A program made the position numbers and the translations under genes. Source: a virus (Duplodnaviria > Heunggongvirae > Uroviricota > Caudoviricetes). Taken from it: a DNA stretch of 7,890 nucleotides. Of this stretch, positions 1-7,890 are shown in pieces. The stretch's first letter is position 1. The number at the start of each line of letters is the position of its first letter. The notes below the pieces were generated by a model, which was given only the letters and a program-made list of their open reading frames with translations, was not told the origin of the DNA and ran no database searches. The stretch is taken from IMG/VR virus record IMGVR_UViG_3300014523_000016. One strand, written 5' to 3'.

Positions 1-281
1 TGCTGGTTTCTTTCCCTTTCATCCAGTAGTGCCAGCACGGTAGCTGGATTGGCTGCGGCGATGAATTCAGCATTGGCCTGCTGTTCCATTTGGAAATCTT
101 CATCGAAACCGCTTTCTGGATGCGCTCCTTCAATTCTGCAAATGGGAATATATCCAGCAGCCTCGCGATGAATTAGAGCATCATCACCATCAAATCGGCT
201 CTCTCCATATTCGAGCGACCATACACCACACGTTGCTTTTTCTGCCTTGGCACGCAGTACCTGATAGTCAATCTTGCTCAC
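1..281 (-). CDS. Ead/Ea22-like early-region protein, N-terminal part; ORF runs off the window start
   Basis: Hand-translated minus-strand frame open from a GTG at 281..279 to position 1 with no stop (VSKIDYQVLRAKAEK...ANAEFIAAANPATVLALLDERERNQ). Strong SD AAGGAGG 6 nt upstream of the GTG. The ANAEFIAAANPATVLALL stretch matches my recollection of Ead/Ea22-family prophage proteins; family assignment is from memory. Overlaps the upstream gene by 14 nt. Not in the ORF track. Confidence 0.5.
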   Translation of the reverse strand, partial: MSKIDYQVLRAKAEKATCGVWSLEYGESRFDGDDALIHREAAGYIPICRIEGAHPESGFDEDFQMEQQANAEFIAAANPATVLALLDERERNQ

Positions 282-585
282 TGGTCGCCTCCTTTGCTGG
301 GCTTTCTAACTTCTGAGTGGTTGTATCAAACTCAAACAACTTAACCACGTCATCAAACAGGACATAATCGCCATCAGAATCTTCAGTCATGTCAGCGCCA
401 CAATCCTGACCGCACGAGTCACAACCATCCATATCAAGCTCGTATCGCTTCAGGTTTGCGATATTTGATAAATTCAGCGCCAGTACAGCTAGGTCATAAA
501 CCTCGTCAGCGGTATATCCTGCACCATGTCCATACATTTCAATGCGGGATATGATTTCTTCTACCCGTTGTTTTGTGATTGTCAT
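268..585 (-). CDS. hypothetical acidic phage protein (105 aa)
   Basis: ORF track 268..585. Its ATG (585..583) overlaps the TGA of the upstream gene (584..582) as ATGA; SD-like GGTGAG about 6 nt upstream. Acidic, Cys/Asp-rich middle (DMDGCDSCGQDCGADMTEDSDGD). No family recognised. Confidence 0.6.
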   Translation of the reverse strand: MTITKQRVEEIISRIEMYGHGAGYTADEVYDLAVLALNLSNIANLKRYELDMDGCDSCGQDCGADMTEDSDGDYVLFDDVVKLFEFDTTTQKLESPAKEATSEQD

Positions 586-1043
586 TTTTGCTCACCACTC
601 TGTTCTTCCAGAAAAATACGCATAGCCTCAAGCATCTCTTCGGTGTCATACGGAGACAGCTTGTCACGCAGGATGTGTTCAATGCTGTTAATGAACTTGC
701 GGATTGCTTTGCGTTCAATTTCAGCCAGGAAAGCATCGGTGGCTGGGGTTTCAGTAACATCATCTTCCCATTCGCTAAACTCCTCACGACAAAAGTCATT
801 AAATTCCTTCTCAGATTGCTTAAGCGAGGTATTTTCAGCAGCCATCTTCGCGCATTTAGCCTCAAGGTTATCAATCGTGATTCCAGCAGAACGACACTCC
901 CGCAACGCCGTTTCCAGTTTTGATTCAAGTTCACCGAACTTACGAACAAGATATTCAGCGTTTGTTTCGTTAACCTTTAAATCACTTGGGATGCATTTAC
1001 CTTTCAGAAATCCATCCATCTCAATTAGTGACATTTGTTTCAT
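582..1043 (-). CDS. hypothetical acidic, coiled-coil-like phage protein (about 153 aa)
   Basis: ORF track 582..1061 begins with GTG; I prefer the in-frame ATG at 1043 ([12 protein letters not shown]...), which overlaps the upstream stop as ATGA (1043..1040). Protein is Glu/Lys-rich with heptad-like character. No family recognised. Confidence 0.6.
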
Positions 1044-1204
1044 TTCTTCCCACTCCGCCACATCGCATTCAGATATTTGTTGTCATTAACAGAACCGAAA
1101 CTCTTTCTCTTAAGCAATTCCTCTCTCGATGGCATTGGCCTTACGCGTTGGCGAATAATCATTTCTGCCGGAAGAATGCCGGGATTGTATGCAAGTCCTC
1201 TCAT
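1040..1204 (-). CDS. hypothetical small protein (54 aa), translationally coupled on both sides
   Basis: Hand-translated: [54 protein letters not shown]. Start ATG 1204..1202 overlaps the TGA of the 96-aa gene (1203..1201); its own TGA (1042..1040) overlaps the ATG of the next gene. Below the length cutoff of the ORF track. Confidence 0.4.
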
Positions 1205-1491
1205 GGTTTACTCTCCACGACCTGGTCAATAGCCATGCTAAGTGACACACCTAAAGTCTCGATATGCTGCTGAATATCCTGTAGCGTCTGCGCCTGAGAT
1301 AACAGGATTTCATGGTTGCATAATTCTTTAACCAGATGCTCAAACTTGCTGTAATAACCGATACGGCTTAGTGTTTCTTTCCCTGCATTCTCACCTTCTT
1401 TGATAATTCCTCTTTCGCTAAGAATCAAGTCGTGTTTGGTTCCGGTAATAACGTATTTTCCGAGGTCGATGTTTAGCTTCATTGTTTTCAT
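1201..1491 (-). CDS. hypothetical phage protein (96 aa)
   Basis: Part of ORF track 1201..1641. Start chosen at ATG 1491 ([13 protein letters not shown]...) because it has SD GAGGAA with a 6-nt spacer; in-frame ATGs at 1509 and 1524 are alternatives. Lies just downstream of the stop of the preceding ORF at 1502. Confidence 0.55.
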
Positions 1492-1501
1492 TGTTAATTC
1501 C

Positions 1502-1696
1502 TCAGTCATTACTGATAGCGCCATAGCGTGAGCGGTAATTACGCAGGCGCGGGTCAATTTCAGGGAAGTGGGTATATGTGGCTTTGCGGAATGGTCGGAT
1601 TGATGTCTGGTAAATTCGCTCGCGTTCTTCTTTCTCTGCAAGCCATATACAGTGGCGAAATTCCTTTTCCTCTTTCGTTTCCTGCGGTAGCGACAT
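1502..1696 (-). CDS. hypothetical small protein (64 aa from the first ATG after the masked run)
   Basis: Frame of ORF track 1502..1783; first ATG after the N-run is at 1696 (MSLPQETKEEKEFRHCIWLAEKEERERIY...). Stop at 1504..1502 sits inside the SD of the next gene. The true 5' end is uncertain because of the N-run at 1709..1720. Confidence 0.4.
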   Translation of the reverse strand: MSLPQETKEEKEFRHCIWLAEKEERERIYQTSIRPFRKATYTHFPEIDPRLRNYRSRYGAISND

Positions 1697-1721
1697 TATC
1701 CGATCGTANNNNNNNNNNNNT

Positions 1722-1799
1722 GAATTTATCCAGCACCTCCGATACGGAATTGCCGGAACAGCGGCGCGGGTCATCCGCACCATACAGAGGCGCTGGCAT
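1722..1799 (-). CDS. 5' segment of an ORF that runs into the masked N-run (start codon and RBS only secure part)
   Basis: ATG at 1799..1797 with SD AAGGA 6-7 nt upstream, 24 nt after the SSB-like stop (MPAPLYGADDPRRCSGNSVSEVLDKF...). As written this frame differs from the 1502..1696 frame, so the two segments cannot be joined unless the masked run hides a length change. Confidence 0.3.
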
Positions 1800-1822
1800 A
1801 ATGGAATCCTTATTTTGCTAAT

Positions 1823-2206
1823 TTAGAAGGGAATTGAATCGTCGTATTCAGGATGATTTTGATGATTGCTACTTTGTTGCTGTTGGCTGTTTCCTGAAGT
1901 TGCAAATCCAATCTTTGCATTCAGTAATTCAAGAGTGATTGATTGACCATTTTGCCCCTGATAAGCATCAACCCTGATGTTTTCTCCGGTAATTTCAACA
2001 ATGCCTCCTTCAACCAGAACGCTACGGTAGTAATCCGCTTGCGCTCCCGGCTTGGCAAATACAACGGCGCTGTAGTTTGTCCATTCTTTCTTTTTTGTCT
2101 GGCGATCGTAATACTGAACGCCAGCACGGATGTTGAATCCGATATTTTCCCCGGCCTGAAACTCTCTTGCGGGCTTGTTTAGTCTTACAGTAATCGAATG
2201 TGCCAT
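1823..2206 (-). CDS. ssb: single-stranded DNA-binding protein-like (127 aa) with acidic C-terminal tail ending DDSIPF
   Basis: Within ORF track 1823..2296. Start ATG 2206..2204 overlaps the ERF stop TAA (2208..2206) by 1 nt (TAATG); SD AAGGAG upstream. The C-terminus EYDDSIPF resembles the conserved SSB tail (E. coli SSB ends DDDIPF, from memory), preceded by a Gln/Ser-rich linker. Confidence 0.6.
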   Translation of the reverse strand: MAHSITVRLNKPAREFQAGENIGFNIRAGVQYYDRQTKKKEWTNYSAVVFAKPGAQADYYRSVLVEGGIVEITGENIRVDAYQGQNGQSITLELLNAKIGFATSGNSQQQQSSNHQNHPEYDDSIPF

Positions 2207-2811
2207 TAAGCAGCCGCTCCTTCTAATTCGTCTCGTCTGATGTTGTAAACGTCCTGCGCTTTGTGCTGCTCCGGTGTGCCTTCGAGCATCTTCCACGCTT
2301 TGGCGAACGCCTGTTTAAGCTCTTCCACGGTGTTTTTCTGCAATGCTGCGTCAGTGAATGCTTTTAGAACCTGTTCAGGTGTAGGTGATGGTTTTGATTG
2401 CTTTGCTGCTGCGTTCTGCTGATGTTTATGCTCGTCTGTATCTGCATCTTTCGCATCATCTATGCCGAACAAACCATTGAGGCAATACTTGCGTGCATAA
2501 GAGCTTGTAGCTCCAGTAACTTGTGCAGAATCCATTCCTTTCTTGCTTTCTTCCTCTCGTGCAAGGGCGGTTGCCGTATGACTGTTTTCGCCATCGGTAA
2601 TAGTTGCCGTGGCTTTCACGTAATACCGATCACCAATCAACACAACTTCATCGCTGATTGATAAAAACAGGCCATTCAGTAGCGGCTTAACGCCTTCAAG
2701 AATGTCTTCGCAGCTTCTGTATTTATATTTACCGAATGAGTTGTACTGATTCTTTGGCGCGTTCAGATTCTCCTGAATAGCTGCCAGTCTTGCGTAAAAT
2801 TCTTTGCTCAT
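2206..2811 (-). CDS. erf: ERF-family single-strand annealing recombination protein (201 aa)
   Basis: Within ORF track 2206..2841, whose first codon is TTG. I prefer ATG 2811 (MSKEFYARLAAIQENLNAPKNQYNSFGKYKYRSCEDILEGVKPLL...), preceded by a GAGAA SD-like motif. The N-terminal sequence matches my recollection of P22 Erf-type proteins. Translationally coupled to the downstream SSB-like gene. Confidence 0.8.
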   Translation of the reverse strand: MSKEFYARLAAIQENLNAPKNQYNSFGKYKYRSCEDILEGVKPLLNGLFLSISDEVVLIGDRYYVKATATITDGENSHTATALAREEESKKGMDSAQVTGATSSYARKYCLNGLFGIDDAKDADTDEHKHQQNAAAKQSKPSPTPEQVLKAFTDAALQKNTVEELKQAFAKAWKMLEGTPEQHKAQDVYNIRRDELEGAAA

Positions 2812-2821
2812 ATGATTGTTC

Positions 2822-2992
2822 TCAGAATGGACATGGCCCAAGTAAATAACGCTGATTTAATACTTCAGTCTTTGCCGCATTTAAAAATACGCGAACACCT
2901 TCACGATCTCCCTTTTGGCGATACATTAACGCCTGCTGCGTGTACATGCGTCTCTGTAACTTGCTCTCCTTCACTGTGGTTGCAAGTGACAT
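2822..2992 (-). CDS. hypothetical small basic protein (56 aa) immediately upstream of erf
   Basis: Hand-translated: MSLATTVKESKLQRRMYTQQALMYRQKGDREGVRVFLNAAKTEVLNQRYLLGPCPF. ATG at 2992 has a strong SD GAAGGAG with 6-nt spacer; stop TGA 2824..2822 is 10 nt before the erf ATG. Position matches the small accessory gene (arf) that precedes erf in P22, but no sequence identification is claimed. Overlaps the next ORF by 92 nt in another frame. Confidence 0.4.
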   Translation of the reverse strand: MSLATTVKESKLQRRMYTQQALMYRQKGDREGVRVFLNAAKTEVLNQRYLLGPCPF

Positions 2993-3071
2993 GAATATCT
3001 CCTTCGTTACCGATTAATTCTTTCATCTGACGAATGAATTCTTCGTCTGACCAGTTATCTGTAAAACTCAT
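2901..3071 (-). CDS. hypothetical small acidic protein (56 aa from the ATG overlapping the Kil-like stop)
   Basis: ORF track 2901..3086. The in-frame ATG 3071..3069 overlaps the Kil-like stop (3070..3068) as ATGA (MSFTDNWSDEEFIRQMKELIGNEGDIH...). The C-terminal third overlaps the 2822..2992 ORF, so only one of the two may be real over that stretch. Confidence 0.3.
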   Translation of the reverse strand: MSFTDNWSDEEFIRQMKELIGNEGDIHVTCNHSEGEQVTETHVHAAGVNVSPKGRS

Positions 3072-3220
3072 TTCCTGCGATACCACGGAAGGTTGATAGC
3101 TGATTTCATCGCTTTATTTGCTTCAATCCACATTTTTGAATCACCAATAAATCTGGCTATTACTGCTTTGTTCTGTGCAGCACGAAGCATCTGGTGATTA
3201 ATGGCTATTTCATTGCGCAT
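3068..3220 (-). CDS. kil: Kil-like small host-killing protein (50 aa)
   Basis: Hand-translated: MRNEIAINHQMLRAAQNKAVIARFIGDSKMWIEANKAMKSAINLPWYRRK. ATG 3220 is preceded by GGAGG (4-nt spacer) and overlaps the 3' end of the cIII-like gene. The cIII then kil order and small size match lambda; the FIGD-KM similarity to lambda Kil is from imperfect memory. Confidence 0.45.
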   Translation of the reverse strand: MRNEIAINHQMLRAAQNKAVIARFIGDSKMWIEANKAMKSAINLPWYRRK

Positions 3221-3339
3221 AACGCCTCCAGTTGTTTCTTTGCTGCTCTGATTAATTGTTTAACTCGGCGTGATAATTCAGATTCGTGCGGGTAGAAAGC
3301 GGACATGACGCCGCTACCCGCGAGCTGAAAGTGCATCAT
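3205..3339 (-). CDS. cIII: cIII-like protein (44 aa)
   Basis: Hand-translated: MMHFQLAGSGVMSAFYPHESELSRRVKQLIRAAKKQLEALCAMK. SD AAGGAG 6 nt upstream of ATG 3339. The central ES-L-R----L----K-L pattern parallels the lambda CIII helix (SESLLERITRKLRDGWKRL, from memory), and the gene lies directly upstream of the Kil-like gene as in lambda. Confidence 0.6.
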   Translation of the reverse strand: MMHFQLAGSGVMSAFYPHESELSRRVKQLIRAAKKQLEALCAMK

Positions 3340-3403
3340 GGGTAACTCCTTATATTTGATTGCATAACGAAAACGCCTCTCGTGAAGCGTTATTGGTATG
3401 CAT

Positions 3404-3429
3404 ATAAAAAAGCCCTCACACTGGAGGGC
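3404..3429 (-). terminator. intrinsic terminator-like hairpin on the minus strand (tL-like), upstream of cIII
   Basis: Plus strand 3412..3417 gccctc and 3424..3429 gagggc form a 6-bp GC-rich stem with a 6-nt loop. The A-run at 3405..3411 gives a U-tract after the stem on the minus strand. The plus-strand tail is not T-rich, so it is unidirectional. Borders the N-run at 3435..3517. Confidence 0.45.
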
Positions 3430-3562
3430 AAAGANNNNNNNNNNNNNNNNNNNNNNNNNNNNNNNNNNNNNNNNNNNNNNNNNNNNNNNNNNNNNNNNNN
3501 NNNNNNNNNNNNNNNNNCAGTGCAGTGTTTATTCTGTTGTTAGTGCCAAAAATAAAGGCCGA

Positions 3563-4186
3563 CTATGCGGACTCGGAAGGAAGTCCAATCATCTTATTCA
3601 AATCTTCTACCCGTAAAGCAGGAAGTGCTGTACTTGCTTTGTCTGCTTCTTTTGGTAGCAATTCTTTGCTTTCAGGCCAAACTTCAATAAGTCGCTTAAC
3701 TGTTGTGACTGAGTTCAAAGCAGCCCATACATTTGATTCGATATCCTTTTTCTTGGCTTCAAGTTTTTGTTGCAATGCGCAGATTTCATCAAACCTTTTT
3801 GTTATTTCGTGTTCTGCATCAAACATGCATTTATCTTTGGTTGGAGTAGGGAGCAATATATCTTCGCCGTTGCCGTCTTTCCCATATGAATGCCATCCAA
3901 CCCTTCTGCCAGATACAGTCAGATAAATTGAAGTAGAACGAACATCGTATGAGTAAAATGAACATCCCATCTTTTCAAGTTCTTCACTTATAGCTACTAA
4001 CCTGGATGATAACTGATCCACTTCCTCAGTTTTCTTTTTACCGCCAAACGCAATAACTCTGGCGTCAAGTGCAAGCTGGTTCTTTAACTTTGTTACTTCT
4101 TCAAGTTCAGTGAAAACCCCAGACTTAATTAAAGCGTTACGAGCGATTTTCTCTTTCATTCTCGTAGTTAAGCGGATTGATGACAT
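3563..4186 (-). CDS. hypothetical protein (207 aa) between N and cIII; function unknown
   Basis: Within ORF track 3563..4246, whose first codon is TTG. I prefer ATG 4186 (MSSIRLTTRMKEKIARNALIKSGVF...) with SD GAGGA about 9 nt upstream. Lys/Glu-rich with predicted helical stretches, no transmembrane-like segment. No family recognised. Confidence 0.65.
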   Translation of the reverse strand: MSSIRLTTRMKEKIARNALIKSGVFTELEEVTKLKNQLALDARVIAFGGKKKTEEVDQLSSRLVAISEELEKMGCSFYSYDVRSTSIYLTVSGRRVGWHSYGKDGNGEDILLPTPTKDKCMFDAEHEITKRFDEICALQQKLEAKKKDIESNVWAALNSVTTVKRLIEVWPESKELLPKEADKASTALPALRVEDLNKMIGLPSESA

Positions 4187-4247
4187 ATTAATTCCTCTCA
4201 AATAAGTGGTTTGCTGCCTAATTTCATTTTCTGGCGACCAACACAAG

Positions 4248-4520
4248 TCATCTTGCTGTCAGTTGTTTTGATTTCCGATAGCCTGCCGCGTAAAGAGCTA
4301 CATTTGGAAGACAAGTTGAGCCTTCATATTTTCTGGTCAACGTTGTCAGTGTTATTACTTCTGCTCTCATTGCTGGTTTGCGCTTGCATTGCAAGACCAC
4401 TCGTGAAGGGGTTGGCCTGTGTAGCTTGTCGGAGCTGATCGCCTCCTGACTTTGCAGATTTGCACGACGAGCTCTACGGCGAGAAGCTGCGGTGCCTTTA
4501 AATTCTGTTTTTCTGGACAT
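4248..4520 (-). CDS. N: N-like transcription antitermination protein (90 aa) with N-terminal arginine-rich motif
   Basis: Within ORF track 4248..4592. ATG 4520 is preceded by GGAGG with a 5-nt spacer. Residues 13-25 SRRRARRANLQSQ parallel the lambda N arginine-rich motif (RRRERRAEKQAQW, from memory). Lies downstream of a nutL-like element and the pL/OL region. Confidence 0.8.
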   Translation of the reverse strand: MSRKTEFKGTAASRRRARRANLQSQEAISSDKLHRPTPSRVVLQCKRKPAMRAEVITLTTLTRKYEGSTCLPNVALYAAGYRKSKQLTAR

Positions 4521-4619
4521 GGATTCCTCCCGAATAAACTCTGGCGATGCAATCCCGAAGCTACTCCTGAGAGAGTTGCTTCGGCATTGCATCCCACAGC
4601 TTATGTGGTTGGGTGATCT

Positions 4620-4665
4620 GGCTTTTCAGCCACGTAGTCGAGTGTTCGACGTTGTTTAAAGAGCC
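4620..4665 (-). promoter_or_regulatory. nutL-like site: boxA, small spacer hairpin, boxB (read on the minus strand)
   Basis: Minus strand reads GGCTCTTTA (boxA-like, plus 4665..4657), a spacer hairpin GTCGA-ACAC-TCGAC (plus 4650..4637), and boxB GGCTGAAAAGCC (plus 4631..4620, stem GGCT/AGCC, GAAA loop). It aligns closely with the nutR-like element at 7428..7473 (shared GCTCTTT, AACAACG, CTACGT, GCTGAAAAGC). Confidence 0.7.
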
Positions 4666-4710
4666 TGCCAGTCTGTTCCGTTTGGCTTACAGCGTCCTGC
4701 TGATGAGTTA

Positions 4711-4829
4711 ACTTTATCGAAATGATAAATTAATGGCAATAGCAAAATGATAAATTGTTTTAGTTTTCAAATATCCTGTTGATTATTATGGTTTTTTATT
4801 TGATTGCAGGAATTTATCAGAAGGAATAA
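4711..4829 (-). promoter_or_regulatory. OL/pL-like region: 17-bp operator palindromes and a candidate leftward promoter
   Basis: Perfect 17-bp palindrome TTTATCGAAATGATAAA at 4713..4729. Weaker sites of the same type at 4738..4754 (aatagcAAAATGATAAA) and 4813..4829 (TTTATCagaagGAATAA). On the minus strand a candidate pL has -35 TTGCCA (plus 4739..4734), 17-bp spacer, and -10 TAAAGT (plus 4716..4711), overlapping the first operator. The same -10 hexamer and operator family recur at the OR side. Confidence 0.55.
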
Positions 4830-4937
4830 AGAGACTTGAGGGGGATCAGAATTGCGCGTTTTAGTGAGTTGTATCTGTTTATNNNNNNNNNNNNNNNNNN
4901 NNNNNNNNNNNNNNNNNNNNNGACGCTGTAACCAAAG

Positions 4938-4962
4938 AAACCCGGGCGCTGAGGCCGGGTTT
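4938..4962 (-). terminator. intrinsic terminator after the cI-cassette operon (hairpin looks bidirectional)
   Basis: 8-bp stem aaacccgg (4938..4945) pairing with ccgggttt (4955..4962), 9-nt loop. On the minus strand the stem is followed by TTTCTTTGG; on the plus strand by TTTTTCT. Sits 3 nt after the stop of the 258-aa cassette gene and before the masked run and OL region. Confidence 0.55.
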
Positions 4963-4964
4963 TT

Positions 4965-5741
4965 CTAGGCTACCAGAGACTCAATCCAAGAGTCTCTGGT
5001 ATGGAATGGCAACACTCGTGCGGTATCATTAAATAGTAGTGATAGTTGCTGTAGCTCAGGTGTTAACCCATCGCTGTCAACTATTACAAATCTATTGTTT
5101 ATGTCAGGAACGACCTGACTTAAGTCAACAATCTTCCCAACTGTTGAGTGGGCAGTATTCCATCCCTTACTGCTGGCAAGGCTTACCGTAAACCCGCGTT
5201 TTGGTGGTATTAGTCGAGACTCATTCCTTAGCGTTAACGGAACAGTAATGTTATGCCCACTAATACCTTTCACTTTTTCCTTTAAGGCTAGTCGCTTCCC
5301 AAGCCCTGCTGATTTTAAGTAACTGATTACACATTTTTCGAACTTATCGTCTTTGACCTCAGCATACCAATCAGCAGTTTGGGCGGATGCAAGAATCCCA
5401 CCACGAATAACATTTGCAGTTACCTGTCCAACGGACGACTCATCTGCCCACGCAGATATCTCTCCAGAGTCATTTAATGAAATTCCTTGCGAAGCGAGTG
5501 ATGACCTGATCAGATCAATTTTCTTTTTAGTCAGGTGGATGCCGCGTGATTCAATATTCATCAATGTATCGCAGTAGTCTGTAACCCTATACTGACCACT
5601 CATCTCTTGAACGAATACACTTATCTGCTCACAATCATCGTAGTATGTGAAGGGACTAATAACGCGCAGCAACGTGTCGCTCATTGGGTGGCATTCAAAC
5701 CCGAGCTTAGATATGACTGTTGAACACGTTACATTTCCCAT
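4965..5741 (-). CDS. hypothetical protein (258 aa), second gene of the cassette in the rexAB-equivalent position; function unknown
   Basis: ORF track 4965..5741. ATG 5741..5739 lies 13 nt upstream of, and out of frame with, the stop of the preceding gene (TAA 5731..5729), suggesting coupling. No transmembrane-like hydrophobic stretch and no motif I recognise. Hand-sampled GC in this cassette is about 37-38% versus about 57% in a cI line. Confidence 0.75.
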   Translation of the reverse strand: MGNVTCSTVISKLGFECHPMSDTLLRVISPFTYYDDCEQISVFVQEMSGQYRVTDYCDTLMNIESRGIHLTKKKIDLIRSSLASQGISLNDSGEISAWADESSVGQVTANVIRGGILASAQTADWYAEVKDDKFEKCVISYLKSAGLGKRLALKEKVKGISGHNITVPLTLRNESRLIPPKRGFTVSLASSKGWNTAHSTVGKIVDLSQVVPDINNRFVIVDSDGLTPELQQLSLLFNDTARVLPFHTRDSWIESLVA

Positions 5742-6271
5742 GATAGCTGACCTGATTTATCTTGATTAGGTAAAGGTGGGCTGCCTTCATATATGATATT
5801 AAGCGCCTCGCAAAAATAATTCCAGTAGCCAAAAAAATCATCTGGCTTGATGTTCGTTTCAAGCTTAAGTGCAATTTCTTCCCCAGCTGATTCGAAGTAC
5901 ATGTGATAGTGAGGACCTCGAGCCACCTCAACAAAATCTGGATGGTTCACTATAGATTTATTACGGTGTGGCTTGTTATCCGCAGGGTACGGGTCAAGCG
6001 CGTAAATGCGCCTGTCATGAAGAAACATCACAAATGAAATCTTCACTATATCCACCCCTTCAACGATAGGAGGACGCCAGTGAAGCATAAATCTTATGCC
6101 TGTGATTGGGTTGCCAATTTCATCAAAAGCTTTGAGATCCAATTTAAACCAGATTGGGGTTCGTCCCTCACTTCCGGTCCATGTAACTCCGCTAAAAGTT
6201 ACTTTTTTCAAGCGAGTAATAGCTTGGTCAACCTCTTTCTGGGTAGGCTTAAAGTCGCCTTTTTTAGCCAC
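5729..6271 (-). CDS. hypothetical protein (180 aa), first gene of the cassette downstream of cI; function unknown
   Basis: ORF track 5729..6271. Start is GTG 6271..6269 with a GGTGA SD-like motif 11-12 nt upstream; first in-frame ATG is about 60 codons in, so the true start is uncertain. Same strand as cI, 97 nt after the cI stop. Contains His/Tyr-rich stretch GPHYHMYF. No family recognised. Confidence 0.65.
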   Translation of the reverse strand: MAKKGDFKPTQKEVDQAITRLKKVTFSGVTWTGSEGRTPIWFKLDLKAFDEIGNPITGIRFMLHWRPPIVEGVDIVKISFVMFLHDRRIYALDPYPADNKPHRNKSIVNHPDFVEVARGPHYHMYFESAGEEIALKLETNIKPDDFFGYWNYFCEALNIIYEGSPPLPNQDKSGQLSWEM

Positions 6272-6368
6272 TGATTCGTATCACCATGAAAGTTATTGTT
6301 AATACCTGTGCTTCTTGTCACCCAAACGTCTCTTCAGGCCACTGGCTATCAGCTATGTGACGATGAAG

Positions 6369-7073
6369 TCACGAACTTTTCAGCCACTCCCTTGCCTCGA
6401 TGTCATCCAGATGGCGAGATTGCTTCAGAATACCAGCCACATACTCCACCTTTGCTACTTGATGATAAGGCAACGTTATTGGCCTATGGTCCTGGTTGAT
6501 GCTTGTAAACTGGTATTCTCCGTCTCTGTCATAGCCAAGAACTTTGATCATGTTGTGTCCTTCAACGGTTCTGACAAACACCTCATCACCCGGGAATACT
6601 TTGGTGTTAGGCTCAATGAGTACATATTCTCCTGATTTTATTCTAGGCCACATGCTGTCTCCTTTCACACGAAGACCAAAGGCATCTGGATCATCGCTAT
6701 AAATCTTGAGCCACCCATCGCGCTCTTCGGTCATCTCGATGGCACCATCAACACCAAGAATTGCCTCACCAACCACGCGCACTAACCCTTTTCTTACCTG
6801 ACCGACAAAAGTTAAAGAATCTGAGCATGATGCAATTGGTGTTACATCATGTACCAAATCAAGCCACCCATTAGGTAACCCAAGTGCGGCTTCGAATTTT
6901 CTTGCTAGTTTATCCCCTATGTTTCGAGTGCTTTTTTCACCGGAGACTTGCGTGAGTTGAGAAGGGCTAACTCCAAGCTTATCGGCAAAGCTTGCATTAG
7001 TGTTACCCGCGATTTTTTTATGCTCATCTAGCAAAAACGCCAGATTCGATTTGCGAATATCTTTGTTTTCCAT
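6369..7073 (-). CDS. cI: cI-type prophage repressor (234 aa): N-terminal HTH plus C-terminal LexA/S24-like autocleavage domain
   Basis: ORF track 6369..7073. ATG 7073 is preceded by GAGGGAG. N-terminal HTH-like segment ASFADKLGVSPSQLTQVSGEK. C-terminal domain has the S24 serine motif GDSM and a Lys (MIKVL) 37 residues later, the LexA-type Ser-Lys dyad spacing. Divergent from cro across an operator region. Confidence 0.9.
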   Translation of the reverse strand: MENKDIRKSNLAFLLDEHKKIAGNTNASFADKLGVSPSQLTQVSGEKSTRNIGDKLARKFEAALGLPNGWLDLVHDVTPIASCSDSLTFVGQVRKGLVRVVGEAILGVDGAIEMTEERDGWLKIYSDDPDAFGLRVKGDSMWPRIKSGEYVLIEPNTKVFPGDEVFVRTVEGHNMIKVLGYDRDGEYQFTSINQDHRPITLPYHQVAKVEYVAGILKQSRHLDDIEAREWLKSS

Positions 7074-7100
7074 CCCACGATTCTCCCTCTATTTAGCAAA

Positions 7101-7177
7101 TGGATAAATACGCATTTTGATAAATCTCCATTGCAGTTTATTTATCAAAATGGTAAAGTTGCTCTGTGTGATAAACG
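7101..7177. promoter_or_regulatory. OR-like operator region between cI and cro
   Basis: Four GATAAA/TTTATC half-sites (7104..7109, 7119..7124, 7141..7146 on the other strand, 7170..7175). An 11-bp inverted repeat ttttgataaat (7115..7125) / atttatcaaaa (7140..7150). A 17-bp site TTTATCAAAATGGTAAA at 7141..7157 matches the OL palindrome type with one mismatch. pRM must lie here but I could not place its hexamers. Confidence 0.6.
7131..7159 (+). promoter_or_regulatory. candidate pR promoter for cro
   Basis: -35 TTGCAG (7131..7136), 17-bp spacer, -10 TAAAGT (7154..7159), about 28 nt upstream of the cro ATG and overlapping the 17-bp operator. Same -10 hexamer and spacing as the candidate pL. Hexamers are moderate matches only. 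Confidence 0.45.
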
Positions 7178-7186
7178 GAGGCACTA

Positions 7187-7420
7187 ATGAGTAATGAACT
7201 ACTACGCTGGCGAAAAGAGGCTTCTAGTGAGGAATGGAAGCGACTCGCCGCATTAGCGAATACTTCAGTTGGCTATCTTGATCAGATTGCATATGGGTTT
7301 CGAAGAGCTTCCCCAGATAAAGCGAATGCAATCGAAGAAGCCACTCGTAATTTCACGGGTTATAAACCTGTGAAAAAGGAAAATCTGGTGTTCGTATCGC
7401 GTAGAGCATCAGCAGCATAA
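7187..7420 (+). CDS. cro: Cro-like HTH regulator (77 aa)
   Basis: ORF track 7187..7420. ATG preceded by GGAGG with a 5-nt spacer. Divergent from cI across the operator region and followed by nutR and cII. HTH-like segment LAALANTSVGYLDQIAYGFRR. Assignment rests mainly on position. Confidence 0.7.
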   Translation: MSNELLRWRKEASSEEWKRLAALANTSVGYLDQIAYGFRRASPDKANAIEEATRNFTGYKPVKKENLVFVSRRASAA

Positions 7421-7427
7421 GTAACCC

Positions 7428-7473
7428 CGCTCTTTGTAACAACGGACATTCGTCCTACGTCGCTGAAAAGCGA
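7428..7473 (+). promoter_or_regulatory. nutR-like site: boxA, small spacer hairpin, boxB
   Basis: boxA-like CGCTCTTTG (7428..7436); spacer hairpin GGAC-ATTC-GTCC (7444..7455); boxB TCGCT-GAAA-AGCGA (7460..7473). Lies between cro and cII as in lambda and aligns with the nutL-like element on the opposite strand. Confidence 0.7.
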
Positions 7474-7558
7474 ATCCCAGAATATCTGACCAACCAAGGC
7501 CATATGCGTTTCCACGCATACCTTTCAACTAGCTATTCACTATTGGAAATCATAAGAA

Positions 7559-7855
7559 ATGGAACAAACAAGTTACAGCAAACTATCCCAGCGTGACGTT
7601 GATCGCGCAGAAACAGATTTACTCATCAACCTGTCAACGCTTACCCAGCGCGGTCTGGCAAAGATGATTGGCTGTCATGAATCGAAGATAAGCAGAACGG
7701 ACTGGAGGTTTATTGCTTCGGTCTTGTGTGCTTTCGGAATGGCATCAGACATCAGTCCGATTAGCAGGGCTTTTAAGTATGCATTGGATGGAATCACAAA
7801 GAAAAAATCCCCGGTTGCCGCCGGGGACTCTAAGCAAATTGATATGCAATTCTGA
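7559..7855 (+). CDS. cII: cII-like transcriptional activator (98 aa)
   Basis: ORF track 7559..7855. The central HESKISRTDWRF segment and the C-terminus TKKKSPVAAGDSKQIDMQF parallel lambda CII (...SQISRWKRDW... and TNKKRPAATERSEQIQMEF, from memory). Weak RBS. Position after cro and nutR is as in lambda. Confidence 0.85.
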   Translation: MEQTSYSKLSQRDVDRAETDLLINLSTLTQRGLAKMIGCHESKISRTDWRFIASVLCAFGMASDISPISRAFKYALDGITKKKSPVAAGDSKQIDMQF

Positions 7856-7880
7856 GGGAATTACTGGATCAATCCACAGG
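7802..7880 (-). ncRNA. OOP-like antisense RNA with its terminator inside the cII 3' end (extent approximate; promoter beyond window)
   Basis: On the minus strand, hairpin CCCCGG-CGGCAA-CCGGGG (plus 7827..7808) is followed by TTTTTT (plus 7807..7802), an intrinsic terminator antisense to cII codons KKKSPVAAGD. Lambda OOP RNA ends in a very similar GGTTGCCGCCGGG hairpin plus U-tract at the same place in cII (from memory). The 5' end is inferred from the lambda length of about 77 nt, not seen. Confidence 0.4.
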
Positions 7881-7887
7881 AGTAATT

Positions 7888-7890
7888 ATG
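7888..7890 (+). CDS. start codon of the next rightward gene (replication-initiator position), truncated by the window end
   Basis: AGGAG at 7877..7881 followed 6 nt later by ATG at 7888..7890, 32 nt after the cII stop. Only the start codon is in the window; the O-like identity is inferred from lambdoid gene order. Confidence 0.3.

What the first reader, a model, noticed from the sequence alone, without database searches (positions are those of the whole stretch)
3563..4186. 207-aa unknown gene directly downstream of N in the pL operon
It occupies the N-to-cIII interval, which in lambda carries non-essential accessory genes such as ral and sieB. It has a good RBS, no recognisable motif, and its 3' flank is masked by the N-run at 3435..3517 just before a minus-strand terminator hairpin. 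An early-expressed accessory function (host takeover, exclusion or counter-defence) is possible but unsupported by sequence alone.
Basis: inference. Interest (0 to 1): 0.5.

Follow-up and report, generated by a model that had tools for sequence, protein, structure and literature searches.

The report
Nmad5-family early gene after N
The 207-codon gene just downstream of the phage antiterminator N is real and conserved, but it is not an orphan: it is a full-length member of the widespread phage "Nmad5" protein family, whose function nobody has yet shown by experiment.

Summary
The claim of "no recognisable motif" is wrong. The protein matches Pfam PF18757 (Nmad5) end to end (E 4e-72). It is 100% identical at the DNA level to a gene whose product RefSeq already names "Nmad5 family putative nucleotide modification protein". 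The gene occurs in 211 of 5426 complete E. coli genomes and in many lambdoid and Stx phages.

The family is large (2272 clusters), about 200 aa, never seen fused to another domain, and has no conserved partner gene. It occurs in temperate and virulent phages of Proteobacteria, usually in early replication/recombination modules. A confident model (pLDDT 92) is a helical bundle with a small beta-hairpin. It has no relative of known function in PDB or BFVD.

No base-modification gene lies nearby. No intrinsic terminator was found between pL and the gene's 3' end, so it is probably immediate-early, made together with N. In Dhillonvirus, a published escape mutation against the Tmn defence maps to the residue equivalent to R165.

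My best guess, at low confidence, is a dispensable binding or adaptor protein that acts on host DNA metabolism or host defence, not a modifying enzyme. Verdict: ordinary, already-named family; function still open.

The parts
3563..4186 (-). Nmad5-family CDS, 207 aa (the finding)
   Evidence: ORF. Pfam PF18757 E 3.7e-72, full length. phrog_1965 E 1e-83. The DNA is 100% identical to RefSeq genes whose product (WP_021518644.1) is named 'Nmad5 family putative nucleotide modification protein'. dN/dS about 0.29. AF2 pLDDT 92.1.
4193..4199 (-). Shine-Dalgarno GAGAGGA, 6 nt upstream of the ATG
   Evidence: Read directly from the sequence.
4248..4520 (-). Antiterminator N (90 aa from the ATG at 4520). 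Its stop is 61 nt before the Nmad5 start, with no terminator between them.
   Evidence: Pfam N_peptide E 3.4e-32. phrog_271. The terminator scan found no minus-strand site between 3429 and 5000.
4637..4664 (-). nutL-like site: boxA GCTCTTTAAACAA (4664-4652) followed by a boxB-like hairpin GTCGAACACTCGAC (4650-4637)
   Evidence: Sequence. The hairpin was also picked up by the scan on the + strand. Calling it nutL is an inference from the lambda nut architecture.
4711..4739 (-). pL-like promoter TTGCCA-17-TAAAGT, flanked by operator-like repeats TTTATCATTT (4720-4729 and 4745-4754)
   Evidence: Promoter scan. Repeat search also found a 1-mismatch copy in the cI-cro interval at 7148-7157. The match count is not above chance on its own; the assignment is an inference from position.
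3430..3562 (-). Conserved 3' untranslated element (partly masked at 3435-3517). In relatives it holds a 14-bp hairpin and a boxA-like CGCTC(G/T)TAAC.
   Evidence: The masked stretch was filled in from relatives with identical flanks (26 loci share one 84-nt sequence), from mEp235 and from an E. coli chromosome. The fold z-score is -5.3. The element stays with the gene when the downstream genes differ. No Rfam family matches it.
3412..3429 (-). First intrinsic terminator found after pL (tL1-like): GCCCTCCAGTGTGAGGGC followed by TTTTTT. A second, weaker hairpin lies at 3391-3372.
   Evidence: Terminator scan.
3205..3339 (-). cIII, the next gene downstream
   Evidence: Pfam cIII E 2e-30.

Best explanation
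Shown: the ORF is a genuine, selected phage gene and a full-length member of the Nmad5 family (PF18757). It is a stand-alone protein of about 200 aa.

Inferred: it is transcribed from pL in the same unit as N and ahead of the first intrinsic terminator. That would make it immediate-early, produced without needing N-mediated antitermination.

Proposed mechanism (inference, low confidence): it is a binding or adaptor protein, not a base-modifying enzyme. Its helical bundle brings two conserved motifs together into one conserved, mostly basic and polar site. The N-terminal motif is RLT..K..I..NA..K...R..GG. The C-terminal motif is VTTVK(K/R)L..WPE..ELLP...LPA....DLN..IGLP. I propose that this site engages a conserved partner in host DNA metabolism or host immunity, or the phage's own replicating and recombining DNA. 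The effect would be to protect or promote phage DNA very early in lytic growth. The gene is dispensable under permissive conditions.
For: Identity:
- Pfam 243 bits, covering profile positions 1-206 of 206.
- 145 diverse family representatives all match Nmad5 and no other family recurrently.
- The signature residues W170, P171, E172, L176, P178, L196, N197 and G201 are all present.

Real gene: dN/dS 0.29.

Immediate-early placement:
- The pL-like promoter with operator-like repeats and the nutL-like site lie upstream of N.
- No intrinsic terminator was found between pL and 3429.
- The terminator together with the conserved 3' element travels with the gene.

Probably not an enzyme:
- Only P178 and N197 are invariant across the family.
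- The model is a helical bundle with a beta-hairpin (pLDDT 86 and 92).
- No base-modification gene lies in the window or in the flanks of mEp235 or the E. coli prophage.

One conserved site:
- Conserved basic positions are R5, K11, K21, K35, R43, K164 and R165. Conserved acidic positions are E172 and E175.
- The model shows single-residue beta-bridges at residues 5 and 162. That the N-terminal RLT and the VTT motif therefore lie side by side is my inference, because I had no coordinates.

Evolvable binding surface: the Dhillonvirus Tmn-escape substitutions K216E (SM_A8) and K296E (SM_S22) align to window R165. In the paper, deleting nmad5 did not give escape, and the wild-type gene could not be cloned, apparently because it is toxic (PMC11846954).

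DNA-metabolism context in unrelated phages:
- Next to DEDDh exonucleases.
- Next to the N4 gp42-like PD-(D/E)XK exonuclease.
- Next to thymidylate synthase.
- Two genes upstream of DUF2800 and of Dam or MT-A70 methylases, and in modules that also hold DNA polymerase, SSB or RecT.

Dispensable: an IS3-type element interrupts the gene in Stx2a phages, and truncated clusters are common.
Against: - No experiment or structural relative assigns any activity.
- The partner is unidentified.
- The conserved polar and basic site could equally bind a small ligand, or even be catalytic.
- Recurrent neighbours such as thymidylate synthase, aGPT-Pplase, PurZ and DNA methylases fit the original 'modification-associated' idea.
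- Immediate-early status rests on a simple terminator scan that cannot see Rho-dependent terminators.
- I had no model coordinates, so the convergence of the two motifs is inferred from secondary-structure output only.
- The Tmn result comes from a 31%-identical homologue in a different genomic context.
Confidence: 0.35

Rival explanations
1. It is a counter-defence protein in the strict sense. It would be an immediate-early inhibitor that binds and blocks a host immune or nuclease system, as T7 Ocr or lambda Ral/Gam do, with a specificity that can shift by point mutation.
For: - It is the first gene after N, in an interval known to hold accessory genes. mEp235 also carries a Nun-like gene there.
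- In Dhillonvirus, and in one metagenomic siphovirus, the gene is inserted moron-style into the head module. In Dhillonvirus it sits on the opposite strand to the surrounding head genes.
- A single K-to-E change at the R165-equivalent residue lets the phage escape Tmn, whereas deletion does not. That is a gain-of-function pattern typical of a binder (mapping).
- The gene is dispensable.
Against: - It has no PADLOC hit, and no anti-defence family library was available to search.
- The family is very broad and strongly conserved at the motif level across hosts, which is unusual for inhibitors of fast-evolving defence proteins.
- Its pI is neutral (median 7.7), so it is not a DNA mimic.
- It coexists with a dedicated anti-RecBCD gene in mEp235 and in the E. 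coli prophage.
- In lytic phages it sits inside replication modules, not in the earliest genes.
Confidence: 0.25
2. It is what the family name implies: a component or cofactor of a DNA or nucleotide modification pathway. In lambdoid phages it would work with a host enzyme, for example by stimulating host methylation in the way Ral does.
For: - The family recurs beside base- and nucleotide-modification genes: aGPT-Pplase1 and the thymidylate-synthase homologue in Yuavirus (SN1 paper), a PurZ/DatZ-type cluster, Dam, MT-A70, C5 and N6/N4 methylases, and DUF4406.
- In this window it occupies the position that ral occupies in lambda. That positional point comes from my own knowledge.
Against: - No modification gene lies in the window or in the flanks of close relatives.
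- There is no enzyme-like fold and no catalytic signature.
- The term Nmad5 does not appear in the M6 pathway reconstitution paper (PMC8989533).
- Many family members sit in contexts with no modification genes at all.
Confidence: 0.12
3. It is a replication or recombination accessory factor that works with the phage's own exonuclease, annealase and SSB module. It might act as a mediator, or as a regulator of an exonuclease acting on phage DNA ends.
For: - An exonuclease lies immediately downstream in three unrelated lineages.
- DUF2800 with an Enc34-type ssDNA-binding protein, and RecT, AAA_24 and DUF669, occur among the neighbours.
- In the window it shares the pL operon with Erf and an SSB-like gene. 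In mEp235 and the E. coli prophage the operon also holds a 3'-5' exonuclease.
- It has conserved basic residues.
Against: - No neighbour is conserved by sequence across loci.
- The head-module and integrase-adjacent copies have no recombination genes nearby.
- Its net charge is neutral.
- Stx2a phages tolerate its disruption.
Confidence: 0.2

Closest known systems
Nmad5 (Pfam PF18757) of thymidine-hypermodifying Pseudomonas phages M6/SN1/PAC6 (Yuavirus)
   Same: Same Pfam family. tblastn aligns the C-terminal 42% of the window protein at 31-44% identity, and the gene is annotated 'Nmad5 domain-containing protein' in PAC6. It is a stand-alone protein of similar size in an early or DNA-metabolism region.
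   Different: There it lies between aGPT-Pplase1 and the thymidylate-synthase homologue, inside a hypermodification cassette. Here no modification genes lie nearby, and the neighbours are N, cIII, kil, Erf and an SSB-like gene.
Dhillonvirus Nmad5 (phages SM_A8, SM_S22, KS_S9; PMC11846954)
   Same: Full-length Pfam Nmad5 match (E 1e-55). It is 31% identical to the window protein and shares the C-terminal TxK(K/R)L..WPE...P...LN..G.P motif. The Tmn-escape residue corresponds to window R165.
   Different: It is 254-334 aa, with a large insertion around the beta-hairpin region. It is encoded on the opposite strand inside the head module of a virulent phage. No Tmn link has been tested for the lambdoid protein.
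mEp235 gp37 / HK542 / Kapi1 / Stx1- and Stx2-phage orthologues, and E. coli prophage WP_021518644.1
   Same: 94-100% identical protein in the same position in the pL operon, with the same 3' hairpin-terminator element.
   Different: The flanking modules differ. mEp235 has a Nun-like gene between N and this gene. Other N alleles, other immunity regions and other downstream genes occur. The Stx2a copies are interrupted by an IS element.
Lambda ral / sieB / ea10 (positional analogues in the N-cIII interval)
   Same: They occupy the same non-essential interval of the pL operon. This rests on established lambda genetics (my own knowledge) plus the window's gene order.
   Different: No sequence relationship. 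Pfam, PHROGs and NCBIfam report only Nmad5/phrog_1965. Unlike sieB, this gene shows no sign of prophage expression, and its family also occurs in virulent phages.

Membership tests
Nmad5 (Pfam PF18757) | Full-length match to the family HMM above the curated gathering score | tested here: met
   243.2 bits against a cut-off of 27. Residues 4-203 match profile positions 1-206 of 206. RefSeq gives an identical gene's product the family name.
Nmad5 (Pfam PF18757) | Family signature residues: N-terminal R..I..NA..K / R..GG and C-terminal T..L...WPE..EL.P ... LN...GLP | tested here: met
   R5, I14, A18, R43, G48, G93, T162, L166, W170, P171, E172, L176, P178, L196, N197 and G201 are all present in the window protein. 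All are at least 89% conserved among 145 representatives.
Nmad5 (Pfam PF18757) | Stand-alone protein of about 200 aa in phages or prophages | tested here: met
   The full-length members among the top 150 representatives are about 180-230 aa (the few shorter entries are partial). No second Pfam domain appears in any of about 170 homologues. All contexts examined are phage or prophage.
Nmad5 (Pfam PF18757) | Gene-neighbourhood association with base- or nucleotide-modification genes (the basis of the family's name) | tested here: not met
   None in the 7.9-kb window, nor in the flanks of mEp235 or the E. coli prophage. This is a contextual feature, not a sequence criterion, so membership stands, but the implied function is not supported here.
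Nmad5 (Pfam PF18757) | A biochemical role in nucleotide or DNA modification | not testable with these tools
   No activity is reported in the papers found. There is no enzyme-like fold.
DNA-mimic anti-restriction proteins (Ocr/ArdA type) | Strongly acidic protein that mimics DNA | tested here: not met
   pI 7.6 with net charge about +1. The family median pI is 7.7. No fold match.
Lambda-type pL accessory proteins (Ral, SieB, Gam, Abc2, Kil, cIII) | Sequence match to the respective Pfam or PHROG models | tested here: not met
   Only Nmad5 and phrog_1965 match the 207-aa protein. Kil and cIII are separate downstream genes.
Known anti-phage defence proteins (PADLOC-DB) | Match to a defence-system HMM | tested here: not met
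   No family matched the 207-aa protein.

The most novel reading that the evidence does not exclude
Nmad5 has nothing to do with base modification. Instead it is a very widespread phage effector with one conserved composite basic site that includes K164 and R165. Through that site it engages a conserved host factor or immune sensor, such as KAP-NTPase Tmn-type systems or a DNA-repair nuclease. In lambdoid and Stx phages it would be deployed as an immediate-early protein co-transcribed with N. The family would then need to be renamed and would define a new class of early host-modulating proteins.
Probability: 0.25. Interest if true: 0.6.

Novelty: already known. Interest (0 to 1): 0.3.

Why it matters
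The gene itself is already catalogued, so the finding adds no new entity. What remains open is the function of a very common phage family: 2272 sequence clusters, about 4% of complete E. coli genomes, and many Shiga-toxin phages. Its name rests only on guilt by association.

The lambdoid copies are a clean test case. They have no modification genes nearby, they appear to be made at the very start of lytic growth, and they sit in genetically tractable phages such as mEp235 and HK542. The published Tmn-escape mutation maps onto a conserved basic residue (R165 here), which gives a concrete allele to test.

If the protein proves to be a host-targeting or counter-defence factor, that would matter for phage-therapy engineering and for Stx-phage biology. 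If it has no phenotype, it is just one more accessory gene.

Tried and rejected
- **Domain fusions.** None were found among about 170 homologues.
- **A second Pfam family shared by members.** There is none. The weak YfjL_C hit (E 0.0045) is seen only in the window protein.
- **A conserved partner gene.** All-against-all BLAST of neighbours from 26 diverse loci found none beyond close relatives.
- **NCBIfam and PADLOC.** No hits for the 207-aa protein.
- **The masked 3' flank as a known RNA.** No Rfam match in the equivalent mEp235 sequence or in the window.
- **The validated NMAD defence domain in DefensePredictor.** It is Nmad2, not Nmad5, so it is irrelevant here.
- **Literature.** Searches for PF18757, phrog_1965, mEp235 and PhiR12 gave nothing functional. 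The 2013 paper that I believe defined the Nmad domains is not in the library.
- **Taxonomic spread.** The genome-contig scan returned only 7 Enterobacterales loci, too few to say anything. A broad alignment was too divergent for a locus scan.
- **DNA-mimic hypothesis.** Rejected on charge.
- **Superinfection exclusion.** Rejected as the main reading, because the gene lies in the lytic operon and the family occurs in virulent phages.

Full report
**The observation.** The window is the immunity and early-left region of a lambdoid phage. The genes, from right to left, are:
- cII, 7559-7855(+)
- a cro-like gene, 7187-7420(+)
- a LexA/S24-type repressor, 6369-7073(-)
- two genes in the position of rexAB, 5729-6271(-) and 4965-5741(-)
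- N, 4248-4520(-)
- the ORF in question, 3563-4186(-)
- cIII, 3205-3339(-)
- kil, 3068-3220(-)
- a small protein that PHROGs labels 'recombinase', 2901-3086(-)
- Erf, 2206-2811(-)
- an SSB-like gene, 1823-2296(-)

The ORF starts at the ATG at 4186, is preceded by GAGAGGA six bases upstream, and ends with TAG at 3565-3563. It encodes 207 aa. The coordinates and context of the finding are therefore correct.

**What it is.** The statement that the protein has no recognisable motif is wrong. It matches Pfam PF18757, 'nucleotide modification associated domain 5' (Nmad5), over its whole length: E 3.7e-72, 243 bits against a 27-bit cut-off. It also matches PHROG 1965, a family of unknown function, at E 1e-83.

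The same gene is widespread:
- It is 100% identical at the DNA level in several complete E. coli chromosomes, where PGAP names the product 'Nmad5 family putative nucleotide modification protein' (WP_021518644.1).
- It is present in 211 of 5426 complete E. coli genomes.
- It is 99.5% identical to gp37 of phage mEp235.
- It is 94-97% identical to proteins of Kapi1 and many Stx1 and Stx2 phages, and the HK542 gene region is about 97% identical at the DNA level.

Among 70 distinct close alleles dN/dS is about 0.29, so the gene is under purifying selection.

**The family.** A profile search of 1.84 billion representative proteins found 2272 clusters at E <= 1e-3 and 149 at E <= 1e-30. Apart from a few partial sequences, the 150 best hits are about 180-230 aa long. 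None of about 170 homologues carries a second Pfam domain. When 145 representatives were scanned one by one, no other Pfam family recurred.

Across these 145 sequences (mean column identity 30%; 26-57% identity to the window protein) only P178 and N197 are invariant. The signature has two parts:
- an N-terminal block, RLT...R..I..NA..KAG ... AE.VR...LGG
- an especially conserved C-terminal block, VTTVK(K/R)LL..WPE..ELLP, then about nine variable residues, then LPA....DLN..IGLP

Seven positions are conserved as basic (R5, K11, K21, K35, R43, K164, R165) and two as acidic (E172, E175). Overall charge is neutral: pI 7.6 here and a family median of 7.7. That rules out an Ocr- or ArdA-like DNA mimic.

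**Structure.** AlphaFold2 gave a confident model: pLDDT 86 with 23 sequences and 92.1 (pTM 0.83) with 145 sequences. The model has these elements:
- three helices at residues 8-72, two of them more than 20 residues long
- a beta-hairpin at 86-100
- a 32-residue helix at 127-158
- short helices carrying the WPE motif
- a flexible linker at 181-190
- a final helix at 194-200 that is modelled with fair confidence

Single-residue beta-bridges at residues 5 and 162 suggest that the conserved N- and C-terminal motifs meet in one site. This is my inference, because I had no coordinates.

**Genomic context elsewhere.** The family occurs in both temperate and virulent phages of Proteobacteria. The contexts I examined were:
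- In N4-like Pollock it lies between thymidylate synthase and the N4 gp42-like PD-(D/E)XK exonuclease, inside the replication module.
- In Yuavirus it lies between aGPT-Pplase1 and the thymidylate-synthase homologue.
- In a phage that encodes a PurZ-like adenylosuccinate-synthase homologue and dATP/dGTP pyrophosphohydrolase-type genes, it sits beside a DEDDh exonuclease.
- In another lytic phage it is directly followed by an Rv2179c-like exonuclease.
- In two temperate phages it lies near the start of the early-left operon, two genes before a Dam or MT-A70 methylase.
- In one phage it lies two genes upstream of a DUF2800 nuclease, which is followed by an Enc34-type ssDNA-binding protein.
- In Dhillonvirus it is a moron inserted into the head module on the opposite strand. 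One metagenomic siphovirus carries a similar head-module copy.
- In a further 68 neighbouring proteins the recurrent Pfam families were exonucleases, DNA methylases and recombination or replication proteins.

No neighbour is conserved by sequence across lineages. The protein therefore works as a solitary module. The common theme is early DNA metabolism, not one particular modification pathway.

**Context here.** Upstream of N there is a sigma-70-like promoter, TTGCCA-17-TAAAGT, at 4739-4711. It is embedded in two exact copies of TTTATCATTT, and a one-mismatch copy lies between the repressor and cro genes. Downstream of the promoter come a boxA-like GCTCTTTAAACAA and a boxB-like hairpin at 4664-4637. 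The scan found no intrinsic terminator on the minus strand between this promoter and 3429.

N stops 61 nt before the Nmad5 start. The first terminator lies about 135 nt after the Nmad5 stop. I therefore infer that the gene belongs to the immediate-early transcript together with N. This remains an inference, because Rho-dependent termination cannot be scanned.

I recovered the masked stretch from relatives with identical flanks. It is 84 nt long and nearly invariant. It contains a 14-bp hairpin and a boxA-like CGCTC(G/T)TAAC. It folds far better than shuffled controls (z -5.3) and matches no Rfam family. It also stays attached to the gene when the downstream genes differ. The mobile unit is therefore the gene plus its 3' hairpin and terminator. 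Homology breakpoints with 80 related loci confirm that this unit recombines independently of N alleles, immunity regions and downstream genes.

**Dispensability.** In Stx2a-converting phages the gene is interrupted near codon 33 by an insertion element that encodes HTH_Tnp_1 and rve transposase ORFs, leaving a 152-aa remnant. Clusters of truncated proteins are abundant.

**What the literature says.** Only four papers in the library mention Nmad5. The SN1 genome note lists it among the M6-type thymidine hypermodification cassette genes. The paper reconstituting those pathways never uses the term.

The one functional clue is from Yamashita et al. 2025 (PMC11846954). Dhillonvirus mutants that escape the Tmn defence carry K216E (SM_A8) or K296E (SM_S22) in Nmad5. 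Reverting the change restores sensitivity. Deleting the gene does not give escape. The wild-type gene could not be cloned, apparently because it is toxic. I fetched both phages and aligned the proteins. The substituted lysine corresponds to R165 of the window protein, one of the conserved basic positions next to the WPE motif. A gain-of-function charge reversal on a conserved surface is what one expects of a binding protein whose specificity has shifted. However, that homologue is only 31% identical and sits in a different context.

The 'NMAD' domain in a validated defence system from the DefensePredictor study is Nmad2, not Nmad5.

**Interpretation.** The identity as an Nmad5-family member is essentially certain. 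The mechanism is not known.

My preferred reading is a non-enzymatic binding or adaptor protein, made at the very start of lytic growth. Its single conserved basic and polar site would engage a conserved component of host DNA metabolism or immunity, or the phage's own DNA intermediates. I put this at about 0.35. It overlaps with two narrower versions:
- a strict counter-defence inhibitor (0.25)
- a recombination or replication accessory factor working with phage exonucleases (0.20)

The name-implied role in base modification is the least supported here (0.12). No modification genes are nearby, and there is no enzyme-like fold or catalytic signature. Superinfection exclusion is unlikely, because the gene lies in the repressed lytic operon and the family is common in virulent phages.

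**Verdict.** The finding is a correct description of a real gene, but the gene is already catalogued under a family name. Novelty is 'already known'. Residual interest is 0.3. It comes from the unresolved function of a very common phage family, from the observation that lambdoid copies lack any modification context and appear to be immediate-early, and from the testable R165 allele.

Noticed in passing
window 4965-6271 (-): Two overlapping genes lie directly downstream of the repressor, in the position that rexAB holds in lambda. They are 5729-6271 (180 aa, DUF6978, PADLOC candidate PDC-M24A) and 4965-5741 (258 aa, DUF1828, PDC-M24B). A strong terminator-like hairpin follows at about 4932-4962. 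This looks like a prophage-expressed candidate defence pair with no validated function. The PADLOC and Pfam scores are weak for the first gene (Pfam below cut-off; PADLOC E 4e-4).
   Followed up: partly
window 3430-3562 (-), masked at 3435-3517; equivalent sequence in L001 3600-3770 and L169: A conserved 3' element follows the Nmad5 gene: a perfect 14-bp hairpin, a boxA-like CGCTC(G/T)TAAC, and then the terminator. It is nearly invariant in relatives, folds with z = -5.3, matches no Rfam family, and travels with the gene when the downstream genes change. It could be an mRNA-stabilising or processing site, or a 3'UTR-derived RNA.
   Followed up: partly
window 1709-1720, 3435-3517 and 4883-4921: The window has three masked N-runs, not one. 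The third lies upstream of the predicted pL, between it and the terminator of the repressor operon. Only the second was reconstructed from relatives.
   Followed up: partly
window 1208-1487 (-): A cassette of about 280 nt is absent from most related loci, where the flanks are adjacent. It encodes a roughly 96-aa protein (DUF5405, weak; phrog_154, labelled 'replication initiation protein'). The listed 146-aa ORF 1201-1641 probably starts at an internal Met near 1491.
   Followed up: partly
L179 (Stx2a phage Stx2_06E050) 238-1451 and 1567-2025: An IS3-type element (108-aa HTH_Tnp_1 ORF plus 296-aa rve ORF) is inserted into the 5' part of the Nmad5 gene, leaving a 152-aa remnant ORF. The same truncated protein cluster has 232 member sequences.
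   Followed up: yes
window 4637-4664 and 4711-4754 (-): A nutL-like boxA and boxB, and a pL-like promoter with two exact TTTATCATTT repeats, lie here. A one-mismatch copy sits in the cI-cro interval at 7148-7157. These are probably operator half-sites for this immunity type. The repeat count alone is not above chance.
   Followed up: partly
L001 4525-4863 (mEp235): In mEp235 a Nun-like transcription-termination (exclusion) gene sits between N and the Nmad5 gene. This shows that the same interval collects different accessory cassettes.
   Followed up: no

What the first reader, a model, noticed from the sequence alone, without database searches (positions are those of the whole stretch)
4620..4665. 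nutL and nutR are near-identical mirror elements with a covarying extra hairpin between boxA and boxB
The minus-strand nutL (GGCTCTTTAAACAACGTCGAACACTCGACTACGTGGCTGAAAAGCC) and plus-strand nutR at 7428..7473 (CGCTCTTTGTAACAACGGACATTCGTCCTACGTCGCTGAAAAGCG) share boxA, an AACAACG block, CTACGT, and the boxB core GCTGAAAAGC. Between boxA and boxB each has a small hairpin whose stem differs in sequence but keeps pairing (GTCGA/TCGAC versus GGAC/GTCC). That covariation suggests the spacer hairpin is functional, and the boxA-boxB spacing of about 23-25 nt is longer than I recall for lambda. Together with the N arginine-rich motif this gives a self-consistent N-dependent antitermination system.
Basis: seen in the sequence. 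Interest (0 to 1): 0.55.

Follow-up and report, generated by a model that had tools for sequence, protein, structure and literature searches.

The report
Known spacer hairpin in phage nut sites
The two elements are the real nutL and nutR antitermination sites of an E. coli lambdoid prophage, and their extra hairpin is real and conserved by base-pairing, but it is the stem-loop already described and mutationally tested in Shiga-toxin phage H-19B, so it is ordinary.

Summary
nutL lies about 40 nt downstream of a pL-like promoter and upstream of an N gene. nutR lies between cro and cII.

Each site reads boxA, an ACAAC block, a 4-5 bp hairpin, UACG, then a 5-bp boxB stem capped by a GAAA tetraloop.

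Across 19 distinct natural variants with 7 different stem sequences, 95.8% of stem cells pair, against 60% in shuffles. Four of the five stem pairs show changes on both sides. Loops vary freely in sequence and length.

It is not new. The window's cI-cro-nutR-cII block is 96% identical to phage H-19B, and H-19B nutR carries the identical hairpin. The H-19B nut stem-loop is published (Neely & Friedman 2000), and later work states that H-19B nutR has two hairpins.

The N protein is 100% identical to that of VT2-Sakai and many other Stx phages, whose records already annotate nutL.

Two differences from H-19B are minor. boxB here has a GAAA loop instead of GACAA, matched to a different arginine-rich motif in N. 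boxA here is consensus, not degenerate.

Verdict: real, functional, already known, low interest.

The parts
4619..4665 (-). nutL, whole element: boxA, ACAAC block, spacer hairpin, UACG, boxB
   Evidence: About 40 nt downstream of the pL-like promoter and 99 nt upstream of the N start codon. The homologous site is annotated 'putative N-utilization leftward' in VT2-Sakai.
4658..4665 (-). nutL boxA core GGCUCUUU, followed by AAACAAC (4657-4651), which resembles the rrn-type extended boxA
   Evidence: The ACAAY block is kept even in H-19B/933W nutL, which lack a boxA core.
4637..4650 (-). nutL spacer hairpin: GUCGA (4650-4646), loop ACAC, UCGAC (4641-4637)
   Evidence: pairing probability 0.89; covariation
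4619..4632 (-). nutL boxB: 5-bp stem UGGCU/AGCCA closing a GAAA tetraloop (4627-4624); preceded by conserved UACG (4636-4633)
   Evidence: Stem bases covary between sites (UGGCU/AGCCA, UCGCU/AGCGA, CAGCU/AGCUG).
7428..7473 (+). nutR, whole element, between cro (ends 7420) and cII (starts 7559)
   Evidence: Lies in a block 96% identical to H-19B cI-cro-nutR-cII.
7428..7435 (+). nutR boxA core CGCUCUUU, followed by GUAACAAC (7436-7443)
   Evidence: H-19B has a degenerate CGCUAUUU here.
7444..7455 (+). nutR spacer hairpin: GGAC, loop AUUC, GUCC. Identical to the H-19B nutR hairpin.
   Evidence: (pairing probability 0.99)
7460..7473 (+). nutR boxB: stem UCGCU/AGCGA with GAAA tetraloop (7465-7468); preceded by UACG (7456-7459)
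   Evidence: H-19B has a GACAA loop at the same place.
4248..4520 (-). N antiterminator gene, 90 aa, arginine-rich motif at residues 13-19 (SRRRARR), GGAGG ribosome-binding site upstream
   Evidence: Pfam PF25694 at 111 bits; PHROG 271 'anti-termination protein N-like'; 100% identical to N of VT2-Sakai, Stx1-converting phage and others; 41% identical to H-19B N with an identical C-terminus.
4711..4739 (-). pL-like promoter (TTGCCA, 17 nt, TAAAGT) that would drive the nutL-N transcript
   Evidence: consensus match only. The homologous stretch is annotated as the major leftward promoter in VT2-Sakai.
6369..7073 (-). cI-type repressor (Peptidase_S24 C-terminal domain); the immunity region flanked by the two nut sites
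   Evidence: 96% identical block with H-19B cI
7187..7420 (+). cro
   Evidence: Same length and a constant offset of 1796 relative to H-19B cro; annotated Cro in matching phages.
7559..7855 (+). cII
   Evidence: Pfam Phage_CII, E = 2e-31

Best explanation
These are the nutL and nutR sites of an E. coli lambdoid prophage of the H-19B/Stx-phage lineage. On the nascent pL and pR transcripts, N binds the boxB GAAA hairpin through its arginine-rich motif. Host Nus factors assemble on boxA and the spacer. RNA polymerase then becomes resistant to termination.

The extra hairpin is the spacer stem-loop already described for H-19B NUT sites. It loops out 12-14 nt. The conserved single-stranded blocks on either side (ACAAY and UACG) are then brought together, and the effective boxA-boxB distance falls from 24-25 nt to 11-12 nt, the spacing of hairpin-less relatives such as P22.

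Shown here: the anatomy, the identity with H-19B nutR, pairing conserved by natural covariation, and the match between N ARM type and boxB loop type. Inferred: the spacing-reduction mechanism and the binding of Nus factors.
For: Context:
- Positions and gene context.
- The window's cI-cro-nutR-cII block is 96% identical to H-19B.
- H-19B nutR has the identical GGACATTCGTCC hairpin followed by CTACGT.

Covariation:
- Seven stem types (GGAC/GTCC, GTCGA/TCGAC, GGTGA/TCACC, GGTGAA/TTTACC, GAAGAT/ATCTTC, GGCC/GGCC, GATTC/GAATC) and more than 12 loop sequences of 3-6 nt, always exactly between ACAAY and UACG.
- 95.8% of cells paired against 60.4% in shuffles, 32 cells with changes on both sides, slide controls 27-53%.
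- The three G-U cells in the stem would be C-A mismatches on the other strand. This points to an RNA structure on the transcribed strand rather than a DNA palindrome.

Folding:
- The hairpin has pairing probability of at least 0.87 in all 18 variants folded, and the two-hairpin fold is the MFE in 15 of 18.

Spacing:
- With the hairpin removed the spacing is 11-12 nt.
- P22 nutL, which has no hairpin, has 12 nt.
- A natural hairpin-less site in L090 has 11 nt and still ends in UACG.
- Lambda has 8-9 nt.

N and boxB types go together:
- ARM GxxAxRRR[AE]RRxxLQ goes with a GAAA loop across N proteins down to about 50% identity.
- The H-19B/933W ARM goes with GACAA, and the phiSTEC1589 ARM variant goes with GCAA.

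Literature:
- H-19B nutR is described as having 'two hairpins', with the spacer and boxB protected by N+NusA (PMC3526286).
- The title of Neely & Friedman 2000 (PMID 11123680) refers to 'alternative NUT RNA structures'.
- From my own memory of that abstract, not re-read here: changes in one arm inactivate NUT, compensatory changes restore it, deleting the dyad has little effect, and the stem-loop was named the 'reducer'.
Against: - No experiment exists for this particular allele, which combines a consensus boxA, a GAAA boxB and the 90-aa N.
- The primary H-19B paper could not be read here, so the mutational evidence and the 'reducer' model rest on my recollection plus the title.
- For the window's own nutL, thermodynamic folding of the free RNA prefers a long-range boxA:boxB-3'-arm helix by 2.9 kcal/mol over the two-hairpin fold. 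In that ensemble boxB has pairing probability 0.01. boxB formation in vivo must therefore rely on co-transcriptional folding or on protein binding.
- Covariation shows that the helix is selected. It does not show why.
Confidence: 0.85

Rival explanations
1. The spacer hairpin is mainly part of the Rho-utilisation (rut) logic of the nut/tR1 region. By folding part of the spacer it tunes how Rho or NusA load on the RNA next to boxB, and the boxA-boxB distance is not the point.
For: In H-19B, Rho footprints on the nutR spacer (about 22 nt) and competes or co-occupies with N-NusA there (PMC3526286). The window's nutR spacer is identical to H-19B's from the hairpin through CUACGU. Lambda annotates rutA and rutB flanking nutR.
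Against: The same type of hairpin is conserved in nutL as well as nutR. Stem and loop sequences vary freely, so C-content and other Rho-relevant features are not conserved. The two roles are not mutually exclusive.
Confidence: 0.08
2. The hairpin is the apical cap of a longer alternative helix in which boxA (GCUCUUU) pairs with the 3' half of boxB (AAAAGC). This would sequester boxB until NusB/S10 or N opens it, giving a gating switch.
For: This fold is the MFE for the window's nutL (-15.1 against -12.2 kcal/mol for two hairpins) and nutR (-11.5 against -11.1). The first boxA base matches the boxB stem in both window sites (G..C in nutL, C..G in nutR).
Against: It is the MFE in only 3 of 18 variants. 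It is impossible in H-19B/933W/g341c nutL, which lack a boxA core. The outer pair is broken in many relatives: C, A or U opposite C in L008, L025, L054, L034 and phiSTEC1589 nutL, and C opposite U in L104 nutR and L092a. The GCU/AGC complementarity follows from two independently conserved motifs.
Confidence: 0.04
3. The hairpin is a sequence-specific binding site for a protein (a second N-binding site, NusA or another factor), or a DNA-level palindrome such as an operator.
For: The spacer is protected by N+NusA in H-19B. Palindromes are typical DNA-binding sites.
Against: Seven unrelated stem sequences and more than 12 loops of 3-6 nt leave nothing for sequence-specific recognition except the closing G-C pair. 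G-U cells indicate a strand-specific RNA structure. Related functional nut sites such as P22 and lambda lack the hairpin. The plus-strand 'terminator-like' call at 4637-4650 is only the complement of the 5-bp stem, and that scan found 4 sites against 2.8 expected.
Confidence: 0.03

Closest known systems
NUTR and NUTL of Shiga-toxin phage H-19B (also 933W), with the spacer stem-loop (Neely & Friedman, Mol Microbiol 2000, PMID 11123680)
   Same: - Architecture: boxA position, ACAAY, hairpin, CUACG, boxB.
- The nutR hairpin GGAC-AUUC-GUCC and the following CUACGU are identical.
- The surrounding cI-cro-cII block is 96% identical.
- N shares the C-terminal LPNVALYAAGYRKSKQLTAR.
   Different: - boxB loop is GAAA (4 nt) here and GACAA (5 nt) in H-19B.
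- boxA is consensus here (CGCUCUUU / GGCUCUUU). In H-19B it is degenerate (CGCUAUUU in nutR) or absent (nutL).
- The nutL stem is GUCGA/UCGAC here and GAUUC/GAAUC there.
- N is 90 aa with a different, 7-residue-shorter ARM region, against 127 aa.
- The reported independence of H-19B N from boxA, NusB and S10 may therefore not apply to this allele. That is an inference.
N/nutL of VT2-Sakai (Sp5), Stx1-converting phage, phage 2851, YYZ-2008 and many E. coli prophages
   Same: - N is 100% identical.
- The N/nutL segment is about 96% identical.
- nutL differs only in the hairpin loop: ACAC here, CUC or ACUC there.
- The exact window nutL and nutR strings recur in IMG/VR prophage contigs.
- nutL is already annotated in AP000422.
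   Different: Essentially nothing at the nut sites. This window combines that N/nutL module with an H-19B-type immunity region, which is ordinary lambdoid mosaicism.
Lambda nutL and nutR
   Same: boxA, spacer and boxB order; positions downstream of pL and after cro; a purine-rich GNRA-like boxB loop; a cognate N with an arginine-rich motif.
   Different: Lambda's spacer is 8-9 nt and has no dyad symmetry. Its boxB is a 5-bp stem with a pentaloop, GAAAA or GAAGA. Lambda N itself was not compared here.
P22 nutL and gp24
   Same: The same N C-terminal module. boxA GCUCUUUAAC. A 12-nt linear spacing that equals this window's spacing once the hairpin is looped out.
   Different: No spacer hairpin and no UACG block. 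boxB loop is GACAA.
HK022 put sites (RNA-only antitermination by two stem-loops)
   Same: Two adjacent small RNA hairpins in the early leaders of a lambdoid phage.
   Different: As I recall them, put sites act without any N protein and lack boxA and boxB. Here a full N gene, boxA and an ARM-matched boxB are present. Not a put site.

Membership tests
Lambdoid N-utilisation (nut) site | Located in the pL and pR early transcripts: nutL between pL and N, nutR between cro and cII/tR1 | tested here: met
   nutL at 4665-4619 is downstream of a pL-like promoter (4739-4711) and upstream of N (start 4520). nutR at 7428-7473 is between cro (ends 7420) and cII (starts 7559)..
Lambdoid N-utilisation (nut) site | boxA element close to CGCUCUU(U)A | tested here: met
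   GGCUCUUUA (nutL) and CGCUCUUUG (nutR). Lambda's CGCUCTTA was read.
Lambdoid N-utilisation (nut) site | boxB: a short hairpin with a GNRA-like purine-rich loop 3' of boxA | tested here: met
   5-bp stems UGGCU/AGCCA and UCGCU/AGCGA closing GAAA. The stem covaries between sites..
Lambdoid N-utilisation (nut) site | A cognate N protein with an N-terminal arginine-rich motif encoded next to nutL | tested here: met
   Pfam PF25694 N_peptide at 111 bits against a cut-off of 27.9. ARM type tracks the boxB loop type across relatives.
Lambdoid N-utilisation (nut) site | N- and nut-dependent readthrough of downstream terminators | not testable with these tools
   Needs a reporter or in vitro transcription assay. 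Published for H-19B N and nutR (PMC3526286), not for this allele.
H-19B-type NUT site with spacer stem-loop | Dyad symmetry between boxA and boxB that is absent from lambda and P22 nut sites | tested here: met
   for the window; for H-19B. Absent in P22 and lambda.
H-19B-type NUT site with spacer stem-loop | Pairing matters and sequence does not (compensatory changes tolerated) | tested here: met
   Natural covariation: 95.8% paired, 4 of 5 pairs with changes on both sides, 0 of 500 shuffles reach the observed value. The mutational version of this test is published for H-19B, by my recollection, and was not re-read.
H-19B-type NUT site with spacer stem-loop | Homology to the H-19B sites themselves | tested here: met
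   The nutR hairpin plus CUACGU is identical, within a 96% identical block.
H-19B-type NUT site with spacer stem-loop | Reduced host-factor requirement (boxA, NusB and S10 dispensable) | not testable with these tools
   Unlike H-19B, both window sites have a consensus boxA (against 25-26), so this property may differ. It needs tests in nusB/nusE mutant hosts.
P22/H-19B boxB specificity class (GACAA pentaloop) | boxB loop GACAA | tested here: not met
   The loop is GAAA in both window sites. H-19B, 933W and P22 have GACAA. This is the VT2-Sakai-type specificity class.
HK022 put RNA | Protein-independent antitermination RNA: no N gene, no boxA or boxB | tested here: not met
   An N gene, boxA and boxB are all present.

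The most novel reading that the evidence does not exclude
In this allele class, unlike H-19B, a consensus boxA (GCUCUUU) is complementary to the 3' half of the GAAA boxB (AAAAGC). The spacer hairpin could then cap a long-range boxA:boxB helix, predicted to be 2.9 kcal/mol more stable than the two-hairpin fold in nutL. That helix would hide boxB until NusB/S10 binds boxA or N captures boxB. The result would be a structural gate on antitermination-complex assembly.

A milder novel point: boxB here is a true 4-nt GNRA tetraloop with no extruded base, so this N would read boxB without the extra loop nucleotide present in the lambda and P22 pentaloops.
Probability: 0.05. Interest if true: 0.45.

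Novelty: already known. Interest (0 to 1): 0.12.

Why it matters
It matters little beyond annotation.

It shows that the H-19B-type spacer stem-loop is a widespread modular feature, not a peculiarity of one phage:
- It occurs with at least four boxB types: GACAA, GAAA, GCAA and a divergent SPN9CC form.
- It occurs in prophages of Escherichia and Salmonella, and in contigs labelled Citrobacter and Serratia.
- Natural covariation independently supports the published mutational result.

It also flags that the very common VT2-Sakai-type N/nut allele in Stx phages differs from the studied H-19B allele. It has a consensus boxA and a tetraloop boxB. Host-factor requirements measured for H-19B should therefore not be assumed for it. 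N-dependent readthrough contributes to Stx-phage early gene expression, so that is a modest practical point.

Tried and rejected
- Primary paper: Neely & Friedman 2000 is not held. Searches for 'reducer'+H-19B, 'dyad symmetry'+H-19B and H-19B+NusB+stem-loop found no accessible description. Only the title and the Sen-lab 'two hairpins' statement could be cited.
- Rfam: no family matches the nut sites, even at E up to 1.
- N-homolog sampling: the genome-contig scan gave only 3 loci. The viral-contig scan returned 80 loci that were 98-100% identical to the window's N and added no diversity. Diversity came from the pattern scan and the phage protein search.
- Full-length MAFFT alignment A1 put three sequences 2 nt out of register and misplaced the GACAA loops. 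It was replaced by the anchor-to-anchor alignment A2.
- Long-range boxA:boxB pairing from the first fold: not conserved, so kept only as a low-probability rival.
- A lower-stem extension, ACG...CGU flanking the hairpin: rejected. The 3' base after UACG is U, C, G or A in different variants and the 5' side is AAC or AAU.
- Plus-strand terminator-like call at 4637-4650: this is only the complement of the 5-bp stem, with a weak T tract. The scan found 4 sites against 2.8 expected.
- About half of the 120 pattern-scan loci were chance matches in unrelated contigs, with no UACG and no lambdoid context. Two UACG+boxB-like chance hits (L027, L066) had no boxA core and no hairpin, and were left out of the covariation set.

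Full report
**Observation.**
- nutL is at 4665..4620 on the minus strand, and base 4619 completes the boxB stem.
- nutR is at 7428..7473 on the plus strand.
- The pattern GCTCTTT-N(12-40)-GCTGAAAAGC hits only these two places, against none in 200 shuffles.
- Each element reads: boxA core, (A)ACAAC, hairpin, UACG, then a 5-bp boxB stem closing a GAAA tetraloop.
- The hairpins are GUCGA-ACAC-UCGAC (nutL) and GGAC-AUUC-GUCC (nutR). Three of their four shared pairs differ on both sides.
- The chance of such a terminal stem in the segment between the two anchors is about 0.001-0.007 for nutL and 0.02 for nutR.
- The two elements are 37/48 aligned columns identical, so 'near-identical' is too strong.

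**Context.** The window is a lambdoid immunity region in an E. coli prophage.
- It is 99.6% identical to the chromosome of strain 2824, and parts of it occur in 1798 of 5426 complete E. coli genomes.
- N (4248-4520, minus strand, 90 aa) matches Pfam N_peptide full length at 111 bits.
- N lies 99 nt downstream of nutL, which itself lies about 40 nt downstream of a pL-like promoter.
- A cI-type repressor (6369-7073), cro (7187-7420) and cII (7559-7855) follow, with nutR between cro and cII.
- The N/nutL segment is about 96% identical to VT2-Sakai, Stx1-converting phage and others, and N is 100% identical to theirs.
- The VT2-Sakai record already annotates the homologous nutL, and the 933W record annotates its own.

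**Relation to H-19B.**
- The window's cI-cro-nutR-cII block (6318-7890) is 96% identical to phage H-19B, but the N/nutL segment is not.
- H-19B nutR reads CGCTATTTTCACAATGGACATTCGTCCTACGTCGCTGACAAAGCGA. It has the same hairpin and the same CTACGT. It differs in having a degenerate boxA and a GACAA boxB loop.
- H-19B and 933W nutL carry another stem again, GATTC-GAATAT-GAATC, in front of TACG and GCGCTGACAAAGCGC, with no recognisable boxA core.

**Covariation across relatives.**
- A pattern scan of IMG/VR and scripts recovered many nut sites of this lineage.
- The hairpin always sits exactly between a conserved ACAAY block and a conserved UACG block.
- Seven different stems occur: GGAC/GTCC, GTCGA/TCGAC, GGTGA/TCACC, GGTGAA/TTTACC, GAAGAT/ATCTTC, GGCC/GGCC and GATTC/GAATC.
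- More than a dozen loop sequences of 3-6 nt occur.
- An alignment of 19 distinct variants, anchored only by the conserved flanks, gave the following:
  - 95.8% of stem cells paired, against 60.4% in shuffles (0 of 500 shuffles reach it).
  - 4 of 5 pairs with changes on both sides, in 32 cells.
  - A covariation score of 0.885 against 0.193.
  - 27-53% pairing when partners are slid by 1-3 columns.
- The closing G-C pair is invariant.
- The few G-U cells indicate an RNA structure on the transcribed strand.

**Folding.**
- The hairpin has pairing probability of at least 0.87 in all 18 variants folded.
- The two-hairpin fold (spacer plus boxB) is the MFE in 15 of 18 variants.
- In the window-type sites only, a long-range helix between boxA (GCUCUUU) and the 3' half of boxB (AAAAGC) is more stable, by 2.9 kcal/mol for nutL and 0.4 for nutR.
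- That helix is not conserved. It is impossible where boxA is missing, and its outer pair is broken in many relatives. I treat it as a by-product of two independently conserved motifs.

**Spacing.**
- From boxA to the boxB stem is 25 nt (nutL) and 24 nt (nutR). Lambda has 8 and 9 nt.
- With the hairpin looped out, 11-12 nt remain.
- P22 nutL, which has no hairpin, has 12 nt.
- A natural hairpin-less site in L090 has 11 nt and still ends in UACG.
- HK140, ECP1 and mEpX2 nutL also lack the hairpin.
- This pattern is what the published spacing-reduction model predicts.

**N and boxB specificity.**
- The GAAA loop always accompanies the ARM FxGxxAxRRR[AE]RRxxLQ, even in N proteins only about 50-70% identical to the window's (L034, L054, L104, and the Citrobacter and Serratia contigs).
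- The H-19B/933W ARM (GNSRSRRRERLKAKALANG) accompanies GACAA.
- phiSTEC1589, with an ARM substitution, has GCAA.
- g341c has a hybrid N, with a window-type ARM and an H-19B-type middle. It pairs a GAAA boxB with the H-19B nutL stem.
- The hairpin module and the boxB/ARM module therefore reassort independently.

**Literature.**
- PMC3526286 states that H-19B nutR has two hairpins, and that the spacer and boxB are protected by N+NusA. It also reports that Rho footprints on the spacer.
[quoted passage not shown] It is not held here.
- From my own memory of its abstract:
  - The spacer dyad symmetry is unique to H-19B-type nut sites.
  - One-arm changes inactivate the site.
  - Compensatory changes restore it.
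  - Deleting the dyad has little effect.
  - The stem-loop ('reducer') was proposed to bring flanking sites together.
  - H-19B N needs NusA but not NusB, S10 or boxA.

**Verdict.** The finding is real and correctly interpreted, but it rediscovers a published element. The nutR hairpin here is the very one studied in H-19B. What differs from H-19B is a consensus boxA, a GAAA tetraloop boxB and a shorter N with another ARM. These are features of the common VT2-Sakai-type allele, whose records already annotate N and nutL. Novelty: already known. Interest is low.

Noticed in passing
window 4965-5741 (-) and 5729-6271 (-): Two overlapping genes (258 aa DUF1828; 180 aa DUF6978-like) lie between pL/nutL and cI, where lambda has rexAB. 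They weakly match both components of the PADLOC candidate defence system PDC-M24 (B: 5e-7; A: 4e-4), and match PHROGs 1960 and 2017 of unknown function. H-19B has unrelated DNA at this position. This may be a lysogen-expressed defence or exclusion module.
   Followed up: partly
window 7465-7468 and 4624-4627; L123 5668-5672: Within a block 96% identical to H-19B, the nutR boxB loop differs by a single-base deletion (GACAA to GAAA). That difference matches the different N ARM encoded 3 kb away. boxA is also locally diverged (CGCUAUUUUCACAAU in H-19B, CGCUCUUUGUAACAAC here) while the hairpin between them is unchanged. This looks like localised co-adaptation or micro-recombination within nutR.
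   Followed up: partly
L090 1448-1540; L092 1545-1840: These viral contigs carry tandem nut-like sites on one strand with different boxB loops. L090 has a hairpin-less GAAAA site immediately followed by a hairpin-containing GAAA site. L092 has a GAAA site and a GACAA site about 230 nt apart. They may be dual-specificity leaders or recombination scars.
   Followed up: no
L210 (Salmonella phage SPN9CC) about 458-520: nutL has the GATTC/GAATC spacer hairpin and UACG, followed by a divergent boxB-like GCUCCGUCAACGAGC. Yet its N has an H-19B-like ARM, which is an exception to the ARM/boxB-loop correlation.
   Followed up: no
window 1709-1720, 3435-3517, 4883-4921: Runs of N (masked or unresolved bases) interrupt the window. 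The third lies just left of the DUF1828 gene's 3' end and close to nutL/pL.
   Followed up: no
window 3563-4246 (-): An ORF of about 207-227 aa immediately downstream of N (PHROG 1965, unknown function; no Pfam scan was run for it and PADLOC gave no hit). It occupies the first delayed-early position of the pL operon.
   Followed up: partly
window 4521-4592 (-): The N reading frame is open for 24 further codons upstream (MQCRSNSLRSSFGIASPEFIREES-). The GGAGG ribosome-binding site and the annotated homologs (273-bp CDS in VT2-Sakai) support the 90-aa start at 4520.
   Followed up: yes

What the first reader, a model, noticed from the sequence alone, without database searches (positions are those of the whole stretch)
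4711..4829. Shared operator and promoter architecture at OL and OR defines this phage's immunity specificity
OL contains a perfect 17-bp palindrome TTTATCGAAATGATAAA, and OR contains the same family (TTTATCAAAATGGTAAA at 7141..7157 plus further GATAAA half-sites). Candidate pL and pR both use -10 TAAAGT with a 17-bp spacer that the operator overlaps. The consensus TTTATC-N5-GATAAA differs from the lambda operator sequence as I remember it, which implies a distinct immunity group.
Basis: seen in the sequence. Interest (0 to 1): 0.4.

Follow-up and report, generated by a model that had tools for sequence, protein, structure and literature searches.

The report
Phage H-19B-type repressor operators
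These are the left and right repressor-binding sites and early promoters of a lambda-like E. coli prophage whose repressor is identical to that of the Shiga-toxin phage H-19B, so the feature is real but was described in 2001.

Summary
TTTATCGAAATGATAAA lies at 4713-4729 and TTTATCAAAATGGTAAA at 7141-7157. The motif TTTATC-N5-GATAAA occurs 5 times at up to 2 mismatches, against 0.47 expected, and all five lie in the two control regions. Both candidate promoters read TTGnnn-17-TAAAGT and overlap an operator.

One descriptor is wrong: only the outer 6+6 bases are symmetric, so it is not a perfect 17-bp palindrome.

The interpretation, an immunity group distinct from lambda, is correct but not new:
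- The repressor (6369-7073, minus strand) is 100% identical to phage H-19B cI, and cro is 97% identical.
- The OL and OR half-sites are the same as in H-19B, whose operator and early promoter regions were published by Shi and Friedman in 2001.

Evidence that the sites are functional:
- Among about 20 natural variants the strong half-sites almost never vary (2 of 54 positions, against 55 of 197 elsewhere).
- Phage 933W shares the repressor's C-terminal domain but has a different N-terminal domain, and it lacks the motif.
- Pantoea and Sodalis relatives keep the same layout with a symmetric half-site variant, TTTAGC/GCTAAA.

My site map is OL1, OL2 and a degenerate OL3 candidate (4770-4786), plus four OR sites.

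Verdict: ordinary and already known.

The parts
4713..4729 (.). OL1 (my numbering): TTTATC-GAAAT-GATAAA, the only site with two perfect half-sites. It covers the pL spacer and the first 4 bases of the -10.
   Evidence: Both half-sites are invariant in 23 distinct variants, and only the central bases vary.
4738..4754 (.). OL2: AATAGC-AAAAT-GATAAA, with one consensus half. The weak half overlaps the pL -35 by 2 bases.
   Evidence: 3 mismatches. It is invariant in all variants, including the diverged L052. Its consensus half switches to TTTAGC in the Pantoea and Sodalis relatives L083, L084 and L086, while L085 keeps TTTATC.
4770..4786 (.). Degenerate OL3 candidate: AATATC-CTGTT-GATTAT, 4 mismatches.
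   Evidence: It is the positional homologue of better sites in relatives, read on the pL strand: TTAATCATAAAGATAAA in L052, TAAATCATTCTGCTAAA in Pantoea and TTTATCAAAACAGTAAA in Sodalis. This is inference only.
4813..4829 (.). Probably not an operator.
   Evidence: The H-19B-type variants read TTCGACAGGATAAATAA here. It lies about 100 bp upstream of pL.
4734..4739 (-). pL -35 hexamer, TTGCCA.
   Evidence: One position varies (TTGTCA in 2 variants). TTGCCA is kept in L052, L083 and L085, with one-base variants in L084 (TTGCTA) and L086 (TTGCAT).
4711..4716 (-). pL -10 hexamer, TAAAGT. The predicted start is near 4704.
   Evidence: It reads TAAATT in Pantoea and Sodalis. The transcription start was not mapped here.
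7092..7108 (.). OR3 (nearest cI): TTTAGC-AAATG-GATAAA.
   Evidence: 1 mismatch. One singleton change in 20 variants. The same TTTAGC...G(A/G)TAAA hybrid site is present in L052, Pantoea and Sodalis.
7108..7124 (.). OR2: ATACGC-ATTTT-GATAAA. It abuts OR3 and shares base 7108 with it.
   Evidence: The GATAAA half is invariant, while the left half and centre vary. The abutting OR3/OR2 block is conserved in all distant relatives.
7131..7136 (+). pR -35 hexamer, TTGCAG.
   Evidence: TTG is conserved, and positions 5-6 vary (TTGCGG in H-19B, TTGCGT in others). TTGCTT, TTGATT or TTGCTA sits at the same offset in relatives.
7141..7157 (.). OR1: TTTATC-AAAAT-GGTAAA. It fills the pR spacer and overlaps the -10.
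   Evidence: 1 mismatch. Both half-sites are invariant in 20 variants.
7154..7159 (+). pR -10 hexamer, TAAAGT, preceded by TGG. The predicted start is near 7166.
   Evidence: It is invariant in 20 variants and reads TAAACT in relatives. The transcription start was not mapped here.
7159..7175 (.). Fourth OR site: TTGCTC-TGTGT-GATAAA, lying over the predicted pR start and the cro leader.
   Evidence: 2 mismatches. The GATAAA half is conserved in 19 of 20 variants. The site is absent from L052, Pantoea and Sodalis. A review states that H-19B has four operator sites in OR (PMC8065619).
6369..7073 (-). cI repressor, 234 aa.
   Evidence: 100% identical to H-19B cI. Peptidase_S24 domain, E 4e-16. The N-terminal domain gives a weak HTH_3 match, E 0.004. 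PHROG 4, transcriptional repressor.
7187..7420 (+). cro, 77 aa.
   Evidence: 75 of 77 residues identical to H-19B Cro.
4248..4520 (-). N antiterminator, the first gene of the pL operon.
   Evidence: Pfam N_peptide, E 3e-32. Only about 41% identical to H-19B and 933W N, and 100% identical to N of phages such as Stx2a_F349.
4620..4664 (-). nutL: boxA GCTCTTTAAACAA, hairpin GTCGAACACTCGAC, boxB GGCTGAAAAGCC.
   Evidence: Read from the sequence. It supports leftward transcription from pL. No Rfam family matched.
4938..4970 (.). GC hairpin flanked by A and T runs (AAACCCGGGCGCTGAGGCCGGGTTTTT). Probably the terminator of the cI-moron transcript.
   Evidence: Read from the sequence. Its core, CAAAGAAA..GGCGCTGAGGCCGGGT, is conserved in H-19B. 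The terminator scan did not flag it, because its loop exceeds the 8-nt limit.

Best explanation
The interval is the OL/pL control region of a lambdoid E. coli prophage that carries the immunity module of Shiga-toxin phage H-19B. Its partner OR/pR lies at 7092-7175.

Proposed mechanism: dimers of the cI repressor bind 17-bp sites of the form TTTATC-N5-GATAAA. The half-site centres are 11 bp apart, about one helical turn, and the centre of the site is free to vary. cI has a helix-turn-helix-type N-terminal domain and an S24 self-cleaving C-terminal domain.

- At OL, OL1 covers the spacer and part of the -10 of the leftward promoter pL, and OL2 touches its -35.
- At OR, OR1 covers the spacer and part of the -10 of the rightward promoter pR. 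A fourth, lineage-specific site covers the pR start. OR2 and OR3 lie next to cI, where the maintenance promoter should be.
- Occupied sites shut off N and cro and keep the prophage silent. RecA-stimulated self-cleavage of cI would free both promoters.

Shown here: the sequences and their enrichment, their conservation pattern, their dependence on the N-terminal domain type, and identity with H-19B.

Inferred from the lambdoid paradigm and the H-19B literature: actual binding, the transcription starts, the order of site occupancy and the position of pRM.
For: - Identity with H-19B: cI is 100% identical to H-19B cI and cro is 97% identical. OR is 93.6% identical and OL about 85%, with the strong TTTATC/GATAAA half-sites unchanged.
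- Enrichment: 3 sites at up to 1 mismatch against 0.01 expected, and 5 at up to 2 mismatches against 0.47 expected. All lie in OL or OR.
- Phylogenetic footprint: across 20 distinct OR and 23 distinct OL variants from 50 IMG/VR loci plus H-19B, 2 of 54 strong half-site positions vary. Elsewhere in the same intergenic DNA 55 of 197 vary, including 7 of 30 central positions (Fisher p = 4e-5).
- Natural domain-swap control: 933W cI shares residues 81-234 at 95% identity but has an unrelated N-terminal domain. Of 29 loci matched only by the C-terminal domain (one, L054, checked and identical to 933W cI), 27 have no site at up to 1 mismatch. Of 50 H-19B-type loci, 46 have three.
- Distant relatives: the L052 N-terminal domain is 49% identical, and those of the Pantoea and Sodalis loci are 53-63% identical. 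All keep the order OR3, OR2, -35, OR1/-10 and OL3, OL2/-35, OL1/-10. The Pantoea and Sodalis loci mostly use the symmetric variant TTTAGC-N5-GCTAAA.
- Promoter context: pL is found by the consensus scan, TTG-17-TAAAsT is conserved at both promoters in all relatives, and nutL and N lie downstream of pL.
- Literature: a review states that H-19B has four operator sites in OR, citing Shi and Friedman 2001 (PMC8065619). That equals the number I find.
Against: - No binding or transcription data were generated here, and the primary H-19B operator paper is not held in the library. I could not compare my site boundaries or numbering with the footprints.
- pR is a weak consensus match (7 of 12) and was not called by the scan.
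- The N-terminal helix-turn-helix assignment rests on a sub-threshold HTH_3 match (E 0.004, 17.6 bits against a cut-off of 23). The structure prediction failed.
- The variants in the footprint analysis are closely related, so the columns are not fully independent.
- OR2, OL2 and the fourth OR site each have only one good half-site.
Confidence: 0.93

Rival explanations
1. The motif matches are a by-product of AT-rich intergenic DNA and promoter hexamers. TAAA is part of the -10 TAAAGT, so the sites would not be dedicated repressor sites.
For: Both regions are AT-rich. At up to 3 mismatches the motif is barely enriched (11 against 5.5 expected). At OR1 and OL1 the right and left half overlap the -10, so part of the conservation could come from the promoter.
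Against: Enrichment is strong at up to 1 and up to 2 mismatches. Half-sites that do not overlap any predicted hexamer (OR3, OR2, the distal halves of OL1 and OR1) are just as invariant. The motif is absent from 933W-type loci, which have equally AT-rich control regions. Both halves change together in Pantoea and Sodalis.
Confidence: 0.02
2. The sites are real protein-binding sites, but mainly for a protein other than cI, such as Cro alone or a host nucleoid protein like IHF or Fis.
For: In lambdoid switches Cro binds the same operators, so sequence alone cannot separate cI sites from Cro sites. The cro gene co-varies with cI in all relatives.
Against: Presence of the motif tracks the cI N-terminal domain type. 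The multi-site layout overlapping pL, where Cro has no special role beyond repression, matches the repressor paradigm. Shared use by Cro does not contradict the main explanation.
Confidence: 0.03
3. A rival on extent only: the match at 4813-4829, which sets the right end of the reported interval, is a functional distal third OL operator.
For: It has 2 mismatches and one perfect TTTATC half. It is conserved within the window-like subgroup, and H-19B-type variants carry a GATAAA a few bases away (aligned to 4821-4826).
Against: The sequence is not conserved between subgroups. It sits about 100 bp upstream of pL, far from the polymerase. In relatives the positional OL3 is at the equivalent of 4770-4786 instead.
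Confidence: 0.15

Closest known systems
[quoted passage not shown]
   Same: - The cI protein is identical and Cro is 97% identical.
- The strong TTTATC/GATAAA half-sites are unchanged at OL1, OL2 and all four OR sites; one base differs in the weak left half of the fourth OR site.
- Both promoters use the same -10, TAAAGT.
- OR has four sites, as a review reports for H-19B (PMC8065619).
   Different: - There are a few substitutions in spacers, in the centres of sites and in the pR -35 (TTGCAG here, TTGCGG in H-19B).
- Homology to H-19B ends at about 4692, roughly 12 nt past the predicted pL start.
- Beyond that point this prophage has a different N allele and nutL.
- A different two-gene insert lies between the terminator and cI.
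Phage lambda OL/OR with cI and Cro
   Same: - The gene order is the same: N, nutL, pL/OL, accessory genes, cI, OR, cro, nutR, cII.
- Operators are 17-bp partially symmetric sites that overlap the -35 and -10 hexamers.
- The repressor carries an S24 self-cleaving domain.
   Different: - The operator sequence is unrelated. Lambda uses TATCACCGC-type half-sites.
- The repressor N-terminal domain is unrelated.
- OR has four sites, with OR2 and OR3 abutting (16 bp centre to centre) and a site over the pR start. Lambda has three sites about 23-24 bp apart.
- cI here has a Shine-Dalgarno sequence upstream.
Phage 933W repressor and operators (Tyler et al. 2004; Koudelka laboratory)
   Same: - The repressor C-terminal domain is 95% identical over residues 81-234.
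- A review states that this domain is highly divergent from other lambdoid repressors, that 933W repressor does not bind cooperatively, and that H-19B presumably behaves alike (PMC3202840).
   Different: - The N-terminal domain is unrelated.
- The annotated operators are different and 15 bp long.
- The TTTATC-N5-GATAAA motif is absent from loci of this type.

Membership tests
H-19B immunity group | Repressor cI the same as H-19B cI, especially the DNA-binding N-terminal domain | tested here: met
   234 of 234 residues identical to AAD04644 of AF034975.
H-19B immunity group | Cro of the same type | tested here: met
   75 of 77 residues identical.
H-19B immunity group | The same operator half-sites at OL and OR | tested here: met
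   All TTTATC/GATAAA half-sites are identical in the pairwise alignments. Differences lie in the site centres, the spacers and the weak left half of the fourth OR site.
H-19B immunity group | Four repressor sites in OR | tested here: met
   Four motif sites at 7092-7108, 7108-7124, 7141-7157 and 7159-7175. The number matches the review statement (PMC8065619). The published coordinates could not be checked, because the paper is not held.
H-19B immunity group | Functional homoimmunity: a lysogen excludes H-19B and is repressed by H-19B cI | not testable with these tools
   Needs plating or reporter assays.
Lambdoid cI/Cro genetic switch | Divergent cI and cro with a multi-site operator between them, plus a second operator at the promoter of N | tested here: met
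   cI 6369-7073 (minus strand), cro 7187-7420 (plus strand), OR sites between them. OL sites lie upstream of N (4248-4520, minus strand) and nutL.
Lambdoid cI/Cro genetic switch | Repressor with an S24 (LexA-like) self-cleavage domain | tested here: met
   Peptidase_S24, E 3.8e-16, 59 bits against a cut-off of 23.
Lambdoid cI/Cro genetic switch | Helix-turn-helix N-terminal DNA-binding domain | tested here: inconclusive
   HTH_3 E 0.004, 17.6 bits, below the cut-off of 23. No informative PDB relative. The single-sequence AlphaFold model is unusable, pLDDT 39.
Lambda immunity group | Lambda-type operators (TATCACCGC half-sites) and a lambda-like cI N-terminal domain | tested here: not met
   No lambda-type operator in the window, and no motif site in lambda OL or OR. 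The cI proteins align only weakly in the S24 region.
933W immunity group | 933W-type N-terminal domain and operators | tested here: not met
   Only residues 81-234 align. Of the 29 loci matched only by the C-terminal domain, 27 have no motif site at up to 1 mismatch.

The most novel reading that the evidence does not exclude
The H-19B operator belongs to a wider family in which repressor and operator have co-evolved, reaching Pantoea and Sodalis prophages.

- The layout of OR3, OR2, OR1 and of OL3, OL2, OL1 is fixed across the family.
- The preferred half-site has switched symmetrically, from TTTATC/GATAAA to TTTAGC/GCTAAA.
- OR3 stays a TTTAGC...GATAAA hybrid in both lineages (TTTAGC...GGTAAA in Sodalis), so it is one mismatch from optimum in each.

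If the two half-site types are distinct immunities, this is a natural single-base-pair specificity switch. It could be used to ask which residue of the recognition helix reads position 5.

Separately, this prophage is a new mosaic. It combines H-19B immunity with a different N/nut allele and a candidate defence pair in the position of rexAB.
Probability: 0.4. Interest if true: 0.3.

Novelty: already known. Interest (0 to 1): 0.1.

Why it matters
Immunity type decides which lambdoid and Stx phages can superinfect or co-reside in a strain, and how easily a prophage is induced. H-19B-type immunity is common: the 113-bp OR region is present at 90% identity or more in 216 of 5,426 complete E. coli genomes.

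For this window the practical value is annotation. The prophage can be labelled as H-19B immunity, with pL, pR and seven or eight operator sites placed.

Nothing here changes what is known about repressor-operator switches. The small additions are the comparative footprint and the half-site variant in Pantoea and Sodalis.

Tried and rejected
- **Primary papers.** I tried to read Shi and Friedman 2001 (PubMed 11532127) and Tyler et al. 2004 (PMC524894). Neither is held, so the published footprint coordinates, transcription starts and site names could not be compared. I rely on one review sentence for the four OR sites.
- **Operator strings in papers.** A full-text search for the four operator strings found none.
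- **Other reviews.** The other reviews mentioning H-19B give no operator detail.
- **GenBank records.** The records for H-19B and BP-4795 annotate no operators.
- **Structure prediction.** The single-sequence AlphaFold2 model of cI had mean pLDDT 39 and pTM 0.32. It was unusable, so no fold search was run. Alignments containing locus-derived sequences are not accepted by that tool.
- **Solved structures.** The search gave only spurious pseudoazurin hits for cI and marginal Cro hits.
- **Rfam.** The scan of the window found no family at gathering score.
- **pRM.** I tried to place pRM by eye on the minus strand between 7074 and 7157. No hexamer pair is both convincing and conserved, so pRM is left unassigned.
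- **Chance and the 4813-4829 site.** I considered and rejected the reading that the motif is AT-rich chance, and the reading that 4813-4829 is a conserved operator.

Full report
**What is in the sequence.**
The window is the early region of a lambdoid prophage. From left to right it contains the following.
- Leftward early genes.
- An N antiterminator at 4248-4520 on the minus strand (Pfam N_peptide, E 3e-32).
- An intergenic region, 4593-4964, that holds the finding.
- Two accessory genes on the minus strand, at 4965-5741 and 5729-6271.
- A repressor gene at 6369-7073 on the minus strand (Peptidase_S24, E 4e-16).
- A 113-bp intergenic region, 7074-7186.
- cro at 7187-7420 and cII at 7559-7855 (Phage_CII, E 2e-31).

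- TTTATCGAAATGATAAA lies at 4713-4729.
- TTTATCAAAATGGTAAA lies at 7141-7157.
- The hexamer pair for pL, on the minus strand, is TTGCCA (4739-4734), 17 nt, TAAAGT (4716-4711).
- The hexamer pair for pR is TTGCAG (7131-7136), 17 nt, TAAAGT (7154-7159).

The promoter scan finds pL at 9 of 12. It does not call pR, which scores 7 of 12, although TGG sits directly upstream of its -10.

The "perfect 17-bp palindrome" is really 6+6 perfect inverted repeats around an asymmetric 5-bp centre.

**Is it more than chance?**
TTTATC-N5-GATAAA gives 3 matches at up to 1 mismatch, against 0.01 expected. It gives 5 matches at up to 2 mismatches, against 0.47 expected. No shuffle out of 200 reached either count. 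All five matches lie in the two control regions. At up to 3 mismatches the signal fades to 11 against 5.5 expected, so the weak sites need other support.

**What it is.**
- Megablast places the region in the family of Stx phages H-19B and BP-4795.
- The repressor is 234 of 234 residues identical to H-19B cI, and Cro is 75 of 77 identical.
- OR is 93.6% identical to H-19B and OL about 85%. The strong TTTATC/GATAAA half-sites are unchanged.
- The H-19B operator and early promoter regions were the subject of Shi and Friedman 2001. That paper is not held here, but a review citing it says that H-19B has four operator sites in OR (PMC8065619).
- I find four sites in OR:
  - 7092-7108, TTTAGCAAATGGATAAA
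  - 7108-7124, ATACGCATTTTGATAAA
  - 7141-7157, TTTATCAAAATGGTAAA
  - 7159-7175, TTGCTCTGTGTGATAAA
- In OL I find 4713-4729 and 4738-4754 (AATAGCAAAATGATAAA).

The site names OL1-OL3 and OR1-OR3 follow lambda's convention and are mine.

**Comparative tests.**
*Variation among H-19B-type variants.* Fifty IMG/VR loci encode this repressor at 98-100% identity. Together with H-19B they give 20 distinct OR and 23 distinct OL variants. Across them only 2 of 54 strong half-site positions vary, and both are singletons. By comparison, 7 of 30 central positions, 5 of 17 weak-half positions and 43 of 150 other intergenic positions vary (Fisher p = 4e-5 for strong half-sites against the rest). The -10 of pR is invariant. 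The -35 hexamers keep TTG.

*Natural domain-swap control.* Phage 933W cI shares residues 81-234 at 95% identity but has an unrelated N-terminal domain. Of 29 loci matched only by the C-terminal domain (L054 checked as identical to 933W cI), 27 have no site at up to 1 mismatch. Of 50 H-19B-type loci, 46 have three. The motif therefore follows the N-terminal domain, as expected for a DNA-binding specificity.

*Lambda control.* Lambda's annotated operators and cI are unrelated to these.

*Distant relatives.* L052 has an N-terminal domain 49% identical, and four Pantoea and Sodalis prophages have domains 53-63% identical with a different C-terminal domain. All keep the same order and spacing: OR3 abutting OR2, then the pR -35 (TTGnnn), then OR1 overlapping a TAAAsT -10. 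On the left they keep OL3, OL2 overlapping TTGCCA or a one-base variant of it, then OL1 overlapping TAAAkT. In Pantoea and Sodalis most sites read TTTAGC-N5-GCTAAA, so both halves changed together. That is the signature of a symmetric dimer site. OR3 is a TTTAGC...GATAAA hybrid in these lineages (TTTAGC...GGTAAA in Sodalis).

- The match at 4813-4829 has 2 mismatches and reads TTCGACAGGATAAATAA in H-19B-type variants. It lies about 100 bp upstream of pL, and I do not count it as an operator.
- A better but degenerate OL3 candidate is 4770-4786 (AATATCCTGTTGATTAT). It is the positional homologue of good sites in L052, Pantoea and Sodalis.
- The fourth OR site is absent from those relatives, so it is specific to the H-19B lineage.

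**Mechanism.**
*Shown here:*
- The sites are present, enriched and conserved.
- They overlap both predicted promoters.
- They depend on the N-terminal domain type.
- nutL lies downstream of pL, with boxA GCTCTTTAAACAA, a hairpin and boxB GGCTGAAAAGCC.

*Inferred from the lambdoid paradigm:*
- cI dimers at OL1 and OL2 and at OR1 plus the fourth site exclude RNA polymerase from pL and pR.
- OR2 and OR3 regulate cI's own promoter.
- RecA-stimulated S24 self-cleavage lifts repression.

A review notes that the 933W repressor does not bind cooperatively. It attributes this to the divergent C-terminal domain that 933W shares with H-19B (PMC3202840). If the same holds here, the extra site over the pR start may substitute for cooperativity. 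That is speculation.

The helix-turn-helix assignment is weak: HTH_3 gives E 0.004, and the AlphaFold model failed. I could not place pRM.

**Comparison with what is known, and novelty.**
This is a member of the H-19B immunity group. Every defining feature that can be tested from sequence is met. It is not lambda immunity and not 933W immunity.

The prophage is a mosaic. Homology to H-19B stops about 12 nt beyond the predicted pL start. Its N allele is that of other Stx2a phages. The genes between the terminator and cI differ from those of H-19B.

The 113-bp OR region occurs at 90% identity or more in 216 of 5,426 complete E. coli genomes.

**Verdict.**
The feature is real and correctly interpreted, and it is already known. 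Interest is low.

Noticed in passing
window 4965-6271 (minus strand): A two-gene insert sits between the terminator and cI, in the position of lambda rexAB. One gene encodes a 180-aa protein (weak DUF6978; PADLOC PDC-M24A, E 4e-4; phrog_2017). The other encodes a 258-aa DUF1828 protein (PDC-M24B, E 5e-7; phrog_1960). Together they look like a candidate anti-phage defence pair expressed from the prophage. H-19B and BP-4795 carry different genes here.
   Followed up: partly
window 4620-4664 (minus strand) and 7428-7472 (plus strand): The N allele is only about 41% identical to H-19B N, and both nut sites carry a boxB with loop GAAA(A): GGCTGAAAAGCC in nutL and CGCTGAAAAGCG in nutR. H-19B nutR reads CGCTGACAAAGCG, so the window's nutR differs from it by a single-base deletion in the loop that matches the window's nutL. 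The stem differs between nutL and nutR by a compensatory G-C to C-G swap. This looks like a co-change of N and boxB.
   Followed up: partly
window about 4692: Similarity to H-19B ends abruptly about 12 nt downstream of the predicted pL start. This is a recombination boundary of the immunity module that lies inside the pL transcript leader.
   Followed up: partly
L083, L084, L085 (Pantoea) and L086 (Sodalis), about 3400-3500 and the OL sites at 6168, 6479, 6757 and 5069: Prophages in other genera have a related repressor N-terminal domain and Cro, and the same operator layout. Their half-site is TTTAGC/GCTAAA, and they lack the fourth OR site. OR3 remains a TTTAGC...GATAAA hybrid (GGTAAA in Sodalis).
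   Followed up: partly
window 7092-7124: OR3 and OR2 abut and share one base, with centres 16 bp apart, roughly on opposite faces of the helix. This composite, TTTAGC-N5-GrTAAATAynC-N5-GmTAAA, is conserved in every relative examined. The spacing is unlike lambda's 23-24 bp, and its consequence for pRM control is unexplained.
   Followed up: no
window 3563-4189 (minus strand): The gene downstream of N encodes an Nmad5 (nucleotide modification associated domain 5) protein, Pfam E 4e-72.
   Followed up: no
window 4938-4970: A GC-rich hairpin is flanked by an A run and a T run (AAACCCGGGCGCTGAGGCCGGGTTTTT). It could terminate in both directions, and its core is conserved in H-19B. It is probably the terminator of the cI-moron transcript and insulates OL. 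The terminator scan missed it because its loop is 9 nt.
   Followed up: no
window 1709-1720, 3435-3517, 4883-4921: There are three runs of N (12, 83 and 39 bases). The third lies between OL and the terminator. In H-19B the corresponding 39 bases are ordinary AT-rich sequence.
   Followed up: no
window 7071-7092 (minus strand): cI is preceded by a good Shine-Dalgarno sequence (GAGGGAG), unlike lambda's leaderless pRM transcript. Depending on where pRM starts, the Shine-Dalgarno sequence might be present only on transcripts from an upstream establishment promoter.
   Followed up: no

What the first reader, a model, noticed from the sequence alone, without database searches (positions are those of the whole stretch)
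4965..6271. Uncharacterised two-gene cassette in the cI-to-OL interval, the position lambda uses for rexAB
Two coupled minus-strand genes (180 aa and 258 aa, 13-nt overlap) follow cI on the same strand and end at a strong hairpin terminator (4938..4962) just before the OL/pL region. In lambda this slot holds the rexAB exclusion system expressed from the lysogenic transcript. Neither protein shows a transmembrane-like stretch, so they do not look like a RexB-type membrane partner, and I recognise no catalytic motif in either. Hand-counted GC on sampled 60-nt lines is about 37-38% in the cassette versus about 57% in cI, which fits a horizontally acquired moron. A lysogen-expressed anti-phage or abortive-infection function is the most plausible reading, but that is inference from position only.
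Basis: partly seen in the sequence, partly recalled or inferred. Interest (0 to 1): 0.85.

Follow-up and report, generated by a model that had tools for sequence, protein, structure and literature searches.

The report
Untested phage-defence candidate replacing lambda rexAB
Two overlapping genes sit just after the prophage repressor gene, exactly where phage lambda keeps its rexAB exclusion genes; they belong to a rare two-gene family that two computational resources flag as probable anti-phage defence, but nobody has tested it and its mechanism is unknown.

Summary
The anatomy is real. Gene A (5729-6271, 180 aa) and gene B (4965-5741, 258 aa) lie on the minus strand and overlap by 13 nt. They follow cI and end at an intrinsic terminator before OL. 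The claimed GC contrast is wrong: 43.3% in the cassette against 45.0% in cI.

In E. coli O104:H4, a prophage with lambda's own cI carries the same cassette. Homology to lambda breaks at the cI stop codon and resumes at the last 7 nt of rexB, so the cassette is a base-precise replacement of rexAB. Phages with the window's cI carry other cargo there, including a relative of the validated PD-lambda-2 system.

The A-B pair stayed together in every locus examined, 38-52% identical relatives included, mostly after a repressor but also as chromosomal islets.

B combines a type-III-secretion-chaperone-like domain with a restriction-endonuclease-like fold that lacks the canonical catalytic motif. A has an unresolved fold and a near-invariant Arg/Asp/His-x-Asn/His-x-His set.

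Both match PADLOC candidate PDC-M24 weakly. DefensePredictor lists the family as predicted defence but did not screen it.

Best reading: a lysogen-expressed, toxin-antitoxin-like defence module (confidence 0.55). Its function is inferred, not shown.

The parts
6369..7073 (-). cI repressor (234 aa, H-19B/BP-4795 immunity type). Context: the upstream gene of the same transcription unit.
   Evidence: Peptidase_S24 match, E 3.8e-16. 100% identical to BP-4795 cI.
6318..6348 (-). Relic of the 3' end of a lambda-type cI gene (…QWPEETFG-stop), left as a recombination scar between the resident cI and gene A.
   Evidence: 93.5% identical to lambda 37227-37257. The same string is the true end of cI in O104:H4 and Pantoea.
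6272..6317 (-). 46-nt spacer with a GGTGA Shine-Dalgarno-like element 9 nt before the GTG start. No promoter or terminator was detected.
   Evidence: Sequence read directly. The promoter/terminator scan found nothing here. The fold is no better than shuffled sequence, z -0.61.
5729..6271 (-). Gene A, 180 aa, soluble. The fold is unresolved. Conserved set: K22, W31, R88, D93, H102-x-N104, G119-x-H121-x-H123, F153, P168, Q175. Distant relative of DUF6978 / PDC-M24A.
   Evidence: The RefSeq protein WP_001074607.1 is 99.4% identical.
4965..5741 (-). Gene B, 258 aa, soluble. N-terminal DUF1828 domain with a type-III-secretion-chaperone/YbjN-like fold. C-terminal restriction-endonuclease-like fold (DUF1829-like) without the canonical D…(D/E)xK motif. 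Invariant residues: G159-x-S161-G162-H163, D206, R217.
   Evidence: Identical to WP_000528776.1.
4934..4964 (-). Intrinsic terminator (hairpin ACCCGGC…GCCCGGGT plus UUUCUUU). It is homologous to the lambda terminator downstream of rexB, so it is conserved flank rather than cassette cargo.
   Evidence: 91% identical to lambda 35798-35831. A terminator follows B in 11 of the 11 prophage or phage loci folded, although sequences differ.
4718..4755 (-). OL operator-like sites (ATTTATCATTTCG and ATTTATCATTTTG), marking the far edge of the slot.
   Evidence: The same motif occurs three times at 7097-7152 (OR).

Best explanation
The cassette is a self-contained two-gene module carried by temperate phages in the repressor-to-OL slot. 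It is transcribed in the lysogen by read-through from the cI promoters, as rexAB is in lambda, and it most likely protects the lysogen against other phages by a toxin-antitoxin-like or abortive-infection mechanism.

Proposed division of labour (inferred):
- A and B form a complex, made in fixed ratio through translational coupling.
- B is the sensor or adaptor. Its chaperone-like N-terminal domain binds a peptide or protein: a phage product, or A's conserved C-terminal tail. Its degenerate endonuclease-fold domain binds DNA or a ligand.
- A carries a near-invariant R/D/HxN/HxH set typical of a metal-dependent active site, and is the effector released or activated on infection.

Shown: the anatomy, the precise allelic replacement of rexAB, strict A-B co-inheritance, the fold of B, the conserved residues, and the variability of the slot.

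Inferred: expression from PRM, the defence function, and which protein is the effector.
For: - Replacement of rexAB. In O104:H4, homology to lambda runs through cro-OR-cI to the cI stop (lambda 37227). It resumes at lambda 35831, the last 7 nt of rexB, and continues through the terminator and OL. The 1351 bp between are A-B.
- No promoter or terminator lies between cI and A.
- Pair conservation. An A homologue lies directly upstream of B in 8 of 8 species-representative genome loci, even at 38-52% identity. A DUF1828-type gene of about 250 aa overlaps the 3' end of A by 4 nt in 5 of 5 distant metagenomic or genomic contigs. The pair also occurs in E. coli phage ev207, Pseudomonas phage phPA-G and Burkholderia phage phi644-2.
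- Context. Seven complete Enterobacterales loci, one metagenomic prophage and ev207 all place the pair right after a cI-type repressor. Four other loci are stand-alone islets beside HigBA-like toxin-antitoxin pairs or transposases, so the module works without phage regulators.
- Variable slot. With the same cI, BP-4795/H-19B carry a PD-lambda-2-like set (A 2.5e-42, B 3.8e-50) plus a PD-T4-9_C-like gene. PD-lambda-2 is an experimentally validated abortive-infection system (PMC9519451). Other strains carry two further unrelated cargoes.
- Candidate-defence homology. A matches PDC-M24A (3.8e-4; relatives to 4e-6) and B matches PDC-M24B (5e-7; relatives 1e-10 over the full length).
- DefensePredictor Tables S5 and S10 list the 185-aa and 250-aa E. 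coli variants as 'Predicted novel defense gene' with mean log-odds 4.9-6.3. The cluster id is WP_001074607.1, the accession of gene A. That study's overall validation rate was 45% of 94 units.
- A's polar set is 93-100% conserved over 132 sequences with median identity 23%.
Against: - There is no functional test of this family anywhere in the literature searched. It was not among the units DefensePredictor screened.
- The PADLOC matches are weak. For A they cover only the C-terminal 60 residues.
- B lacks a conserved D…(D/E)xK motif, so a nuclease effector role is doubtful.
- Expression in the lysogen is inferred from layout, not measured.
- A plain addiction module would show the same genomics.
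Confidence: 0.55

Rival explanations
1. A plain toxin-antitoxin or addiction module that stabilises the prophage or islet through post-segregational killing, with no role against other phages.
For: Two translationally coupled genes. Stand-alone copies sit beside other toxin-antitoxin pairs and transposases. The alternative cargo in the slot is built around a HigB-like toxin. The DUF1829-bearing partner in DS-6/HipAD is proposed to be antitoxin-like.
Against: Neither protein resembles a known toxin or antitoxin family. At 180 aa with enzyme-like conservation, A is atypical for an antitoxin. An integrated prophage has little need of segregational stabilisation. The toxin-antitoxin-like systems found in prophage slots that have been tested turned out to defend (PMC9519451).
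Confidence: 0.15
2. A modulator of the phage's own lysis-lysogeny decision or of induction, acting on the resident prophage rather than on invaders.
For: Constant placement in the immunity operon next to cI in 9 prophage or phage loci. B has a possibly DNA-binding endonuclease-like fold without catalytic residues.
Against: The same cassette sits behind at least three different repressor types: lambda, H-19B and a hybrid. It also occurs in non-prophage islets with no repressor, so it cannot depend on one regulatory partner. Most phages with the same cI lack it.
Confidence: 0.1
3. Some other lysogenic-conversion function (stress tolerance, virulence, inter-bacterial competition or immunity), or an anti-defence function.
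For: Function is unknown. The cassette is present in pathogenic lineages such as O104:H4. DefensePredictor reports false positives among toxin and immunity genes.
Against: There is no signal peptide or membrane segment and no virulence-family match. Distribution follows temperate phages of many hosts rather than pathotypes. Anti-defence genes are usually early lytic genes, not part of the repressor transcript.
Confidence: 0.1

Closest known systems
Lambda rexA-rexB exclusion system
   Same: Identical genomic place and presumed transcription logic: downstream of cI, upstream of the same terminator and OL. In a lambda-immunity prophage the cassette replaces rexAB to the base. Both are two-gene modules.
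   Different: No sequence relation: blastp found nothing better than E 0.9, and there is no Rex family in Pfam or PADLOC output. There is no membrane partner, whereas RexB is a membrane protein (established knowledge). The domain content is entirely different.
PADLOC phage-defence candidate PDC-M24 (components A and B)
   Same: Same two-gene order. A matches PDC-M24A models and DUF6978. B matches PDC-M24B models and DUF1828. Relatives of B match over the full length.
   Different: The matches are weak: A at 3.8e-4 over 60 residues, B at 5e-7. This is therefore a divergent branch. PDC-M24 is itself only a computational candidate, and no paper in the library mentions it.
DefensePredictor 'predicted novel defense gene' cluster WP_001074607.1 with WP_000968518.1 (PMC13092281)
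   Same: The cluster id is the RefSeq accession of gene A. The listed E. coli pair (185 aa plus a 250-aa DUF1828/DUF1829 protein) is the ev207-type variant, 40% and 51% identical to A and B and in the same cI-N slot.
   Different: It is a prediction only. The pair is absent from Table S6 (units screened) and Table S8 (validated systems).
DS-6 / HipAD (HipA-like kinase plus a DUF3037-DUF1829 partner)
   Same: The enzyme gene comes first, followed by a partner carrying a DUF1829-type (PD-(D/E)xK clan) domain. That partner is proposed to bind the enzyme and DNA in a toxin-antitoxin-like defence system.
   Different: A is not a kinase by any search here. B has DUF1828, not DUF3037. The window's B does not itself reach the DUF1829 model, although its relative phi644-2 gp47 does.
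PD-lambda-2 (validated toxin-antitoxin-like abortive-infection system) and BstA-type prophage defences placed after the repressor
   Same: They occupy the same cI-to-OL slot in phages with the same cI. This shows that the slot holds lysogen-expressed defence cargo (PMC9519451; PMC8585504 listed).
   Different: The proteins are unrelated.
Can2/Card1 and NucC nuclease domains; type II restriction endonucleases
   Different: There is no CARF or other nucleotide-sensor domain. No conserved acidic-acidic-lysine catalytic triad is present. No Foldseek match is significant at E below 0.06.

Membership tests
Lambda RexAB | Sequence homology to RexA and RexB | tested here: not met
   blastp of A and B against lambda RexA and RexB gave a best E of 0.9. 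No Rex family appeared in the Pfam or PADLOC output.
Lambda RexAB | A membrane-embedded partner (RexB-type) | tested here: not met
   Maximum 19-residue hydropathy is 1.22 (A) and 0.79 (B), so no transmembrane segment is present.
Lambda RexAB | Location in the cI transcription unit between cI and the terminator before OL | tested here: met
   Exact replacement of rexAB in a lambda-immunity prophage. The window layout agrees.
PADLOC candidate PDC-M24 | First gene matches a PDC-M24A model | tested here: inconclusive
   E 3.8e-4 over residues 98-160 only. 4 of 18 family members match at up to 4e-6. DUF6978 scores 23.6 bits, below its 29.6 cut-off.
PADLOC candidate PDC-M24 | Second gene matches a PDC-M24B model | tested here: met
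   E 5.4e-7 for B. Relatives reach 1e-10 over the full length. DUF1828 scores above its Pfam cut-off (40.9 against 22 bits).
PADLOC candidate PDC-M24 | The two genes are adjacent, on the same strand, in the order A then B | tested here: met
   13-nt overlap in the window. The order held in all 8 genome loci, all 5 distant contigs and all 3 phages checked.
PD-(D/E)xK nucleases | Restriction-endonuclease-like alpha-beta-beta-beta-alpha-beta core fold | tested here: met
PD-(D/E)xK nucleases | Conserved catalytic D … (D/E)-x-K on strands 2 and 3 | tested here: not met
   The alignment of diverse B homologues has no conserved acidic residue or lysine on those strands. The invariant residues are instead G-x-S-G-H163, D206 and R217.
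Type III secretion chaperone / YbjN-like domains | Small alpha/beta chaperone-like fold | tested here: met
Type III secretion chaperone / YbjN-like domains | Binding of an extended partner peptide | not testable with these tools
Type II toxin-antitoxin systems | One product is toxic alone and is neutralised by the other | not testable with these tools
   This needs expression experiments. No known toxin or antitoxin family matched.
Validated anti-phage defence system | Reduced plating or abortive infection when expressed | not testable with these tools
   No report was found. The pair was not screened in PMC13092281.

The most novel reading that the evidence does not exclude
A-B is a mechanistically new abortive-infection or defence system. 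A type-III-secretion-chaperone-like domain fused to a catalytically degenerate endonuclease fold (B) senses a phage protein or DNA structure. It thereby controls a small enzyme of a previously undescribed fold (A, with the R-D-HxN-HxH site). This would make it a functional successor of rexAB in lambda-immunity prophages, including one in the O104:H4 outbreak lineage.
Probability: 0.3. Interest if true: 0.7.

Novelty: new variant of a known kind. Interest (0 to 1): 0.5.

Why it matters
If it defends, this would add a new protein architecture to the set of lysogen-expressed immunity genes. It would also give a natural, base-precise swap with rexAB: the same repressor, terminator and operators with different cargo. 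That is an unusually clean setting for comparing exclusion systems in isogenic lambda lysogens.

The family is rare. There are 22 clusters at 50% identity among 1.84 billion proteins, and 8 loci in 185,579 species-representative genomes. It is nonetheless spread across temperate phages of Enterobacterales, Pseudomonas and Burkholderia, and is present in 61 of 5,426 complete E. coli genomes. Two computational resources already point at it, so it is a ready, low-risk target for experiment rather than a surprise.

Tried and rejected
- The GC-content argument for foreign origin is rejected (43.3% against 45.0%).
- Homology to RexA/RexB is rejected.
- NCBIfam gave no hit for either protein. PHROGs gave only unknown-function families phrog_2017 and phrog_1960.
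- PDB sequence searches with single proteins and with profiles gave nothing meaningful.
- The AlphaFold-database fold library was not available.
- The search for related loci with the divergent A alignment failed for lack of a conserved stretch. The B alignment was used instead.
- I looked for a promoter or terminator between cI and A and found none.
- I compared A's motif from memory with cupin, HNH/His-Me, HIT, metallophosphoesterase and kinase catalytic-loop signatures. None fits in spacing or order, and no Pfam model supports any of them, so none is claimed.
- Literature searches for DUF1828, DUF6978, PDC-M24, the two accessions and phages ev207/PhiR63_2 found no functional study.

Full report
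**1. The observation**

The window is a lambdoid immunity region.
- On the plus strand lie cro (7187-7420) and cII (7559-7855; Phage_CII, E 2e-31).
- On the minus strand lie cI (6369-7073; Peptidase_S24), gene A (5729-6271, 180 aa, GTG start) and gene B (4965-5741, 258 aa).
- After B comes a hairpin plus U-tract (4934-4964), then N (4248-4592), an Nmad5 gene and erf.
- A and B overlap by 13 nt.
- An operator-like motif, ATTTATCANNNTG, occurs 8 times against 1.0 expected by chance. It clusters at 4718-4755 (OL) and 7097-7152 (OR).
- Neither protein has a membrane-like segment.

Its composition argument is not. The cassette is 43.3% GC, cI is 45.0% and the window is 43.9%, and third-position GC is the same in all three genes.

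**2. The cassette is an exact replacement of rexAB**

The cI-cro-OL set of the window is the H-19B/BP-4795 immunity type, 95% identical in DNA with an identical cI protein.

The cassette is found at 95-100% identity in 61 of 5,426 complete E. coli genomes, always once and always on the chromosome. These include the O104:H4 outbreak lineage.

In O104:H4 the repressor upstream of the cassette is lambda's own cI. A direct comparison with lambda shows two blocks of homology:
- The first, 97% identical, runs through cro, OR and cI down to the cI stop codon (lambda 37227).
- The second resumes at lambda 35831 and runs to 35550. It covers the last 7 nt of rexB, the terminator and OL.
- The 1351 bp between these blocks are A and B, in place of the 1395 bp of rexA-rexB.

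The window itself keeps two traces of that ancestry:
- A 31-nt relic of the lambda cI 3' end (6318-6348, encoding QWPEETFG-stop) is stranded between the H-19B-type cI and gene A.
- Its terminator is 91% identical to lambda 35798-35831.

The terminator is therefore conserved flank, not cargo. Horizontal exchange is shown by these junctions rather than by composition. A and B have no detectable similarity to RexA or RexB.

**3. The slot is variable**

Only 2 complete genomes carry the window's exact combination of cI, cassette and OL. Others combine the cassette with lambda cI, or with a hybrid repressor that shares only the C-terminal half.

Phages and strains with the window's cI carry other cargo between cI and OL:
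- BP-4795, H-19B and many Stx phages have three genes. These match PD-lambda-2 A (2.5e-42), PD-lambda-2 B (3.8e-50, N-terminal part) and PD-T4-9_C (3e-11).
- Some strains have a 120-aa plus 42-aa pair.
- Others have a 106-aa plus 227-aa pair.

PD-lambda-2 is an experimentally validated, toxin-antitoxin-like abortive-infection system (PMC9519451).

**4. The pair is a conserved two-gene module**

Gene A belongs to a very small family. There are 22 representatives at 50% identity among 1.84 billion proteins, and about 160 clusters at 90% identity with a profile search.

A scan of one genome per species (185,579 species) with the B alignment found 8 loci: Pantoea, Providencia (two), Yersinia, Xenorhabdus, Thorsellia, Izhakiella, and a 518-bp contig filed under Actinomadura.
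- In all 8 an A homologue lies immediately upstream, although identity falls to 38-44% for A and 46-52% for B.
- In the 7 complete loci the pair follows a cI-like helix-turn-helix protein of 210-282 aa, with a divergent cro-like gene.
- Three of these loci have an extra DUF3024 gene (PADLOC candidate PDC-S43) between the repressor and A.

Five distant A homologues on long contigs were also examined. Each is followed, with a 4-nt overlap, by a gene of about 250 aa, which scores as DUF1828 in four of the five.
- One lies after an HTH_3 plus Peptidase_S24 repressor.
- Two lie beside HigBA-like toxin-antitoxin pairs.
- Two lie beside transposases.

Among isolated phages:
- E. coli phages ev207 and ev017, two phages isolated on E. 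coli ECOR13 (PhiR63_2, PhiR57_1) and one Stx1a phage carry a 40%/51% variant between cI and N.
- Pseudomonas phage phPA-G has a B homologue preceded by an unannotated A-like ORF.
- Burkholderia phage phi644-2 gp48/gp47 is another such pair.

A terminator follows B in all 11 prophage or phage loci folded, even where its sequence is unrelated.

**5. What the proteins are**

*Protein B.* It modelled well (mean pLDDT 82).
- Foldseek agrees only weakly, with probability 0.72-0.82 to Card1.
- The relative phi644-2 gp47 reaches Pfam DUF1829. DefensePredictor's HHpred table assigns DUF1828 plus DUF1829 (PD-(D/E)xK clan) to the E. coli variant.
- Across diverse homologues there is no conserved D…(D/E)xK motif. 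The invariant residues of this domain are G159-x-S161-G162-H163, D206 and R217. The N-terminal domain keeps C6, C17, R26, D36 and D55, with E16 and E38 nearly invariant.
- B is therefore a nuclease-fold protein that is probably not a canonical nuclease.

*Protein A.* It modelled poorly (pLDDT 56) and matches no fold.
- It scores below threshold on DUF6978, and only over residues 98-159.
- Over 132 family members with median identity 23%, twelve positions are 93-100% conserved: K22, W31, R88, D93, H102, N104, G119, H121, H123, F153, P168 and Q175.
- Such a polar set suggests an active or metal-binding site. This is an inference from conservation alone.
- The extreme C-terminus (…SGQ-x-S-L-L, or SGQLSWEM in this subgroup) is also conserved.

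**6. Links to defence**

- A and B match the two components of PADLOC candidate PDC-M24 in the right order. The matches are weak for the window proteins (3.8e-4 and 5.4e-7). They are stronger for relatives, at 4e-6 for A and 1e-10 over the full length for B.
- DefensePredictor (PMC13092281) lists WP_001062368.1 (185 aa) and WP_000968518.1/WP_000968517.1 (250 aa) as 'Predicted novel defense gene'. The cluster id of the 185-aa protein is WP_001074607.1, the RefSeq accession of gene A. Mean log-odds are 4.9-6.3.
- These accessions and the name DUF1828 are absent from the tables of screened and validated units. The family is therefore predicted but untested. That study validated 45% of 94 screened units.
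- A DUF1829-bearing partner occurs in the validated DS-6/HipAD system. There it is proposed to hold a kinase toxin and bind DNA.
- No paper in the library treats DUF1828, DUF6978 or PDC-M24 functionally.

**7. Most likely mechanism**

The cassette has no promoter or terminator of its own between cI and A, and it ends at lambda's terminator. It should therefore be transcribed with cI in the lysogen, as rexAB is. This step is inferred.

Several features fit a self-contained toxin-antitoxin-like defence or abortive-infection module:
- strict co-inheritance of the two genes;
- translational coupling;
- mobility between repressor types;
- stand-alone copies beside toxin-antitoxin pairs and transposases;
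- slot-mates related to a validated defence system.

I rate this reading at 0.55.

Within it, I favour A as the effector enzyme and B as the sensor or adaptor, by analogy with DS-6. The reasons are that A keeps catalytic-looking residues while B has lost the nuclease motif. This assignment is weakly supported, at about 0.3. The opposite assignment, with B as an unconventional nuclease using S161/H163/D206, is not excluded.

The rivals are a pure addiction module (0.15), a modulator of the resident phage's switch (0.1), and other lysogenic-conversion or anti-defence roles (0.1).

**8. Verdict**

- The family is a divergent branch of an already flagged but uncharacterised candidate, so it is a new variant of a known kind (defence cargo in the lambdoid repressor slot), not a categorically new thing.
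- A specialist would not be surprised that such a slot holds a defence candidate. The value lies in an unexplored architecture and a natural, precise rexAB swap that makes the question directly testable.
- Interest is 0.5.

Noticed in passing
window 6318-6348 (-): A 31-nt fossil of the 3' end of a lambda-type cI gene (…SQWPEETFG-stop) lies between the stop of the resident H-19B-type cI and gene A. It marks the recombination that brought the cassette in from a lambda-immunity phage.
   Followed up: yes
L001 (E. coli O104:H4 2011C-3493) 9001-11067: A prophage in the O104:H4 outbreak strain has lambda's own cI and OR, but carries A-B instead of rexAB. It is not the region annotated with stx; the neighbouring genes are Rac-like recombination genes (recE, bet, gam, kil).
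   Followed up: partly
L008 5052-5393, L009 5053-5394, L013 5044-5385: In Providencia and Izhakiella prophages an extra 113-aa DUF3024 gene sits between the repressor and gene A. It matches PADLOC single-gene candidate PDC-S43 at 5.7e-37, so the slot can stack candidates.
   Followed up: partly
L023 (Pseudomonas phage VB_PaD_phPA-G) about 2489-3004: An unannotated ORF starting MAKQK carries the H-x-N-K … H-x-H motif of the A family and overlaps the B-like gene by 4 nt. The deposited annotation leaves this stretch empty. The gene upstream of it matches PADLOC candidate PDC-S48 weakly.
   Followed up: partly
L004 669-1672 and L005 1172-2175; L003 684-1190: Two further alternative cargoes occupy the same cI-OL slot. 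One is a 106-aa plus 227-aa pair (weak CCDC90-like coiled-coil match). The other is a 120-aa plus 42-aa pair. Both are uncharacterised and have no PADLOC match.
   Followed up: partly
window 3563-4246 (-): A gene matching Nmad5 (nucleotide modification associated domain 5) at E 5e-72 lies immediately downstream of N in the early left operon.
   Followed up: no
window 1823-2296 (-): A 157-aa ORF next to erf ends in EYDDSIPF, like the acidic tail of single-strand-binding proteins, yet has no Pfam match at E below 0.01.
   Followed up: no
window 1709-1720, 3435-3517, 4883-4921: These are runs of N (masked sequence). The third lies just past the terminator. In the near-identical strain GF4 the corresponding stretch is ordinary AT-rich spacer, but the window and GF4 already differ in the 12 bases between the terminator and the mask.
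   Followed up: partly
window 4934-4964 versus L006 5840-5870: The window's copy of the terminator has an extra C in the 3' arm and one U fewer than the copies in GF4, O104:H4, ev207 and lambda. This gives a bulged, slightly weaker hairpin, which the simple terminator scan missed.
   Followed up: yes

What the first reader, a model, noticed from the sequence alone, without database searches (positions are those of the whole stretch)
7802..7880. OOP-like antisense terminator embedded in the cII 3' coding region
A GC-rich hairpin followed by six T residues reads as an intrinsic terminator on the minus strand, antisense to the last third of cII. In lambda the OOP antisense RNA terminates at the equivalent spot and down-regulates cII. 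Here the hairpin is encoded by cII codons SPVAAG, mirroring lambda's PAAT codons. The promoter would lie beyond the window end.
Basis: partly seen in the sequence, partly recalled or inferred. Interest (0 to 1): 0.45.

Follow-up and report, generated by a model that had tools for sequence, protein, structure and literature searches.

The report
OOP antisense RNA gene against cII
This is the lambdoid-phage OOP antisense RNA gene, a well-known ~77-nt transcript ending in a terminator inside the 3' end of cII that helps turn the lysogeny activator CII down; it is real but ordinary.

Summary
On the minus strand, a 7-bp G+C-rich stem (7827-7821 with 7814-7808) and a 6-nt loop are followed by U6 (7807-7802), inside the last 55 nt of a Pfam Phage_CII gene (7559-7855). 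It is the strongest terminator-like site in the window.

The stretch 7877-7801 aligns without gaps to lambda OOP RNA (55/77 identical). It folds into the same two-hairpin shape. A covariance model built only from OOP regions of other cII types finds it as the single strong hit (51.8 bits, E about 8e-9).

The terminator is not a by-product of the protein sequence. Only 30 of 20,000 synonymous recodings give one as good, and the stem stays fully paired, with compensatory changes, across 13 variants.

Only the TG and -35 elements lie beyond it.

P22's RefSeq record annotates the same oop promoter and terminator. P22 and BTP1 transcripts have been detected, and OOP-like sequences in Stx phages are already reported. 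Transcription and CII down-regulation in this phage are inferred, not shown. Verdict: an already known element, of low interest.

The parts
7801..7877 (-). Predicted OOP antisense RNA, about 77 nt. The 5' end at G7877 and the 3' end near 7801-7802 are placed by homology with lambda.
   Evidence: Ungapped alignment to lambda oop, 55/77 identical. Covariance model R1 hits 7877-7800(-) at 51.8 bits, E about 8e-9. Two-hairpin fold, z = -5.0.
7802..7827 (-). Intrinsic terminator (t_o homologue): stem 7827-7821 with 7814-7808, loop 7820-7815, U6 7807-7802.
   Evidence: The stem is 100% paired in 13 distinct variants, with 3 compensatory pairs. A terminator as good arises in 30 of 20,000 synonymous recodings.
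7834..7877 (-). 5' stem-loop I of the predicted RNA (GUGGAUUGAU...AUCAAUUUGC), covering the cII stop codon and the cII-to-next-gene spacer.
   Evidence: Minimum-free-energy and centroid folds. Natural lambda/window-type recombinants keep a 5' hairpin.
7885..7890 (-). -10 hexamer CATAAT of the pO-like promoter. It overlaps the ATG (7888-7890) of the gene after cII. The TG and -35 elements lie beyond the window end.
   Evidence: Same hexamer and same 7-nt distance to the start G as lambda pO and the annotated P22 oop promoter. The lambda pO- mutation 38683-87 maps to this hexamer (PMC5869508).
7559..7855 (+). cII gene, the target. Its last 55 nt (7801-7855) and the 22-nt spacer after it are complementary to the RNA.
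   Evidence: Pfam Phage_CII, E = 2.1e-31. 33% protein identity to lambda CII. 100% identical to CII of Stx1 phage AU5Stx1.

Best explanation
The window carries the oop gene of a lambdoid prophage or phage with a 21/933W-type cII allele.

Proposed mechanism, by analogy with lambda:
- A leftward sigma-70 promoter starts transcription near G7877. Its -10 (CATAAT, 7890-7885) overlaps the start codon of the gene after cII.
- The transcript crosses the cII stop codon and ends at the hairpin plus U6 at 7827-7802, giving an RNA of about 77 nt with two hairpins.
- Being cis-encoded, it is perfectly complementary to the rightward cII mRNA: the last 55 nt of cII and the 22-nt spacer.
- Pairing creates a duplex that RNase III cleaves. 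That destabilises cII mRNA, lowers CII, and biases the phage towards lytic growth.
- Convergent pO transcription may also damp pR transcription into the replication genes.

Shown here: the anatomy, the homology, the conservation and covariation of the terminator, and the codon-level tuning. Inferred: transcription in this phage, the exact RNA ends, RNase III dependence, and the phenotype.
For: - Gene order cI(-), cro(+), cII(+), next-gene ATG, as in lambda.
- The window's strongest terminator-like site is on the minus strand inside cII.
- Ungapped 55/77 identity to lambda OOP, with the same -10 and start spacing.
- DNA identity to lambda rises from 53% over the first 242 nt of cII to 67% in the last 55 nt and 86% in the spacer plus ATG. 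This fits an extra non-coding constraint.
- The covariance model from non-window-type OOPs gives a single strong hit at 7877-7800(-), E about 8e-9.
- The terminator stem is fully paired in 13 variants, with 3 compensatory pairs. All 3'-partner slides drop to 26-60% paired.
- P22, HK630 and BTP1 have different hairpins at the same spot.
- Only 0.15% of synonymous recodings give as good a terminator.
- The P22 RefSeq record annotates an oop terminator and promoter there.
- Published detection: P22 oop by small-RNA-seq, whose read begins GAUUGAUCCAGU, a sequence identical in the window (PMC13397905). OOP(BTP1) in a prophage transcriptome (PMC7067206).
- OOP-like sequences in Stx phages are already noted (PMC5488031; PMC12197685).
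- Mechanism in lambda: PMC5869508 and PMC2327240, both citing Krinke & Wulff 1987/1990.
Against: - The -35 and TG elements are outside the window, and the window's exact sequence was not found in the collections. Its true continuation is therefore unknown.
- In loci that share the window's last 50 nt exactly, the downstream gene is not lambda O. Their best -35 match is only 3-4 of 6.
- In the closest overall relative (E. coli GF4 prophage) the consensus scan reports no promoter.
- In lambda, a 45-nt pO fragment holding the -10 and -35 was non-functional, and 94 nt were needed (PMC5869508). Promoter strength in a different upstream context therefore cannot be assumed.
- OOP had little or no role in removing CII after SOS induction of lambda (PMC2327240). 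The size of the physiological effect is uncertain.
- No transcript data exist for this sequence.
Confidence: 0.88

Rival explanations
1. The terminator and the oop-like sequence are inherited relics. In this phage's replication-module context the promoter is too weak, so no functional antisense RNA is made. The hairpin only stops stray leftward transcription coming from the replication genes.
For: - Loci with the same 50-nt junction carry non-O downstream genes with -35 matches of 3/6.
- No consensus promoter is called in the closest relative, L188.
- Lambda pO needs more than the core 45 nt (PMC5869508).
Against: - The extended -10 TG is kept in 179 of 180 loci, across at least five different downstream gene starts.
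- In the P22 orf48/DUF2740-type downstream context an OOP transcript was detected in P22 and BTP1. These two phages have the 4/6 -35 TGGTCA. Most junction-sharing class B loci have TGGTAA, 3/6.
- The terminator is codon-tuned and covaries, which would be unexpected for a decaying relic.
Confidence: 0.08
2. The hairpin is a by-product of G+C-rich Pro/Ala/Gly codons after a Lys-Lys-Lys run in the CII C-terminal tail, and has no RNA-level function.
For: Holding the protein fixed, about 5-6% of synonymous recodings still give some weak terminator-like site (at least 5 bp, T4). With looser criteria the figure is 21%.
Against: - A terminator as good as the real one arises in only 0.15% of recodings.
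- The peptide over the stem differs between alleles (SPVAAGD here, RPAATER in lambda), yet the stem stays 100% paired with compensatory changes.
- The flanking non-coding spacer and the -10 are even more conserved than cII.
Confidence: 0.02
3. The element acts mainly through convergent transcription, with pO interfering with pR-driven transcription into the origin region and so tuning replication, rather than through antisense pairing with cII mRNA.
For: In lambda, pO activity lowers pR transcription, and a pO- mutation impairs phage and plasmid replication (PMC3985674).
Against: - This does not exclude the antisense role. OOP supplied in trans from plasmids suppresses CII activities in lambda (PMC5869508).
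- The replication module next to this cII allele varies, while the oop sequence stays conserved with cII.
Confidence: 0.02

Closest known systems
Bacteriophage lambda OOP RNA (pO-oop-t_o), 77 nt
   Same: - Position and strand: antisense to the last 55 nt of cII plus the spacer.
- A -10 CATAAT over the next gene's ATG, and a G start 7 nt downstream.
- Identical length in an ungapped alignment, 55/77 identical.
- Two-hairpin fold, and a terminator with a 7-bp stem, 6-nt loop and U6.
   Different: - 22 substitutions.
- Terminator stem UCCCCGG/CCGGGGA instead of CGCUCGG/CCGGGCG, coding SPVAAGD instead of RPAATER.
- Stem I uses a shifted register (GGAUUGAU/AUCAAUUU instead of AUCCAG/CUGGAU).
- The cII proteins are only 33% identical.
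- In loci sharing the junction, the downstream gene is not lambda O, so the -35 differs.
Salmonella phage P22 oop (annotated in NC_002371; antisense to c1) and OOP(BTP1)
   Same: - The -10 hexamer plus the following 22 nt (28 nt, CATAATTACTCCTGTGGATTGATCCAGT) are identical to the window's.
- The oop promoter overlaps the start of a small downstream ORF (orf48/DUF2740), which is one of the contexts found next to the window's junction.
- Transcripts were detected experimentally.
   Different: The 3' two-thirds differ. P22 has a longer, different terminator hairpin (GGCCUCAA...UUGAGGC) and a shorter RNA (63-67 nt). Its c1 is a different cII allele.
OOP-like sequences of Shiga-toxin (Stx) phages and phage 21-type cII alleles
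   Same: The window's CII is 100% identical to that of Stx1 phage AU5Stx1 and 93-99% identical to many Stx phages. Their oop region differs from the window's by one loop base and one base beside the -10. Reviews already list OOP for 'lambda and Stx phages'.
   Different: The window's loop variant (CGGCAA rather than CGGCCA) was not found elsewhere. The difference lies in the loop and should not affect pairing.

Membership tests
OOP antisense RNA of lambdoid phages | Encoded antisense to the 3' end of a cII-family gene, immediately upstream of the replication region | tested here: met
   cII 7559-7855 matches Pfam Phage_CII at 2.1e-31. The element lies on the minus strand at 7877-7801, and the next gene's ATG is at 7888.
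OOP antisense RNA of lambdoid phages | Sequence homology to lambda/P22 oop | tested here: met
   55/77 identical to lambda without gaps. The -10 plus the first 22 nt match P22 exactly. A covariance model from six other OOP types scores 51.8 bits, E about 8e-9, full length.
OOP antisense RNA of lambdoid phages | Rho-independent terminator (t_o) located inside the cII coding sequence, active leftward only | tested here: met
   7-bp stem with 6 G-C pairs, followed by U6, on the minus strand. The window scan reports the site on the minus strand only. On the plus strand the hairpin is followed by ACTCTAAGCAAATTG, not a T-run. Covariation; codon tuning. Function as a terminator was not assayed.
OOP antisense RNA of lambdoid phages | pO promoter: -10 CATAAT overlapping the downstream gene's start codon, extended -10 TG, and a -35 about 17 nt upstream | tested here: inconclusive
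   The -10 is present at 7890-7885 with lambda-like spacing to the start G. The TG and -35 lie beyond the window. In relatives the TG is present in 179 of 180 loci, and the -35 matches 3-4 of 6 depending on the downstream gene.
OOP antisense RNA of lambdoid phages | Two-hairpin secondary structure (5' stem-loop plus terminator stem-loop) | tested here: met
   The minimum-free-energy fold equals the centroid fold, -31.2 kcal/mol, z = -5.0. It has the same architecture as lambda OOP folded the same way.
OOP antisense RNA of lambdoid phages | A ~77-nt transcript is actually made | not testable with these tools
   No expression data exist for this sequence. Homologous transcripts are reported for P22 (PMC13397905) and BTP1 (PMC7067206).
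OOP antisense RNA of lambdoid phages | RNase III-dependent cleavage of cII mRNA and reduced CII activity | not testable with these tools
   Known for lambda only (Krinke & Wulff 1987/1990, as cited in PMC5869508 and PMC2327240). The full 77-nt complementarity to the cII mRNA here follows from cis-encoding.
Rfam curated RNA families | Match to a curated covariance model | tested here: inconclusive
   No Rfam hit at the element. Lambda and P22 oop themselves give no hit either, so Rfam has no model that recognises OOP and the negative result says nothing.

The most novel reading that the evidence does not exclude
The oop cassette (terminator, stem I, and an extended -10 over the ATG) may act as a portable junction at which unrelated replication modules are joined to cII.

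The promoter would then constrain the first two codons of whatever gene follows, to ATG NCA. This was seen in 179 of 180 loci with seven different N-termini. The terminator would likewise constrain the CII C-terminal degradation-tag residues, so that S/R84 covaries with GD/ER at 89-90.

If so, an antisense RNA gene shapes two protein sequences and marks a recombination boundary. In non-O contexts pO might work as a -35-independent extended -10 promoter.
Probability: 0.3. Interest if true: 0.3.

Novelty: already known. Interest (0 to 1): 0.12.

Why it matters
It matters little beyond correct annotation. OOP is one of the first antisense RNAs ever described. It is annotated in P22, has been detected in BTP1 and P22, and is already noted in Stx phages that carry this same cII allele.

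Most genome records, including those of the Stx phages matched here, leave it unannotated. Marking 7801-7877(-) as oop would improve annotation and would help in reading RNA-seq signal antisense to cII in EHEC prophages. There, the lysis-lysogeny balance affects Shiga toxin release.

Tried and rejected
- **Rfam scan.** No hit in the window. The positive control with lambda and P22 also gave none, so Rfam has no OOP model and this route is uninformative.
- **Finding the window's own continuation**, to read the -35 directly. The last 50 nt gave no hit in genome contigs and 91 hits in viral contigs, with three different downstream genes. A 55-nt pattern containing the window's unique loop base gave no hit in either collection. 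The true continuation remains unknown.
- **The search for related loci with a cII alignment.** It returned only relatives at least 90% identical. Diversity had to be collected from the phage records by tblastn instead.
- **A terminator on the plus strand for pR transcripts.** Rejected: no T-run follows the hairpin on that strand, and the window scan reports the site on the minus strand only.
- **Hairpin as a by-product of the amino-acid sequence.** Rejected on the synonymous-recoding test and on covariation. A first run of that test timed out.
- **Pseudomonas phage D3 cII.** It has no comparable terminator, so the element is not universal to the Phage_CII family.
- **Literature search for OOP expression data in Stx phages.** One search gave nothing usable.

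Full report
**Context.** The window is the early and immunity region of a lambdoid phage or prophage. ORF listing and Pfam give:
- a LexA-like cI repressor at 6369-7073(-), with a Peptidase_S24 domain;
- a cro-like gene at 7187-7420(+);
- a cII gene at 7559-7855(+), Pfam Phage_CII, E = 2.1e-31;
- the ATG of the next gene at 7888-7890, at the very end of the window.

The CII protein is 100% identical to that of Stx1 phage AU5Stx1. It is 84-99% identical to CII of many Stx phages, HK106 and imm21 phages, but only 33% identical to lambda CII. The closest overall relative found is a prophage of E. coli strain GF4, at 98.4% identity over 85% of the window.

**Observation.** The minus strand reads 5'-...AGAG UCCCCGG CGGCAA CCGGGGA UUUUUU C-3'.
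- The stem is 7827-7821 paired with 7814-7808, the loop is 7820-7815, and the U6 run is 7807-7802.
- It is the best terminator-like site in the window scan.
- That scan reports it on the minus strand only. On the plus strand the hairpin is followed by ACTCTAAGC..., not a T-run.

**Is it more than chance?**
- With the protein held fixed and the last 40 codons resampled synonymously, using codon usage from the window's own ORFs, a terminator as good as the real one appears in 30 of 20,000 trials. The criteria were at least 7 bp, at least 6 G-C pairs and T6 directly after. Weak terminator-like sites appear in about 5-6% of trials.
- Across 13 distinct variants of this region from other phages, the 7-bp stem is paired in 100% of cells. 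Three pairs change on both sides (U-A to C-G, C-G to G-C, C-G to U-A). Sliding the 3' partner by 1-3 columns drops pairing to 26-60%. These changes probably reflect only a few independent events.
- P22, HK630 and BTP1 have entirely different, longer hairpins plus a U-run at the same place.
- Pseudomonas phage D3 has none.

**Identity.** Aligned with lambda (NC_001416), the minus strand matches without gaps from the -10 hexamer of pO to the end of t_o.
- CATAAT lies at window 7890-7885. It is followed by 7 nt and then the start G at 7877, as in lambda. From there 77 nt run to 7801, of which 55 are identical.
- The consensus scan recovers lambda pO (TTGAGT-17-CATAAT with an upstream TG) and the P22 oop promoter (TGGTCA-17-CATAAT) as positive controls.
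- The lambda pO- mutation at 38683-38687 falls in this hexamer (PMC5869508).
- DNA identity to lambda is 53% over the first 242 nt of cII, 67% over the last 55 nt, and 86% over the spacer plus ATG. Conservation is therefore highest where the RNA gene lies, not where the protein is most conserved.
- The predicted 77-nt RNA folds into a 5' stem-loop and the terminator stem-loop (-31.2 kcal/mol, z = -5.0). Lambda OOP folded the same way has the same layout.
- Rfam gives no hit, but it gives none for lambda or P22 oop either, so it has no such family.
- I therefore built a covariance model from OOP regions of six phages of other cII types: lambda, epsilon34, Dewey, Shigella 75/02, Edno5 and GF-2. 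Searching the whole window with filters off gave one strong, full-length hit at 7877-7800(-), 51.8 bits, E about 8e-9. The next hit is the same hairpin read on the other strand, at E = 0.045.

**What is already known.**
- The P22 RefSeq record annotates 'terminator: oop; similar to phage lambda' and 'promoter: oop' at the equivalent position. P22's -10 hexamer plus the following 22 nt (28 nt in all) are identical to the window's.
- A small-RNA-seq study detected P22 oop. Its read begins GAUUGAUCCAGU (PMC13397905).
- OOP(BTP1) was annotated from a prophage transcriptome (PMC7067206).
- Reviews state that OOP-like sequences occur in the cII-O regions of Stx phages, and list OOP for 'lambda and Stx phages, 77 nt, cis' (PMC5488031; PMC12197685).
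- In lambda, OOP pairs with the cII-O mRNA and promotes RNase III-dependent cleavage, lowering CII (Krinke & Wulff 1987/1990, as cited in PMC5869508 and PMC2327240).
- pO activity also reduces convergent pR transcription and affects replication (PMC3985674).

**The promoter: the remaining uncertainty.** Only the -10 lies inside the window.
- The window's last 50 nt occur exactly in 91 IMG/VR contigs.
- There the following gene is one of three kinds. One begins MTKRRKKY..., like epsilon34 gp49. One begins MTKQLSPY..., the P22 orf48/DUF2740 type. One begins MTYENDKF....
- None is lambda O. The window has GGAGTAATTATG where O-linked relatives have GGAGTCATTATG.
- Over 180 related loci, the TG of an extended -10 directly precedes CATAAT in 179, whatever the downstream gene. 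The second codon is always NCA (Thr, Pro or Ala). The best -35 match is 3/6 in the epsilon34-like context and most DUF2740 contexts, and 4/6 in lambda and P22.
- The consensus scan reports no promoter in the GF4 relative.
- Because lambda pO needed 94 rather than 45 nt to function (PMC5869508), promoter strength in this context is not certain.
- OOP detection in P22 and BTP1 shows that a non-O upstream context can work. Both have the DUF2740-type downstream context, with a 4/6 -35 (TGGTCA).
- The window's exact sequence, with loop CGGCAA, was not found in any collection.

**Conclusion.** The element is the oop gene (pO -10, OOP RNA, t_o) belonging to a 21/933W-type cII allele.
- Corrections: the -10 is inside the window, and the overlap is the last fifth of cII (55 of 297 nt), not the last third.
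- Mechanism: antisense pairing, RNase III cleavage and lower CII. This is inferred from lambda and was not tested here.
- This is an already known element, and the value of the finding is mainly better annotation.

Noticed in passing
window 7885-7890 and beyond; loci L001-L188: In 179 of 180 related loci the codon after the downstream gene's ATG is NCA (ACA, CCA or GCA), whichever gene follows. The N-termini seen were MTNTAK, MTKRRK, MTKQLS, MTYEND, MPKRRK, MAKKPT and MAKGYL. On the other strand this gives the TG of an extended -10 for pO. The antisense promoter seems to constrain the first two codons of whatever replication-module gene is joined to cII.
   Followed up: partly
about 22-26 nt beyond the window end in relatives (L003, L005, L052, L176, L177): A CCTGG motif (CCWGG, the Dcm site) sits in the same register, at the -35 position of the oop promoter, in four unrelated-looking downstream genes. 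It is coded as (Y/F/D)-Q at residues 8-9. Lambda and Edno5 have TTGAGT and TTGAAA there instead. The meaning is unknown.
   Followed up: no
L165, L172, L173, L143, L162: Natural recombinants have crossovers inside the oop sequence: a window-type 5' half with a lambda-type 3' half, and the reverse. Both kinds still fold into two hairpins, because the conserved 5' segment GAUUGAUCCAG can pair with either 3' partner.
   Followed up: partly
window 7568-7581 (-): TTGCTGTAACTTGT (TTGC-N6-TTGT) lies on the minus strand over codons 4-8 of cII. This is where lambda, P22 and D3 have the CII-binding repeat of the pRE promoter. Such a pattern is expected about once per window by chance, so its position is the only argument.
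   Followed up: partly
window 7699-7724 (+): A terminator-like hairpin lies on the plus strand inside cII (GGACTGGAGGTTTATTGCTTCGGTCT followed by TGTGTGCTTT). It is also present in the GF4 relative. The T-tract is weak, so it is probably chance.
   Followed up: no
window 1709-1720, 3435-3517, 4883-4921: Runs of N (12, 83 and 39 bases): masked stretches in the supplied sequence. ORFs that cross them are unreliable.
   Followed up: no
window 4965-6271 (-): Between the N-like region and cI lie a DUF1828-domain gene (4965-5741) and an overlapping 180-aa ORF (5729-6271). The names come from the GF4 prophage annotation. This looks like a possible accessory ('moron') pair next to the immunity region. 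Not examined.
   Followed up: no
window 3412-3429 (-): A second good minus-strand terminator-like site (GCCCTC CAGTGT GAGGGC followed by TTTTTTAT) lies just before an N-run, in the leftward early operon.
   Followed up: no
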